Sequence record: OR844650.1
Length of the DNA: 64,000 bases
Strand: one strand, 5' to 3'
The notes under the pieces are model-generated. The model searched no databases and was not told where the DNA came from. It saw only the letters and a program-made list of their open reading frames with translations. The translations under genes and the position numbers were made by a program. The number at the start of each line of letters is the position of its first letter. Position 1 is the first letter of the stretch. Below, in pieces: positions 1-64,000 of the stretch.

Positions 1-168
1 TCCAATTTCAAACGCATCATAGCGATCCATTAGTCGCTGTGTTACTTTACTAAGTTGTTCAGGTGTTGGTTCAACTGCAAACTTAACTCGGTATTCATAA
101 ACTGGTTTCTTTTCAGTTAGGATTTGTTGTAATCTATTCATTTTAATAACTCCATAAGGTCGTTTAAG

Positions 169-2276
<2,108 letters not shown>

Positions 2277-2287
2277 TCATTATCTCC

Positions 2288-3064
2288 TTAAAATCCTACA
2301 CTACCAAAAACACGATCAATGATATCTAAACCTTGATTGACATTTTCAGGTAAAAGTGAATTAATTCTGGTACTATACATTTCTTCAATATTATCAAATT
2401 GTATACAATTATCTGGTTTGATAGTAACTACCATTTCAACTGGAGAACTTGAGCTATAATCTAATGAATCGTATGATATGTTTTGAATAACACATCCGGT
2501 TAAAACAAAGTATTCCATAACACCAGCACTGTTATATGAAGAACCACCAATAAATTGATCTACTGCATTTACTAAGCCAGAATTATTTGTTGCAGCAGTT
2601 GCAGCATCTACTAGAGTATCTCTTCCTAGATTTCCTAGTGTATCATCTGAGTTACGTCCACTCAACATCTGTATAACCAAACCAAATTTATAAGAACCAT
2701 AATCTTGGTCATTTCTGGAAGTTATTCTACGTTGAAAGTCAAGTTGTTTTTGTAATTGTCGTGATAATGCTTTTGCTGATGCATTACCAACTGAATCACG
2801 GATAGATATTGTAATTGGTTCCCAATCATGACTACCTATATAGGAAGTATTAGTAGTAAATTGATATAGTTTATGAGTACTAAATGTTACAGTAGGTCTA
2901 TCAATTTTATCAACATCTAATGCGATGTGATCACGTTCATCTATATCAGTACCGAAATTATACACAATAACACGAAACTTGTATTTTGCTTTCGGTTGTA
3001 GCATTGAACGATTACGCCCCGATGGTAAAGGAACGCCATATTTATTAATCATGTTATTTGCCAT
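2288..3064 (-). CDS. Tail tube protein paralog (gp19-like)
   Basis: 258 aa. Shares YGVPL..QPKAKYKFRV and RDSVGNASAKAL with the neighbouring tube gene; upstream TAAATA. Confidence 0.7.
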   Translation of the reverse strand: MANNMINKYGVPLPSGRNRSMLQPKAKYKFRVIVYNFGTDIDERDHIALDVDKIDRPTVTFSTHKLYQFTTNTSYIGSHDWEPITISIRDSVGNASAKALSRQLQKQLDFQRRITSRNDQDYGSYKFGLVIQMLSGRNSDDTLGNLGRDTLVDAATAATNNSGLVNAVDQFIGGSSYNSAGVMEYFVLTGCVIQNISYDSLDYSSSSPVEMVVTIKPDNCIQFDNIEEMYSTRINSLLPENVNQGLDIIDRVFGSVGF

Positions 3065-3110
3065 AGCAACCTCTTTTTTATTTTATAAGGCATTATACTT
3101 TATTTAGCAT

Positions 3111-3138
3111 AAAAAAAGCCCCGAATAGATTCGAGGCT
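3111..3138 (-). terminator. Intrinsic terminator
   Basis: Minus-strand stem AGCCTCGAA/TTCGGGGCT followed by T7. Confidence 0.8.
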
Positions 3139-3159
3139 ATATATTAAGTTTAAATAAAA

Positions 3160-3846
3160 TTAATTTTCGTAGAAGTTACTATCTGGTAGAGTAGTACTAC
3201 TAATATTAGTTTGTGCACCAGAAATAGAGGTAGCAGTTGATGGATTACCGAAGCCACTAACTTCATCACCGAACGCTTCGCCATTTGGACCCAATTTAGC
3301 ACAACCATCTGGTTGAACAGTCATTGAAATAACTTGTGCTTCACTTGAGGAATAATCCCAATCACCAAAGTTACTGGATTCAATAAAGCAACCTTGACAT
3401 ACCCAAGTACTCAATGTTCCTTCAAACAAGTTTGTTGTATTTTCACTATTAGAACCATCAAGTTCTTGAATCCACATTTCGAATTTAAATTGTGAATCAG
3501 TCATGCGAGATTCTTGACTGTAGTAGTTGAATTCTTTACGCATTTGGTTGTATAGTGCTTTAGCAGAAGCATTACCTACTGAGTCACGGAAAGCAACATC
3601 AATTGTATCCCAAGTGTACTTACCTTTATAGTGTGCAGAACTGTTGTAACTATGAACAGTGACATTTTCATGTGATACAGATACTGCCCCAACTGTATTG
3701 GTGTCTAGTGTAATCATATTACCATCATCATTAGTACCAAAGCCAAAGAAAATAACACGAAATTTGTATTTTGCTTTTGGTTGTTTCATAGAGATACGAC
3801 CACCGCCAGCGAGCGGTACGCCATATCGATCAAGCATTGTAGCCAT
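3160..3846 (-). CDS. Tail tube protein (gp19-like)
   Basis: 228 aa directly downstream of the sheath; gp19-like WDTIDVAFRD and FGDWDYSSS..ISMTVQPD; upstream TAAATA. Confidence 0.75.
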   Translation of the reverse strand: MATMLDRYGVPLAGGGRISMKQPKAKYKFRVIFFGFGTNDDGNMITLDTNTVGAVSVSHENVTVHSYNSSAHYKGKYTWDTIDVAFRDSVGNASAKALYNQMRKEFNYYSQESRMTDSQFKFEMWIQELDGSNSENTTNLFEGTLSTWVCQGCFIESSNFGDWDYSSSEAQVISMTVQPDGCAKLGPNGEAFGDEVSGFGNPSTATSISGAQTNISSTTLPDSNFYEN

Positions 3847-3908
3847 TTATATTCTCCTATTATGGAATGACATCTTTATATTATTTATCTATCTGGAAGT
3901 ATATTTTT

Positions 3909-4162
3909 AATTAACTAAAGTGTCATCAACAGGGAACCAATTAATATTAACACAATATAAGTATCTTTTTCGTTTAGTGTGGTCAATATAGTTTACTGAT
4001 ATAGACCATTTTCCATTTGTGTATACTTCGTATTTTTCAATTATACCGACAATCTTCCAAATTTTTTAAAAATATATTTAGTATGTGTACTGATTCCAAC
4101 TGAGTTAAAACTATTTTACTGACATCTTGTATTGTTTTTTTTAGTATTTCTTCCATATCCAT
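3909..4162 (-). pseudogene. Small hypothetical ORF apparently split by a frameshift in an A/T run
   Basis: GGAAC-type SD then MDMEEILKK.. (41 codons). A second frame, WKIVGIIEKY..DDTLVN, continues after TTTTTAAAAAATTT. Confidence 0.35.
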
Positions 4163-4209
4163 AATGTTCCTTTATAACATCAATATAAAGGTATTTAATT
4201 TTAATCAAT

Positions 4210-4236
4210 AAAAAAGGGAACCTTTTGGTTCCCTTA
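4210..4236 (-). terminator. Intrinsic terminator after the sheath gene
   Basis: Stem AAGGGAACC/GGTTCCCTT followed by a T-run on the minus strand. Confidence 0.8.
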
Positions 4237-4241
4237 GTGTT

Positions 4242-6905
4242 TTATTGAGTTTTCTCGATACGGATTGGTACGTAAATGAAGTTAATACTCTTAGTTGGTT
4301 GAATTGCAATATCCATCCAAAGTTCATTACGGTCAATACGCTCTGCGGTGTTGTTACTTTCATCACAAACCACTGCGAAGTTATAAAGACCCTGTTGTTG
4401 AACAATTTCAGCCAAGAAGCTATTAACTACACCACTAAATTCCTGACGAGTACTTGGAGTATTCAAACGGAATAGGAATGGTTCGGAAATAATTTCTAGT
4501 TGACGACGAATATAAACAACTAAACGAGCAACGTTAACACGACTTAGTGCAGAAGTTTGATTAGCAGATAGAGTTTTATCTCCATAAACAAGCAAACCAC
4601 GGTTAGGACGCATTGCAATTGGGTTAATGTTGTTAGTATACATAACGTCACGTTGACCTTGGTTGTATACTACTGGTTGATATTCACCTTCGCTGTTGAT
4701 AAAACCAGTACTTGCAGCGTTTGTTACAACACCACGAGTTGTACCAGCAGGTGGATACCATACATAACTAACACTATCACTGTATGCATATGTACGCATT
4801 GCAATAGTACTACCAGGAACTGCAACTTCTTCACCATCAACGTTAGTACTTAGACACCAACCCATATACTGAGCAGCATAATCATAAGCAGTTGTACGAC
4901 CAACTGAACCGTTGCTTGGTGCATTGTTAGCATTAGTAGCCCATTGTTGTACAGCACTACCGTTTCCGGTTGGATTCAAACGTGCTGGAACGTCAGTTAC
5001 AATAAATGCAGTTTCTTTACGATCAGTGTTTAAAGTTACACATTCATCAAGTGTTTCAACGTAACCAGGTACACAAATTAGGTTAAAATCAATAAATTCA
5101 GAACGAATGTCATCATTACCAATAATAACAGCAGCTAGTGCTTCAACTACTAGTTGACGTTGTGCAGCACGACCAAATAGGCCAGCACCATCAAGACTTA
5201 CACCACTAACAACTTCCCATTGACCATTAACCATTTTCTTAACAACACCTTCAGTGTTACCTAGGTCAACTGCAAGCATACCATTTTGATACAATGCCGC
5301 AGCAGGAACTTGGCTTGGGAAATTAAAGTCTTGGAAAATCATACCATTTAGTGTACTTTGATCAGTACTGTCAAGTTTAACCCATTCACCATCAACGTTA
5401 CGATAGAAATCATAACCATCAATGCCTTGAGACAAAGGACAAACCCAAATTAAACGGTCAGCCGCTGGTTCATCAACTTGTACATATTTGTTTTCTTCTT
5501 GTACTAGATCCCATTGATCATTAGCAACATCAGCAACATACATAGTTACAGTTAGATTATCGGAGTTCCCGAAATCATACCAGAGAGTTCCTTCTTTTGC
5601 TACACTACGTGGTACTGAATAACTAACACGGAAGTTATTAACGTTAATTAGAGAGTAGTTGTTACTATCTACAGTTAGTTTTTGTAGTTCAGGTTCAGCA
5701 AAAATATCATCACCACTTTGTGTGATTTTGAAACTGTAACCTTTTGTATTGGAAACAACTAAACCACCATTAGTTTCACGTTTAAATTTAAAACCATCGT
5801 TAATAATTTCAGCATTTGCATTTAGATTATTGATGATAGTTTGGGTATTAATAACACCGCCTTGTGGAACTGCTAGTACTTTAACTGATTTATTCAAATA
5901 AACAAAAGTCATATAACTATCAGCACCTGCTTGTTCAATAATAGTTTCACCAAGTGGCAAAGCAGGAGCACTAATTGTTGTTAGTTTTGCACTTTGAATA
6001 TAGAAAGAGAAACTCTTACTATCTTCATCAAAACGAGATGCGATATAACTATTGTTTAGTACACCACTTTTCGCTTCAATTTCTTGGAATGAATTACCAG
6101 TATATGCTGGTACAATATTCCAAACTTGAGTTAGGGATGCATAACGTTTAATAACAAAACGAGTACCAAAATAGTTTGAACCATTTTGGGTGTAACCATC
6201 ACGAATCCAAATGTTACCTTTTTCTACAGTTGAGCCAACTGGAACTTTGTTAATTGGTGATAGATAAGTTTCCATTTGCACTAGCCCAGAAGCAGAACGT
6301 TTATACATTAGCATCTGACCATTGCTTGGTTTGTAACGTAGAACTAAATCATCAACATTTAAACCTACTAGACTTACATCTTCAACTTCTTCAGCACTTA
6401 CAATAGTTACTGGCTTAAGTTGCCAATCATAAAAACTGCTTGGACTATCTTTCTTCGCTACATACGCTTCTACTTGTGATTGTGCGGTATCAAACCACAA
6501 AGTACCATTGGATACTGGGCCAGTTGGTGCTTCAGCACTTGGTGCTAGTTGTGCTAGATCGATATCAGCACGAATTACATATGCACGGTTAGTAATGCCT
6601 AGATAAGAATATACTGCATGTAGGCCATATTCGTTTAGTTCATCACCTTGAACAACAGAACCGTTATTCATTTGAAAAATTGGTGTACCATAGGTATCAA
6701 GTGAGCTTTTTTGTGATGTTAGAAGCTGTAGTTTTCCAGCGTTTGCTTTAGTAGTTCCCGCAGCTATTGCACTGCTTCCTGGGACAAGTTTGTCTTCAGC
6801 AGTAGCGATTACAAATAGTGGTACAGTGCCAGGAGCAGCAGCGGTACTCATACTTTCATCAGTTACTGAAATGGAAACGCCAGGTGAGAGTAGATCTCCT
6901 GCCAT
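4242..6905 (-). CDS. Contractile tail sheath protein (gp18-like)
   Basis: 887 aa. N-terminal LSPGVSISVTDES; C-terminal sheath motifs WYPPAG..RG, NINPI, YGDKTL, RVNVARL, CDESNN..IDRNEL..IQP.KSINFI. Confidence 0.95.
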   Translation of the reverse strand: MAGDLLSPGVSISVTDESMSTAAAPGTVPLFVIATAEDKLVPGSSAIAAGTTKANAGKLQLLTSQKSSLDTYGTPIFQMNNGSVVQGDELNEYGLHAVYSYLGITNRAYVIRADIDLAQLAPSAEAPTGPVSNGTLWFDTAQSQVEAYVAKKDSPSSFYDWQLKPVTIVSAEEVEDVSLVGLNVDDLVLRYKPSNGQMLMYKRSASGLVQMETYLSPINKVPVGSTVEKGNIWIRDGYTQNGSNYFGTRFVIKRYASLTQVWNIVPAYTGNSFQEIEAKSGVLNNSYIASRFDEDSKSFSFYIQSAKLTTISAPALPLGETIIEQAGADSYMTFVYLNKSVKVLAVPQGGVINTQTIINNLNANAEIINDGFKFKRETNGGLVVSNTKGYSFKITQSGDDIFAEPELQKLTVDSNNYSLINVNNFRVSYSVPRSVAKEGTLWYDFGNSDNLTVTMYVADVANDQWDLVQEENKYVQVDEPAADRLIWVCPLSQGIDGYDFYRNVDGEWVKLDSTDQSTLNGMIFQDFNFPSQVPAAALYQNGMLAVDLGNTEGVVKKMVNGQWEVVSGVSLDGAGLFGRAAQRQLVVEALAAVIIGNDDIRSEFIDFNLICVPGYVETLDECVTLNTDRKETAFIVTDVPARLNPTGNGSAVQQWATNANNAPSNGSVGRTTAYDYAAQYMGWCLSTNVDGEEVAVPGSTIAMRTYAYSDSVSYVWYPPAGTTRGVVTNAASTGFINSEGEYQPVVYNQGQRDVMYTNNINPIAMRPNRGLLVYGDKTLSANQTSALSRVNVARLVVYIRRQLEIISEPFLFRLNTPSTRQEFSGVVNSFLAEIVQQQGLYNFAVVCDESNNTAERIDRNELWMDIAIQPTKSINFIYVPIRIEKTQ

Positions 6906-6955
6906 ATTAAATCCTCCAAAAATAATTGGTTATTCGAAATATATTCGTATAGTCT

Positions 6956-6961
6956 TATTTA
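6956..6961 (-). promoter_or_regulatory. T4-like late promoter core TAAATA upstream of the sheath
   Basis: The same minus-strand core also sits upstream of other genes at 3101-3106, 3882-3887, 8814-8819, 21550-21555 and 24801-24806, with full TATAAATA at 34809-34816. Confidence 0.65.
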
Positions 6962-6999
6962 TTGAAGGATTTAATTGTCCAGTCCTTATTGTTTATAAT

Positions 7000-7626
7000 T
7001 TATGTATTAGAATAAATAATGTCCATTGCTTTTTTATGTAAATCATCAATAGTACTGTTATTCTGTACAATTATATCAGGATTGTTTATGCCAATCCAAG
7101 CCCACTCAGATTCGTGTACTGTTTCTAGTTCAACTGGTTTAATATTAATATCCCCTTTATTATAAGAGGCCGCCAAACCATACCAATATGGTAGAACACG
7201 TTGAACTTCAATAATAGTCCCATTTTGCGATCTAATCATTTTTAATTCATTTGGAAAACGGCAATCAGTGATGATGATATTTCCATCTATTTCTTGCATT
7301 GATTTTTCTAAACTGAATACCCAAATATCATTATGAAAATACTTACGCAAAATATTAGTACCATAATTCTGCAATACCCATCGAGGGGATACATCACTAC
7401 GACCTAACTTATCACACCAGTACTGGTCCGGTTCTTCACGAATCTTACGACTTTCCTTAGTTGAACCTTCAAGCATTTCACGATCCCATCCAAAAATAGC
7501 AGCAACGGAATCTTTAAGATTAGTTGCAAATGACATTCTGGTGTAACCATTATTAATAAAAGTTTCTCCAAAAGTATCTTTACCACTTCCAATAGTACCG
7601 TTAATTGCAATTATTTGTCTTTCCAT
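7000..7626 (-). CDS. Deoxynucleoside monophosphate kinase (T4 gp1-like)
   Basis: P-loop GTIGSGKDT, SFATNLK, PRWVLQNYGT, DCRFPNE, HESE. Confidence 0.9.
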   Translation of the reverse strand: MERQIIAINGTIGSGKDTFGETFINNGYTRMSFATNLKDSVAAIFGWDREMLEGSTKESRKIREEPDQYWCDKLGRSDVSPRWVLQNYGTNILRKYFHNDIWVFSLEKSMQEIDGNIIITDCRFPNELKMIRSQNGTIIEVQRVLPYWYGLAASYNKGDINIKPVELETVHESEWAWIGINNPDIIVQNNSTIDDLHKKAMDIIYSNT

Positions 7627-7644
7627 AATACTTCTCCATGTATA

Positions 7645-7914
7645 TTATATAAGTACTACTAAATCCTTTCCTACTAAACATTCAAGGAATTGAACTATAA
7701 ACTCGCTCCCATAATATATAGTAACATAAGTGATGTAGAATGTTTCTCCATTATCATCACGACATATACTCGCCCACGCGTTTATTCGATCTCTACCGAA
7801 AACATCAACGATTGATTCTTTTAAAAATTTCCAGAATTTTTCTGTTGACTCATAATCTAATGTAGGTGCACCACAACTATATTTGTTATACATTGCATTT
7901 ATGTTATTATTCAT
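7645..7914 (-). CDS. Hypothetical protein
   Basis: 89-aa ORF tiling between genes, with upstream TGATATAAT and AGGA SD. Confidence 0.6.
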   Translation of the reverse strand: MNNNINAMYNKYSCGAPTLDYESTEKFWKFLKESIVDVFGRDRINAWASICRDDNGETFYITYVTIYYGSEFIVQFLECLVGKDLVVLI

Positions 7915-7959
7915 GACAAGTTCCTTTAGATTAATAGTATCATTATATCACATAATGTG

Positions 7960-7987
7960 AAAAAGACTCCATATAGGAGTCTTTTTT
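7960..7987. terminator. Bidirectional-type intrinsic terminator
   Basis: AAAAAGACTCC-ATATA-GGAGTCTTTTTT. Confidence 0.8.
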
Positions 7988-7990
7988 AAT

Positions 7991-8797
7991 TTAACCAATA
8001 ATCATACCTAGTGGTTCAGCACCATCTTGATAACGTTTCAAACGCTCTTTAAGCTGTTCCTGAAGTTGTAATCCTTCATTACGTAATGTATCACCATCCA
8101 TAGAAAACGTTCCCTGTGGACCTGGAAGAGAAGCAAATTTGGCACGGTTACGACCCAACATAATCATGGCTTCAGACAATGCCCAATCACGTAGCCAAGG
8201 ATAACTTTGCTGTCTTTGAAACAACAATGGTTCAGGAATATTATGATATACGTGTAATAGTACTTCTTCAGTACCGCGAATATCACGATCTATAATTAAT
8301 TTTTTGGTCATTGGGTTAAATTGAAATATAATATCACGACCAAACATACGACCTACCAGTTCTTGGAACTGAAAACTAAAATCATATGTAGTTAGATCAT
8401 ATCCACCTGCATTTCGTGCTGAAGTCAATAAGTAAGTGTTGGTGAATGCTAGAGAAAACGGATCTACTGAGTTCCCACTACCAGAACTTAAGTAACCATT
8501 ACCATAACGATAAATCTTTTTAACAATTTCAACTTCAGTTGGTAGCATATATACAGATTGTGAATCATAAAATTTCATATTTAAAAATGCTTCTTCTTTA
8601 GAAGCAGAACTCCACGCTCTGTAATTCGATACCGCATTATCAATTGCAATTTCTAATTGACCATCAGTAATTTCTACCTCAACGGCCCCAGCACCCAACA
8701 TTTGAGTGATAACATCTTTCAGTTTTTCACGATGGTCAAAGTTAGGAGCATCAGGGTTTCCACCCATATAATCGTAAGACATAAAAAAGCACCTCAT
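7991..8797 (-). CDS. Neck protein (T4 gp13-like)
   Basis: LKDVITQMLGAGAVEVEITDGQLEIAID and WLRDWALSEAMIMLGRNR.KF..LPG..MDG.L; upstream TAAATA. Start probably at MSYDY. Confidence 0.85.
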   Translation of the reverse strand: MRCFFMSYDYMGGNPDAPNFDHREKLKDVITQMLGAGAVEVEITDGQLEIAIDNAVSNYRAWSSASKEEAFLNMKFYDSQSVYMLPTEVEIVKKIYRYGNGYLSSGSGNSVDPFSLAFTNTYLLTSARNAGGYDLTTYDFSFQFQELVGRMFGRDIIFQFNPMTKKLIIDRDIRGTEEVLLHVYHNIPEPLLFQRQQSYPWLRDWALSEAMIMLGRNRAKFASLPGPQGTFSMDGDTLRNEGLQLQEQLKERLKRYQDGAEPLGMIIG

Positions 8798-8832
8798 TAA
8801 TGTTTATATACATTATTTAGAGGTGCTAATAG

Positions 8833-9051
8833 TTATTTTGAATTATACAAGCAGTACAGGTATACCAATGGAGTAAAATGTTCGGAATCTATTATATATA
8901 TTAACTGAGTAACATATATTCCATATAGATCTCGTGATTTATCTCTGTACATTAACAATGATTTATTTAAGTAAGGATCAACCCAGTACTTAATATCATT
9001 GTACTTCAACGTGTTATTACGGTAACCTGACAGTTTCGAATTTTTATTCAA
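8833..9051 (-). CDS. Hypothetical protein
   Basis: 72-aa ORF overlapping the upstream stop. Confidence 0.5.
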   Translation of the reverse strand: MNKNSKLSGYRNNTLKYNDIKYWVDPYLNKSLLMYRDKSRDLYGIYVTQLIYIIDSEHFTPLVYLYCLYNSK

Positions 9052-9421
9052 TTTTCTTACAATTACTCAGTAAGTGAATGATATCATCAGCAGTGAATGG
9101 TCCCAATACCAGAACTTCTTCACCATTACCGAAAATGCTCAATGGTACTGATTGCTGACCAGCTAGATATTCAATTTGTTCCAGTTCGAAAATGTCATCA
9201 GCAGCATAAACTACCTGCTCCATTTCATTATCTTTAATCCATGACTGCCAATGTTCTTTAAACTTCTTAGCTTCGTATTCTTGAACATAGTTAGGTGATT
9301 CAGGGTTGTATTGATGTAACATAGTCATCCCAGCCATTACTAATTCTTTAGGGGATGGTGTAGAATCTTTCAGTACTACGATAGCTTGGATAGTTTTTAC
9401 TTTAACGTCATTAGCAGCCAT
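9044..9421 (-). CDS. Degenerate PTH2 (peptidyl-tRNA hydrolase 2)-fold protein
   Basis: QAIVVLKD at the N-terminus and VLVLGPFTADDIIHLLSNCKK at the C-terminus match the PTH2 pattern; the QxAHA motif is absent. Confidence 0.45.
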   Translation of the reverse strand: MAANDVKVKTIQAIVVLKDSTPSPKELVMAGMTMLHQYNPESPNYVQEYEAKKFKEHWQSWIKDNEMEQVVYAADDIFELEQIEYLAGQQSVPLSIFGNGEEVLVLGPFTADDIIHLLSNCKKIE

Positions 9422-9433
9422 TATATACCTCTA

Positions 9434-9751
9434 TTATAGAATGATTTTATTCTCAGGAACGAAAACTTTTGGAGTGTTTTCGATTGCTTTAATAGCATCA
9501 ACATAAGCATCAACTAATGCAGGGTTTGCATCACTAACACTAATAATGTTGGATTTATAAAAAATAACATTTTTCTCCATACTAACAAACTCTAGATAAT
9601 CACGAAGAATGATTTCACCATTTTCGTCAGTCCCTAGTTGTGCTGGGTAGTTAACTACAACAGCTTCAGCAGAATCGGTTTGTAGAACTGCTAGTACTGG
9701 GCCAATGTTATTGATGTTTAGTAGTTTAACGGTCATAGTCATTTTTGTCAA
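9434..9751 (-). CDS. Hypothetical protein, possibly Sm-like fold
   Basis: 105 aa, beta-rich, ending NIISVSDANPALVDAY as in T4-like small beta proteins. Confidence 0.45.
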   Translation of the reverse strand: MTKMTMTVKLLNINNIGPVLAVLQTDSAEAVVVNYPAQLGTDENGEIILRDYLEFVSMEKNVIFYKSNIISVSDANPALVDAYVDAIKAIENTPKVFVPENKIIL

Positions 9752-9761
9752 GTCCTTTTGT

Positions 9762-10238
9762 TTATTTTAGAATGTATAAGTGTTTTTCTGCATTGACCAG
9801 TCGGTGATCAATGATTTCTTTGATAACGTTCCAGTTACCGCCGCCCAAATCGGCTCCAATTTTCGGGAAGTGTACATGAACATCTCGATCAACTTTACAA
9901 AAATAATTTAGATGTTTGAACACATCGTCGATTGCATCATAACTGACATATTTAGCACCGTCATTACCGTACATTTTTTGGGTAATACAGTTTGCAATAA
10001 TCAAATTATCGTTAATTGCTGAATATGCAATTTGTCCAATTCTAAGAAATCCCATTTCCTTTTCATATGCTTTATAATCATCATATGCCATTGGGTAACG
10101 ATTTCTTAGCTCTTTTGCAAAACCTGAACCCATTTTACCCTGTGCGTTACAACCATGAGCAATTATATGTATTGCTGTTTTATCATCTGTAACAGTACTG
10201 AATAATTCAAACAGATTACCTCGGTGTTCATGAATCAT
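9762..10238 (-). CDS. Macro domain (ADP-ribose processing) protein, T4 Tk.4/DarG-like
   Basis: HGCNAQGKMGSGFA, TQKMYG, FPKIGADLGGGNW. Confidence 0.9.
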   Translation of the reverse strand: MIHEHRGNLFELFSTVTDDKTAIHIIAHGCNAQGKMGSGFAKELRNRYPMAYDDYKAYEKEMGFLRIGQIAYSAINDNLIIANCITQKMYGNDGAKYVSYDAIDDVFKHLNYFCKVDRDVHVHFPKIGADLGGGNWNVIKEIIDHRLVNAEKHLYILK

Positions 10239-10287
10239 TATATTCTCCGAAAAGAAAGGACTCTGTGATCAGAGTCCTTATTTTAAA

Positions 10288-10545
10288 TTATTCTTCTTCA
10301 CCGAAACGGATTTTCTTTAATTCTTTTCGATGCTTTCTAGCTATTGTACTTTTGTGAAGTCTATTACTGCGTTTTGTGTCTTTTGTAATGTACCATGAAT
10401 CTTCTGGTGCATCATAATCACAAAATCCATCTTCCGTAATTGTTCCTAAAAATGCAGATTTTTTAGGAATATTAGTTTGAGCTTTAGCCTGAAATTGACC
10501 TTTTGCTAATTGTTCACGAAAACTGAGCATAATAGTATCTCCCAA
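10288..10545 (-). CDS. Hypothetical basic protein
   Basis: 85-aa ORF followed by a terminator at 10250-10285. Confidence 0.6.
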   Translation of the reverse strand: MGDTIMLSFREQLAKGQFQAKAQTNIPKKSAFLGTITEDGFCDYDAPEDSWYITKDTKRSNRLHKSTIARKHRKELKKIRFGEEE

Positions 10546-10576
10546 ATTGTTAAGAAGAACTTTTTGTTCTTCACAT

Positions 10577-10828
10577 TTATTTAGGGTTGCCAGAAACCTT
10601 CACATATTTGATAAATGCCAAAATATCATCTTTACTAAAAGATTTTACAATAAATTCGACAGCGGAATCATACTGTTCTTGTTTAGATAGATATTCTTTC
10701 ATCTTGTTAATTTTAATCTGGGCTTTTTCTTTAGCTATTGAAATATCAGGAATTTTGAACTCTACTCCCAACGTATCAGCTAGTTGTTTTGCACGAGATG
10801 ATACTTTTTCAATATCCATTAGTTCCAA
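10577..10828 (-). CDS. Hypothetical protein
   Basis: 83-aa ORF coupled to the glutaredoxin gene. Confidence 0.6.
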   Translation of the reverse strand: MELMDIEKVSSRAKQLADTLGVEFKIPDISIAKEKAQIKINKMKEYLSKQEQYDSAVEFIVKSFSKDDILAFIKYVKVSGNPK

Positions 10829-11067
10829 CGACCTTCTTTAAGACCTTCAATAAACCCAGTACAACCACCTGGTACATAAATGTCATTTACGAAAATTTGA
10901 GGAACTTGACGAACTGGTTCACCACAAATTTCAGACAGTTTTGAACCATCGATACCTTCAGCAACAATATCTACAAACTCCATTTCAAATTTATTTTGTT
11001 CACATACAGCTTTTGCAGTGTCGCAAAATTTACAACCAGTCTTGCGACCATAAATTTTAACTTTCAT
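10819..11067 (-). CDS. Glutaredoxin (NrdC/NrdH-like)
   Basis: CKFC active site and VPQIFV..GGC. Confidence 0.92.
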   Translation of the reverse strand: MKVKIYGRKTGCKFCDTAKAVCEQNKFEMEFVDIVAEGIDGSKLSEICGEPVRQVPQIFVNDIYVPGGCTGFIEGLKEGRWN

Positions 11068-11068
11068 G

Positions 11069-11501
11069 TTATTTCCTTCTATTTCTTTGAAAAGCTTTAA
11101 CAGCTTTAATAATACTGTTACACATTCGTTCAGTCAAATACTTTTGACATTCTCGTACATCAATGTACATGAACTTATCCAATTCTGGATGACTCTTACC
11201 ATATCTATTAGTGTAAGTACTTTTACAAACTAATTCATCTGGTATTGGTTTGTCTTTGGCAGTATAAAAGAAAAGTACTAACCTTTTTCCCTTTCTATAG
11301 GATACATCACCAAGAAACAGAAGATCATCTTCATCGATTTCGTATCCTGTCTCTTCGAAACATTCACGTACAGCAGCTTCTTTGAAAGTTTCATTACCCT
11401 CAGCTTTCCCTTTAGGTAAATCCCAATGATTCTGTCCGTGTTGTATGTCCGATAAGTATCTGACCATCACGATAAAATATTATACCACAACTATAACGCA
11501 T
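11069..11501 (-). CDS. Nudix hydrolase, with apparent +1 frameshift near 11438
   Basis: Nudix box PKGKAEGNETFKEAAVRECFEETG. The true N-terminus MRYSCGIIFYRDGQILIGHTT (ATG 11501) is in a different frame. Confidence 0.85.
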
Positions 11502-11542
11502 ATCTTATCTCTTTGTCATCAATCGATGTTCAGATACTAATA

Positions 11543-11570
11543 ATTATATCAGTTATTGGTTTTTTGTCCC
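11543..11570 (-). promoter_or_regulatory. Promoter GGGACA-N16-TATAAT with extended -10
   Basis: GGGACA aaaaaccaataactga TATAAT upstream of the Nudix ATG. Confidence 0.65.
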
Positions 11571-11578
11571 ACTATTTT

Positions 11579-12691
11579 TTAGAACATTTGTTTGATTGCT
11601 TCGTAACGAAGTTCACAAACAAAATCACGAATTTCTGACGTTTCAAGTTCACCATCTTTGACCATTTGCTGAATATCAGGCAATTCAACATCAGTATAAC
11701 GATCATAAACTTTAATAATTAGATCTTCAAGTTCTAAATCAATTTCTTTTCGCAAAATGAAGTATTCCAAAACTTTATAAAGGAATTCTTCACCTCCGTT
11801 ATTTTTAATATTCATATCCAATAAAATATTACCCATTTCAATAGGGGTCTTTTTACGGAATGTTTTGATATCATCACGGAAACGTTTGATATAATTACTA
11901 AATTTAACATACTTAACTGGAACTTTAATAGCACCGTTAAGTACTGAATCATTATTTACTTCTTCATTTTCAAGAAGAATAGACCACAGAAAATATGGTT
12001 TATATACATCCGTACAGTTCTCTGCAATATAATCAATAAGGTCTAAATTCTTTTTGGTCAAAGATGTATTAAACACCTTTTCGTAATAACCAAATTTACT
12101 TAGCGTCTTAAGGAACTTTGCAGGCTTTTCTTCGGAAAATGCTTTTTCGAATTCCACAAACACACGGTCAGGAACAAGATGATTTAGCTCACCACTATTG
12201 ACCATTCCAATAGCGAGTTCCTCAGTGCTTTCATGGATAGTAAAGTCAGAATAACGAGTAGCAAATCGAGCAAGACGTAACACACGTAATGGATCTTCTT
12301 TAAAATGGTCAGACACATGACGTAGTACCTTGTTCTTGATATCAGCTTTACCACCGTATGGGTCAATGTGAATTTGTAGTACTGGATCATACGAAATTGC
12401 ATTTATTGTTAGGTCACGGCGATACAAATCTTGTTCGAGTGTTACGCCTTTTGTATCCACTTCAAAGCCACCATATCCAGTACCAGTTTTACGCTCAGTA
12501 CGGGCTAATGCGTGTTCATTACCTTCTGGACTTAGATATACTGGGAAATCCTTACCTACTTGCTTATAGCCAATACTTTGCAAGTACTTAAGATCAGATT
12601 CGGATGCACCAACAATGACATAATCTTTGTCTTTTGCACGAAGACCCATTAAACGGTCACGGACGTAACCACCAACCAAATACTTTTTCAT
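11579..12691 (-). CDS. cca: tRNA nucleotidyltransferase (CCA-adding enzyme)
   Basis: YLVGGYVRDRLMG..DKDYVIVG, VGKDFPV, EHALARTERK, DLYRRDLTINA, EDPLRVLRLARF. Confidence 0.95.
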   Translation of the reverse strand: MKKYLVGGYVRDRLMGLRAKDKDYVIVGASESDLKYLQSIGYKQVGKDFPVYLSPEGNEHALARTERKTGTGYGGFEVDTKGVTLEQDLYRRDLTINAISYDPVLQIHIDPYGGKADIKNKVLRHVSDHFKEDPLRVLRLARFATRYSDFTIHESTEELAIGMVNSGELNHLVPDRVFVEFEKAFSEEKPAKFLKTLSKFGYYEKVFNTSLTKKNLDLIDYIAENCTDVYKPYFLWSILLENEEVNNDSVLNGAIKVPVKYVKFSNYIKRFRDDIKTFRKKTPIEMGNILLDMNIKNNGGEEFLYKVLEYFILRKEIDLELEDLIIKVYDRYTDVELPDIQQMVKDGELETSEIRDFVCELRYEAIKQMF

Positions 12692-12692
12692 G

Positions 12693-12815
12693 TTATTCCC
12701 CCATCAACCAATCACGTAGACGTTCCCAGAAGCCTTTTGGTTGGTATTCTGGGTATTCATATTCATCAGTGCCTTGCTCGGAAACACCCCAATCTTCTTC
12801 TAACATAGCAATCAT
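12693..12815 (-). CDS. Small acidic protein (40 aa, not in ORF track)
   Basis: GGAGG SD then MIAMLEEDWGVSEQGTDEYEYPEYQPKGFWERLRDWLMGE; fills the gap between genes. Confidence 0.65.
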   Translation of the reverse strand: MIAMLEEDWGVSEQGTDEYEYPEYQPKGFWERLRDWLMGE

Positions 12816-12826
12816 AATGCCTCCAA

Positions 12827-13249
12827 TTAAATTAATCTGTCACGTAGACGGTCGTAATATTTTTCGTGTATAGCTAGTATACACTGATATGCAGAATAGT
12901 CAATGCCAAATGTATCATCAATGAACATGTACTGATCAAGTGCTTCTGGCCCATTATCATCAACTGGTAATGTCCCTTCTTTTTTTGACAGGGTGTGCCA
13001 CATCAACTCACTTTCAATATGGTGAGTTGCGTATGTCAATTCAATCTTACTTTTTCTTAGTAAAATTAACAATTCATCATTGTCGTCGAGTGCATTACGA
13101 AATTTAATACGAACAGTACCCTGAAAATTATTAGTGTACATAACACGATGTTGATTATATGTAACTAAACCACGTCTTTCAGTACTGATTTCGTGTTCAG
13201 CAAAGTACTTTAACGTTTCATTAAATTTTGGAATTTTAGTAACGTCCAA
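12827..13249 (-). CDS. Hypothetical protein, paralog family A
   Basis: C-terminal GTLP..QYMFIDDTFGID shared with the next ORF. Confidence 0.7.
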   Translation of the reverse strand: MDVTKIPKFNETLKYFAEHEISTERRGLVTYNQHRVMYTNNFQGTVRIKFRNALDDNDELLILLRKSKIELTYATHHIESELMWHTLSKKEGTLPVDDNGPEALDQYMFIDDTFGIDYSAYQCILAIHEKYYDRLRDRLI

Positions 13250-13652
13250 TCACATAATCCTCATAAAGTTTGTATACCCTCATTATACTCTGATATGTAT
13301 CAAAGTCAATGCCAAAGGTATCATCAATGAACTGATATTGCAAAAACTCTTCCTCTGTAGCAGCAATAGGAAGAGTCCCGTTTCGTTGTTCTGTTGATTG
13401 AACATCCTCAATATACATCAACACTATACTTTCATCCAGATTTATATCTATCATAAAAACATCTTCACTATAAAATATGTTATATGTACGGATGAAGAGA
13501 TTTCCTGTTCTATCATAACTTGACACGTGTGTTTCATAATACATTTTATCTAAACTAAAGAACAAACCTGTACTATCTGGCTTTTTAGTATTTTTTAATT
13601 TAATTTCGATAGCATCAATCATAGGTTTAATATCAAACTTTTTCATAGACAA
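13236..13652 (-). CDS. Hypothetical protein, paralog family A
   Basis: GTLP..EEEFLQYQFIDDTFGID. Confidence 0.7.
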   Translation of the reverse strand: MSMKKFDIKPMIDAIEIKLKNTKKPDSTGLFFSLDKMYYETHVSSYDRTGNLFIRTYNIFYSEDVFMIDINLDESIVLMYIEDVQSTEQRNGTLPIAATEEEFLQYQFIDDTFGIDFDTYQSIMRVYKLYEDYVIGRY

Positions 13653-13828
13653 ATCACATACTTATTACTATGTGGATCGTAACAATATGAATCATTTACC
13701 TTAATACCAGGCTTAAGTTCAATAGTTGTTCCTGTTTCTGTACTGGGTTCTGCATCACAATAAATCATCACACCAACCCCGACTAGTAAGGATATGATAC
13801 ATATAACTATACATATTGTATATTCCAT
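13643..13828 (-). CDS. Small membrane protein
   Basis: 61 aa with an N-terminal hydrophobic helix. Confidence 0.6.
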   Translation of the reverse strand: MEYTICIVICIISLLVGVGVMIYCDAEPSTETGTTIELKPGIKVNDSYCYDPHSNKYVICL

Positions 13829-13841
13829 AAATTTATCTCCA

Positions 13842-14237
13842 TTATAAAAAGTAATTATACAGTTTATTGTACAATATAAAAAGGTCTTTCACATTATCAT
13901 AAGTAATATCAGATACATCATGAATTAATGATAACTGAAAAAATGAAGCTTCGTCTATTTCTGCTGGAATTATAACATCACCATCTTCTTCGTCCATTTT
14001 ATTGGTGTAGTATTTTATGTGATCTACATTCAACTCAATAGAGAACGCAATGTTGGTTTTTGTATAATCTTCAATTAATCCAATATATTGAGATTTTTCA
14101 TTAATAAAAAATCCAATCCCAACACAACGGTTATCTGGATATGGATAGTACCATCTATTAATAACTAGGTGTTCAGGTAAGTCCATATCATGTGTTGATA
14201 TTAGAGATTTTACAATTTCCATCCAGGAATAATTCAT
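13842..14237 (-). CDS. Hypothetical protein, paralog family A
   Basis: DEASFFQLSLIHDVSDITYD C-terminal motif. Confidence 0.65.
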   Translation of the reverse strand: MNYSWMEIVKSLISTHDMDLPEHLVINRWYYPYPDNRCVGIGFFINEKSQYIGLIEDYTKTNIAFSIELNVDHIKYYTNKMDEEDGDVIIPAEIDEASFFQLSLIHDVSDITYDNVKDLFILYNKLYNYFL

Positions 14238-14290
14238 AATTAAAACTCCATAAGAAAAGGGACAGAATTAATCTGTCCCTTTAGTATATA

Positions 14291-14623
14291 TTACTCTTCG
14301 TTTTCTGTCAAATCATCAAGAACTGGGTGTTCTGGATGGTTTCGGCGGTGTAATTTAATGCTTTTGTCTTTACTGAATACAGTTTCCATCTTATCAAAAG
14401 ATTCAACAATTGCTTTATACAAATCAGCATCATCAGCAGTTACTGATTTACTACCAGCAGTTAAAGTTACAGCATATTGAGTTTTATGCTCTTTCTTAAC
14501 ATGAACACCAATGTCTAGTACTGAAGAAGTACGGTACTTATCCAGACTTTTTGCTTCATTGTAAATAGCATCTTGGATTGCTGGAGTGATATCAACGTTG
14601 CCTTGAATATTTAGATTTAGCAT
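14291..14623 (-). CDS. Ribosome hibernation promoting factor / RaiA (S30AE)-like protein
   Basis: LNIQGNVDITPAIQDAI..LDKY and DADLYKAIVESFDKME align by eye with E. coli HPF (ITEALREF..LEQY; QDMYAAIDGLIDKLA). Confidence 0.8.
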   Translation of the reverse strand: MLNLNIQGNVDITPAIQDAIYNEAKSLDKYRTSSVLDIGVHVKKEHKTQYAVTLTAGSKSVTADDADLYKAIVESFDKMETVFSKDKSIKLHRRNHPEHPVLDDLTENEE

Positions 14624-14639
14624 ACTTCACCTTCCTTTT

Positions 14640-15599
14640 TTAGAGTGAACTTAACAACAAATCTGCTCGGTTTGTAACTTGACGATACCATAAGGAATTC
14701 ATAATTTCTTTTTTAAATTTCTTAGGGTTATCATTTTTCACACTTTTCCAAAGTTTATTAAACGTTGCTAATTTATCAACACCCATTGTATAGGACATTT
14801 CATAAAGAATACGTTGTTGTTCTTTGGTCAGATTTACTGCTTCTTTTTTCTGCATCAATAATAAAAAGTCATTATATGTTCTTTTCATATCTTGCATTAA
14901 AAGTTTATTGGCTTGAGCTTTGGTAATACCGTTTCTGTACTTAATCGCATCAGATTCTTTTCTACCCAAATAATGCCCATAACCTATTGTATAATTACCT
15001 TTCATGTCCTTGTAGGGATGAAATTTAGAATTGTGGAAAGGAACTCCGACTTTCCCACCAAGTAAACGGCGTTTGTTCTTGGACTGAAATTCAATTGAAC
15101 CTTCAGCTTCTTTGATGTGATTGACAATTTCTGGATCATTATAATCAAACAGTACAGTCACATCTGGTAACAATACGTTCTTCAAATCCTCTTTTGTTGG
15201 GATAAAGATACCCTGAGAAGTATGAAGAGTAGCATTTAAATTGATATTTTTCAACAAAATAACATACTCTTCAAGTTGTACATTTTTAGGTTTAAACTTT
15301 TTAGCAATAGAATAATAACTATCACCAGGTTGAACCGTATAATGCTTCTCGCCGCGTGGAACATCCTTTGATATTTCTACCTTTGGTAATTCCTGCTTTT
15401 GAATTTGCGTAACTTGTGGTTTTAAATTGTGTACCTGACTTTCGTCCGATGATGATACACGATCATTTTGAGAAAAACCATAAAATCCAATCGCAGCGAC
15501 AAGTACTGTGCAAACTAGAACACCATAAGTAGTCTTAGTTTTCAGTGCTTTTTTCGCTTGTTTCAAAACGCCTCCTTTGTTGATTGTTAAGATGGGCAA
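14640..15599 (-). CDS. Membrane-anchored LysM + T4-type lysozyme (GH24) muramidase
   Basis: N-terminal TM helix; LysM HYTVQPGDSYYSIAKKF; lysozyme EAEG..YKDMKGNYTIGYGH..SLWYRQVTNRA. Confidence 0.85.
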   Translation of the reverse strand: MPILTINKGGVLKQAKKALKTKTTYGVLVCTVLVAAIGFYGFSQNDRVSSSDESQVHNLKPQVTQIQKQELPKVEISKDVPRGEKHYTVQPGDSYYSIAKKFKPKNVQLEEYVILLKNINLNATLHTSQGIFIPTKEDLKNVLLPDVTVLFDYNDPEIVNHIKEAEGSIEFQSKNKRRLLGGKVGVPFHNSKFHPYKDMKGNYTIGYGHYLGRKESDAIKYRNGITKAQANKLLMQDMKRTYNDFLLLMQKKEAVNLTKEQQRILYEMSYTMGVDKLATFNKLWKSVKNDNPKKFKKEIMNSLWYRQVTNRADLLLSSL

Positions 15600-15734
15600 T
15601 CACAAAGATGGCAAAGAGGCCATTTGTAAAAGCCTCATCGGACTTTCTACAGTACAAAAACGTTCTTTTCAAATGTTTAAGTAGTATAGCATATTTTTAT
15701 TTTATTACAAGACATATTTACTGTAAAAACCACA

Positions 15735-16145
15735 TTAATCGTAGTAAGTTCTACCTACAGTGATGTGATATTTAAAGTACTTGGTTGGTAGTCCTAGTTC
15801 ATTTCTAATATGTGTGATGAAATCATCTTCAAATTCAATGATAAAGAATGAACCTGGATTCTTTTTATCTTTTACTATCTCAATACAAGGATTGAACTTT
15901 ATCTTTACTTTCATTCCATCGTACTTTTTCCAGTACTCTGGATTTGGTGGCACTTCACCACGAACGATACTGACATGTGCTCCCCATTGTGGGTCTTTAA
16001 TATCAATATGTAAGTCAGTTCTGATGAAGTACTGGTAGTATCGAACCAACTGTAATGGAAGTTGTAGTACTAACCAGAAGTCCTTCTTCTTTTTCATAGT
16101 GCCACGTTCTGGATCATACACCAGAGTTCCTTCCATTTCAATCAT
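15735..16145 (-). CDS. 2H phosphoesterase family protein
   Basis: Two Hx(S/T) motifs, HVS and HIT, 70 residues apart in a 136-aa protein. Confidence 0.7.
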   Translation of the reverse strand: MIEMEGTLVYDPERGTMKKKKDFWLVLQLPLQLVRYYQYFIRTDLHIDIKDPQWGAHVSIVRGEVPPNPEYWKKYDGMKVKIKFNPCIEIVKDKKNPGSFFIIEFEDDFITHIRNELGLPTKYFKYHITVGRTYYD

Positions 16146-16152
16146 ACGTTAC

Positions 16153-16371
16153 CTATAAAATTACATATATGTTTTTATTTTCAATACGAACATATGTTTC
16201 CAAAACATCTTTCGGAATTTTATTACTTGTTTTGAACCATGTAGTATTCTCTACTAAAACAAAAGTTTCACCTTCAGTTTCACCAAATGTACTTAGTGCA
16301 TAAATGAAGTAATTGGGTGATGCACTACAATATATATCAGCATTAATTTCAATCATACTTTTACACCACAA
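16153..16371 (-). CDS. Hypothetical protein
   Basis: 72-aa tiling ORF. Confidence 0.55.
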   Translation of the reverse strand: MWCKSMIEINADIYCSASPNYFIYALSTFGETEGETFVLVENTTWFKTSNKIPKDVLETYVRIENKNIYVIL

Positions 16372-16503
16372 TAAAACTTAATACAACAAGTGTAATAAAC
16401 ACACCCACAATAGCAGTCATTTCTGGGTTTGCATCATATGTATAGCGTATACATTTTAGAAAATCTTTACCAAATTTCTTTAGTCCATTCATATATTTTC
16501 CTT

Positions 16504-16860
16504 TTATTTCTTGTGTAAAGGTTCATCACTTTCATAATAAATTGTATCATTATTTCGCTCTATAGTAAAGCTCTTTTGACACAACTCTTCAGCTAAACCC
16601 TTTGCATAGTTTAATACATCTCGGTTGAGATATACTTCTTCTTTTGGAAAGCGTGGGTACTGAATAATACGAGCACACATCCCACTTTCAAGACCGCCAG
16701 TGTAGATATATTCACAGGGAATTAATTGTACACAAAAGCCATGCTTAAACGCAAATTTTCTTGTGTACTCTCTTGCTGTTTGAATATCACCAGCAATATG
16801 GATATTCCAGTACTGTGTCTCCACTGTACCTTTATCGATGTATTTCATACTCATCTCCAA
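16504..16860 (-). CDS. Hypothetical phage protein
   Basis: 118 aa with GFCVQL..YIYTGGLESG..QYPRFP. Confidence 0.65.
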   Translation of the reverse strand: MEMSMKYIDKGTVETQYWNIHIAGDIQTAREYTRKFAFKHGFCVQLIPCEYIYTGGLESGMCARIIQYPRFPKEEVYLNRDVLNYAKGLAEELCQKSFTIERNNDTIYYESDEPLHKK

Positions 16861-16877
16861 TTATAGCACTAAAAATC

Positions 16878-17267
16878 TCACTTTCCCAACTCTTCTATGA
16901 TTCTTTTTATTGAATCATGGTTTTCCAGACATAAAGTACTGTAATTTCTGCCAGTTTTTTCATTGATGTCGTCGATTTCAATCATAAGATATCCATATGT
17001 AATATCTTGAACCCTACTTCGTTTTACCCTTGAGTACAGCTTGATTGGTACTGATACACGAGTATTCAAAAACAATTCAGATAAATCATAACGATACACC
17101 TGGTATTCATTCTTGGAACGCTTACGACTGTACGATGCTAAACACTGCGGATAACGTCTATCAAAAATACTGGTCCTTAGCTGAAGATTCATCGGATCTA
17201 ACTTATGTGAGTAATATTTTTTAATTATTTTGTCAAAACGCTTAATGTGACGTTTCTTCCATCTCAT
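16878..17267 (-). CDS. Hypothetical basic protein
   Basis: 129 aa; ATGA overlap with the upstream gene. Confidence 0.6.
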   Translation of the reverse strand: MRWKKRHIKRFDKIIKKYYSHKLDPMNLQLRTSIFDRRYPQCLASYSRKRSKNEYQVYRYDLSELFLNTRVSVPIKLYSRVKRSRVQDITYGYLMIEIDDINEKTGRNYSTLCLENHDSIKRIIEELGK

Positions 17268-17761
17268 GTTCTAACTCCTTTCAATAATACAATAGGAAAA
17301 TACTGTGTATCTGTATCAGAAATACTATTACAGTACTCAATTATTTCTTGATGGAGTGTGTTTATATAAATGCTAGGATATGGAATTGGTGTTTGTATTA
17401 GTCCAGAACTATAAACACAATCAGTTCTTTGACAATCAATATAGTGTGTTGTTGGTATACCTTTACCACGTTCCTCAACTACAATTGAGTACGAGTCAGC
17501 AATAAAAATGAACGCATTGTTAATTGATACATATTGTAGGGAATACACATCATCATGAACTTCAATCAAAGGACCATCAAAATACATCAATACCGAACGG
17601 CGATAACCTAACACATCACTCATTGCATCGAACTGTTCTTGTGATGAAAGATAACAAAAACACGTATCACGACATACGTCAATAAAACGCTTAAATGTTG
17701 CTGTTTCTATAAGCATATAATTTTCCTTAAAAAAGACCCCACATAGTGAGGTCAAATACAT
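17264..17761 (-). CDS. Hypothetical protein
   Basis: 165-aa tiling ORF. Confidence 0.6.
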   Translation of the reverse strand: MYLTSLCGVFFKENYMLIETATFKRFIDVCRDTCFCYLSSQEQFDAMSDVLGYRRSVLMYFDGPLIEVHDDVYSLQYVSINNAFIFIADSYSIVVEERGKGIPTTHYIDCQRTDCVYSSGLIQTPIPYPSIYINTLHQEIIEYCNSISDTDTQYFPIVLLKGVRT

Positions 17762-17986
17762 TTAATCGTTATCATCATCCAATGCGTCACGGTAAACATA
17801 ATAAACATGTGCACCTAGCAGAGCAATAAGTACAATAAAGATTAACCAGAATGGTACAAAATACAGTACTAGTGAAAACGCCAGTACTGTAATAACCATT
17901 ACAACTGAACTGAAAATAAGACTTGCTGCTTTTTCAAATCCAGATAGTAATTTTTTAAAGATTTTTTTCATAAATGAATCAACCAT
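17762..17986 (-). CDS. Small two-TM membrane protein
   Basis: Basic N-terminus, about 45 hydrophobic residues, acidic tail. Confidence 0.6.
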   Translation of the reverse strand: MVDSFMKKIFKKLLSGFEKAASLIFSSVVMVITVLAFSLVLYFVPFWLIFIVLIALLGAHVYYVYRDALDDDND

Positions 17987-18329
17987 TTTTAATCCTCAAG
18001 AAAGTATGCTTACATTTTAGTTTATTACCATAAAATGAAATAGGAACATTAAACATTTCAATCTTATCTTCTTTCAACAAACGTAGAATATCAGGATCGT
18101 TTTTTGTTTGAATACAATGAAGACCATTAACCTGAATTTCTAAACCTTTCTTTAGATATTCATAAATTTTTTGACGACGCATCCCACCATAACTATCATT
18201 ATGTACCACATCACATAATTCTTTATATTCTTGCTTCAATGCTCGGTCTACAAGTGTTCCATCTTTCTTCTTGATCTCTGCAATACATTTATATTGATTT
18301 GAACCTCTAAGAGCCATGTTGTACCTCAT
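17979..18329 (-). CDS. Hypothetical protein
   Basis: 116-aa tiling ORF. Confidence 0.6.
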   Translation of the reverse strand: MRYNMALRGSNQYKCIAEIKKKDGTLVDRALKQEYKELCDVVHNDSYGGMRRQKIYEYLKKGLEIQVNGLHCIQTKNDPDILRLLKEDKIEMFNVPISFYGNKLKCKHTFLRIKNG

Positions 18330-18786
18330 TAGGGTATTTTTTCATCAATTCGTGTAAACGCTGAATCTCTTGTTCTTTTTTTCTATCACTCTCGTATTTT
18401 CGAGAAAGTTTCTTTTTTGTATTTGCTTCTTCTAATCTAATATCAGTACAGAATTTGTCATTTTTAAAAAAATTGATACGCAATGCATCGAAAACAGACT
18501 TGAAATCGTTTCCTAATTCTTTAGACGTGTCAGTGTAATTATGAAAATACATGTTATTTGTCATATTTACATGTTCAATTACTGCACCATTATGAGTTAC
18601 GATAAACATTATATCTCCATACTGTTCACGTGGTTCTGTACGATATAGATATATATGTTGACGTAAATAATCTTTTAATTCATGTTCAATGCCACTTTGT
18701 TCATAACTTTGATATACTAAAACCTCACCATCAGTTGAACTGTTGTCAGATTCATATGGTTCGCGGATAATTATAAGATTATACAT
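18307..18786 (-). CDS. Hypothetical protein
   Basis: 159 aa with GGAG SD. Confidence 0.65.
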   Translation of the reverse strand: MYNLIIIREPYESDNSSTDGEVLVYQSYEQSGIEHELKDYLRQHIYLYRTEPREQYGDIMFIVTHNGAVIEHVNMTNNMYFHNYTDTSKELGNDFKSVFDALRINFFKNDKFCTDIRLEEANTKKKLSRKYESDRKKEQEIQRLHELMKKYPNEVQHGS

Positions 18787-18794
18787 ATTACTCC

Positions 18795-19076
18795 TTATAC
18801 CGGAGATACGGTACTCAACATTAGTAAAGCTGTATTTTCATCAATTTCATGATAGTTGTCGCATACAAGTGTTTCCAACAAATCAGGATGATAATAATAA
18901 TGTTCATAATCAGTATCATTAGGAATATGATGATATACAAATACAATATCAAAAACATCATCATCATTTTCACACTTGAAACGCTTTAATTCATCGACAC
19001 TTTCAACAAAGCCATATTCTTCAAAAGCAGTTGTACCATCTGGTAGTTTCATCCATGCACTTGCAACAATTTTCAT
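18795..19076 (-). CDS. Hypothetical protein
   Basis: 93 aa with AGGA SD. Confidence 0.65.
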   Translation of the reverse strand: MKIVASAWMKLPDGTTAFEEYGFVESVDELKRFKCENDDDVFDIVFVYHHIPNDTDYEHYYYHPDLLETLVCDNYHEIDENTALLMLSTVSPV

Positions 19077-19093
19077 AAATTTGTGAATCCTTA

Positions 19094-19678
19094 TTATTTT
19101 GTAATGTTTAGTTTAGAAACGAAGTATTCTTTGGCTTCTTCATATGTCATTGAAGTATACATAGGATTCCATTTATCGTCAATATCGATAAGTACTTTAA
19201 CTTCCATTACATCTTCTGGTGTATAGAATTGCCATGTATTGTGATCTGGCTCATAGTTAGGGTCCAGTACAAAAACCGTACCATCCTGACCATAAACTTC
19301 TCCATCCTCTAATAGCTCACGGAAGAAATCTTCTCCAGTAGTTGGGTCTTCGTATGCATTATAAAAACGAAAAACAACATTCTCAACATCTGTTCGGGTA
19401 GTACCATCGTCTTCATCATATTCCACCAAACGGTCCTGATGAAATACTAGGTCAATTGCACCAATGCGAGGTTTATTATGTGGAGTTTTGATTTCTTGCT
19501 GGGAATTGTAATCAATACGTTCAGTACTGATGAATACTCCACTAGGGGTAATTTCAATACCAGACACATTTTCTGGTGAATAGTAAGCGTCACACATGTC
19601 ATCAATGTGCATGTGCTCATGATACACTTCCATTTCAGGATTCTGCAACAACAGTGCTGCTAAGTCTTTTGCTTTCAA
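19094..19678 (-). CDS. Hypothetical protein, paralog family B
   Basis: MKAKDLAALLL..TPSGVF..YTPEDV..MTYEEA. Confidence 0.7.
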   Translation of the reverse strand: MKAKDLAALLLQNPEMEVYHEHMHIDDMCDAYYSPENVSGIEITPSGVFISTERIDYNSQQEIKTPHNKPRIGAIDLVFHQDRLVEYDEDDGTTRTDVENVVFRFYNAYEDPTTGEDFFRELLEDGEVYGQDGTVFVLDPNYEPDHNTWQFYTPEDVMEVKVLIDIDDKWNPMYTSMTYEEAKEYFVSKLNITK

Positions 19679-20067
19679 TCTACAATCTCCATAGAATTAT
19701 CATCATCATAATCATCACTGGTGTACTTAGTTTTTACCTCAATACCATTCTCATGTAGGTATGTGATAAAACCATTACCATAAACGAATTGATTATAATA
19801 TGTATTTTCTTCTACATGTGCATCATAATCATCTTCATAATATGTGGGTATTGTAACATCATGACCTACACTTTGCAAGTACTGGAACAATTCTTTCAGT
19901 ACTACTTCGATATCACCTTCTTCTGTGCCATAACAATATGCAGGTTCACCGTGAGTGAATTTGAATCCTTTACAGGAAACTGTATAAATGTCACTCATGT
20001 TCATACCACAATCATCACATTCATGTATAGAACAATGCTGGTGGAATTTAATCTTTTTGATTTGCAT
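19675..20067 (-). CDS. Hypothetical acidic Cys-containing protein
   Basis: 130 aa with HECDDCG. Confidence 0.65.
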   Translation of the reverse strand: MQIKKIKFHQHCSIHECDDCGMNMSDIYTVSCKGFKFTHGEPAYCYGTEEGDIEVVLKELFQYLQSVGHDVTIPTYYEDDYDAHVEENTYYNQFVYGNGFITYLHENGIEVKTKYTSDDYDDDNSMEIVD

Positions 20068-20407
20068 TTAGAAAATCCTGTAAAGATGTAGTAGACATTG
20101 GACTATCAGCACCATCATACCACAGTGATGTATATGGCTGAACTGAACTAATATCAATACACAACCCTTCACGCTCACATTTTTGAGCGAATTCTTCAGT
20201 AGTTAGTTTGTTACCAAAAGAAATCTCAAATTCATAACTAGACATATCAATATCAGTACTGTAAATCAATGCACCATCATATGTAATATGGAGTTTAGAA
20301 TCTGCGTCAAAAAGACGATCTGAAATAGCTTCATAATCATCTTCAGGAACTGCTTCAATAAGACGTGCCATTAGTCCAGATGTTACGCGGTAATCACTCA
20401 TGTTCAA
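20048..20407 (-). CDS. Hypothetical protein
   Basis: 119 aa with GAGG SD; ends SLWYDGADSP. Confidence 0.65.
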   Translation of the reverse strand: MNMSDYRVTSGLMARLIEAVPEDDYEAISDRLFDADSKLHITYDGALIYSTDIDMSSYEFEISFGNKLTTEEFAQKCEREGLCIDISSVQPYTSLWYDGADSPMSTTSLQDFLNANQKD

Positions 20408-20413
20408 CCTCTT

Positions 20414-21031
20414 TTATTTTTTAATTTTATCAATCATAGAAGGTGATACTTTTACATTGAATTCAGAATCAGGAAAATCTTTAGAAAATGAATCAATTTG
20501 TTCTTGTGAAAGTTCTTCTTTTTGTGGAAATAACATTTTAACTAAATTTTTACCACATTCAATTGCTTCATCATACGACATAGTTTCCCATGTTCCATGC
20601 CAAGTACTAGGTTCATATTCTGTCAGTACAGAAATGAAATCAATATCATCGGGTGTATACCAAACAGCATTTTGATTCCCTGATGGTGCTGATTGATTTT
20701 TACCTAATAAAACAATTGGCTTTTCATAAGGAATGTTAAATATCAACCCAGATTCTAAGTTAAGAACAGTTTGAATAGATGAACCCTCCAATTTTGGAGT
20801 AATAGTACCATCCTTAAAGAAAATTTGTACATGACCCAAGAGCGGGGTTTCGTATGGTGTAAGTACATTTTCAGAAACTGATGTGGGTTTTACCGTTGTG
20901 AAAATGCCAGATGGGGTGACCATTAATTTATTATCAAAATTCTGATAATGCAAGTCACTCTCTGCATCATAATGATAAATTTCTAGATTTGGTTGAGATA
21001 GTAGTAATTTTGCTAAATCATGAGATTTCAT
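20414..21031 (-). CDS. Hypothetical protein, paralog family B
   Basis: MKSHDLAKLLL..TPSGIF..YTPDDI..MSYDEA. Start moved to ATG 21031, which has a GGAG SD. Confidence 0.7.
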   Translation of the reverse strand: MKSHDLAKLLLSQPNLEIYHYDAESDLHYQNFDNKLMVTPSGIFTTVKPTSVSENVLTPYETPLLGHVQIFFKDGTITPKLEGSSIQTVLNLESGLIFNIPYEKPIVLLGKNQSAPSGNQNAVWYTPDDIDFISVLTEYEPSTWHGTWETMSYDEAIECGKNLVKMLFPQKEELSQEQIDSFSKDFPDSEFNVKVSPSMIDKIKK

Positions 21032-21079
21032 TTTATTTCTCCAAAAGAAAAGGAGAGTCACAATGACTCTCCATATATT

Positions 21080-21520
21080 TTATTGTAAAACTTTAAGTTT
21101 GTAAAGTGTTCCTTCAACAAAACTCATAATATCTTCTAATGTGTTTACACTGCCGTAATCACCTGATTCTTCAAGCATATCATGAATTGCTCTACATTGC
21201 TCAACATATTCTTCAAGAATTGGTACACAATCTTCAATTGGTGTAAAACGATAACTATTACCAGTTCCAACTTGTAAAGCACCACGATTATTCATGATAC
21301 CTTCAACAAATGCGTCTACATATTCTGGTAATTCTTTATATAGTTCATCTAATTGTAAATGCTTTGTATAAAAATGACATTGTAAGTGCCAGTTATGTGC
21401 AGCAGAACTTAAAAACAAACTATTTTCAATAAAAGTTAATAGTACTTCATCATACGAATTATCTTCTTCAGTACTTCCGATAAAGTCCATTACGTGTCGT
21501 AAATCATTAATATCTTCCAT
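21080..21520 (-). CDS. Ferritin/Dps-like four-helix protein
   Basis: AAHNWHLQ..KHLQLDELY..VDAFVE and C-terminal TLYKL; upstream TAAATA. Confidence 0.7.
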   Translation of the reverse strand: MEDINDLRHVMDFIGSTEEDNSYDEVLLTFIENSLFLSSAAHNWHLQCHFYTKHLQLDELYKELPEYVDAFVEGIMNNRGALQVGTGNSYRFTPIEDCVPILEEYVEQCRAIHDMLEESGDYGSVNTLEDIMSFVEGTLYKLKVLQ

Positions 21521-21552
21521 AATATCTCTCCTTAGAGTTATTCTCTTATTAT

Positions 21553-21981
21553 TTAGTTAATAATAAAGGTAATTTCAGGATTCATTTCAGAAACTGCATT
21601 GCGTTTACTTCTATCCCATAGTATTCTGTTATTATACAAAGAAGAATCACATACTACAAGTAAGCAATTTCTTAATCTACTTACAGTACTTTGATTATTT
21701 AAATCAGTTTCTGAAATAAAAAATACATTTTCAGGAACTACTAAAGGAATAGATTTATCAAAAAACAAAACTACAATAGGTCTTGTTGTATGAACTGATT
21801 TAACGAAATCCAAAATACTATTATAAAAATTAGTTTCTTTAGTAATTACTGACGGATCTTTAATTCTTTTCAAATATTGCTGTGGTAATTGATGTTCGTC
21901 TTTTATCTGAAACTCAAAATATTCTTTGAATAACATTTGTGTTAATTCGGATTTATCGGATATTTTCGTTGTGTTACTCAT
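21553..21981 (-). CDS. Hypothetical protein
   Basis: 142-aa ORF immediately downstream of the structured non-coding region. Confidence 0.6.
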   Translation of the reverse strand: MSNTTKISDKSELTQMLFKEYFEFQIKDEHQLPQQYLKRIKDPSVITKETNFYNSILDFVKSVHTTRPIVVLFFDKSIPLVVPENVFFISETDLNNQSTVSRLRNCLLVVCDSSLYNNRILWDRSKRNAVSEMNPEITFIIN

Positions 21982-22121
21982 TCACTTCGTTCTCTCGTAA
22001 CTCAAGAAGTCACTGCGTTTACTTCGTAAACTAGTTCCTTCTGAAAATGATAATGTACTTTAAAAACTTGACGGGATTTGTTGAGGACTATTACATCCCC
22101 CCGCAGGGGAATGAAGGTAAT

Positions 22122-22147
22122 AAAAAAGAGACAATTAAGTCTCTCTT
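22122..22147 (-). terminator. Intrinsic terminator
   Basis: Minus strand AGAGAC-TTAATT-GTCTCT followed by a T-run. Confidence 0.7.
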
Positions 22148-22183
22148 GACGATGATGGCATCGGATATTATCGAATTGCGAAT

Positions 22184-22365
22184 TTCTCAAATTTTGGACG
22201 GATCTTTCTTGTACCAAAATTTAGAGAGCGAAAGCGGGTTGCTCGGTTTCTCTCTATCGCAGTCATATGCAACGGTCGCTGGTCTTTTCATCAACAGCAC
22301 TCAGTACTAACTCTATTCGATCAAAGTAGTACTTGTTCTCAAATTTTGGACGCAACTTTCTTGTA
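22184..22365. repeat. 30-bp direct repeat, two copies (22184-22213, 22336-22365)
   Basis: TTCTCAAATTTTGGACG-(GATC/CAAC)-TTTCTTGTA; 28/30 identical. Confidence 0.9.
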
Positions 22366-22642
22366 AAAATTGCGTCCGCTATCCTTGAACTCCCTTAGCA
22401 AATCTGGTAAGGTGCGAACCTTATACATCTATCTAGGAACTCTCTGTATGCTTATCGGAGTTCTTTATACAGCCGTGTCGCCGTGATTCGTGGTCTTACA
22501 TCGTGTTTGTTTGAATGCCAGTACTCTAACAGGTTTCTTCTGCTGTTCGCTACAACGGTAAAGCTCATCTATCCTTTACATTTTCAAGAGAAGTAGGTTC
22601 TCAGTGTCCATTTTTCAATGTCCGTTGTCATTTTCTATATAC

Positions 22643-22670
22643 ATTATATCATTGGAACATATAATGTCCC
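22643..22670 (-). promoter_or_regulatory. Promoter GGGACA-N16-TATAAT with extended -10
   Basis: GGGACA ttatatgttccaatga TATAAT. Confidence 0.65.
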
Positions 22671-22671
22671 A

Positions 22672-23070
22672 TTACATGTATACTTTTTTTAAATCCTTAG
22701 AACAACGATCAAAAATTGTGTTTATGAATTCAACATCTTCGATAATATTCGAATCGTTAGCAACATTTTCATTTCTTGTCGTGTTCCTATATGTGTGTTC
22801 AGGATGATTGTATACCACCTTGACTACATTATTTAGGTCTATAAAATTTGACGTTTTTTGCGTATATGAAGCCTGAAGCTTGATGAGTTTACCATCATTC
22901 TCAAGATTGGTTTTATGAATTAGTTCTTCAATACCAGTTAAATGGCTATAGCTATCTTTTTCTTTTACAAAAGTAATAGTAACAAGAACTGCTTTCTCAT
23001 CTCCCATATCGGAAATGTTTTTTACAGCACTGATAATTTCTAAGTTTGAAAAATCTAATTCTTTAAGCAT
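22672..23070 (-). CDS. Hypothetical protein
   Basis: 132-aa tiling ORF. Confidence 0.6.
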   Translation of the reverse strand: MLKELDFSNLEIISAVKNISDMGDEKAVLVTITFVKEKDSYSHLTGIEELIHKTNLENDGKLIKLQASYTQKTSNFIDLNNVVKVVYNHPEHTYRNTTRNENVANDSNIIEDVEFINTIFDRCSKDLKKVYM

Positions 23071-23071
23071 T

Positions 23072-23428
23072 TTACAAATATTTCCACAAAGTTCGATAAG
23101 TGATAATTTCTTCTCTGGTTACAGAAACTTCATTGCACTTAACACCATCAGTTTCATTACTGAATGGTTGTACTGGTCTATCTTCTGTTAAACCTCGTTC
23201 ATAAGTACAATGATAAAACTTATTTGTACTCATGTCAAGAAATACGAGATCAAATTCTTCAGTCCATCTTCTGTGCCCTTTGCTTTCATTGCAGATGATT
23301 TTATATTTTACATCTGGTTTAAAAGTTTCAGTACTGTCATCCCATGCACCATAGTCAGTATATTCATCATTTTCATCTAACTCTGCTAGATGCCACATTA
23401 ATTGTGGTAAAAAGATTTTAGATTTCAT
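23072..23428 (-). CDS. Hypothetical protein
   Basis: 118 aa with GGAG SD. Confidence 0.65.
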   Translation of the reverse strand: MKSKIFLPQLMWHLAELDENDEYTDYGAWDDSTETFKPDVKYKIICNESKGHRRWTEEFDLVFLDMSTNKFYHCTYERGLTEDRPVQPFSNETDGVKCNEVSVTREEIITYRTLWKYL

Positions 23429-23480
23429 TTATTTTCTCCAAAAAAAAGGACTTGAATACTCAAGTCCTTATAATATCATA

Positions 23481-24092
23481 TCAATCATGTTTATTCAATT
23501 TCTTCTGTTCTTTTTTCAAAGCTTTCATATGACGACCAAACTCTCGAACATGCCATAGATGATCAGTTTCCCATAATTCTTGACGTAACCTACGTTCTTC
23601 TAGTAGTTTCGACTTGTCAATGTTATTTTTCTTTTTTTGTACATTAAAGAAATTATTCATATGTTCTTGGAGAAGATTACGACCTTTAACTTTCTCAAGA
23701 AACTCATCAACTGTTTCAGTTTTATTCGAACGTAGTTGATTACATCTGGAGCACATAGTATTAAAGTTTGACTCTAAATCAGGTCCACCCTTAGATGCCA
23801 GATGATTATGGTCAACTGTCATTAAAACTTCATAAAGACCACATACAGCATATACATTTAAATGTGGTTTACCATATACTGGATCAGAACAAAATGAACG
23901 TTCAATGCGTACTTCAGTGGCTTCAATCCCACATGCCACGCATTTTGGATTCTTAATAAATGTAAGAACTTTTTGTGGGAAATACCTAAAAGTAATTCCA
24001 TTTAAAGTGTAGCGTTTCATCTTAGTACTTCGTTGATTTAATTCGTCAAGAAGTGATAATTTTGTCGTATAGTAAACATGATATTTGTTCAT
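23481..24092 (-). CDS. HNH endonuclease-domain protein
   Basis: CVACG..TVDHNHLASKGG..NFNTMCSRCNQLRSN. Start moved to ATG 24092, which has an AAGGA SD. Confidence 0.8.
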   Translation of the reverse strand: MNKYHVYYTTKLSLLDELNQRSTKMKRYTLNGITFRYFPQKVLTFIKNPKCVACGIEATEVRIERSFCSDPVYGKPHLNVYAVCGLYEVLMTVDHNHLASKGGPDLESNFNTMCSRCNQLRSNKTETVDEFLEKVKGRNLLQEHMNNFFNVQKKKNNIDKSKLLEERRLRQELWETDHLWHVREFGRHMKALKKEQKKLNKHD

Positions 24093-24093
24093 T

Positions 24094-24402
24094 TTATTCC
24101 TTGATATTGATTTTAATATCTTTACCTTGTAAATCACGAATAGTTTTAATCAATGCGTCATGTTTTAAAGCACATTCATTGTAGACTGCATCCCAACGAG
24201 TAAGTACTTTAAGAATTTCTGCACCATCATAACCTTTAAAACCATTTTTGTCAATCATAATTTTTTGTGGTAGAGGTGTATCATCATCACATCTTTCTAA
24301 CAGAATTTCTTGTTTAATTGGAGCAGGGGATTGTAGTTTTACTTGTTCGGCACATCCACTTATAATTAAAAAAGAAATAAACGGAACTAATAATTTTTTC
24401 AT
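24094..24402 (-). CDS. o-spanin (Rz1-like lipoprotein)
   Basis: Lipobox FLIISG-C, Pro-rich mature part, late Cys; overlaps the i-spanin stop. Confidence 0.75.
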   Translation of the reverse strand: MKKLLVPFISFLIISGCAEQVKLQSPAPIKQEILLERCDDDTPLPQKIMIDKNGFKGYDGAEILKVLTRWDAVYNECALKHDALIKTIRDLQGKDIKINIKE

Positions 24403-24773
24403 TTGAATTTATTCCTCGCAGCTTGAGAATTTTGTTTTAGTTCATTCAGTACTTTTACACCATCTTCATCTAAACATACATTCTTATAAACTTCACGTTC
24501 TACAATAAAAGGAACCTTTGTTTCAATAACTTTAGCATTATCTTCCATGATTTTTTTCGTTTCAAGGTAATTTTTTGCATTTTCTTGTTGCATTTTATCC
24601 AAGGCGGTATCAACTTTTTTAGCTATTTGTTGCTCTATGCTTTGTTGATAGCCACTGTAATAAGTATTAGCTTCCCAACCAGCATAAGCTGAACCGCCAA
24701 TTAATAATACAAAAGAAATTGGTTTCCAAAATGGAATAAGAATTTTTGAAACAATTATTTCTAACATACTCAT
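24399..24773 (-). CDS. i-spanin (Rz-like)
   Basis: N-terminal TM, coiled coil, VEREVYKNVCLDEDG; late promoter upstream. Confidence 0.75.
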   Translation of the reverse strand: MSMLEIIVSKILIPFWKPISFVLLIGGSAYAGWEANTYYSGYQQSIEQQIAKKVDTALDKMQQENAKNYLETKKIMEDNAKVIETKVPFIVEREVYKNVCLDEDGVKVLNELKQNSQAARNKFK

Positions 24774-24826
24774 AATAATATCTCCTATAGTTGATGATAT
24801 TATTTAGAGTATACAATTGTATAGTT

Positions 24827-25246
24827 TTACAACATTTTTTGAATATGTTCTACTAGTTCATACAGCTTAGTTTCATTATTCTCGAACTTTTCATCAACTT
24901 CAACATTGAATTTTTCTTCTAGTTCCATTACCATTTCAATCCAATCAAGCCAATCAAAATTGAATTTTTCTTCGACTTCCAATTTAGTAAGATTGAAGTT
25001 CGCTGATACATCATTCTCTGATGTATCACAGTAACGAGTAGTGATGAATTTGACAATTTCTTTTTCAACATCGTTTAATTCACGAGTTTGATATTCGGGC
25101 TGAAGATACCACCATTCTCCCTTATTAATAGATTCCAATTCTTGTTTGATTTCATGCATTACTTTATAACGGTCAGTACTTTTATCAATAGAATTTACTT
25201 CTTGGTTCAATACATGTAGTGCATTTTTAATACGTTCATTTAACAT
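24827..25246 (-). CDS. Acyl carrier protein-like protein (DWLD instead of DSLD)
   Basis: FDWLDWIEMVMELEEKFNVEV matches ACP helix II (DSLDTVELVMALEEEF) except at the Ser; carries an extra N-terminal domain. Confidence 0.7.
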   Translation of the reverse strand: MLNERIKNALHVLNQEVNSIDKSTDRYKVMHEIKQELESINKGEWWYLQPEYQTRELNDVEKEIVKFITTRYCDTSENDVSANFNLTKLEVEEKFNFDWLDWIEMVMELEEKFNVEVDEKFENNETKLYELVEHIQKML

Positions 25247-25290
25247 TTTATCACCTTATAAAAAAAGAGAACTCCATATGAAGTTCTCTG

Positions 25291-25319
25291 ATTATACATA
25301 ATTACTTTTTCTATGTCAA
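25291..25319 (-). promoter_or_regulatory. Consensus sigma70 promoter
   Basis: TTGACA-N17-TATAAT with TG extension; overlaps the terminator hairpin at 25260-25290. Confidence 0.85.
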
Positions 25320-25431
25320 GTTATAAATCACGGAAACGATTTGGTGTGCCAGACTTAATCCTTGCGTTAATTTATATTGAGTATTTATCGAGTATAATGG
25401 CATTTTTAGTACCATTATACACTTGTATATG

Positions 25432-26664
25432 TTACTTATACCATTGCATTTCTCTAATATCAATGATAATTTTTGATGCTAACTTGATGTTTGGTTTTTT
25501 AGGAAGTACTGATTTCTTATATAGAACATCACGAATGTATTGTACTTTATCATCGAAATATTCTAATACTTCTTCATACTTCCATTTACCATTACGAATA
25601 TCCATCAACATTTGTGCATCTGGTCGTTTAACTTGAATAATTCCACTTTGTAATGCTTCTTCTGCACTATTCAAAAGTCGGATTGTGTGCATAGCATGTT
25701 TACAATCGTATCCGTGTTGTGATTCTAAAATAGCACGTTTGGCATTACGATTTTCTTTCCATTTATGATAACTTTTCCTATTCTCACTATTTTCCTGATA
25801 TTCTTTTTCGTTAAATTTGACAATTAGTTCTGGTTTGGTTTTCAACTCTTCAGTACTACGCTCTTTAGAAAAATAACGCAATGATCCATCACCGTTGATA
25901 GTGCTTTCATTCGGATTTTTAATAATCGCAAAAATGTTTTCTCCGTAATGAATTAGTTCATAACCATTATTAAAATTCAATAAATTGAAATCACGATCAA
26001 GAATTTTTTCAGTAGTGTAGTTATGCACTAATCTTACGAAATGATATTGCTTTAATGGATTTTTCGAAACTAACTGTAATGATGTATCACGCATATATTT
26101 TTCAAAATCAATCTTTTTAGCATTAAATGGATGTAAGTTGGATGTATCTAAACGTTCAACAAGATACTGTGGGAATGAATCATACATCCACGCAAGAACC
26201 TCATCGGCAGGGTGTTCTTCTAAAATCTCATTTAATCGTTTTTCAGCAATACGCTCTTTATCCATCCAACCGTGATGATTTGTCATACGCTTAATCTGAT
26301 TATATGCATATCCAGTATATGAAAATGCAATCTTAGAACTAAGAAGTTTTTGGTTAAATGAACGAAGATAGTCATAAATCTCAGTACTTTCCACAATGTG
26401 TTCAGGTTCAACCCAAAGTGATTCAAGAATATTAGGGTTAGCTTCAGTGTATAATTTTAAATACTGATTCAACTCATAGAATTTAGTATCTTCTTCGCTT
26501 TTGTCAGCTACCTCTTTGACCTTATAGAAGGGTGTAAGAATAAATTCTTTATTAGCAAGAAAAATACCACGATAATCAGTATCACTTTCCGGTGTACTGG
26601 TTCCGTAGGCTTGTGACCCAGCCAAGTGTTTCACTATTGTTTGTTCAATATATTGGTTATTCAT
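25432..26664 (-). CDS. Pol-beta superfamily nucleotidyltransferase (RlaP/NrdC.11-like)
   Basis: LAGSQAYGTSTPESDTDYRG, NPNILESLW, GYAYNQ, GYDCKHAMHTIRLL. Confidence 0.8.
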   Translation of the reverse strand: MNNQYIEQTIVKHLAGSQAYGTSTPESDTDYRGIFLANKEFILTPFYKVKEVADKSEEDTKFYELNQYLKLYTEANPNILESLWVEPEHIVESTEIYDYLRSFNQKLLSSKIAFSYTGYAYNQIKRMTNHHGWMDKERIAEKRLNEILEEHPADEVLAWMYDSFPQYLVERLDTSNLHPFNAKKIDFEKYMRDTSLQLVSKNPLKQYHFVRLVHNYTTEKILDRDFNLLNFNNGYELIHYGENIFAIIKNPNESTINGDGSLRYFSKERSTEELKTKPELIVKFNEKEYQENSENRKSYHKWKENRNAKRAILESQHGYDCKHAMHTIRLLNSAEEALQSGIIQVKRPDAQMLMDIRNGKWKYEEVLEYFDDKVQYIRDVLYKKSVLPKKPNIKLASKIIIDIREMQWYK

Positions 26665-27062
26665 AGATAAATTGTTAACTCCTTTAAGAAACCATTATAA
26701 TAACGATTAAAGTCATGTTCTAATGTTTTATAATCATCAAAACTAAAACCTAAATTGATAATTGTATCTTCTTGAAAGAAAGTTTCTTCATTCATACATT
26801 CAATAGGTTCGTAATTAATTCCACCTTTGAAAACTTTTGTAAAAAACATTCCATCATTATTAATTTCAACATACATAAAATTATTTTCTGGGTCACGAGG
26901 ACAGACGATATTCAGTGAACTATTTCCACTTGTATTGTACTCATAAGAAATTATATCAAAAGAATCAATACCATAACACTTAGATTTTTCTTTATCGCCA
27001 AATACTTTTCTATCTGTACTCATATTGCGTATAGTGCTATAGATATCATCAACTGTAGTCAT
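26661..27062 (-). CDS. Hypothetical protein, family A-like
   Basis: C-terminal NEETFFQEDTIINLGFSFDDY. Confidence 0.6.
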   Translation of the reverse strand: MTTVDDIYSTIRNMSTDRKVFGDKEKSKCYGIDSFDIISYEYNTSGNSSLNIVCPRDPENNFMYVEINNDGMFFTKVFKGGINYEPIECMNEETFFQEDTIINLGFSFDDYKTLEHDFNRYYNGFLKELTIYL

Positions 27063-27064
27063 AG

Positions 27065-27574
27065 TTAACCACCATACTTTGACTTGTATGTTTCAAGTGA
27101 TAAAGATATACGATTTTGCTTTTTAATTCTTTCATCAATATCCTTTGAATTCTTCACACTTCGGTATACGTCAGCTAATAAATTATAATCTTCTTTATTT
27201 GAGCTATGCTGTGCCCAACCTATCTCTGTTTTAATACGAACATTTGCTTTATTTGACGAGTAAAAGAAACTGAATCCATTGGACCCATCAAAAATATCAA
27301 AAGTATCTACCCAATCACCATAAGGAAAGCTCATTGGAACTGACTCATGGTCTATTGTGATATCCGATAAATTTTTTGAACAGTACTTCGCAAAGTGATA
27401 AACGATTGGATCGCATTTTGATAATTCGTATTTGTATTCAATGATAGTTTTTCTATTAGCATCATTGATAGCATATTCTTTTATCAATGGACTTTTTTTG
27501 ATGATAAGAGTCCATAGAAACGATTCTAATCCGGTTTCATCAACTTTTTGTTTCTTTTTGAAAAATGAAATCAT
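27065..27574 (-). CDS. Hypothetical protein, paralog family C
   Basis: KSPLI..DANRKTIIEYKYELSK. Confidence 0.65.
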   Translation of the reverse strand: MISFFKKKQKVDETGLESFLWTLIIKKSPLIKEYAINDANRKTIIEYKYELSKCDPIVYHFAKYCSKNLSDITIDHESVPMSFPYGDWVDTFDIFDGSNGFSFFYSSNKANVRIKTEIGWAQHSSNKEDYNLLADVYRSVKNSKDIDERIKKQNRISLSLETYKSKYGG

Positions 27575-28092
27575 TTATATAAACCCTTAATTTTCTGTCT
27601 ATTATGTATATCATTTTGCTGGATTTTCAATTTAGTAAGGTTGTTTCTTACACCTTCAACTCCACGCATTATTTGTAACATAATTAGTGATTCGTCATAT
27701 GTTAGGACATTGCTATTATTATCGATATATACTTTCACTCCACTTTCAAGATAATCATTTTCTTTGGAGTTAAAGTTTCTAATAACAAACTTAACGCCAT
27801 TTGATGCATCACTGAAAACATATCGTTCCGCACCGTAGAATGTTTTTCCACGAAATAAACCGCCGTCTTCCCACTTCCAACGACTAGATTCATAATCATT
27901 AACGTAATCAATGATTAAAGAAAGTAAAGGGTGTTTGCTCAATTTATATTTTGCATCTAACAGGATACGTCTATCATTATCTGTGGTGATAATATCCTTT
28001 AGTGAGTAGCTTTTAGATATAATTTTAAAGATAATTTCATGCCAAATTAAAGTACTGTTTTGTTTTCCAACTGATCCAAAAAACATATCCAT
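27571..28092 (-). CDS. Hypothetical protein, paralog family C
   Basis: KSYSL..DNDRRILLDAKYKLSK. Confidence 0.65.
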   Translation of the reverse strand: MDMFFGSVGKQNSTLIWHEIIFKIISKSYSLKDIITTDNDRRILLDAKYKLSKHPLLSLIIDYVNDYESSRWKWEDGGLFRGKTFYGAERYVFSDASNGVKFVIRNFNSKENDYLESGVKVYIDNNSNVLTYDESLIMLQIMRGVEGVRNNLTKLKIQQNDIHNRQKIKGLYK

Positions 28093-28098
28093 TCCTCA

Positions 28099-28665
28099 TT
28101 AGTATAAATCAGTAATGTCTTTGTATGCATTAATCTGTTTTTGTTGTAATGAAAGTTCATTGAGTTTAGTTACCATCTTATCTACACCAACACGTGTATA
28201 GAAAATAATTAATGAATCTAAATTGCCTAGAGTAATTCTTGAACTGTAAGTTGAAAGTTTTCTTGCATAAACATAAATTTCTTCTTCACTTGGTAAACGT
28301 TTCTCAATCTGCAAGTTTTCCACACCATTCGGCTCATAATCAATCTCGAACTCTACGCCTATCACTGTGTCTTGAATGCGATCCGTATATGAACCACCGT
28401 AAAAATACTCTCTTGGTTTGGCTCTCCAACGAGGACTAAATGGGTCAGATGCATATTCTTTTACAAATTTGTAAAAGGACATTTTACTGAGCATATACTT
28501 CATCTCAATTAGTGCTTTGCGGTCATCATCAGTTTTAAACTCTGCTTTGAGCGATGGACTTTTACACAGTAACTTAACTAAATTGATGTACATCTTTAAT
28601 GTACGTTGTTCTTTCATTTCTTTGATTTTGTGACGTTTTGGTGGCGGTAATAAAGATTTGACCAT
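28099..28665 (-). CDS. Hypothetical protein, paralog family C
   Basis: KSPSL..DDDRKALIEMKYMLSK. Confidence 0.65.
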   Translation of the reverse strand: MVKSLLPPPKRHKIKEMKEQRTLKMYINLVKLLCKSPSLKAEFKTDDDRKALIEMKYMLSKMSFYKFVKEYASDPFSPRWRAKPREYFYGGSYTDRIQDTVIGVEFEIDYEPNGVENLQIEKRLPSEEEIYVYARKLSTYSSRITLGNLDSLIIFYTRVGVDKMVTKLNELSLQQKQINAYKDITDLY

Positions 28666-28687
28666 AATTTCCTCCTATTTTTATTCA

Positions 28688-28716
28688 ATTATACACATAA
28701 AAGAAAAGCCCGTCAA
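28688..28716 (-). promoter_or_regulatory. Sigma70 promoter with its -35 inside a terminator hairpin
   Basis: TTGACG-N17-TATAAT with TG extension; hairpin AAAGCTCGTC/GACGGGCTTT plus T-run. Confidence 0.8.
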
Positions 28717-28732
28717 TAGACGAGCTTTAAAT

Positions 28733-31462
28733 TTATTTCCAACGTGTACCTGGACCTGATGGTACACCAGTACTGGCAGGTATCGCTGAACCACGTTTCG
28801 TTGTACTTGGACGATATGTCAAAAAACGAGTTACTTTTTCTGTATCAATTGAAGTTATTCCTGAAGTTCCAGTAACTATCTTACCAATGTAAGTGCTAGT
28901 TAAAGATTCATCAATTGTTTCAGTACTAATAACATATGACGCTTTCTTAGTATTCCTGTTCATTTGTATATACAAATAGAACGTAGTATTAGCTGGATTA
29001 CTTTTTACAGTACTTAAATCAACACTTTGTATAGGTAGTCTGTCGAAAATTCCACCTAAAAACACCGGAACTTCACGTGTAAAGTACACTGAGAATCCTT
29101 GTGCAACGTCTTGTGATACTACCACAATCTTTTCTTTAACGCTACCATTTCCACTAATTAAACCATCCATTTCAGCAGATGTTGTACCAAAAACGCTGAA
29201 TACAGATTTGGTTTGATAGTCAGAATCTTGAAAATTGTAATATCCAAAACCAACACCAGGAATAACACCATGTTGATATGCTGCACCAAGTTGGATGTAA
29301 CTAGATGATAAAAAACGATTTGATGTTATGACACCATCTACTGTTTTAGCTATCATCATCTTAAATTGTGCATTACCTGGTTGTGAAAATTGATGAACAG
29401 CATCAACACCAATGTAACCAAATCCTGAATATTTTGCAACTGTTAGACCAGTACAACGTTTCATATATGCTTCAGTAATAATTCCTGTAACAGAACTAAG
29501 TGTCTCATATCTAGTACTCACCAATGTAGCTGAAGTTATGTTAGTTCCAGATAATACAACATCAACTTCGGCATAGATTGCATAACCTTGGTTATTGTTA
29601 AGATTATATGCTGAAACTACTGCGATGGATCTAGAAAAAGTATTATCAGGTACATAATATAATACAATTTGTCCAGATAGTGTACCAACAATGCCAGAGT
29701 TTCCTAGATTAGCAAAAATATCTTGTTTTAATGATTCTAATACCGTTGGTTCTATTGTATATGTTTCATCAAATTCTAAAGTATCTGGGTTTAATAATCC
29801 ACCACTTGTTTTATATACACCTTCAATGAATGATGTTCCATAACATCTAACACTACCATCGGTATCAACAAGAGAAATCATAGCAGTGTATGTAAAATCA
29901 TCGCCTATTTGTTTACGATTAGATTGTGGTGCAAAACCATTTAATGTAGTATTATTTTGAACTGAGTTATATTGATATGTTGGTTGTGAACCTATTTCAG
30001 AAAAAACAGTATTATTATAATTATATGTTACATCATCATACGTACCAGAACATGCTAATAATATTTTTCTATTATCGATGAAACGTACACCTAAAAGGTT
30101 TGCACCAACAGCACTACCAAAAACTGGTAAAACGTTTGCATTTATAACGTTACTTGCGGTTCTAGTACTGGCAACCCATGAATCAAACGGTGTACCACTA
30201 ACCTTATATCGTTGTAGACCATAAAATTCAGTTGAACTCCATCTAAATTTAGATGCAAATACCAAACCATCTTTAGTTTGACATAAACCACCTGCGTTTC
30301 CTAATACACCAGCAGCAGTTGTCCCTGTGAAGTTGACCATATCAATTTCAAATGGGTTAGAAACTTGAAATCCATTATTATATGAAACAGTTGCAGGTGC
30401 ACGAGCACTACCATCTAGTGACATAGATTTTGAGTTTATATTATAAACAAAACTGATTCCAGTACCATAAACTGTTGAAATATACAAAGGTGTAACCATT
30501 CGATGTGTTGGATATAAAGTTACACGTATTTTTGATAAATCAGGACTAACGTTGGCTTGAATGTTAAAGTCTGTATAGTCTGAAAATTCTACACGTGATA
30601 CTGGTGATGTAACTTCGAATAATGAATCCGAGCTAGTACCAACACTATATAATTTATCGAACACTCTTATGTTATTAGATGCAGAATAACTTGTGTTTCG
30701 AACAGTTTGACCTGATAACCCAGTAACTTTTGTTAATGATGTCATTGAGCTTGCTTTCACATCACTTAGCTCTACTGTATAAATTGAAAGTGCTAATCCT
30801 AAATTAGAAACACTTTTATCTTTACACCAAATATAAACCTTTGTCCCAACAATATGTGTATATATTGGCATATCATTACCAAAAGAAGTACTTGGCACTT
30901 TAGCATGAATATGTGATATTTCGTTAAATGTGCCATTGGTTATAGTAAAAATATAATTATCTTCAGTACTTAAACATCCAAGCATCTCATAACCATTAGA
31001 GCCAATAAAATACTTAATATTTTCAGTACTACTCATAATTGAAGGTTTATACATTGAATTGGTTGAAATAACACTTTCTTGTGAAATCATAGTTATATTT
31101 CGGAGTTCTCGTATAAATGAATAATAAAAACCTTTAGTACTACCATTGGTTCCGCTACGCAGAACAACGGCGGTTCCATCATCTTCAATAATTGTTGGCT
31201 GAACTACTTGGTCACTTGACATAGGTGTAGCACCTTCATACGACCCACTTACGTTTAATGGTAAGTAATCCATTTCTCCTACACGTGATATAGGCAACAT
31301 ATCTAAAATACTTTGAACTTCTGAACGCTTATATATTGGATATTGAACAATTCCAGTATTGGCATTCGGTGAGGTTCCATTAAAAGTACGCATAGCGTAC
31401 CTTTGTCCAATTGCCAAGTTCCCAAGGATCTCGGCACTTCCTATAATTCGTTTTGATGACAT
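28733..31462 (-). CDS. Large beta-rich virion-type protein (tail-fibre/baseplate associated?), 909 aa
   Basis: Rich in S/T/G/N; paralog of 32078-34774. Start moved to ATG 31462 (AAGGA SD). Confidence 0.65.
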   Translation of the reverse strand: MSSKRIIGSAEILGNLAIGQRYAMRTFNGTSPNANTGIVQYPIYKRSEVQSILDMLPISRVGEMDYLPLNVSGSYEGATPMSSDQVVQPTIIEDDGTAVVLRSGTNGSTKGFYYSFIRELRNITMISQESVISTNSMYKPSIMSSTENIKYFIGSNGYEMLGCLSTEDNYIFTITNGTFNEISHIHAKVPSTSFGNDMPIYTHIVGTKVYIWCKDKSVSNLGLALSIYTVELSDVKASSMTSLTKVTGLSGQTVRNTSYSASNNIRVFDKLYSVGTSSDSLFEVTSPVSRVEFSDYTDFNIQANVSPDLSKIRVTLYPTHRMVTPLYISTVYGTGISFVYNINSKSMSLDGSARAPATVSYNNGFQVSNPFEIDMVNFTGTTAAGVLGNAGGLCQTKDGLVFASKFRWSSTEFYGLQRYKVSGTPFDSWVASTRTASNVINANVLPVFGSAVGANLLGVRFIDNRKILLACSGTYDDVTYNYNNTVFSEIGSQPTYQYNSVQNNTTLNGFAPQSNRKQIGDDFTYTAMISLVDTDGSVRCYGTSFIEGVYKTSGGLLNPDTLEFDETYTIEPTVLESLKQDIFANLGNSGIVGTLSGQIVLYYVPDNTFSRSIAVVSAYNLNNNQGYAIYAEVDVVLSGTNITSATLVSTRYETLSSVTGIITEAYMKRCTGLTVAKYSGFGYIGVDAVHQFSQPGNAQFKMMIAKTVDGVITSNRFLSSSYIQLGAAYQHGVIPGVGFGYYNFQDSDYQTKSVFSVFGTTSAEMDGLISGNGSVKEKIVVVSQDVAQGFSVYFTREVPVFLGGIFDRLPIQSVDLSTVKSNPANTTFYLYIQMNRNTKKASYVISTETIDESLTSTYIGKIVTGTSGITSIDTEKVTRFLTYRPSTTKRGSAIPASTGVPSGPGTRWK

Positions 31463-31478
31463 CTTTCTTTTCCTTAAT

Positions 31479-32066
31479 TTACCAACCAATTGTACCAGTT
31501 TCTGATGGTTTTCCAGTACTGACTGGGAATGAAGAACCTTTTTGTGTAACACTAGGTCTATATGTACTAAATCTGGATACTTTATTAATGTTTATATTTG
31601 TAATACCACTTGTACCAACGGTCAGTGTTCCAATAAACATTATAATTTCAGATTCTTGTATTTGTGTTGGTGATATTTTATAAATTGGTTCACCGAGAAC
31701 TAACGTTGCATATACGTATTGTGTTTGTGTTCCAGATGAAACAGTTGAAGCAAAAATAGAAACTGCTGGAAATTTATAAAGATAACCACCAATAAATGAT
31801 GGTATCTGTCTATTAAATGTAAGACTATAGCCTGATGAAGTAATATTTAGACTAGCGTCATCATACAATTCTCCGTATTGTGTAAGTGGTAATCCATTGA
31901 CAATAAAGTTAACTTCATCTTTGGTAATAGAGGGGAATGTACATTCCCCATTTGAATTTGTTGGGTAATAAGTCATATTATTACCTAATACACCAAGACC
32001 AGTACTTTTACCCTGAACTGTAACTTGTTGCATTGCCTTAAGGTCTGCTCTTATTTTATATGCCAT
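31479..32066 (-). CDS. Short virion-type protein sharing the C-terminal domain of its neighbours
   Basis: 195 aa ending YRPS..GSSFPVSTGKPSETGTIGW. Confidence 0.65.
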   Translation of the reverse strand: MAYKIRADLKAMQQVTVQGKSTGLGVLGNNMTYYPTNSNGECTFPSITKDEVNFIVNGLPLTQYGELYDDASLNITSSGYSLTFNRQIPSFIGGYLYKFPAVSIFASTVSSGTQTQYVYATLVLGEPIYKISPTQIQESEIIMFIGTLTVGTSGITNININKVSRFSTYRPSVTQKGSSFPVSTGKPSETGTIGW

Positions 32067-32077
32067 TATGTAATCCT

Positions 32078-34774
32078 TTACCAGTTTATGGTTCCTGTTT
32101 GTGATGGTAGACCGTAGCTAACTGGGAACGATGAACCTGCTGATTCAAGTGAAGCACCAAATATATCTAAACGGGAACGTTTTTGTATATTAATTGTTTC
32201 GATTTGAATTGCATTAGTTTGAATTGTACCTATCCAAAAAATATTATATGCAGTTGTCCCTGTTTCAGAAATAACATCAGTAGTTATGTAATAGTTTGCC
32301 AATCCTTGTTCCAATTTAACATATACATAAAATGTTGTATTTGCTGGATTAGACTTAATAGTTCTCAAATCAATATTTGAAACTGGTAGTGAAAATGACT
32401 TACCTGAAAGAATAACTGGTGTTTCCTCTGTAAAATATACAATAAACCCTTGAGCAACGTCCTGGGATACTACGTTAATTGGGCTACCTTGTGCAGTCCA
32501 GTTATTATAGTCTGCAATCGTTGTTCCATATTTTTTGAATGTCATTTTATTTGAGTAATCCATTGGTTCAAAAATTCCAAAACCAATACCAGGTAATGCT
32601 GCTGGTTGACTTCCTTGTTCATAACTGGCATGAGATCCAGTAATTATAAAACTTGTAAATTGTGCAGTTGATTTAGTTACATATGCTCTAAATTGATGAG
32701 TTGCAGTATTACCTATTGTTGGATGTGATAATGGGTCAGAACCACCAATGAAGTAGAATGAACCACCATCATATATGGTCAAACCAACAGAAGAAGATGC
32801 AATCGAACCATTCCCAGTTGGTGTAAAGTTATCACCATACGTATTCTCAAGTACTAAACGCTTAAATGTAATAGATGTAATATTACCAACTCTAGTATTG
32901 ACATTAACTTCAGCAATTCTAATATAGTTTCTATAATCATTAGTAATTGTACTCAACATAACAAAAGCTGGAATGTCTGTTTGTTGTGGAACAAATAGTG
33001 TCATATCACGGTATGCTTGTGCTGATAAATTCCAGTCACTTAGAACTTTGGCATATTCAGTATTTCTAAAATTGTCCAGTACTGATTGTGTAACGCTTAT
33101 AATTCCTGTGCCATTTAAGTTTTTATCATAGGATAATGATTGTGAATAACGTTGCCCAACCATAAAAATACCACCATTGGTTGTGACAGTTGACCCAGAA
33201 ATACTACTAATAAAAATTCTATTATTTGCATTATCATCAACATTAGCACGTTCAACTGTAGGTTCATAACCTTGTATTGTTCCTAAAGATAATGATTTAA
33301 ATGTAAAATTAGGAGTACTTTTATGAACTGCATATGATGGTCTAAATCCACCACTACCTGATGCACGTGAATATTGTTTAGTACTGTTATCTGGTAGTAA
33401 TTCTACACCATTAATAAATGAACCAACCGCTGAACCAAAAGACGGGCGAACTATACCACCTTTGAAGTCAGTAGAAAGTACAGCACGGACATTCAGCATA
33501 CTATAAACTATTTGAATAGGAAACTTAGCTTTTTGCATAAGTAATGGTTCTGCTAAGTTTGGACATGTAGTACAAAAAGCTTCACCAGAATTCAAATAAA
33601 AATATGAACTATAAATGTTTCTTGCATTTGCATGGTTATACAATGGATCGTTATTTAAAACGTTACCAGTAGGAACTAATGCCGAACCAGTATTAGTTAT
33701 AACTAATGGTGCTTGATATGAACCAATATCGTTACCCGCATCTAATGTACATTGTTTAGTACTCATATTGAACACAAAACTGTAACTATGCTGTGGACGT
33801 GTATTATATGTTGCCATTGTAAACCAAGCGTCCCCGTTCATTCTAAAGCGGAAATTCTGCGTTCCTGGCTGCTGTGCAACATATAAATCAATTGATGTCA
33901 TGTAAATCCCAATACCACGTAGATTTTGTGGGACATAAGCATAAGGTTTATCAGCAATATTTGTTGATATTACCTGATTAGTAATAACCATATTATTTTG
34001 TGCAGAATATGTCGTGTTATAAAATGTTTTAGTAGTCCATCCAGTAATTCGAGTTGCAGTATAAGTACCATTGCTTATATTATAAACAACTTTAACAACA
34101 ACTAATTGTAGTTGGTTATTTTCATTAAGTACGTTAAAAACATATATAGAACCATCTTCTGCCATCATAGCATATTCAATACCACCTTCAGGTGATATAT
34201 CTGCTTGGTTAACGAAAAAACCAGTATGCAATTTATCATCTAATGTACCATTGGTAATTGATATGAACAAACCATTAGTACTGTTAGAAGTATCAATATA
34301 TCTACCGAGTAAAATATTTGGATCAGTATTGTATAAACCAATCGCAACTCTATTTGAACCAAAAAACCCAGGCTTGTATTGACGACTGGTGTTAATTGTA
34401 CGGCTCATGTCATCAACTGATAATGCGTTAGCCAAATATGAATAAAATAATCCCTCAACACTACCGTTTGTCCCACTACGTAAAAGTACTAGTGTACCAT
34501 CGTTTTCTAATAAAATTTTATTTCTACGTTGTGACTGGTTTTCTGATGCACCATTGAAATCCCCAGAAACACCCGCAGGTAGATAGTTTTGTGAACCATA
34601 ATGGGAGATTGGCATCATACTTACTATATCTAGTACTTCATCTCTGGAATAAGTATCTAATTCCAAGTTACCGTTGGAATCAAAAACTTGTTCATTTATT
34701 CCTTGAATTGTTCTTTTACCATTAACTGTCACATTATGTGTGACATCTAAGCCACCATATATTTTCTTTGACAT
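32078..34774 (-). CDS. Large beta-rich virion-type protein (tail-fibre/baseplate associated?), 898 aa
   Basis: Full TATAAATA late promoter upstream; shares LRSGTNGS, VVSQDVAQGF and KSNPANTTFY with the 909-aa protein. Confidence 0.65.
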   Translation of the reverse strand: MSKKIYGGLDVTHNVTVNGKRTIQGINEQVFDSNGNLELDTYSRDEVLDIVSMMPISHYGSQNYLPAGVSGDFNGASENQSQRRNKILLENDGTLVLLRSGTNGSVEGLFYSYLANALSVDDMSRTINTSRQYKPGFFGSNRVAIGLYNTDPNILLGRYIDTSNSTNGLFISITNGTLDDKLHTGFFVNQADISPEGGIEYAMMAEDGSIYVFNVLNENNQLQLVVVKVVYNISNGTYTATRITGWTTKTFYNTTYSAQNNMVITNQVISTNIADKPYAYVPQNLRGIGIYMTSIDLYVAQQPGTQNFRFRMNGDAWFTMATYNTRPQHSYSFVFNMSTKQCTLDAGNDIGSYQAPLVITNTGSALVPTGNVLNNDPLYNHANARNIYSSYFYLNSGEAFCTTCPNLAEPLLMQKAKFPIQIVYSMLNVRAVLSTDFKGGIVRPSFGSAVGSFINGVELLPDNSTKQYSRASGSGGFRPSYAVHKSTPNFTFKSLSLGTIQGYEPTVERANVDDNANNRIFISSISGSTVTTNGGIFMVGQRYSQSLSYDKNLNGTGIISVTQSVLDNFRNTEYAKVLSDWNLSAQAYRDMTLFVPQQTDIPAFVMLSTITNDYRNYIRIAEVNVNTRVGNITSITFKRLVLENTYGDNFTPTGNGSIASSSVGLTIYDGGSFYFIGGSDPLSHPTIGNTATHQFRAYVTKSTAQFTSFIITGSHASYEQGSQPAALPGIGFGIFEPMDYSNKMTFKKYGTTIADYNNWTAQGSPINVVSQDVAQGFIVYFTEETPVILSGKSFSLPVSNIDLRTIKSNPANTTFYVYVKLEQGLANYYITTDVISETGTTAYNIFWIGTIQTNAIQIETINIQKRSRLDIFGASLESAGSSFPVSYGLPSQTGTINW

Positions 34775-34823
34775 TATATATCCCTTATAAATTAGATATT
34801 AGTTAATGTATTTATATACATAA

Positions 34824-34847
34824 TAAAAAAGCACCCAACGGGTGCTT
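34824..34847 (-). terminator. Intrinsic terminator after nrdG
   Basis: AAGCACCC/GGGTGCTT stem followed by a T-run. Confidence 0.8.
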
Positions 34848-34850
34848 ATG

Positions 34851-35321
34851 CTAAAAATCTTTATTTTTATATAGTATTCTTTGATTATTTGAACCACGGA
34901 AAGGTAATTTTAAATTCTTTTCGGACTCAATAAACTTACCATCAACTAATACATCTAAGTACTGAAGTATATCTTTAGCATGATTTTTCATAATCTCATC
35001 TAAAGTATACCCACTCCAGCACCAAATAGTTTTACTAGGATAAGTTTCTTTAACTACTTTGCATAGATTTAAAACTTCATCTATATTCTTTTTCATTAAT
35101 GGATCGCCGCCTAGAAGTGACAAACCACTAACATATGGTTTTTTTAGTTCCTGTAGTATAATCTCAACTGTTTCAGTACTGAACAATTGACCACTTCTGT
35201 AATCCCATGCTTCTTCATTGAAGCAACCATCACATCCGTGCGAACACCCACTAACAAATAAAGAGCAGCGAACGCCCTCTCCATTTACTAAATCATCCTT
35301 GATTATCGTCTGGTAATTCAT
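34851..35321 (-). CDS. nrdG: Anaerobic ribonucleotide reductase activase
   Basis: NGEGVRCSLFVSGC, radical SAM CxxxCxxC (CSHGCDGC), GLSLLGGDP, RGSNNQR. Confidence 0.95.
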   Translation of the reverse strand: MNYQTIIKDDLVNGEGVRCSLFVSGCSHGCDGCFNEEAWDYRSGQLFSTETVEIILQELKKPYVSGLSLLGGDPLMKKNIDEVLNLCKVVKETYPSKTIWCWSGYTLDEIMKNHAKDILQYLDVLVDGKFIESEKNLKLPFRGSNNQRILYKNKDF

Positions 35322-35625
35322 CTAATATTGCACTCACTATTTCGACAAGAACATCGCCGTGACATGATTTTGGTTTACAGAAACAACCAAGGCGTTTCCC
35401 TGCGAGTTCAAGTAATTCATCAATCTTAACTTCTCCACAAGAAATACGTTCAATAATGTATTCTCTGAATTTTTCAATTGATTCTTCTCTTGTACTAACA
35501 ATGAACTCGGCTTTGGTTTGTTTATCTTTAATATGGGTAAATGGGTTTCCCCATTTAGACCCACGTCCAATATACACATCATACGGTTCTTTGTATTTGT
35601 TAACCACAATTGGCTTTAAATCCAT
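35293..35625 (-). CDS. DUF4326-type protein
   Basis: YDVYIGRGSKWGNPF and LAGKRLGCFCKPKSCHGDVL. Confidence 0.8.
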   Translation of the reverse strand: MDLKPIVVNKYKEPYDVYIGRGSKWGNPFTHIKDKQTKAEFIVSTREESIEKFREYIIERISCGEVKIDELLELAGKRLGCFCKPKSCHGDVLVEIVSAILDELPDDNQG

Positions 35626-35633
35626 AATTTACC

Positions 35634-37439
35634 TTATTTGTGCTGAATACGCTCACAACACTCTTGTTGCTTGCCTTTATTGAAGCCACGCGAAGAAGGA
35701 TTACCCAAGTACCCAGAAACACGACGAATCACTGAGATTGTCTTCTCATTACGATTATCACATACAGGACAGTGGAAACCATGTTTATCTACACTGAACT
35801 CACCCTGGAAGCCACATTCATAACAATGGTCAACTGGTTGGTTAATACCAAAATATGGTATCTTAGTGTACGCATAGTTAACTAATGTTTCAAGTGCTTG
35901 AATGTTGTTTGCTAAGTTTGGAGATTCAACATAACTGATGTTTCCACCGTTACTTAGGTAAGCAAACCCTTCTTCATAACTCCATTTATCAAATGGAGAA
36001 CTTTCTACCCATACTGGTTGATGGAAGGAATTTGTGATGTAATCACGTTTTAGTACTGAAGGATATTTTGCTTCAATGCAACGTGCAAATTTATAACAAA
36101 GCGACTCTGCTGGAGTTCCATATAGACTAAAAGCAATATTACTTTCTTTTTTGAACTCATCACATTTTACTTTCATATAATTCAGTACTGACATACAAAA
36201 CTCCTTACTGATAGAACCAGTGAGGATTTCTGAACATTCAACAAGACCAACATAACCAATACTAATACTAGCATAACCATTGTAAAATAGCTTGTCAATG
36301 GTTTCTTCTGCACATAAACGTGCTAATGCACCTTCCATGAACAAAATTGGATTCTGCTTCGCTTTAGTGCCTTTTAAACGCTCCACACGGTTCATCTGAG
36401 CACGATATGCAATATTCATGTGCTCGTCTATCTTATCAAAAAACTCTCCATCAGAAGCACTCTCAAGAGCAATTAGAGGTAAATTGATAGAAACTACGCC
36501 TAAATTGAAACGACCGTTGTATTGTTCATTTCCATTTGAATCTTCCCATTTTCCTAAGAATGAACGACAGCCCATCGGTGTTACAGCAGTACTACTACTT
36601 CCAGTCACTTTGTGATTTAATGGAACTGAAACAAAGTCTGGGTAGATTCGTTTTGATGCACAACGCATAGCTAACTGTTTAAGGTCATAATTACTATCAT
36701 TGGTATTCATGTTTATACCATCTTGTAAAAAGAAAATTACTTTAGGAAACACTGGAGTAATCTTATCTTTACCTAAACCATTCTCATGAACTTTTAAGTA
36801 CTGTTCAGTGATTAATTTACCAAATTTAGAAGTATTAAGCCCTAAACTAAGAGAAATGAATGCAGCTTGTCCATTAGTGCTAATCATTGAATTAGTCTGG
36901 TAAAGTAATGTTTGACATCCATCGTATACTTCTTTTCGTAATTCTTCTTCAATGAACTCATCACTTAGATTATATTTCTTTTGTTTTTCTAACAGCTTAT
37001 CCCATGACTTTTGAACGTAAGGTTCTAAACCGACATCAATGTGAGCCAACGATTGACCGCCGTATTGGGAACTAGCTACAGCTTGTACAATCTGTGTCAG
37101 TACTGTACATGCTACACTAAAACTCTTTGGTTCTTCAATTTTGGCACAACCAATGGTAAATCCATTTTTTAGCATATCTGGGTAGTTAACTAAGCAACAG
37201 TTGGTTAATGGGCTGATATAGTAGTCTAAATCATGAATATGACCATAACCATCATTATGCCACTGCATTAGCTCATTTGGAATAACATCTTGTGAATAAT
37301 GCTTAGATAGGATACCTGCAAGTAAATCCCTGTGTGTATTGACGCATTTCGCATCTTTGTTCGCATTTTCGTTGGTAAGATCAGTATTGCTCTGATTGAG
37401 GAAATTCGTTACGTCAGTATATAATTTATCTAATTGCAT
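35634..37439 (-). CDS. nrdD: Anaerobic (class III) ribonucleoside-triphosphate reductase, T4-type without ATP cone
   Basis: NENANKD, HIHDLDY, TNCCL, PMGCRSFL, YGTPAESL, Zn site CYECG..CPVC, glycyl-radical motif RRVSGYL. Start moved to ATG 37439 (AAGGA SD). Confidence 0.96.
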   Translation of the reverse strand: MQLDKLYTDVTNFLNQSNTDLTNENANKDAKCVNTHRDLLAGILSKHYSQDVIPNELMQWHNDGYGHIHDLDYYISPLTNCCLVNYPDMLKNGFTIGCAKIEEPKSFSVACTVLTQIVQAVASSQYGGQSLAHIDVGLEPYVQKSWDKLLEKQKKYNLSDEFIEEELRKEVYDGCQTLLYQTNSMISTNGQAAFISLSLGLNTSKFGKLITEQYLKVHENGLGKDKITPVFPKVIFFLQDGINMNTNDSNYDLKQLAMRCASKRIYPDFVSVPLNHKVTGSSSTAVTPMGCRSFLGKWEDSNGNEQYNGRFNLGVVSINLPLIALESASDGEFFDKIDEHMNIAYRAQMNRVERLKGTKAKQNPILFMEGALARLCAEETIDKLFYNGYASISIGYVGLVECSEILTGSISKEFCMSVLNYMKVKCDEFKKESNIAFSLYGTPAESLCYKFARCIEAKYPSVLKRDYITNSFHQPVWVESSPFDKWSYEEGFAYLSNGGNISYVESPNLANNIQALETLVNYAYTKIPYFGINQPVDHCYECGFQGEFSVDKHGFHCPVCDNRNEKTISVIRRVSGYLGNPSSRGFNKGKQQECCERIQHK

Positions 37440-37701
37440 TGTACATTCCTTGTATTTTGAAATCATCTGGGGGTGAAGATATTTAATATCACCAGACAAC
37501 ATTATAGCGTCAGAACAGGTTATTTCTCTTGACCTATATCAAGGAAAAGTCACATTGGTTTTTATTTGCACAAATAGAAAAAGCACCACTAGGGTGCTTT
37601 AAAGTACTGCTAATATAACAACTGCCCAAATTAACAGTAATACATTGGTTGGTGCGGAAAAAAGCATATATGCAGCAAGTGCACTACAACCTATGACAAG
37701 T

Positions 37702-37887
37702 TTAGCTAGTCTCATCTGGACTCCATGTAATAGTCACTGTGAAAGTGCCTTCCTGAAAACCAAACTCATCTTGTGGGATTTGTTCAGCTAATGGGTTAAA
37801 TCTTGAATCGAAGGCTTCATGTACGTCTCTTTGAATATCATAGAGACTTTCACCATCGTATTCTTTTTTGAAGATTTCATTCTGCAT
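37702..37887 (-). CDS. Hypothetical protein
   Basis: 61 aa, LYDIQRDVHEAFD. Confidence 0.6.
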   Translation of the reverse strand: MQNEIFKKEYDGESLYDIQRDVHEAFDSRFNPLAEQIPQDEFGFQEGTFTVTITWSPDETS

Positions 37888-38287
37888 TTAAACGTAACGA
37901 CCCTCGGATTGTATATGGATAATTATCTAATAGATCGATTAGTCTATTAAATGTATGAGTACTGATGAATGGATGTTTCTTAGCTAGTTCAATGCGTTTT
38001 TCAAAATCCATTATTGTAATCTCGGTTCTATTGAAACTACCTTTACGTCTGTACGTTAGTAAACGCTCTTTATGTCCATCAAGCTGGAAATCAAAATATG
38101 TTGTTGCATTATAATCACTATCATCACTGATAGGCTTTGAAAGATCCAGATTATACGTAGTTCCAATCGCAAAAAAGTATCCACCATCTTCCAATGGAAT
38201 ATCTTTGTCGCTTAGATTGAAATCTGTTTCATCACCTAGTATATCAAATATCTTGATACTTAGTGACATAAATTCATCAGCTAACAT
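37877..38287 (-). CDS. Hypothetical protein
   Basis: 136-aa tiling ORF. Confidence 0.6.
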   Translation of the reverse strand: MLADEFMSLSIKIFDILGDETDFNLSDKDIPLEDGGYFFAIGTTYNLDLSKPISDDSDYNATTYFDFQLDGHKERLLTYRRKGSFNRTEITIMDFEKRIELAKKHPFISTHTFNRLIDLLDNYPYTIRGSLRLNAE

Positions 38288-38299
38288 TTCTTTTTTACC

Positions 38300-38518
38300 T
38301 TATTTGATAACTCTACAGTAGTACTGAATAATGTAAGGAAATAAAGGATTATTTACGTATGTTGCAAAATTAGCTATTGTAACTTTTTTATAGTACGAAT
38401 TATGAATTGTTATAAGAGTGTGGGGGTCTATTGATTCTCTATTAGAGAGTTCAACATAACGCCCACACTTCATATAAGCCTTACCATAATAATCGTAAAT
38501 TATCTCGTATTTTTCCAT
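38300..38518 (-). CDS. Hypothetical protein
   Basis: 72-aa tiling ORF. Confidence 0.5.
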   Translation of the reverse strand: MEKYEIIYDYYGKAYMKCGRYVELSNRESIDPHTLITIHNSYYKKVTIANFATYVNNPLFPYIIQYYCRVIK

Positions 38519-38923
38519 TTATTCAGGATCTTTATTTTTATCAACTGTGTTGTTTTTATTCAAATCAATTTGCAAAGCCATTGCAGCTTCAGCATTTTCT
38601 TCATGTGTGCCATTGAATTTATACCCATTCTTGATGAGATTCACGGTGTAGTACTTATTATAAAGAAATGCCCATACAACCATTGCAATTGTACCCACAA
38701 TCCAAAATGACACTGCGTTGAGGATGAAGTAAATTACGAATGCACCGATGAACGTAATAAAGTCACCACGAAACAATGCAGGGAACGGTCCAAAGAATAA
38801 TGTTGTCCAAGAAAAACCAAAGAAACCATCTTTGCGTTGTCCTACATTTTCATTTTTTAAAGAAATTGTTTTAGCCATTTTTAATCTCCTACTTTTTATT
38901 TGGGTTTGGTATACAGTACACAA
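38519..38923 (-). CDS. DUF2628-like membrane protein
   Basis: GFSWTTLFFGPFPALFRG, two TM helices, YNKYY..LIKNGY. Likely start at MAKTI. Confidence 0.65.
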   Translation of the reverse strand: MCTVYQTQIKSRRLKMAKTISLKNENVGQRKDGFFGFSWTTLFFGPFPALFRGDFITFIGAFVIYFILNAVSFWIVGTIAMVVWAFLYNKYYTVNLIKNGYKFNGTHEENAEAAMALQIDLNKNNTVDKNKDPE

Positions 38924-39158
38924 ATACTAAATGATTAAAATGTTCTGTATTCGCATACTTTGCTAAGTCGGTTATGAGGAAGTTTGTATCTTTAAATCTG
39001 CCATCATTGTATGTTGTGATTTGAAAACGTAGTTCAGGTGCAAAAATATAATAATAGAATATATCATTTACACACCCAACAGTATGCTTAGCATATCTTT
39101 CAATTTTCATGTATGGATAATCTCTTTCACCCCATATTCTTTTATTGCTAATGAGCAA
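38889..39158 (-). CDS. Hypothetical protein
   Basis: Tiling ORF; start uncertain. Confidence 0.45.
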   Translation of the reverse strand: MLISNKRIWGERDYPYMKIERYAKHTVGCVNDIFYYYIFAPELRFQITTYNDGRFKDTNFLITDLAKYANTEHFNHLVFVYCIPNPNKK

Positions 39159-39475
39159 ATTTCACATGGTTTAGCCGGAACAGGAATTCCATCTTTACTT
39201 ATCCGTGCAATCAGTAAAGTATGAACATCAGCACGAGCAGCCAGTAAACATGAAATTTCAGCATGAAGAAACTCACCTTGCGGTCGCCCAGCACGAATGG
39301 CGAAACCCTTCTGTACTGGGTGAGTCTGTGTATAAGAATTTGTGCGAGTTGCCAGTACTCTACCTTTTTTATCAAGTGCACGAGCAATAACACGATACCG
39401 TTTGTAATTTCCTACTTGTTCAATAGGTGGCATCTGGCGTAATTCTTCGATTAGTTTCTCCAATTTACTATTCAT
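39107..39475 (-). CDS. Zinc-dependent deaminase (CDA superfamily), substrate unknown
   Basis: HAE and PCEIC motifs. Confidence 0.8.
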   Translation of the reverse strand: MNSKLEKLIEELRQMPPIEQVGNYKRYRVIARALDKKGRVLATRTNSYTQTHPVQKGFAIRAGRPQGEFLHAEISCLLAARADVHTLLIARISKDGIPVPAKPCEICSLAIKEYGVKEIIHT

Positions 39476-40098
39476 AAGTCTAAGTCTATACCCTTTTCAA
39501 TAGATTTCTCTAGAACCCAAAGTTTACATTCTTCACTCTCCAAATGTATCTTTGCCTCTTTCTGTTGTTCTATTGTACAAGACATTATGAATTCACGCAA
39601 GGCTTCTATCGTATTTTTTAAATTTTTTATATCATCGATGATTTTTTCTTTGGTTTCTTCATCGATTACACATGAACTCCAACTGTGTCGTTCCTCCCAA
39701 ACAGTTTTAGTAGGATTAAAAATTGATGGAGTAGATTTGAATGCATGGATCTTATTAAATGTGTTATCTGCTTCTTGTTGGGTGTAATCACCATATGTGT
39801 TTAGCACATTTTTGTATAATTTATCAATCGCCTCTTCATACGTATCACCACCACAATCCAATTGATAATCATGTGCTTGTACCCATTCGTCGTCTTGCTC
39901 AATATACATTGGTGAAAGAAATTCTACCCAAAATTGAGTCTTTGTATTCAATGCTTTGAAATCTTCAATTCGATTTGTCATTGGACACACATCATGAGGT
40001 TCTATATCAATCCTAGCTGGAACCATATCTTTGTTTATGAATTTAGGATGAGCCAAAATCCACCAGTACTTTTCAGATGTAGTCATAGTAATCTCCAA
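39472..40098 (-). CDS. Hypothetical protein
   Basis: 208 aa with GGAG SD. Confidence 0.65.
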   Translation of the reverse strand: MEITMTTSEKYWWILAHPKFINKDMVPARIDIEPHDVCPMTNRIEDFKALNTKTQFWVEFLSPMYIEQDDEWVQAHDYQLDCGGDTYEEAIDKLYKNVLNTYGDYTQQEADNTFNKIHAFKSTPSIFNPTKTVWEERHSWSSCVIDEETKEKIIDDIKNLKNTIEALREFIMSCTIEQQKEAKIHLESEECKLWVLEKSIEKGIDLDL

Positions 40099-40132
40099 TT
40101 AAAAAGTACTGCCCACTGTGGTAGTACTGATA

Positions 40133-40492
40133 TTAAATGTAACGTTTCTTTTTATAATCATACCCTACTGCTTTGTAAAAATCAAACAAAGAAGCATGTT
40201 CAAATGTAGGTAATAGGTCATATGGGTGCTGATAGTTCGCAATACCAACAATAGCCAGCATTGATTCAGCAGTTCTTACGTTCTCACTATCCCATTCATC
40301 CAAACGCCACAGTGAGCAAAGTACCTCTCGTTCATGTTTCTTACCCAGAAAGAATCCAGCTTCACGGTCACGAAATGCACCTACACTGATAGTACTTTTG
40401 TACCAGTCTTTTTCACCATATAATGGCATACGGATAATATGTTTTTCTTTAGCTTCTCCAAAGCGATGAAGAAATGCTACATAATCACTCAT
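40133..40492 (-). CDS. Hypothetical phage protein
   Basis: 119 aa ending SLFDFYKAVGYDYKKKRY. Confidence 0.65.
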   Translation of the reverse strand: MSDYVAFLHRFGEAKEKHIIRMPLYGEKDWYKSTISVGAFRDREAGFFLGKKHEREVLCSLWRLDEWDSENVRTAESMLAIVGIANYQHPYDLLPTFEHASLFDFYKAVGYDYKKKRYI

Positions 40493-40659
40493 AATTTATA
40501 ACCCATTACAGGTTTGGTATGATCCGGTTCGTAAGACTTTTCAGTACTGAACCCGCTGAAATTACCACGACCTGGATTCGGGCAAGCCATCCCTTGTATT
40601 GAATGCTTACCCTTATCTTTGCCACAATTTTTACATTTGTAGTCAATTACTTCTTTCAT
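40489..40659 (-). CDS. Small Cys/His protein (56 aa, not in ORF track)
   Basis: MKEVIDYKCKNCGKDKGKH..CP; AAGGA SD; ATGA overlap with the next gene. Confidence 0.6.
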   Translation of the reverse strand: MKEVIDYKCKNCGKDKGKHSIQGMACPNPGRGNFSGFSTEKSYEPDHTKPVMGYKL

Positions 40660-40889
40660 TGTGCATCCTTCGGAACAGTATTAAGACGTTTGCGATTCAC
40701 AATCTTCCTGCACATGAGATTAAGATCTTGCCCATGACGCATAGTATGACATGCGTATAGTGTTCCTTGGTGATTTAGTTTTGTTAAACCTTGACGGATG
40801 ATTTCAGCATCCATCTCATCAACTTTAGGAGCACAACCACAGAGAATAATGGATACAAATATTGTTAATGTAATGAATATATTTTTCAT
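40656..40889 (-). CDS. Small lipoprotein
   Basis: Signal peptide with lipobox ILCG-C. Confidence 0.6.
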   Translation of the reverse strand: MKNIFITLTIFVSIILCGCAPKVDEMDAEIIRQGLTKLNHQGTLYACHTMRHGQDLNLMCRKIVNRKRLNTVPKDAQ

Positions 40890-40901
40890 GATATTTTTTT
40901 C

Positions 40902-41282
40902 TCATTTAGTAAAACACGAATTATTACTGATAAGTTCATCAAGTACGTTTTGTACTTCGATAGAATTAATATCAACTTTGTAATAATTATAGTTTTTAAC
41001 TCTAAAATGTTCTTTTGATATATCAACTTTAAATTCAATAATATCAAGATTACCAATAAAATCAGACTTATCAGTTCTTAAATCCAAAATACCTAATTCC
41101 GGTTTTTGTGGTTTACATAAAATCAAACCAAATTTATTTTCTTCAAATGCCTGATTAAACATATCATAATAATCACTAATAACAAATCTAATATTATCAG
41201 TGCTTAACTTTCCTGATTTTCCTTTTTTATAAACAGAAACAATGTTTAGTTCAAAGGTTTTACCAAAGCGTGTGATTTTCAT
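40902..41282 (-). CDS. Hypothetical protein
   Basis: 126-aa tiling ORF. Confidence 0.6.
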   Translation of the reverse strand: MKITRFGKTFELNIVSVYKKGKSGKLSTDNIRFVISDYYDMFNQAFEENKFGLILCKPQKPELGILDLRTDKSDFIGNLDIIEFKVDISKEHFRVKNYNYYKVDINSIEVQNVLDELISNNSCFTK

Positions 41283-42250
41283 TTTGGGCTATAACCACTT
41301 TTAATTTTGGAAATTACTTTCTTCTCGAAGAACTTACGTGCTTCTTCAATAGTTTCGAATTCTTCACCATCAGTAGTACTGGTTTTACCAATAGCACCGT
41401 ACTCAATAATTACTTCACACACTGGAGCATTCAATTCAATATTATAGAATTTGTTTGAAGAACCGTGAACATATTCCAAATGAACATTATCAGGAATGTT
41501 CTGTACATAATCATAGTTCTTGAAGATAATATCAATCATATTTTCTTCGCCGCGATCAGGAAATAGTTCAGTATTATTCAGTACTAAACGCTGTGCAGCA
41601 CGGAACATATCAAAATATTGTTCGCCTTTTTTCAGTTCTTTTGTATCAGAACAGAAATGACCATAGTATTCTACATAATCATTCCAAGGATAAATTCCTT
41701 CATCAGCAGTTTCAGACACGTAAGTTTCATCTTGTGGAACTTTAAAACCACGAGTTTTTGGATGAGAAATTAAGCACAGTGAAATATTATGACCGATATC
41801 TGAATCATCAGTAATACTACCACCAACCATATGAACAACATTTTTAATACTTTCAAAATCTACATCTTCAATTTCATGATACATTAAATGTTCTTCAATA
41901 TTACTTACTAGTAATGAATTACCATTTCCGGCATCGAATTCAAAAATGAAAAGTTCTACACAATCTTCTTCTTTCATTTCAATAGTATCACTGAGTTTAA
42001 TATACTCATTTTTTAATTGTTCAATATTTTCATGAGAACCAAAACTATAACGTGAACTGATATAACTACTACCGTCCAACCATCCCATATCCCAAGGTTC
42101 TTCTGACATGTATTCTGAGCTATAGAAATCAGTCAAATCATCTCTCTGAGTACAAACCGTAAGAGAACGAACATTACTAAGACCTTGAACTTCAAGATTC
42201 AGTACTGTAGTATTGCCAATTTTTTGTTCAGAAATAATTTTAGTTTTCAT
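41279..42250 (-). CDS. Acidic protein with C-terminal WGR domain
   Basis: HLEYVHGSSNKFYNI..EYGAIG..FETIEEARKFFEKKV..KIKSGY. Confidence 0.75.
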   Translation of the reverse strand: MKTKIISEQKIGNTTVLNLEVQGLSNVRSLTVCTQRDDLTDFYSSEYMSEEPWDMGWLDGSSYISSRYSFGSHENIEQLKNEYIKLSDTIEMKEEDCVELFIFEFDAGNGNSLLVSNIEEHLMYHEIEDVDFESIKNVVHMVGGSITDDSDIGHNISLCLISHPKTRGFKVPQDETYVSETADEGIYPWNDYVEYYGHFCSDTKELKKGEQYFDMFRAAQRLVLNNTELFPDRGEENMIDIIFKNYDYVQNIPDNVHLEYVHGSSNKFYNIELNAPVCEVIIEYGAIGKTSTTDGEEFETIEEARKFFEKKVISKIKSGYSPK

Positions 42251-42259
42251 TTAAAATAC

Positions 42260-42454
42260 CTATTGAATTGATTTACGCCATTTGGCTAGTTTAACATTCA
42301 TGTAAGTAAGGAACTCACGTTCCATCTCTTCTGAACTCATATTATCGCATTACAAAGCGAACATGTCAAGTGCACAAATGCAAAGATCTACAGCTTCACC
42401 TTTGACACCATCTTTACCTGCTTCTTTATATGATAACCCATCACTGATGTTCAT
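42260..42454 (-). pseudogene. Remnant of a MazG-like phage protein with an in-frame TAA
   Basis: MNISDGLSYKEAGKDGVKGEAVDLCICALDMFAL*CDNMSSEEMEREF..KLAKWRK; TAA at 42350-42352. Confidence 0.55.
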
Positions 42455-42467
42455 ATTTCATATCATC

Positions 42468-43118
42468 CTACTTTTTCGATTGGAACAATGCAATCTGTAC
42501 GCGTGTGATGAACTCACGCTCTACTTCTTCAGCACTGTGTCCTTCATATTGTGTCTTGAAAAGTTCCATTGCTTTTAGTGCCATCTGTACAGAAATGTCT
42601 GTAATACTTTCAGTACTGGTACTTTCAAATACATTTTTGAGGCTTAGTTCATCATCACTAACATCATCAACTTCAACTGGGGTGTTGTTTTGTTCATCAA
42701 TGTAACGTAAAGCTTTGTACTCTGCTTTTGTTAGAGTTTCATACCAACGTGGGTGGTGGAACAAATCATGCATTGTGACTTTTGCTGCTTCCATGAGAAG
42801 TAATAGCTCTTCATTTCTGCGAATATGTTTTTCTTCACCTTTATGATTTTTGTAAGTATATGCACAACGCATAATGGCTAATCGAACTTCACCTGCTTTG
42901 GTGATAGTGTATGAATGTATTGCATTATCATAATCACTTTCCCATTTCTGACCAGCATATTCGTACCAAAGTTCATTAGTTTCCCATTTAATGAAATCAA
43001 ATTCTAACAAACTGTCAATCAACTTAGCCAAATTACCACTGTACTCACGGCTAATGATATTGAAACCACCATTGTACTTTGCAAGGTACAGAATCTTTTC
43101 TTGAGTTACATTTTTCAT
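42468..43118 (-). CDS. Hypothetical protein
   Basis: 216 aa; its C-terminus resembles the downstream remnant. Confidence 0.65.
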   Translation of the reverse strand: MKNVTQEKILYLAKYNGGFNIISREYSGNLAKLIDSLLEFDFIKWETNELWYEYAGQKWESDYDNAIHSYTITKAGEVRLAIMRCAYTYKNHKGEEKHIRRNEELLLLMEAAKVTMHDLFHHPRWYETLTKAEYKALRYIDEQNNTPVEVDDVSDDELSLKNVFESTSTESITDISVQMALKAMELFKTQYEGHSAEEVEREFITRVQIALFQSKK

Positions 43119-43456
43119 TACATGTAATCCTTGATGTATTTTAGCAGTTTAGATTTCTCTTCGGTACTTAATGATTTCTTGTTCATTAAGTGTTTCATTT
43201 CTTGACGTTCAATTTCTTCACATCTTTTAGATTCAGCTTCAATTCGTGTATTATATTCTTCGTCAGTTTCTTCTCTGGTCCAAATTACATTGTATCCATG
43301 AAAACCGCCGTAACCACTGTCTGGTGAAAGACTAATGTGACCGTTATATTCAGCACGATACTTATCAAGAGTGTCAATAAAGGTATCAATGTCACACGGT
43401 TCAATTTCAATATAACCAATCACTACAGTAACGTCAATTTTGTTCATAAAGTTCAC
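43118..43456 (-). CDS. Hypothetical protein
   Basis: 112 aa, REETDEEYNTRIE. Confidence 0.65.
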   Translation of the reverse strand: MNFMNKIDVTVVIGYIEIEPCDIDTFIDTLDKYRAEYNGHISLSPDSGYGGFHGYNVIWTREETDEEYNTRIEAESKRCEEIERQEMKHLMNKKSLSTEEKSKLLKYIKDYM

Positions 43457-43474
43457 CTATAAAATTAGGGAGCA

Positions 43475-44032
43475 TTAGCTCCCTTTGTATTGATGTTTAC
43501 GTTTAGTACTGTATTTCCAGCCAGTACTATGTCTTGTTCTGATATCGTCCCAATACGATGGTAATGAACGCATCTTACGTCTTCCACGTATATCAGGTTC
43601 CCCCTCATCCTTCAGTACTGCACAAGCCATACGACGCTCTTGTTGAGTCTTAGGACGCTTGTATCGGGAGTGGTTATGTTTGTACATATACGAACGCTTA
43701 TGTCGCCATTCCGTATCACGAGCTTTACGTTTATGTTCCCAGTACTCATTATAGAGTATCATGTATTCACCCATAAGTAAATCAGGAGATACAAGTAATC
43801 CTTTTTCAGTACAAAGATAATAACCCACAAACTTTTCTGGAAACATTTCGTAATAGAAACGGTTCTTCCAAAATGTTTCACGATTCTTTTTGTTGAATTC
43901 AGCTAAATCGAATTTCATCTTACTGTGGAAACGGTCTATACCGTCATGTTCCGCAATGTACTCTAACAGATTATCAATAATCTCAACTTTACCAGAATCG
44001 TGATACAACGTAAATGTTTGGTCAAAAAACAT
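43475..44032 (-). CDS. Hypothetical basic phage protein
   Basis: 185 aa ending RSLPSYWDD..GWK; strong AAGGAG SD. Confidence 0.7.
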   Translation of the reverse strand: MFFDQTFTLYHDSGKVEIIDNLLEYIAEHDGIDRFHSKMKFDLAEFNKKNRETFWKNRFYYEMFPEKFVGYYLCTEKGLLVSPDLLMGEYMILYNEYWEHKRKARDTEWRHKRSYMYKHNHSRYKRPKTQQERRMACAVLKDEGEPDIRGRRKMRSLPSYWDDIRTRHSTGWKYSTKRKHQYKGS

Positions 44033-44258
44033 ATGAAATCTCCTTTAAGTTAAAATAACCTAATGGAAAGTCATTCTTCCTTTAATACATGTTCTCATGA
44101 TTTGTTCCTTTTGTCAAGATATAGATATAAAAAATCCCTGCCAAAAGACAGGGACGAAAAACTGAAATAACACATGGAGTTCTTTTTAATTTAATAAAAA
44201 GTATTATTATTCTTATAAAAGTATTTATTAAGAACTCCACAATATGGCTTCAAATGAA

Positions 44259-44447
44259 TCAAAAACCTTTCTGAGCTACTAGTTCACGGTACTGTGCACG
44301 AGTTAGTACACCTTGTTTGCGTAGAGCTTGTAGACCGGATAGGGTTTCACTCTTACGTTGTTCGTACATACGTTGTTCTTTAGATTGAATAACTTTCTCT
44401 TTCTTAACTTTTGCTACTGGTTCTTTTTTCTTAGGTTGTTTAGCCAT
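44259..44447 (-). CDS. Small basic protein
   Basis: 62 aa, Lys-rich; AAGGAG SD; own promoter. Confidence 0.7.
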   Translation of the reverse strand: MAKQPKKKEPVAKVKKEKVIQSKEQRMYEQRKSETLSGLQALRKQGVLTRAQYRELVAQKGF

Positions 44448-44478
44448 TTTATATCTCCTTCTGTATTATGATAACAAC

Positions 44479-44507
44479 ATTATATCATGTATGGGACATT
44501 ATGTCCC
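44479..44507 (-). promoter_or_regulatory. Promoter GGGACA-N17-TATAAT within a palindrome
   Basis: TATGGGACAT-A-ATGTCCCATA palindrome followed by TGATATAAT. Confidence 0.6.
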
Positions 44508-44515
44508 ATACAATA

Positions 44516-45955
44516 TTACATATTTTCTTCAGCAAATTCTGCAAGTGGTGAACGAACAACACCTTCTAGTTCGATGACACGACAACCTGCCCAATCTTTA
44601 AACTTCTCAGTTACATATGTCAAACCACTGTTAACAGGACTAATAAACTTACTGTCAATCTGACTCAAGTTACCCATAATTACTACTTTACAGTTTAATC
44701 CTGCTCGTGTCAAGATTGTTTTGGCTTGTGCAGGTGTAATGTTTTGGAATTCATCAACTACTAGAATAGTGTTGGTGAATGAACGTCCACGTACAAAGTT
44801 TAGTGCTTTAAATTGAATAACATTACGTTTCATAATCTCTTCAATACTACCTTGAGGGTTAGCATCATCTTTATGAAGAAACTCTAACGCGTCAATTGCG
44901 GCTCCACAGAATGGAATCACTTTTTCTGCTTCTGAACCTGGCAAGAAACCAATATCTTCAAACTGTGAGTCTTGAGTTTTAGAGAAGATGATTCGGTCGT
45001 ATTTACGTTTTTCCAGTACTAATTCTAATGCAGTAGCAATCGTAATTAGTGTTTTACCAGTACCAGCAGAACCTAGCAGTACTGTTAGATGTACATCAGG
45101 ATCGAGAATACTGTTGATGGCGAGTGCTTGTTGGATATTCTTTGCTTTAATATCCCATACTTTAGCACGTAAAGCTACTGATTGTCCAATATCTTGGAAT
45201 ACCAAAATATCTTCTGGTGTTAGTGTTCCATCATCTTCCTCAATTGCTGATTGACCTTCGTACACAAATAATACGTCTGCATCATCATATAGATAATCAC
45301 CGATGCATAGATTTTGTGGGAGCAAATGCTCAATCAAGCTTTTGGAAATGTAATGATACAAACGACGACCAACTTGTTCGGATTGAATATTAGTATTGGT
45401 TAAGTTGCTATATACTTCCCAAAAATTGATTTCCAAATGGTGTTGACCAATGTGAATCAAATCACTATCACCAATAACAATATCATGGCGATAATCTTGT
45501 ACCTCGACACCATAACTTAGTGCTTTGATACGCATGTTGATATCACGAGTTACCAGTACTGATTCTGTTGCTAAAGCTACCAGAATGATTTTATCATCAG
45601 GTACTGTGCTTTTGAGAAGGGTTTGAACTTTCTCTTCTGAACCTTTAGTACGAATTAGTGCTTCAGCTTCTTCGTTTGTAATAACAAACAATTTGCTATC
45701 AGGATTCATATTGGTATGAACATCAGCAATATTAACACCAGTACTACTAATCTCATCATGTGATGCATCTGCAATAATTGCTTCAATGTTACGAATAGCA
45801 ACACGAGCATCGCGTGAAACATCTACATTACGACTCTTAATTGAATCCAATTCTTCCAGTACTGTAAATGGTAGAATGATTGCAGCACCATCAAAAGCAA
45901 TAGATGCATTAGGGTCAGATAGTAGTACGTTTGTGTCAATTGTATATTTTTTCAT
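44516..45955 (-). CDS. phoH: PhoH-family ATPase with N-terminal PIN domain
   Basis: PIN IDTNVLLSDP..VLEELD..PDDKII..TRDINMRIKA; Walker A GSAGTGKT; RGRSF; DEFQN. Confidence 0.93.
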   Translation of the reverse strand: MKKYTIDTNVLLSDPNASIAFDGAAIILPFTVLEELDSIKSRNVDVSRDARVAIRNIEAIIADASHDEISSTGVNIADVHTNMNPDSKLFVITNEEAEALIRTKGSEEKVQTLLKSTVPDDKIILVALATESVLVTRDINMRIKALSYGVEVQDYRHDIVIGDSDLIHIGQHHLEINFWEVYSNLTNTNIQSEQVGRRLYHYISKSLIEHLLPQNLCIGDYLYDDADVLFVYEGQSAIEEDDGTLTPEDILVFQDIGQSVALRAKVWDIKAKNIQQALAINSILDPDVHLTVLLGSAGTGKTLITIATALELVLEKRKYDRIIFSKTQDSQFEDIGFLPGSEAEKVIPFCGAAIDALEFLHKDDANPQGSIEEIMKRNVIQFKALNFVRGRSFTNTILVVDEFQNITPAQAKTILTRAGLNCKVVIMGNLSQIDSKFISPVNSGLTYVTEKFKDWAGCRVIELEGVVRSPLAEFAEENM

Positions 45956-46015
45956 AAAACATCCTTGAGTTATGAGTACATCCTTGTACTCGACTAATGT
46001 TATTGACTCGGATTA

Positions 46016-46318
46016 TTACATATTTGGTTCGTATTCAACATAGCAACGTGAACCTCGAACCTTTTCTTCCCAGCACTCCTGGTAAACAAGTTGACCAATT
46101 GAAACTGGTTCTCTTGATAGTCCATTACGTACTTCACCATTTTGGGTTTTATACATAAATGAACATTTGGACTCGCTACATTGTCCTAAACTAACAACTT
46201 CTGCGGTATTGTAGTGAATGTTGGTACGCTTAGTGTTCTCGTGATACTGTCCGAACCAAAGAACTCCTGCACCTAACAGAACAGTACAAATAAGACTTTT
46301 GATGTGTGTTTGAATCAT
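46016..46318 (-). CDS. Membrane-anchored hypothetical protein
   Basis: N-terminal TM helix and paired Cys. Confidence 0.6.
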   Translation of the reverse strand: MIQTHIKSLICTVLLGAGVLWFGQYHENTKRTNIHYNTAEVVSLGQCSESKCSFMYKTQNGEVRNGLSREPVSIGQLVYQECWEEKVRGSRCYVEYEPNM

Positions 46319-46635
46319 AATGAGTTAAATCCATTGTTTAAGTATGTTTCAATATTAATTTTACCAACAGGATTACTACTGTGAACAAAGTACTCAAACG
46401 GTTCTTTAATATTATTATCAAACATATAATCAATAAGAAACTTAGCAAAAGAATATCCAGTCTTTTCGTCTTCGCTCACATCACCCAAGTCATGGTCGAA
46501 TGATACAAATGCTGGAATTCCATTTTCAATAACATATTCACATGCACTTTTAAAGTCACGACATACCACCATATCTTGGTTTGGATAATATAGATTTGCA
46601 TCACGAATATCATCCAAAAACATTGAGTAAGACAT
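46315..46635 (-). CDS. Cyclic-phosphate-processing receiver-domain protein
   Basis: FLDDIR, SFDHDLG, TGYSFAKFL, VHSSNPVG. Confidence 0.75.
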   Translation of the reverse strand: MSYSMFLDDIRDANLYYPNQDMVVCRDFKSACEYVIENGIPAFVSFDHDLGDVSEDEKTGYSFAKFLIDYMFDNNIKEPFEYFVHSSNPVGKINIETYLNNGFNSL

Positions 46636-46644
46636 GTTAAACTC

Positions 46645-47196
46645 CTATAGATAACTAATTAGTAAGTTTTCTTTTTGAACCAGATACTCCAATTCTTGTT
46701 TTGCTGTACCGATGAAGTTCTGTGTCATAAGATTATTATATCCCGCTTCTCGATTTTGTCCCTTAGAATAACGAGAAATATGACATAAATTTACACCAGC
46801 AACTTCTGCACTTGCATGTTTAGCATTAGTGTATCCATCTCTAATGTGTTTCAACTCGTCATAGGTTACTTCATAGCTAAAACTGTGACTGTTTGCACCT
46901 GGGTAAATTTCAAAAGTTTTGAGTGGTCGAAGATGGGAAACAAAAATATTGTAATCCATTTCTTCTTGAACTTCACGACGCAACGCATATTCTAGTGAGA
47001 TATCAGTACTTTCTACGGTTCCACCACATCCACCAAGAAGACCATCCCATCGTAATTGCAGTAATACTAAATTTACTTCTGGTATATCATTCAACTCATA
47101 GTTTTTGTAAGGGTTGCATTTTCTTGCAAAGAAATAACAAAATACAAAATTTGCACGTGTGCCATATTCACCAAAGGGAACTTCTTTAACACTCAT
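46645..47196 (-). CDS. Nudix hydrolase of NUDT16-like type
   Basis: LQLRWDGLLGGCGGTVE..ALRREVQEEM..EVAG..NFIGTAKQEL parallels NUDT16 MQMRFDGRLGFPGGFVD..NRELREEL..EVLG..SFIGSAREQL (from recall). Confidence 0.8.
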   Translation of the reverse strand: MSVKEVPFGEYGTRANFVFCYFFARKCNPYKNYELNDIPEVNLVLLQLRWDGLLGGCGGTVESTDISLEYALRREVQEEMDYNIFVSHLRPLKTFEIYPGANSHSFSYEVTYDELKHIRDGYTNAKHASAEVAGVNLCHISRYSKGQNREAGYNNLMTQNFIGTAKQELEYLVQKENLLISYL

Positions 47197-47951
47197 TTCA
47201 TACGTTCCTTAATTATAGTCTCTAGATGCGGTATTGCTTTGGTTGCTGGCTTGATAACTTTTTCATTAAACAAAAAATCATTATCATTTTTACGAATGTT
47301 AACATTAACACTATAACATGGTAATGCTGCTGCTAATCTCGACCATACCAGTACTGTATCGCTACTACCAATTACAATAACTGTATCATTTTCATTAAGA
47401 GATTTCAACACATTATTTCGTTCTTCGTAAATTGGTAAGCGAATACCATCAACATAACGATGATATTCTCCAATCATTACTACATTTGGTTTAGCAAAAA
47501 CATCATGTTTTGGTATGTATGGTTCGTATCCGCAGTTAATAACATTATAATCATCGGAATTGATACTATAATTTTCAATAACTTCGCACAAGTTTCCATG
47601 AAGTTTAAGCTCATGACCACCAATACGAGTATAAAGATCGTCCATGTTAGAAGTCATATGAAGGAAGCAATCACCATATTGATCTTCTAACGATTTTATA
47701 AAATAATGCATTGCATTCGGTTCGCATTGTCCCAATTTTACACGTAATGTATTATAGAAAGAATGAACAACATGATATTTTGTAGTTAAACTAGCAATGT
47801 TACATACATCATTAATTTTAAATGTATCCCACAAACCATCATCAAATCGAAAAGGTTCCATACCACTTTCAACAGAAAGTCCTGCACCTGATATAATCAG
47901 TAATCGCTTTTTACCTTCATTGCTTATAAATTTTTCTGATATCATATTCAA
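47193..47951 (-). CDS. Sir2-family NAD-dependent enzyme
   Basis: SGAGLSVESG..FR..GLW, TSNMDDL, LHG, KPNVVMIGE, VIGSS; no Zn-ribbon CxxC pairs. Confidence 0.9.
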   Translation of the reverse strand: MNMISEKFISNEGKKRLLIISGAGLSVESGMEPFRFDDGLWDTFKINDVCNIASLTTKYHVVHSFYNTLRVKLGQCEPNAMHYFIKSLEDQYGDCFLHMTSNMDDLYTRIGGHELKLHGNLCEVIENYSINSDDYNVINCGYEPYIPKHDVFAKPNVVMIGEYHRYVDGIRLPIYEERNNVLKSLNENDTVIVIGSSDTVLVWSRLAAALPCYSVNVNIRKNDNDFLFNEKVIKPATKAIPHLETIIKERMK

Positions 47952-47954
47952 TCC

Positions 47955-48149
47955 TTATAAAAAACCAATTAAATATATTGATAATAACAGAATGATTCCA
48001 ATATGATAGGCATACATAAAATTATTATCTTTGTGATAACCATTGGATTTCAAGTCCCTATATAAGCATTTAGTATTGTTATAAATTACAACAATAGAAA
48101 AAACTATAAAAAAACTCAAAACCCATTCATAAATTGTGTATGCCATCAT
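47955..48149 (-). CDS. Small two-TM protein
   Basis: 64 aa, hydrophobic. Confidence 0.55.
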   Translation of the reverse strand: MMAYTIYEWVLSFFIVFSIVVIYNNTKCLYRDLKSNGYHKDNNFMYAYHIGIILLLSIYLIGFL

Positions 48150-48176
48150 CTATTCTCTCTTATAATATTAGTACTT

Positions 48177-48770
48177 TTAATATTTTAAAACATCAAACTC
48201 TTCGCTTACGCTTGTTACATTATCACTAACAATTTTAAAAATTGATTTGATACGTTCGTGTAGTGGTTTTTTAGATTCGTTCTCAACTTCAATATATGCT
48301 TGCATTGCTGCAATTGCATGATATGTCCCACTACCTACTGCGGTAATTCTTGTTTTAGGTTGTAGTACTGAAAAGTCTTCTTGAACTTCATAGATTGTAT
48401 GATTGTGGAGAATGATAAATTGTCCACCACCTACATCTTGTGATGCATCTCGTGCACCCCATTCTTCTTTAAACATTTGACGAATAATTGGAATAACTTT
48501 AAGAACCAAATATTGTGAAAATGTTTGACTAGCATCTTGTTCAGGTAAATTAAGGTTATAATTTAACAACTGACCCATACGAAATGATGTAGTATAACCC
48601 AATGCCATTACTTCTTTAGTTCTAGTTAGTCCATCATCATGTAACTTGATAAATTCTTTCTCGAATACCTTTGGTTCAGTTTGAACAGTTTTTGTAAATC
48701 CATTGCTTCCTAACTTATCCCCAGCAATAAAAGAACTTACTCCGTTAGTGTGTGCAATAATACAGGTCAT
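48177..48770 (-). CDS. HslV/proteasome-beta-like Ntn peptidase
   Basis: Begins M-T-C-I-I-A (N-terminal Thr nucleophile), AGD, AVGSG. Start moved to ATG 48770 (GGAG SD). Confidence 0.8.
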   Translation of the reverse strand: MTCIIAHTNGVSSFIAGDKLGSNGFTKTVQTEPKVFEKEFIKLHDDGLTRTKEVMALGYTTSFRMGQLLNYNLNLPEQDASQTFSQYLVLKVIPIIRQMFKEEWGARDASQDVGGGQFIILHNHTIYEVQEDFSVLQPKTRITAVGSGTYHAIAAMQAYIEVENESKKPLHERIKSIFKIVSDNVTSVSEEFDVLKY

Positions 48771-49027
48771 AAAATAGCTCCAATTGCAAATAATGTTGTG
48801 TATAAGATATAAATTAGTGCTCCTAACAACATTAGGCACACCAAGTATGAAGTTGATAGTACATAATAAATTATTGCTTCGAATTTTGAATTGAACTTCA
48901 TTGTAGTTGAATCAATAAAGCCATTACGATAATCTTTGTAAATGAAAACTGTTAGAAAAATAACTGTAGCATACATTACTACAGTAGCATAAAAAATAAT
49001 AGATGTCAAGTTTTGGATGTTTGTCAT
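48767..49027 (-). CDS. Small two-TM protein
   Basis: 86 aa, hydrophobic; ATGA overlap with the peptidase. Confidence 0.55.
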   Translation of the reverse strand: MTNIQNLTSIIFYATVVMYATVIFLTVFIYKDYRNGFIDSTTMKFNSKFEAIIYYVLSTSYLVCLMLLGALIYILYTTLFAIGAIL

Positions 49028-49097
49028 AGTTATATAATCTCAATATAATTAATAACAAAGGAAGTACATCATAATCATCCTGTTATTTTAATTATTT

Positions 49098-49721
49098 TTA
49101 TTGTTTGACTGAACCGTAAAAAACCAGTTCTGGTTTTGTTAATATTACAACATCTTCACCACGAGAACGACTAACTCTAAATAGAACTTCTGGTGGGATT
49201 CCATTTGCTGCATATAGTGAAAAAAGGAAACCTACCTTTGTTGCCATTTCTTCGGTAAAAGTTGATAACTGTCTTACAGACACAAATGAATTATCACCAT
49301 CAGTAACATTACTTTTAATCGAAATGTTATGAAGACCCAGTACTGAGCGATTTGTCATATATCGCTTTTCGGGAGATACACTAAAGAATACCACAGTACA
49401 TGCTGAATTGCAATACCTAGAAACAATTAAATTTATCCCATTGTCTCTAACAAAGTTTGCCATTCGAATACCTGCATCAAAATCACCACCAGGAGATGTA
49501 ATTGTGATGGTATCATAGTGTTCTTTATCATACAACTCTATCATACGCTTGAGTGACCCATCTGTAATATCTGATATGAAATATACATTTCGGGTTTCAG
49601 GATTATACTTTATCACATTTTTACTTTCAATACCAGCACTGGCTGGAAAATTTATTAACAATAGAAACATTGCTGCTTGTATCACTTCAAGCCATAGTCT
49701 TTTCATATAACAAGTCCTCAA
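49098..49721 (-). CDS. Exported ClpP/crotonase-fold protein
   Basis: Signal peptide; ITSPGGDFDAG..CNSAC..LGLH. Confidence 0.6.
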   Translation of the reverse strand: MRTCYMKRLWLEVIQAAMFLLLINFPASAGIESKNVIKYNPETRNVYFISDITDGSLKRMIELYDKEHYDTITITSPGGDFDAGIRMANFVRDNGINLIVSRYCNSACTVVFFSVSPEKRYMTNRSVLGLHNISIKSNVTDGDNSFVSVRQLSTFTEEMATKVGFLFSLYAANGIPPEVLFRVSRSRGEDVVILTKPELVFYGSVKQ

Positions 49722-49741
49722 TTTTGTTTAGGAAGATATAA

Positions 49742-49770
49742 ATAATATAGTACTTAAACACTTAAGTCAA
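49742..49770 (-). promoter_or_regulatory. Sigma70 promoter
   Basis: TTGACT-N17-TATTAT. Confidence 0.7.
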
Positions 49771-49931
49771 ACTTTTTCTGTACTTAACTCAAATTTTTAA
49801 AAATAAAACTTAAGGTGTACAGTTTATAACAGATCATATCATACCACTGATGTTTTGTCAACTAGTTCATGGTGCATCTGATGTAAAAAACAAATATATT
49901 TCATACTTATATTTAAAAAAGGAAATAAAAT

Positions 49932-50309
49932 ATGAAAGCTATCGCAGCACAAGGTAAACTACCATTCAATATCGGCGGGTTTTGTGTAACCGCAGCTAAT
50001 ATAAACGGTGAATTGAAATATAACTTGAACATCTTTAATCAACGTTCTAGTTGTGTTTACGATCTCATTGATACTGATTTTAATGTTTATCGTTTTGTAA
50101 CTATCACTAGTTATGATAAAGATAAAATTAGATTAGATGCATCTAAAACAGCATTGGAAATTGCACCAACTCTAGCCAAAAATACTTTTTGTATTAAGAT
50201 TGACGATAGTGCATTTGCTGAATCATTCCAGTTTCATAAAATTAAATTGAGTACTGGGGCGATGAAATATCACCCTTGGGATTTGTATTATTGCAACCTC
50301 CCAGGTTAA
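49932..50309 (+). CDS. Hypothetical protein (only credible plus-strand gene)
   Basis: 125 aa in a gap with no minus-strand gene; AAGGA SD; ends at a bidirectional terminator. Confidence 0.8.
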   Translation: MKAIAAQGKLPFNIGGFCVTAANINGELKYNLNIFNQRSSCVYDLIDTDFNVYRFVTITSYDKDKIRLDASKTALEIAPTLAKNTFCIKIDDSAFAESFQFHKIKLSTGAMKYHPWDLYYCNLPG

Positions 50310-50310
50310 C

Positions 50311-50340
50311 AAAAAAGGAGCCTTGTGGCTCCTTTTTTTA
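50311..50340. terminator. Bidirectional terminator between convergent genes
   Basis: AAAAAAGGAGCC-TTGT-GGCTCCTTTTTTT. Confidence 0.88.
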
Positions 50341-50595
50341 TTCTACAGTATTAAGCTTCTGACAAATCATATCAGCTTCTACTCGGTCTTTATAATAAAT
50401 GGTAAATCCAAATCTACTTGTTACCCTTTTCTCACTACGGTGTATACAGTTTACAATATAGTACTTATTATTTTGTGCAGAAAAACGAACTTCATAATTT
50501 CGAAAAGAAGTATTAGGTTCATCCATAGCAACTATATATAACATAAAAATAAAAAACACTGTTATTAGAAAAGCAATAATAATTATTACTGTCAT
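50338..50595 (-). CDS. Small membrane protein
   Basis: N-terminal TM helix, 85 aa. Confidence 0.55.
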   Translation of the reverse strand: MTVIIIIAFLITVFFIFMLYIVAMDEPNTSFRNYEVRFSAQNNKYYIVNCIHRSEKRVTSRFGFTIYYKDRVEADMICQKLNTVE

Positions 50596-51083
50596 TTATC
50601 AAGACCCTTATCATAAATGCAATTAACAATAATTCCAGCATCTTCCAGTACTTTAATAGCTTCTGGTGGTGTACGAGGATAATTTTTGAGATAAATTACA
50701 CGTGAAATCCCACTACCTGCGATCAACTTAGAACAAGTATAACATGGTTGTAGTGTTGTGTAAAGAGTAGCACCTTGACGTTCAGTAGGAGAACTATAGA
50801 GTAAAGCGTTCATTTCAGCATGGATTTCATGAATATTACTCCACTCATGATGTTCATGCTTTGCTTCATCACTAACCCAGTCTTGAAAACGTCCATCATT
50901 GACTAAGTGTTGATTCACATCACAACAATTTGGTTGTTTTGATGGAGTACCATTGTATCCAGTACTCAATACTCGGTTATTTTTAACAATAACACAACCA
51001 ACTTTTTGTGAAATACATTTACTTTCCTCAGCAACTACTTCTGCTATCTTCAACCAAGTCGTATGTTTCATTATAAGCTCCAA
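50592..51083 (-). CDS. dCMP deaminase
   Basis: SKC..KVGCVIVKNNRVLSTGYNG, HAEMNAL, TLQPCYTC. Confidence 0.93.
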   Translation of the reverse strand: MELIMKHTTWLKIAEVVAEESKCISQKVGCVIVKNNRVLSTGYNGTPSKQPNCCDVNQHLVNDGRFQDWVSDEAKHEHHEWSNIHEIHAEMNALLYSSPTERQGATLYTTLQPCYTCSKLIAGSGISRVIYLKNYPRTPPEAIKVLEDAGIIVNCIYDKGLDK

Positions 51084-51552
51084 TACTTAACAATGCGTTT
51101 TTACACAAATCATGAATTTTCATAACTCGAATATAGTTTAACACATCTGTTTCATTAATTTCAAATGGTTTATCTGCATATGTAGACCACGTTTGATTTA
51201 ATTCAATAACAAATGTAATTTTATCTGTATCCATAATATTATCACAAAATCTACGAAAATCTTGCTCTTCATCGGAAAGTCTGAAATTTAAATCATTTTT
51301 TAAACCATTAACTGTGAAGCAAATACCAGTACTGTAACCGATGCAAATATCTTCAATATCATATAATCCATAAATTAATTTAGAGATAAACGTGCTATAT
51401 TTGTTTCTATGATAATAGTTTAATATTTCTTGTTTAATATTAATTTCAATATCAGTAGTTTTTTGTAATGTAAGTTTAATTAATTCTAATGTCTTGATTA
51501 TGTTATCTAACCAGATATTAGTATCATCTATACTTAGGTGTGTGTATTTCAT
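51028..51552 (-). CDS. Hypothetical protein, paralog family E
   Basis: IGYS and KPFEINE motifs shared with the next ORF. Confidence 0.6.
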   Translation of the reverse strand: MKYTHLSIDDTNIWLDNIIKTLELIKLTLQKTTDIEINIKQEILNYYHRNKYSTFISKLIYGLYDIEDICIGYSTGICFTVNGLKNDLNFRLSDEEQDFRRFCDNIMDTDKITFVIELNQTWSTYADKPFEINETDVLNYIRVMKIHDLCKNALLSIGAYNETYDLVEDSRSSC

Positions 51553-52078
51553 TATGTCCCTCTAGATTCCAATCATCAACGAGTTTAGAACAAACTTCCA
51601 TATGATTATAGTACTTTTCATCCAATACATACGGTTTATTATGATATTGTCGTACATCAGTGAATATATCATAATTTCTATATATGAATGACATATTTTT
51701 ATGCATTAATTCTATAGTTTTCCAAATTTTCTCAATATCATATAGAATTGTTTCTAATGACAAACCTGTTAACTTGGAAATTCTTTCAACTTTAAACCCT
51801 GATAACATCATAGTACTGTTGTGTTTAGTTAAGTAACTATATCCAATAGAACTATGTATTAACTCAATACTATCAGTGTATGTGATTGTTTTTAGAAATG
51901 ATTTTATATTTCTATTAAACCAATACCACTTTTTGTTTTTATTATAACAACTATACCATTTCTTCAATATATCAATTGCTTCAGAATTAATTTTTAAAGC
52001 AAATTCATCAATTAAAAACATATGATGGTAAAAAATATCACTTTGTTCTTCAGTTAAATTATATTGCTGCATATTCAC
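51524..52078 (-). CDS. Hypothetical protein, paralog family E
   Basis: IGYS and KPYVLDE motifs; likely ATG at 52072. Confidence 0.6.
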   Translation of the reverse strand: MNMQQYNLTEEQSDIFYHHMFLIDEFALKINSEAIDILKKWYSCYNKNKKWYWFNRNIKSFLKTITYTDSIELIHSSIGYSYLTKHNSTMMLSGFKVERISKLTGLSLETILYDIEKIWKTIELMHKNMSFIYRNYDIFTDVRQYHNKPYVLDEKYYNHMEVCSKLVDDWNLEGHNEIHTPKYR

Positions 52079-52198
52079 CTACCCTAGTAACAATGATTCC
52101 TTGGGTATTTAGCTCATATAGATCAAAATATGATCAATGGAAAATTGATATACAGCAATAAAAATAGGAATCCCATGATAGGATTCCTTTTCACAATA

Positions 52199-52645
52199 TT
52201 ATTTTTGATATGGGGTGTACTGATATTTTTCACAATCAGAAACAGTTAGAACACCTTCATCATAACCATATTGAAGTACAAGGTCAAATGCTTTATCAAC
52301 CATAGCAACAACATCTTTATAACGAACAATCTTATGAGATTGATTCTCAACTGCTTTCATAATCCCCATTAGCAACCAGCGACCTTCATCGGTGTGTAAT
52401 TTAGCAAAGCGTGGACGCTTTGTCGCTGCCATAATATCAGTCCATTCAGCTTTAAAAATGTGTGGACGTTTTGGAATATCATATAGTGTAGTAGGGAAAG
52501 TTACATTATTTTTCTTCATTGCTTCTGCTTGTGCTGCACGATAGCCCTGACGATATAATGGATGCTGCATTTTTAGCTGTTCAGCACTTAGAACTACTTT
52601 TGCTTTGTATGCGTCATAACCATCTTTATATTGTGCATTGGACAT
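52199..52645 (-). CDS. Hypothetical protein
   Basis: 148 aa with two Y..GY motifs. Confidence 0.65.
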   Translation of the reverse strand: MSNAQYKDGYDAYKAKVVLSAEQLKMQHPLYRQGYRAAQAEAMKKNNVTFPTTLYDIPKRPHIFKAEWTDIMAATKRPRFAKLHTDEGRWLLMGIMKAVENQSHKIVRYKDVVAMVDKAFDLVLQYGYDEGVLTVSDCEKYQYTPYQK

Positions 52646-52646
52646 A

Positions 52647-52937
52647 TTATTCTTTTACCTCATCAGTTTGAATGTATTTTTTGTCAGAGAATGTACCGTG
52701 TTCTTTACGCACAGCTTCTGCATGTTGAACCGCATCAACTGGATTAATGTTCTTTTTAATTAGTACTTCATTCATTAATTCAAGTACAATTGCAAAACCA
52801 TTCAGCACACGCTCAGATTCATCTACATTTTTTAATTCAAGTGCTACTGCACTAATTTGATCGAACGCAACATTAATAAAATCGGAATCTTCTAATACAT
52901 TTGCTACTTCCGTATTATTACGTACTAGTACTTTCAT
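52647..52937 (-). CDS. Hypothetical protein
   Basis: Likely start at MKVLV (GGAG SD). Confidence 0.6.
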   Translation of the reverse strand: MKVLVRNNTEVANVLEDSDFINVAFDQISAVALELKNVDESERVLNGFAIVLELMNEVLIKKNINPVDAVQHAEAVRKEHGTFSDKKYIQTDEVKE

Positions 52938-52985
52938 ATAATCTCCACAAAGATGATGCCCCATATTGAGGCATCAAAATCTATC

Positions 52986-53681
52986 TTACACCCACTCTTC
53001 TACACCACCGCGACGCTTAACTAAGTACTTGCCTTCTTCGTTACGTGGACCAAGAATAATACCATCAATGAAACCATGTTCACCATATTCAAGTGCTTCT
53101 TCTGCATTTAACCACAAATCGCGGTCAGCATCTTTTAGTAATTGTTCATGTGATACACCTACAGCTTCTGCAATTTCTTTGGTCAACAATGTATTCAGTG
53201 CATCAGAATGTTGTAGGGAAATCTTCTGGTCTGTAATTAGACCTTGTGTACCAGAACTTACTTGGTGACACATGAAGTATGAGCGTTTACCACCTAAACG
53301 GAAACCTTTAGTCCCAATAACAGATTGTGTATAGCAACCCATTGATGCTGCATAGCCCATTACTACAGTGCGAATTGGCGAAATACAAGACTTAGCAACA
53401 TCTGCAATACCCAAACCTGCGTGTACTGAACCACCCGGTGAACTAATGTAGAATGTAATAGGGGAATCACCTTGTGAGTCTAACCATACCAATTGTTGTT
53501 TGATGATATGTGCCATTTGATCATTGAAATCAGTATCAAGGAAAATGATACGGTCTTGCATCATACGAGATGCTAGATCATATGTACGTTCTGAACCATT
53601 AACTTTCTCAACTACGTAAGGAATAGAAATGTTACGTACTTCGCCATTAGCATAACCACCAAACATGAATTGTTCAACCAT
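52986..53681 (-). CDS. clpP: ATP-dependent Clp protease proteolytic subunit
   Basis: PYVVE..ERTYDLASRMMQDRIIFL, SSPGGSV, AASMG (Ser), MCHQ (His), DRDLWL (Asp). Confidence 0.95.
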   Translation of the reverse strand: MVEQFMFGGYANGEVRNISIPYVVEKVNGSERTYDLASRMMQDRIIFLDTDFNDQMAHIIKQQLVWLDSQGDSPITFYISSPGGSVHAGLGIADVAKSCISPIRTVVMGYAASMGCYTQSVIGTKGFRLGGKRSYFMCHQVSSGTQGLITDQKISLQHSDALNTLLTKEIAEAVGVSHEQLLKDADRDLWLNAEEALEYGEHGFIDGIILGPRNEEGKYLVKRRGGVEEWV

Positions 53682-53715
53682 TATTAATTTCCTCTATTAT
53701 TTCGTTGTTGTGAGT

Positions 53716-53743
53716 ATTATATCACTAAGATTTAAAATGTCCA
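53716..53743 (-). promoter_or_regulatory. Promoter TGGACA-N16-TATAAT with extended -10
   Basis: TGGACA ttttaaatcttagtga TATAAT upstream of clpP. Confidence 0.65.
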
Positions 53744-53745
53744 AA

Positions 53746-54186
53746 CTATTTTACTGGAATATTTGAAAAGAAATCAGTCATCCAATACGCCGTCTCTTTG
53801 TTGAATAATACTGGATCAAACTTAAGTAACTCAACATGACTTGTATCATACACGCTTGTATCGGTAATGTCAAACAAAGTTTTAGTACTGAATAGTGGAT
53901 TACTCACTAGAAAGTAGTAATCAGCAGTAGTGCTAATGTCATCATAAAACACACCGTCATACCATCCATCATCATATACATAAACAGAATCGTCATGAAG
54001 ATAGTAAACTTCTATATGTAAACTCAAGTTCTTCATGGTTTCAATCATTTTTGCCGTATGAGGATTTAACTTATTGACATTTTCAAACACATAAGAGTGT
54101 TTTTTATTCATATCAACAAATGAAAATATTCGTACTGAACGTATATTCATATTACTCCAAATAAACAAGTGAATTAATGAAATCAT
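53746..54186 (-). CDS. Hypothetical protein
   Basis: Likely start at MNIRS (GGAG SD). Confidence 0.55.
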   Translation of the reverse strand: MISLIHLFIWSNMNIRSVRIFSFVDMNKKHSYVFENVNKLNPHTAKMIETMKNLSLHIEVYYLHDDSVYVYDDGWYDGVFYDDISTTADYYFLVSNPLFSTKTLFDITDTSVYDTSHVELLKFDPVLFNKETAYWMTDFFSNIPVK

Positions 54187-54535
54187 ATTTCAATTTATCA
54201 TCAACATAATTCAAATCAACTTTAATTATCGGAGCATGGGAACGTATAGACAGTGTTTCCATAAAGTACTGATTAAGTTTGTATGTATGGAAAAGATGAA
54301 TATCTCGTTTCAATACCACCATTACTTCCCCGAACAGATCACAGAGTTCAACTTCAGTGTTAGTTGGGTCAAACCCATAACGATTCTTTAATGTACGTGG
54401 TTCTTTATTTCGATAATAATGCACAGCTTTATTACTATTCACTAACAAGTGATGATATGCATTACTATAAACTGAGCAAATAACTCGGCTTGGATAATTG
54501 GTATATTCTGGCAGTTCAAAATAAATTAATGACAC
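54152..54535 (-). CDS. Hypothetical protein
   Basis: 127 aa with GAGG SD. Confidence 0.6.
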   Translation of the reverse strand: MSLIYFELPEYTNYPSRVICSVYSNAYHHLLVNSNKAVHYYRNKEPRTLKNRYGFDPTNTEVELCDLFGEVMVVLKRDIHLFHTYKLNQYFMETLSIRSHAPIIKVDLNYVDDKLKYDFINSLVYLE

Positions 54536-54547
54536 AATATCCTCTCA

Positions 54548-55351
54548 TTAAATTTCAAATACAAATTTAGGATTGTAATCAAAATTCTCACAAGCTCCAC
54601 TGTATGATTCATAGCCTCGTGGATTACAAATGATACGTGTCTTACCAATGTGGTAGTCAAAACTACTATGAACATGACCATGAATCCAAACATCAGCACC
54701 CAAATCTTCAATGTACTGATCCATATCGGAACAGTAACAACCATTCAGTGAATCATTTTTATATTTTGGTGAAACACTTTGATAACTTGGTGCGTGATGG
54801 GTAACCACGATGACCTTGAAATCATTATCATGCATAAAGCGAACTGTGTCAATAGAATTTTTGATAAATTGTTTATCTTTGTGATGCATAAACTCAGTAT
54901 CATCTGGTGTCAGTTTCTTACGCCAAGGCTCTGATGTTGTTCCATGACGGATATGTTTGTAATCGTTCATCTTCTGACGAGCATCAAACTTCGTCAAAGA
55001 ATTACCTTTATCGAAGTCTGTCCACAGAGTGCTACCAACAAGCAGTACTCCATCCAGCCATACAAATTTGTTTTGCAAAAAGATGAAATTTGGAATCTCA
55101 TCTTGTATATCGGACAGTACTTTATGCGTTTTGTGGATATTGGAACCATAATATTCATGATTGCCAGGAACCAGTACTACATTCTTAAACTGCTTACATA
55201 GTGATTCTATACCAGTACGGTAACGACTGCGTTTAACTTCATCGAAGTCCCCAGCAATAATCAGTACTGTATCACTGTAATCACCACTATGGAGGTAATC
55301 AGTCCCACCGTGTACATCAGATGTTACAACAAATTTCATAATCACCTCCAA
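54548..55351 (-). CDS. Calcineurin-like metallophosphoesterase
   Basis: SDVH, AGD, PGNHEYY, THHAP, HGHVH. Confidence 0.9.
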   Translation of the reverse strand: MEVIMKFVVTSDVHGGTDYLHSGDYSDTVLIIAGDFDEVKRSRYRTGIESLCKQFKNVVLVPGNHEYYGSNIHKTHKVLSDIQDEIPNFIFLQNKFVWLDGVLLVGSTLWTDFDKGNSLTKFDARQKMNDYKHIRHGTTSEPWRKKLTPDDTEFMHHKDKQFIKNSIDTVRFMHDNDFKVIVVTHHAPSYQSVSPKYKNDSLNGCYCSDMDQYIEDLGADVWIHGHVHSSFDYHIGKTRIICNPRGYESYSGACENFDYNPKFVFEI

Positions 55352-55358
55352 TAAATGG

Positions 55359-56777
55359 TTAACCTAATGCGTCAATAATACTGTTTGAGAACACTTCAAC
55401 AGCACTCTCACGAATTTCTAAGATACGAGTATAATCATCACAAGTGTTTTTGTCAAATCTAAATTCAATAAACACTGGTAAGAACAGTGATGGCTCACCA
55501 GTACGCTTGTCGAATACAATGTCATTACACTCAACTGTAACCACTTTACCAATAAGTTCTTGCATTCTTTCCCAAATGGTTTTAAATGTCCATTCAGCAT
55601 CTTTCTCTTTGATACCAGTACCCACATTAACTTTCAATGAACCACAAGCACTTTCCAGTTGTAAAGAACCTAGGCTTCCTTTACGTTTACCTTCACCTTC
55701 ATTGAAACCAACAATACGTAAGTCCAGTTGCATTTTCAATTTCATTTTCAACTGCTTAGGTGAAGTATGAGATTTCCAGATACCATCTTCACATTTCAGT
55801 ACTGAACCCTCTTCACCTTCGTTCATTAGTTCACTATTGTACTCAAATGCTTCTTTGATGTTTAGAACTTTACGGAATCCAACCATACGAACAAAATCAC
55901 TATTGAGTTCGTTAATTGCATCTACTAAGATCTCGCGACGTTCTTTACGTTTTACATCCCATACACCTTCACAAAATGCATCATATGGAACAACATCCCA
56001 TAGAACGAATACAGTACGCATTGCTTCATTCTGACTGATGCTATCTTTACCAGCTTTCTGAATTATACCGTTGCCAGTAGTGCGTGGGAGAATGGTTTCT
56101 CCATCATTGTCCAGTACTACACCTTCCCCCATAAAGACTACACCACTACTAAAACGTTCATCTTTACTTTGGATGATGTGAGCAAGACCTGCCATCTCAC
56201 CATCACGACAACCCAGGAAGTCGTATAGTTTACCATTACGGGATGTAGAAGTTAATGAACCATTAATGACAACGTGGTTTAAGTACTGACCATCCATTTT
56301 CACTTCTGATATAGCGTAACCATAATCTTTGAAGTTGATGTTCTTTGCAGTCTTTTTGTCAATCAAAGAACAACGCATATATGGTTCGTCTTTGATGAAT
56401 CCTTTACCAAACACATCATTGCAGTTCTTCTCCTGAATACCACAATCAAGGTTCTTAGTGAGCATTCTACGTAGAACTTCCTGATCATCTTCAGATACAG
56501 AACCCAGTACTGAAGCAATGAAATCACGCCCCGCATTTCCTGTCACATCACGCTTGTAAATGCATTCTAGCTTATCAATTGCTTCATCTAACGTCATATG
56601 TTGATATACGTCATCAGCGGCAGGGAGCTTCTTATAGCCACTAACGATAGAAGGGTCTAGTGTATATTTCAGTACTTTTTGTAAAGTTACATTATCTTTA
56701 TTTTGTTCAAGAATAGCCTTTTTGCCCAGAGTACTGCTAGTATTTTTAATGCTTTCAAGAATTGCTAAAATGCTCAT
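55359..56777 (-). CDS. ATP-dependent DNA ligase (T4 gp30-like)
   Basis: Adenylation motif EVKMDG, SRNGK, EGEEGSVLK, KLK..LDLRIVGFNEG, LFLPVFIEFRFDK. Confidence 0.95.
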   Translation of the reverse strand: MSILAILESIKNTSSTLGKKAILEQNKDNVTLQKVLKYTLDPSIVSGYKKLPAADDVYQHMTLDEAIDKLECIYKRDVTGNAGRDFIASVLGSVSEDDQEVLRRMLTKNLDCGIQEKNCNDVFGKGFIKDEPYMRCSLIDKKTAKNINFKDYGYAISEVKMDGQYLNHVVINGSLTSTSRNGKLYDFLGCRDGEMAGLAHIIQSKDERFSSGVVFMGEGVVLDNDGETILPRTTGNGIIQKAGKDSISQNEAMRTVFVLWDVVPYDAFCEGVWDVKRKERREILVDAINELNSDFVRMVGFRKVLNIKEAFEYNSELMNEGEEGSVLKCEDGIWKSHTSPKQLKMKLKMQLDLRIVGFNEGEGKRKGSLGSLQLESACGSLKVNVGTGIKEKDAEWTFKTIWERMQELIGKVVTVECNDIVFDKRTGEPSLFLPVFIEFRFDKNTCDDYTRILEIRESAVEVFSNSIIDALG

Positions 56778-56788
56778 TGTATATTCCT

Positions 56789-57991
56789 TTATAGATAATA
56801 CTTTCCAATATAAAGTGGATTACTAATTGATAGTTGAACGTGACATGGTTTGTCTTGGTAGTAACGAGTGCTTGATGTTTTGCGTTCATTTGGTGGGAAG
56901 AATGGGGAACGATAGCCATTCCATGTACTAAATGATGAGTGTTCATTAATATCAACATCCATTACCATAATCCCATTATCATCAATTTGAACTGGATATG
57001 CACTAAAGCGTTCAAATTTATCATTATAATGGATATTATAATCTCCACTACGCCCATAATAACTACGCGTTGTATTATTACTTACACCAAAAAATACGCG
57101 ATATGTTTGTTCATTATCTTTAGTCATAAATGGTACGTTCTCGTTGAAACGTCCATTATTCATAAGATCATCAACATTTATTTCTTCGTATTTAATTTTA
57201 AGGTCTTTTGCTTTAAATGATTTATTGTGTACCAGTACTGGAATGTTAGATTCACCTAATGGGTTATGTCTGTTTGTTCTATAGCTTTGCCAAAATTCAT
57301 TAGCAAGTTTAATTTCTTCATCTGCCGTAGTCTTCTTATTCAAGAGTGCACGAGGTTCAATATTGTAATTATCCAAACGTTGATTCAATGCATAAGTTCC
57401 ACGAGTACTGTTAAAAAGTAAATGATAAACTGAACTTTTGTCGGGATATGCAAATTCTTTAGTTTTCTTTATACAAATTGCATGTACTTTACCGCAGTAA
57501 TAGTAATCTTCTTTAAGATAAGTGAAACCATCACCAACTTTAAGACCTGCTACAGTTTCTTTTTGTTGTTCTTTTTTATTTTCTTTTTCAACTAACTTAG
57601 CAAACGTTTTTGTTTTACCATTAATTAATTCTAAGTTATTGTTGAAAAACATTGGGTCTACAAAAACACCTTTGATTATATCGTTATTGATAATTAAATC
57701 ATTCATGTTTTTTGCACTAATCATAAATTCAAATCCTTCTGGGTGACGGATCGTGAAATATGTTTCTCGTGCATGAGTTGTTAATTTATCAACTACACAA
57801 AATCCCGTAGTTGGAACGTTGTCAATATATAACGATGGAAGATTGTTCTTCTTTGCCCAGTACTCTGCTCTCTCTTTCTTTGTTTCAAACGCTTTTGTAT
57901 GTGATTTTGTTGCATCGATAATAAAACCATCAACTTGGTTGTGGTTTACATAGGAACGTGCAACAAATAACTTCTCTGGAAAATCCATCAA
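56789..57991 (-). CDS. Hypothetical protein
   Basis: 400 aa, IRHPEGFEFMIS. Confidence 0.7.
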   Translation of the reverse strand: MMDFPEKLFVARSYVNHNQVDGFIIDATKSHTKAFETKKERAEYWAKKNNLPSLYIDNVPTTGFCVVDKLTTHARETYFTIRHPEGFEFMISAKNMNDLIINNDIIKGVFVDPMFFNNNLELINGKTKTFAKLVEKENKKEQQKETVAGLKVGDGFTYLKEDYYYCGKVHAICIKKTKEFAYPDKSSVYHLLFNSTRGTYALNQRLDNYNIEPRALLNKKTTADEEIKLANEFWQSYRTNRHNPLGESNIPVLVHNKSFKAKDLKIKYEEINVDDLMNNGRFNENVPFMTKDNEQTYRVFFGVSNNTTRSYYGRSGDYNIHYNDKFERFSAYPVQIDDNGIMVMDVDINEHSSFSTWNGYRSPFFPPNERKTSSTRYYQDKPCHVQLSISNPLYIGKYYL

Positions 57992-58407
57992 ATTGTCCTC
58001 ATTGTGCTGATTGCTTTTAATGTGTCAAACAATGCACCATATTTTACTTGCATTAGTTGATCACCAGCAGGAAGATTCATACGCATAACAGCCATGTCTT
58101 CAATCATTTCAGACGTACACAGTACTGCTACACAGGTAATAGCATCATTCAATCCAGCTTCATTGAATTTGGCAAACGGAACTTTTCCCTGTTTGCTAAG
58201 GTTGTTATAATAAGAATTTAACTTATCATGTCCACCAGCATTTAGTACTACAATAGTTTCGTGTTCATAGTACCATTCATCAATAATAGTACTGAAAGCA
58301 GTACCTTCATATTCTTTAATTAGTTTAACACCAGCATGGAATGCTTGAATACCAGCTTGGACACCTTGGCAGTACATATTAGTTAAGCAATACAATTTCA
58401 TTTCCAT
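57988..58407 (-). CDS. PTH2-fold (peptidyl-tRNA hydrolase-like) protein
   Basis: GIQAFHA, TIVVLN, F.E..LNDAITCVAV. Confidence 0.5.
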   Translation of the reverse strand: MEMKLYCLTNMYCQGVQAGIQAFHAGVKLIKEYEGTAFSTIIDEWYYEHETIVVLNAGGHDKLNSYYNNLSKQGKVPFAKFNEAGLNDAITCVAVLCTSEMIEDMAVMRMNLPAGDQLMQVKYGALFDTLKAISTMRTI

Positions 58408-58625
58408 ACCTCTTGTTTTTCTACGTAGCCTTTCCCATCACAGTGTGGACAAGCATAAAAGCTGCGGTAATCTTCTGACGGTACTTGTTGTGTTCCATTA
58501 CATGTAGGACATACTTTACGTGCACCAGAAATAATACGTTCATGGTGTTCAGCTTGTTTAGCTGAATCAAAAATACGACCATCTTCAGTTTGGTATTTTT
58601 CTACCATAACTTGAATTACTTTCAT
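58398..58625 (-). CDS. DnaJ-type zinc-finger small protein
   Basis: CPTCNGT and CPHCDGKG. Confidence 0.7.
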   Translation of the reverse strand: MKVIQVMVEKYQTEDGRIFDSAKQAEHHERIISGARKVCPTCNGTQQVPSEDYRSFYACPHCDGKGYVEKQEVWK

Positions 58626-58635
58626 TTCTATTTCC

Positions 58636-58905
58636 TTATAAAAATGTTAAATCTTCAGTACTTAATTGTGATAATTTACCATCATATTCTATTTCAACAT
58701 ATACATCTTGGTCATAAACAGCAACTACACGTTTAATAACTCCAACCTTCACGACATTCTTTTTGTAGTTGAACTCAACTGAACAACCAATAAGTTTATT
58801 TGATAGAATCTCACGTATTTGATTTGCATGGTCTTTTAGGATAGAATTAATAGATTTTTTCATAATATATCTATCATTCAAATATTTTTTAACTACATCA
58901 TGCAT
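58636..58905 (-). CDS. Hypothetical protein, small family D
   Basis: LSNKLIGCSV motif. Confidence 0.6.
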   Translation of the reverse strand: MHDVVKKYLNDRYIMKKSINSILKDHANQIREILSNKLIGCSVEFNYKKNVVKVGVIKRVVAVYDQDVYVEIEYDGKLSQLSTEDLTFL

Positions 58906-58910
58906 AATTA

Positions 58911-59669
58911 TTACCTTTTGAAACGATTGAATGAGTACTCATCTTTTTCTTTACGTAAGTATCTCATCCCACCACTTTGTGGAGTAGCGAGAGTTAAGTC
59001 ACCCGTCAAGAACTGACTATCAATCCAAATGCGATTACCGTAAATGAGTGGGTCTGTAACTGCTGTATGTCCACTAAAGACACAATGCACTCCATCTAAC
59101 TTAGGTGCATAATATGTATTATTAGTTCTACAATAATCGAATGTTTTTCTATCCCACAAGCACTTATCAATTATATCAGCACTAAGTGATTTTGTCCCAT
59201 TAACAAATCGTTCCCATGTTGTATATTCCAACGGAACTCCAGCATGAACTAACCCAATCTTCAATCCTCGGTGATTGATTTGGATAATCATAGGGAGATC
59301 CTTTAAGTACTGACGAAAGAATTGAATGCCTGTTCCTCCAACTTCATCAAGGAATTTATCACCACCATTACTTATCCAACAATGATACCAATCTCGAAGT
59401 GTTTCCGAATCAACGCACATCATCTCATGATTACCCGCAATCATGTAACGATTTTCTCCGAACAAAAATTCAAAAAGGAGCTTTGAATTTTGTTCTCCAC
59501 GGTCGATAATATCACCTACACTGAAAACATAATCATTGTGTGTAATACCAAATTCTTTCACTGTAGCATCCCATAGTTTACCATTACCATGCAAATCACC
59601 TACAATGTATAAATCTTTATCATCAGGTACAGTTACTTCTAAGAAGTGTTTCATTATTACTCCAACCAT
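58911..59669 (-). CDS. Ser/Thr protein phosphatase (lambda NinI/PphA-like)
   Basis: GDLHG, VGDIIDRG, GNHE, HAG, SGHT. Confidence 0.92.
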   Translation of the reverse strand: MVGVIMKHFLEVTVPDDKDLYIVGDLHGNGKLWDATVKEFGITHNDYVFSVGDIIDRGEQNSKLLFEFLFGENRYMIAGNHEMMCVDSETLRDWYHCWISNGGDKFLDEVGGTGIQFFRQYLKDLPMIIQINHRGLKIGLVHAGVPLEYTTWERFVNGTKSLSADIIDKCLWDRKTFDYCRTNNTYYAPKLDGVHCVFSGHTAVTDPLIYGNRIWIDSQFLTGDLTLATPQSGGMRYLRKEKDEYSFNRFKR

Positions 59670-59908
59670 ATAATATTAGTGTGTTTAGTAACTTGTGTTC
59701 CAGCAAAAGAACCATCTTTAAGATAAGTATTAATTTTAAAACGCCATTCACCACCACTAATATACATATCAGTAATAATATACTTTCCATACCCTCTGGA
59801 GTTTATTAATCGTACTTCTTGACCAATATATTTTGGCTTCAGATCATTTATAAAATCATCAGCCAAAGACATAAGATATCGCAAATGTGATAAGTCAGTG
59901 TTGAACAT
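59657..59908 (-). CDS. Hypothetical protein, small family D
   Basis: LKPKYIGQEV motif. Confidence 0.55.
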   Translation of the reverse strand: MFNTDLSHLRYLMSLADDFINDLKPKYIGQEVRLINSRGYGKYIITDMYISGGEWRFKINTYLKDGSFAGTQVTKHTNIIWLE

Positions 59909-60123
59909 TATTTCTTTCTCTTATATTTGTTAATAATATCTTGGGTAAGTGAAATAAAAATATATACTAATGTTACAGGCCAAATAATAGCCATCAGTGC
60001 TGCTGTTTGGAGATTCATGATAATCATGATTTCATCTTTAAAACAACCCCAATTAAGTACTAGAAAGTTGGTTATAAATGTAACAAATGCTACAAAACCA
60101 TATATTGCAAAAAATGTTATCAT
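59908..60123 (-). CDS. Small two-TM protein
   Basis: 71 aa, WPVT motif. Confidence 0.6.
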   Translation of the reverse strand: MITFFAIYGFVAFVTFITNFLVLNWGCFKDEIMIIMNLQTAALMAIIWPVTLVYIFISLTQDIINKYKRKK

Positions 60124-60125
60124 AA

Positions 60126-60455
60126 TTATTCCTCATCATCCACTAAAACAAGATAATCCAAACTTAACTCGGTATCTATGTAACAATCACAATTCAAGTA
60201 CTCAATTTCAGCACCTATAGTTCTCCCATTCTTAAATATCTCAATGATTTTCATTCTAGTATTGGGATTAATGTGTTCAATGTCGTATTCGTATTCAGGG
60301 TCAATATACTCACTTGTCATACGTTTGATGTATTGTTCCGAATATCGTACAGTTTTACCTATAAGATCATTACTCAACGTCTGATAAAAATCATCTTGAA
60401 TTTTGAATAATGACCTATAAAAAATATTATGTTGAATTAGTGGTTTCATTGACAT
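60126..60455 (-). CDS. Hypothetical protein, small family D
   Basis: LSNDLIGKTV motif. Confidence 0.55.
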   Translation of the reverse strand: MSMKPLIQHNIFYRSLFKIQDDFYQTLSNDLIGKTVRYSEQYIKRMTSEYIDPEYEYDIEHINPNTRMKIIEIFKNGRTIGAEIEYLNCDCYIDTELSLDYLVLVDDEE

Positions 60456-61084
60456 TAATCACAACTTCCAGACGATGAACTTGAATCAGAACTAGAGCTA
60501 TCATAGGAACAAGAATCAGAGGAAGAACTGCTGTGACGGCTATAATCACTGTAATCATCATTGTTGTAGATTGGTGATGTTACGATTGCTGCTGCGGTCG
60601 CTGCCGTTGCAATTTGTGCAGTATGGTCATGAACACCTAGTTGTGGTTCATCCTTAGATTTACCTTTGTTCTTACCTTTAGTGTAACGAGCTTTCTTTGC
60701 AGTTTTAGTATTTTTCTGTACTTTAGGAGCTTTTGGTTTCACATCTTCAACGACTGGAACTACATTCACTACAACTTTAGGATCAGTTTCTTCAAGTGTA
60801 TTATACACTTTAACTTGCATTTGAACTTCAACTTCTTTAACTTCTTCTTTAACTTCTGGAATAACTGTTTCTGGTGCTGGAGTGATTTTATCAAGTTCTT
60901 TAGTAATAAAGAAGCTTGTATTTTTCTCACCTAGCATAACAAGAAGACCAATGGCAATCACTGGACTTAGTACTGTACCAAGTACTACATAACCTAGAAC
61001 ACTTCGGTTATAGTTATATGCAAGCATACCAGAAATAATAATACCGATTACATATGCACTGCTAAGAATAATTGGGGTTAACAT
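60455..61084 (-). CDS. Membrane protein with Lys-rich linker and Ser/Asp-rich tail
   Basis: Two N-terminal TMs; ends SSSSSDSCSYDSSSSDSSSSSGSCD. Confidence 0.7.
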   Translation of the reverse strand: MLTPIILSSAYVIGIIISGMLAYNYNRSVLGYVVLGTVLSPVIAIGLLVMLGEKNTSFFITKELDKITPAPETVIPEVKEEVKEVEVQMQVKVYNTLEETDPKVVVNVVPVVEDVKPKAPKVQKNTKTAKKARYTKGKNKGKSKDEPQLGVHDHTAQIATAATAAAIVTSPIYNNDDYSDYSRHSSSSSDSCSYDSSSSDSSSSSGSCD

Positions 61085-61388
61085 ATTCTACTCCTTTGTA
61101 TATAAATTTACTAACTTCTTCGATGTATAAAGACAACCCTGAACGTTCATTTAGAACTAACCAAGCACCAAAACCACATCGAATCTCGGATATATGAAAC
61201 TCTTCTACACTATAAATTGAATACGCGTTAAATGGACATATTTCATCAGATATACTTACCACATAGTTATTATTAATTGAATCTAACACCTGGGTATTGT
61301 ATAAATTATTAGTACTGAAAATCTGCATTAACGAGCTAGAAAGCATCTCGGTTGTCTTTTCTAATATTGTTAAAAACGAACCATTCAC
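61062..61388 (-). CDS. Hypothetical protein
   Basis: 108 aa with GGAG SD. Confidence 0.55.
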   Translation of the reverse strand: MNGSFLTILEKTTEMLSSSLMQIFSTNNLYNTQVLDSINNNYVVSISDEICPFNAYSIYSVEEFHISEIRCGFGAWLVLNERSGLSLYIEEVSKFIYKGVEYVNPNYS

Positions 61389-61445
61389 TTCAACTTCTCC
61401 CTATTGGTGATGTAATCAAATTATATCACCGAATTCTGATACGTC

Positions 61446-61751
61446 TCATGATATTCGCATTTCATCTATATATAATGAACATGATTCAGAATTATCGTCT
61501 AAACTTAAACCTAAATCGACCATCAAACCGCAATGCGTTCCCCAGAATTTCTTTATGTATAGTTTTTTGCTACTATTACCTAAATCATAAACATATTCAT
61601 TTTTAAATATACTTTTTAATTCTTCACATATACATTTTATTATCTTCATTAATTGATTATGATATTCGTATGGTATTCCATCAAGTTCGTTAATTATTAA
61701 TGCAAAACCATTATCATAGTACTTAAGTTTATTGAATGTTTGTATATCCAT
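61446..61751 (-). CDS. Hypothetical protein
   Basis: 101-aa tiling ORF. Confidence 0.55.
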   Translation of the reverse strand: MDIQTFNKLKYYDNGFALIINELDGIPYEYHNQLMKIIKCICEELKSIFKNEYVYDLGNSSKKLYIKKFWGTHCGLMVDLGLSLDDNSESCSLYIDEMRIS

Positions 61752-62048
61752 TTAATATATAATCTCACTAGCTTCTATTGTGTAGACACCATCATCAGTC
61801 ATTAATCTTACTGCAACTTTAATATTACTAGACATTCGTGTAACTATCAATCCAATAATTATACCATTCTTTAAAGTACCATTATGGTATCTAACTTTTA
61901 CTTCAGTTTTATTATCAATTAAGTATCTTCTAATTATGTGTATTTCATTTCTGAATAATTCTAAAAAAGCTTCACTATTTTCTTTATCTGACCCGTCTGA
62001 ACACCAGTACAATAAATTTACTTGTTCAAATAATTTTTTTATATTCAT
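61752..62048 (-). CDS. Hypothetical protein, possibly family D
   Basis: 98-aa tiling ORF. Confidence 0.55.
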   Translation of the reverse strand: MNIKKLFEQVNLLYWCSDGSDKENSEAFLELFRNEIHIIRRYLIDNKTEVKVRYHNGTLKNGIIIGLIVTRMSSNIKVAVRLMTDDGVYTIEASEIIY

Positions 62049-62404
62049 AAAAATCTCACAGATTTAATATTACTGGTTACATGATTTACCCAAGTGTTAT
62101 CGAACTTGTAAACAATTGTATTAAGTGATTTATGAAAATTAACCTCGCACACTAATGCCTTGGAACCATTGATTGTACAGACCGTGGATGGTAAGTTGTT
62201 TGCTAATATCTCTTTTTCATCTAAACATAGTGAACTAATACAATCATAATAGAGAGGTTCAAGAACTTTTTCAGTACTGAGAAAGTCAAAAGAAAGATCA
62301 TCTATTAGTTTTATGTAATCGAATAAATTATGATAATATTCATTCATTGTAGATCCTTTTAAATTTAGCATTATTAGAATATGTATATGAATGACCAAAA
62401 TCAT
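62045..62404 (-). CDS. Hypothetical protein
   Basis: Likely start at MNEYY (AAGGA SD). Confidence 0.55.
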   Translation of the reverse strand: MILVIHIHILIMLNLKGSTMNEYYHNLFDYIKLIDDLSFDFLSTEKVLEPLYYDCISSLCLDEKEILANNLPSTVCTINGSKALVCEVNFHKSLNTIVYKFDNTWVNHVTSNIKSVRFL

Positions 62405-62594
62405 TTACACCATGTACATTTAGTACACCGTCACTGAAATAAATTCGATCAATCGTGAGTTCACGTTTATAATCCCAATCATCATACCAGCACAGAACAC
62501 GAATGCCTTTGTACTTTGTAGTTAAATCATTTTCTAATATAGTCAAGTAATCAATATGACTTTTGAATATCTCTAAGTCCTGCTCAAACATCAT
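62340..62594 (-). CDS. Hypothetical protein, small family D
   Basis: LTTKYKGIRV motif. Confidence 0.55.
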   Translation of the reverse strand: MMFEQDLEIFKSHIDYLTILENDLTTKYKGIRVLCWYDDWDYKRELTIDRIYFSDGVLNVHGVNDFGHSYTYSNNAKFKRIYNE

Positions 62595-62851
62595 TGTTCC
62601 TCGTATAATTCTATATCATCAACTCCAACTTGGCGAATTGCAGTACTTCTGATGAATGTATTTTTTTCAAACAAACATACTGTTAAACGTATTTCACACT
62701 TCAATGCACTGTAATAAATCATATCAATAACACCATATGTTTCATACATTTCTACGTATACATTTCGACCTAAGTACTTTTCTTCTAAATCAGTAATTAG
62801 ACTATTGATAAGATTACCTATCTGTGTTATATCTGTGTGAAATTTATCCAT
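62591..62851 (-). CDS. Hypothetical protein, small family D
   Basis: LEEKYLGRNV motif; GAGG SD. Confidence 0.6.
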   Translation of the reverse strand: MDKFHTDITQIGNLINSLITDLEEKYLGRNVYVEMYETYGVIDMIYYSALKCEIRLTVCLFEKNTFIRSTAIRQVGVDDIELYEEQ

Positions 62852-63040
62852 TATAATAAACCTCTCACATAAAACATTGATGAAAATAGATAATCATCAG
62901 TACTGGAATTTAGTAGTTTATCAAAACTATAATTTTTATGCTTATTTTCATACAAAGACAATCTATAGTATCGTTCTATATTTTCTAAGTAGTCTTTTTG
63001 TAATAACATCTGTGTTGTTACATTCACTATAATGTACCTT

Positions 63041-63074
63041 AAAAGAAAAAGGGACCAATATATGATCCCTTTTG
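63041..63074 (-). terminator. Intrinsic terminator after pseT
   Basis: AAAAGGGA/TCCCTTTT stem followed by a T-run. Confidence 0.7.
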
Positions 63075-63076
63075 TA

Positions 63077-64000
63077 TTAGAAATTTCCTTCAGCCACTTG
63101 GAAAACTTTCAACCCAAGTAGCTTACGCCACATGAATACAACTTGATCGCGGTCATCATATACCTTTTTAACATCGTAATGATCAACCACATTTTTCATG
63201 TACAGGTCGAATTTTACAACATCATCAGGACGTTTATCATCGATATCTCGCATAAACAATGCATCGTAAGGAACACCCCAATTCTTAAGCCACTGTTCGG
63301 TATCAGCACGACACCCTTCAGTACGCCCACTCATGACGATAATCTTGCGTTTATGAAAAACTGCTTCAGCGATAATAGACAAAATAACTTCTTCATCAGG
63401 TGTATCCTGAAGAACAGTACTTTCATCGTAAGGATTACGACCCCATTTATGAGCAAGAGTTCCATCGATATCAACGATGATAGCAGCTTCGCGTGAATTA
63501 CCATAGTAACCAATGTGTAATGCCTTACTATAATAGTACGTATCTGCCATTGTGTCAATGATATCATCTTGTACTGAACGCTCACGCTGGAGGTTATATT
63601 TCTTACAAAGTTTTACGAACTCTTTAATCTTAAAGAATTCATGAACATCTGCACCACGGTCTTCATTAGGTACAAAATCATCATAGAAGTTCTTTTCTTT
63701 GTAATCATAACCATTATCTTTAGCCCATACTTTCCAGAGATTACGGAAATGTTGTTTAAGGTTTGTATCGGATATGATGATGTTCCAACCATTCTCTGCT
63801 GCTGAATTTGCTGCACTGAACTGTAAATTAGTTACGTGCTGCTCATTAGCATCGTTGAATTTGTAAGCATCATGTGACCCAGCCATAGATTCACGAATAT
63901 CATCACGGTTGATGTTGATAGTCTTGGATTTGGCATTTTTAATTTCTTGAACTGCCCATGTGGTTTTACCACACCCAGGTAATCCAACTGTTAGTGTAAT
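63077..64000 (-). CDS. pseT: Polynucleotide 5'-kinase/3'-phosphatase (T4 PseT-like), 5' end beyond the window
   Basis: The frame stays open to 64000: P-loop GLPGCGKTT, NRDDIR, SDTNL; HAD motif DIDGT, SGR, DDRDQV..FQVAEGNF. Confidence 0.93.
   Translation of the reverse strand: MTLTVGLPGCGKTTWAVQEIKNAKSKTININRDDIRESMAGSHDAYKFNDANEQHVTNLQFSAANSAAENGWNIIISDTNLKQHFRNLWKVWAKDNGYDYKEKNFYDDFVPNEDRGADVHEFFKIKEFVKLCKKYNLQRERSVQDDIIDTMADTYYYSKALHIGYYGNSREAAIIVDIDGTLAHKWGRNPYDESTVLQDTPDEEVILSIIAEAVFHKRKIIVMSGRTEGCRADTEQWLKNWGVPYDALFMRDIDDKRPDDVVKFDLYMKNVVDHYDVKKVYDDRDQVVFMWRKLLGLKVFQVAEGNF

Follow-up and report, generated by a model that had tools for sequence, protein, structure and literature searches.

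A probable multicopy family of structured RNA genes in Rak2-like jumbo phages and Enterobacterales islands

What does a jumbo phage keep in 690 nt of its genome that hold no ORF? The question arises in the window analyzed here, a 64-kb stretch of DNA identical to bases 186001–250000 of Escherichia phage ECO103 4-12-1 (OR844650.1) and 97–100% identical to PBECO4, phAPEC6, JP4, and 121Q, all jumbo myophages of the genus Asteriusvirus with 350-kb genomes. The original prediction, made from this stretch, was that a break between its genes holds a large structured noncoding RNA, transcribed from the minus strand between a promoter and a terminator of its own. Large, intricately folded RNAs without a known function are rare, and RNase P, tmRNA, OLE, GOLLD, and ROOL each opened new biology. 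Our analysis indicates that positions 22068–22671 of the minus strand are very probably a stand-alone gene belonging to a genuine family of structured RNAs. Coordinates are those of the window throughout, and features lie on the minus strand unless noted.

Results

The ORF-free interval spans 21982–22671 and is flanked by minus-strand genes at 21553..21981 and 22672..23070. It had been taken for the largest break in the minus-strand tiling of genes, and so it proved: the sole longer stretch of the window without an ATG-initiated ORF, 15006–15734, is accounted for by a TTG-initiated gene (14640..15599) and is therefore genic, which leaves 21982–22671 as the largest true break. The GC content is 0.40–0.41 over 22000–22600 compared with 0.25–0.35 in both flanks, in line with the elevation originally described. 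The best ORFs on the transcribed strand are indeed as short as claimed (38 and 29 codons), and neither is conserved.

No ORF is conserved across the members of the family described below. The longest ORF in any frame varies among them from 28 to 101 aa, and only 17% of indel events occur in multiples of three. The 87-aa ORF on the plus strand of the window is broken by a stop codon in phage A4, and its substitutions (16, 9, and 11 at codon positions 1, 2, and 3) show no codon-position bias. These observations bear on the proposal that the locus is not an RNA gene but a decayed or unrecognized protein gene, the remnant of a mobile element, or a protein-binding DNA array. In favor of that proposal, some genome records annotate short hypothetical proteins at family loci (others leave the loci blank), and two TGACG motifs on the plus strand flank the terminator; the lack of a conserved ORF, the indel lengths, and the even spread of substitutions over codon positions speak against it.

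For a search for paralogues, the 351,992-bp genome was reassembled from the unannotated record OR844650.1. It holds four copies of the element, at about 18, 128, 208 (the window copy), and 261–262 kb of 352 kb, which are ~70% identical, share the same orientation, and each occupy an ORF-free gap of their own of at least 600 nt. Exactly four copies were returned by nhmmer and by the core covariance model, and BLAST gave the same result. As a working definition of the family, we used a match to R1, a model of the 3′ core (136 positions, 29 pairs), together with the promoter and the G-run tail. R1 scores the four copies at 102–124 bits (121.7 bits for the window copy), with nothing more in the genome at E ≤ 1, and gives 98 matches of 79–146 bits in phage, metagenome, and island loci.

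By BLAST, the element is present at 3–5 places per genome in 62–72 phage records, all of them Rak2-like jumbo phages of 310–386 kb whose host genera are Escherichia, Salmonella, Klebsiella, Cronobacter, Erwinia, Yersinia, Pectobacterium, Serratia, and Xanthomonas. Scanning IMG/VR and metagenomes for motifs and then applying nhmmer yielded 49 and later 82 distinct full-length members; because the collections were searched through exact motifs, these numbers may miss divergent members and other genomic contexts. The median pairwise identity of full-length members is 62%. A variant of higher GC content was found on a metagenomic contig that also encodes a Dda-like helicase and DHFR.

At the 5′ end of the element, the original prediction placed a promoter, GGGACA-N16-TATAAT at 22643–22670, and this assignment is confirmed and can be extended. 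The sequence reads TGGGACA-N13-TGaTATAAT at 22671–22643, that is, the same promoter with a TG extension. The −35-like element TGGGACA (22665..22671) is of the TGAAACG type, a phage promoter class, to which it is assigned by the class pattern and its conserved aligned position. In the extended −10 element TGaTATAAT (22643..22651), TATAAT is invariant in all 49 sequences aligned and TG is nearly invariant. Transcription is predicted to start at ~22636 (22634..22638), as the start usually lies 7 nt from the −10 hexamer. Simple consensus promoters number 6 against 7.4 expected, so that a single match is not above chance; for the strict class TG[AG][AG]AC-N13-17-TGnTATAAT, whose expected number in the genome is 0.15, there are 15 sites, none of them on the plus strand. 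All family members, those in islands included, carry TG(G/A)(G/A)AC(A/G) and then TGnTATAAT on the strand that matches the minus strand of the window.

The window promoter thus falls in the "TGAAACG / extended −10" σ70-type class of phages, in which TG(G/A)(G/A)AC lies ~14 nt upstream of TGnTATAAT, and the structured-RNA gene appears to carry a phage-class, σ70-like promoter with an extended −10. This class has been described as "divergent RpoD-like" in phages CBB and GAP32, where it is often found upstream of genes for DNA synthesis (PMC5259590). One of the 15 strict-class sites precedes tRNA genes. A candidate promoter of the opposite strand, TTGACG-N17-TTACAT at the left end of the element, was rejected, as its −10 is poor and the G·U test described below favors the minus strand.

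The fold of the RNA can be divided into a 5′ half and a 3′ core. In the 5′ half (22387..22633), RNAalifold on 42 sequences gives 35 pairs, 26 of them with compensatory changes. Helix P1 (22626–22621 with 22559–22554) is accompanied by a hypervariable hairpin, P1a (22620–22608), and by P1b (22591–22572), whose loop GAAAAUGUA is invariant. Helices P2 (22546–22542 with 22473–22469) and P2a (22532–22529 with 22484–22481) are followed by the hairpins P3 (22463–22438) and P4 (22423–22408) and by an invariant CUAAGGGAG (22398–22390). A variable linker (22336..22386) then carries copy 1 of an optional module, with a local hairpin at 22377–22348 and a 30-nt repeat at 22336–22365 that is a direct repeat, 93% identical to 22184–22213. 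Family members differ in whether they carry this 30-nt module, for which there are two insertion points.

The 3′ core (22166..22335) is the best-conserved part of the RNA, as judged from covariation and the R1 score. It contains hairpin P5 (22332–22304), P6 (22299–22277), P7 (22261–22257 with 22181–22177), P8 (GAGAG/CUUUC, 22254–22250 with 22234–22230), and P9 (22227–22225 with 22187–22185), the last of which encloses copy 2 of the module (22184–22222). Two pseudoknots are present: PK1 pairs the P5 loop (22321–22315) with the 3′ end of the domain (22176–22170), and PK2 pairs GUUGC (22273–22269) with GCAAC inside the P8 loop (22242–22238). The full P5-loop pseudoknot and the closed P5 hairpin may alternate rather than coexist. 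Invariant unpaired nucleotides in the double-pseudoknotted core comprise GACCGU, ACCCGC, GAUGAG, and CUAAGGGAG.

Covariation in relatives, which had been proposed as a check on the prediction, was assessed for the 3′ core in a sequence-only MAFFT alignment of 49 sequences, with 39 pairs in seven helices specified. Of the cells, 98.3% are paired, compared with 78.9% after shuffling and 37–50% when the partners are slid by 1–3 columns. Compensatory changes are seen at 31 of the 39 pairs, compensatory cells number 295 against 71 in the control, and none of 500 shuffles reaches any of these measures. Both pseudoknot helices are 100% paired in this alignment, with compensatory changes present. For 79 distinct phage, metagenome, and island sequences, the corresponding values are 98.4% paired against 67.4% shuffled and 699 compensatory cells against 185 in the control, in an alignment that leans toward the structure because it was fitted to the covariance model. 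Alignment is poor in P1a, in the optional modules, and in the hairpin that immediately precedes the terminator. Altogether, covariation backs ~75 base pairs in ~16 helices and two pseudoknots.

The same data tell the strands apart. The core structure has 179 G·U cells and 2 A·C cells, and since this ratio would reverse on the opposite strand, the molecule under selection is the minus-strand RNA. Relative to shuffled sequence, the minus strand folds with a z-score of −4.1 and the plus strand with one of −2.0. Selection thus acts on a folded minus-strand RNA and not on a protein, on duplex DNA or DNA hairpins, or on a plus-strand transcript. Neither duplex DNA sites nor cruciforms would be expected to show compensatory changes with such a preponderance of G·U over A·C, and we find it scarcely credible that the locus is anything but an RNA gene. 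On this reading, current annotations of these phage genomes are wrong at the family loci, which are left blank or filled with spurious small ORFs.

As to individual hairpins of the original prediction, covariation upholds those at 22408–22423 and 22437–22463 and the pairing AGTACT..AGTACT (22303–22333). The hairpins proposed at 22348–22377 and 22189–22222 fall within the two copies of the optional 30-nt module and are not among these three, and the proposed pairing of AGAGAG with CTCTCT gives way to GAGAG/CUUUC in P8 and the pseudoknot GUUGC/GCAAC. The broader claim of a large structured minus-strand RNA is supported by conservation, covariation, the excess of G·U, and the lack of a conserved ORF.

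The 3′ boundary of the element is less uniform among copies than its promoter is. A terminator had been placed at 22122–22147, and within 22120..22147 we find an intrinsic-terminator-like hairpin (22143–22128) followed by U6 (22127–22122); it was not listed by a consensus scanner and was read directly from the sequence. The stem, GAGAC/GUCUC (22143–22139 with 22132–22128), covaries in 25 relatives, with compensatory changes at all five pairs and U6–7 following. As a GC-containing hairpin that precedes a U-tract and whose stem is kept by compensatory changes, 22143–22122 has the features of an intrinsic terminator and is predicted to act as one. The hairpin and U-tract are present in about half of the phage copies, including that of the window; paralogues C and D, like some island copies, lack the hairpin and keep a U-rich tract.

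Past the terminator lies a conserved tail (22068..22119), made up of a hairpin UCAUUCCCC / GGGGGAUGU (22114–22093) with an invariant G-run, and then ...AAAUCCCGUCAA. In general terms, it is a C-run/G-run hairpin followed by ...AAAUC(C/U)CGUCA(A/G), with its last base at 22068, and forms a structured segment of ~55 nt beyond the terminator. The tail is kept in all copies, including those without the terminator hairpin, in the islands, and in the divergent metagenomic variant. The U·G pairs of its stem fit a minus-strand RNA, so some transcripts probably read past the terminator into the tail. From the predicted start, the RNA would be ~517 nt long if it ends at the U-tract and ~569 nt with the tail. 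The motif YCGUCAR is repeated at the bases of two hairpins near the 3′ end. The 50 nt that follow the tail have a GC content of 24.6%, whereas the RNA core has 41% and the whole genome 34%; random 50-nt windows have a 5th percentile of 22%, and such AT-richness is ordinary for intergenic DNA in this genome.

Could this be a known RNA? An Infernal search against Rfam, suggested along with the original prediction, matches no known family. None of the 4227 models of Rfam 15, which include RNase P, tmRNA, group I and II introns, 6S, CsrB, ROOL, GOLLD, OLE, and HEARO, reached its gathering threshold anywhere in the window. At E ≤ 10, the element region returned only snoRNA and lncRNA noise, and at E ≤ 1 nothing was found inside the element in nine other family members. 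A host TPP riboswitch was the sole match in the island loci, and ARAGORN found no tRNA or tmRNA gene in the window. The view that the element lacks the hallmarks of tmRNA, RNase P, tRNA, and group I introns is upheld by these searches. No description of the RNA was found in the literature, although an anonymous listing is possible in large catalogues of candidates (e.g. PMC10690425). By these comparisons, the RNA appears to correspond to no described RNA family.

An 11-nt string on the plus strand, GACGGGAUUUG, presumably recalls the 5′ part of Escherichia coli tmRNA, which is likewise a large pseudoknotted RNA that is sometimes phage-encoded. This resemblance was set aside: the string lies on the strand excluded by the G·U test, Rfam and ARAGORN are negative, and the element has neither an acceptor stem nor a tag reading frame. 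A base-pairing regulator of phage mRNAs was also considered and not retained, as the phage genome contains no exact complementary sites for the invariant loops, which is a weak test.

The possibility that the element is a new class of ribozyme, processing itself or acting on phage or host RNA, has some appeal given the invariant unpaired GACCGU, ACCCGC, GAUGAG, and CUAAGGGAG in the core and the two YCGUCAR motifs on the 3′ side, which could mark processing sites. We nevertheless consider catalysis improbable, as no known ribozyme model of Rfam matches, the sequence bears no sign of cleavage or ligation, and several gene copies favor stoichiometric over catalytic action.

Members of the family also occur in bacteria. 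With each bacterial species represented by one genome, a motif scan recovered full-length members from Serratia fonticola (a complete chromosome), Serratia sp., Silvania hatchlandensis, and an Enterobacteriaceae MAG, and BLAST found the element in 2 of 5426 complete E. coli genomes. Without exception, the bacterial copies sit at one end of integrated elements of 8–11 kb with variable anti-phage cargo, and the island RNAs retain the full architecture, including the promoter type and the tail. Three layouts were observed. The first consists of a tyrosine integrase, the variable cargo, a small serine recombinase, an LprI-like protein, an unknown protein, a Cro-like HTH protein, a CI/S24 repressor, the RNA, and host thiM; here the cargo is a TIR protein plus an nSTAND NTPase, or nSTAND3, or HamA/HamB. 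In the second, host arsC is followed by a large serine recombinase, the RNA, the cargo (an AEP–reverse transcriptase pair, or HamA/HamB plus AbiGi), and a small serine recombinase. The third has a large serine recombinase, two ParB-like proteins, the RNA, and host rof/tilS. The island of E. coli LR-29-1 is located between ffs and ybaA.

No homologue of any island protein was found in the phage, which led us to reject a protein partner common to islands and phages. Searches of Pfam and PHROG with the island backbone proteins gave no informative matches and no recognizable replication protein. A midpoint-rooted FastTree tree, taken as suggestive only, puts the island RNAs in three positions, apart from one another, among the clades of phage paralogues, a pattern that suggests repeated exchange of the RNA between islands and phages. 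The multicopy family, the extension of the element to 22068 by the tail, and the occurrence in bacterial islands are points beyond the original prediction.

The surroundings of the different copies are informative about a role in cis. Genes flanking the element differ from copy to copy. In copy A, that of the window, the co-oriented gene 21553..21981 begins ~90 nt past the tail, and a terminator sits within the conserved unit; both would be in keeping with a cis-acting 5′ leader, riboswitch-like or resembling put in processive antitermination, that controls downstream minus-strand genes. However, the downstream genes vary from one copy to another; in Serratia phage BF and Salmonella phage Munch, the orthologues of copy B face baseplate genes on the plus strand, as copy B itself does, and none of them has anything co-oriented downstream; and the island copies converge on genes for the CI-like repressor or the ParB-like proteins. 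Because several copies converge on their neighbors, a role as leader or in antitermination is rejected as highly improbable, and the idea that the RNA is the leader of a neighboring gene is largely refuted.

Discussion

If the element is neither a leader nor a ribozyme, what might it do? The original prediction had listed a scaffold, a sponge, a primer RNA, or a transcribed origin, and this list includes both of the leading candidates. We favor the first kind of answer, in which the RNA may well be an abundant scaffold or decoy that acts in trans. Two features of the gene underlie this preference: any cis element could do with a far simpler fold, and the gene is self-contained. Complex folds with invariant unpaired motifs are typical of RNAs that act through tertiary structure, such as ROOL, GOLLD, OLE, and ribozymes. 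The RNA would then work through its three-dimensional fold in stoichiometric amounts, with the dosage supplied by several promoter-driven copies per genome. Its partner would not be encoded next to it and could be a host factor, a component of host defense, or a phage protein supplied in trans. The RNA is the sole component common to islands and phages, which points to a host partner or to one provided in trans.

Two aspects of the family sit less easily with a trans-acting scaffold or decoy. Such a role has no obvious need for 3–5 copies per genome that have diverged (~60–70% identical) and yet have stayed intact since before the phage genera split, and it leaves the conserved tail, with its invariant G-run downstream of the terminator, unaccounted for. 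These aspects raise the alternative that each copy is one of several RNA-primed replication origins of the 350-kb genome, which we consider possible but unlikely. It is conceivable, though we doubt it, that the structured transcript or read-through into the tail forms a persistent RNA–DNA hybrid that primes the leading strand and loads a T4-like helicase. The dispersed copies maintained as distinct ancient paralogues, the promoter class reported upstream of DNA-synthesis genes in phage CBB (PMC5259590), and the invariant purine-rich G-run hairpin past the terminator, with an AT-rich stretch after it, would all find a place in such a scheme.

The islands would find a place in it too: without a recognizable replication gene of their own, they hold one terminal copy of the RNA beside an integrase or a repressor, and their RNAs are interleaved with the phage paralogue clades. 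A speculative extension, to which we assign a low probability, is that the RNA is an origin module of Rak2-like jumbo phages and that the islands are minimal satellites or origin decoys that pirate the origin of a helper phage. If so, the islands could be amplified and transduced by the helper phage or could titrate the phage replication machinery. Kreuzer and Alberts reportedly observed that T4 amplifies and packages plasmids that carry one of its origins. The multiple, dispersed, and diverged copies, the promoter class, the G-run tail, and the island copy would be better explained by an origin than by a trans-acting RNA.

Several observations argue against an origin. The origin transcripts known so far work without a doubly pseudoknotted fold rich in invariant unpaired bases, and in about half of the phage copies, including that of the window, a good intrinsic terminator lies ~25 nt ahead of the G-run. 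The AT-richness after the tail is unexceptional by the percentile given above. No homologue was found among 72,556 plasmids, and an origin of the plasmid type was rejected on that basis.

Among known origins, T4 oriF and oriG are driven by a middle-type promoter. The element would resemble these origins and ColE1 RNA II in its predicted promoter-driven transcript of ~0.5 kb with a G-rich segment on the 3′ side that could hybridize to the template, and it resembles the T4 origins in being present several times per genome, with a promoter class linked to replication genes. It differs from ColE1 RNA II and the T4 origins in lacking any sequence relation to them and any plasmid homologue, in being far more elaborately folded, and in having a terminator ahead of the G-run.

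For the favored reading as a trans-acting scaffold or decoy, the closest analogies are ROOL, GOLLD, and OLE (Rfam RF03087, RF01998, and RF01071), which have been studied by cryo-EM (bioRxiv 10.1101/2024.12.08.627333). Like these RNAs, the element belongs to the ~0.5-kb size class, has a many-helix, pseudoknotted fold with covariation, and is a stand-alone gene that occurs in phages and mobile elements with no obligatory adjacent partner protein and a function that is not known. Unlike them, it is present in 3–5 diverged copies per genome and is confined to Rak2-like jumbo phages and a few Enterobacterales islands, and it has no similarity to their covariance models even at E ≤ 1.

RNA anti-CRISPRs, which are solitary repeat units, and RNA decoys offer a further comparison, as they too are carried by phages and other mobile elements and the element would, like them, act stoichiometrically. 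In the tail, the hairpin (C-run, short loop, G-run, AUGAAA) bears a loose likeness to a type I-E CRISPR repeat, which is unsupported and which we mention as a lead only. In contrast to RNA anti-CRISPRs, the tail hardly varies among phages even though the CRISPR types of their hosts differ, and it makes up a small part of a 0.5-kb fold.

That an RNA should be the sole component common to virulent jumbo phages and defense islands points to a link between them at the RNA level, whether through piracy, a decoy, or shared manipulation of the host, and such a link appears not to have been described before. The family is deeply conserved, multicopy, and present in the culturable coliphages PBECO4, 121Q, and phAPEC6, so genetics, biochemistry, and cryo-EM are feasible.

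Long noncoding transcripts have been defined by RNA-seq in the distantly related jumbo phage PA5oct, where ncRNA001–004 are four ORF-less transcribed regions of 236–619 nt and two of these lncRNAs are abundant, at 2–5% of phage reads (PMC7318152). Kinship with them was rejected: nhmmer found no homology between the element and ncRNA001–004, and the best score of the PA5oct lncRNAs against the core covariance model was 11.4 bits (E 0.07) on the wrong strand. In public RNA runs (Logan contigs), the family itself is represented only by sparse metatranscriptome fragments and by one run with DNA-like coverage, in which the apparent "joints" are collapsed paralogues.

Promoter class and the predicted RNA start

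The strict phage promoter class, TG(G/A)(G/A)AC-N13-17-TGnTATAAT, has 15 sites genome-wide against 0.15 expected, and all 15 lie on the minus strand. Within the window, the sites start at 11571, 22671, 44508, 59199 and 61448 (genome 197571, 208671, 230508, 245199 and 247448, respectively). Outside it, one site of the class, at genome 34142, precedes tRNA genes.

Paralogue C, one of the three diverged copies of the element elsewhere in the genome, carries a GC-rich hairpin followed by a U-run directly after the −10 hexamer (genome about 262020–262050, outside the window), and the same arrangement is found directly 3′ of the −10 hexamer in family members L150, L163 and L166. The predicted RNA start therefore falls inside the 5′ arm of the hairpin in these copies, where the hairpin and U-run look like the terminator of the upstream gene, nested with the RNA promoter.

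Modular and divergent family members

The element contains two copies of a 30-nt module, UACAAnAnAGnUnCGUCnAAAAUUUGAG in the RNA sense, at window 22184–22213 and 22336–22365. Across the other family members, the same two insertion points vary: the module occupies both of them, only one, or none. Its sequence is conserved, whereas its pairing is different at the two sites.

A divergent, higher-GC member lies at L230:6540–7030 on metagenome contig OERT01000030.1, which also encodes a Dda-like helicase, DHFR and virion proteins. This member retains the extended −10 and AAAGGGAG, as well as the 3′ core and the G-run tail that lies beyond the terminator; its 5′ half is different. About ten more metagenome loci match the 3′ core only.

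Association with integrative islands

The RNA is also part of a family of integrative islands of 8–11 kb each in Enterobacterales (bacterial loci L253–L259 and L176–L179). The island backbone is kept and combines an integrase or large serine recombinase with a small serine recombinase, a CI/Cro-like switch and, at one end, the RNA (for example L253:10778–11449, L258:12031–12699, L259:11927–12616 and L179:3644–4265). The cargo is anti-phage and interchangeable, being Hachiman-like HamA/HamB, nSTAND/Avs-like NTPases with TIR, an AEP-reverse transcriptase pair, or AbiGi. Integration sites seen are thiM, arsC, rof/tilS and ffs. The TPP riboswitch of the host that precedes thiM (L176:5385–5481) directly adjoins the island end and confines the integration site to L176:5482–6250.

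Read mapping and neighboring genes

One DNA-like public RNA run gave apparent joints and raised depth at window 22115–22460. Both signals arise from contigs of the paralogous copies mapping onto the window copy, and neither reflects splicing or deletion.

At 0.8 kb upstream, the element is preceded by a gene that the 121Q and JP4 annotations give as an HNH endonuclease (window 23481–24137, minus strand). No link between this gene and the RNA was seen, as the neighbors differ at the other three copies. Elsewhere in the window, an apparently ORF-free stretch of 729 nt (15006–15734) is actually accounted for by a 319-aa gene on the minus strand (14640–15599) that has a TTG start preceded by a strong AAGGAGG ribosome-binding site; gene callers restricted to ATG would truncate or miss it.
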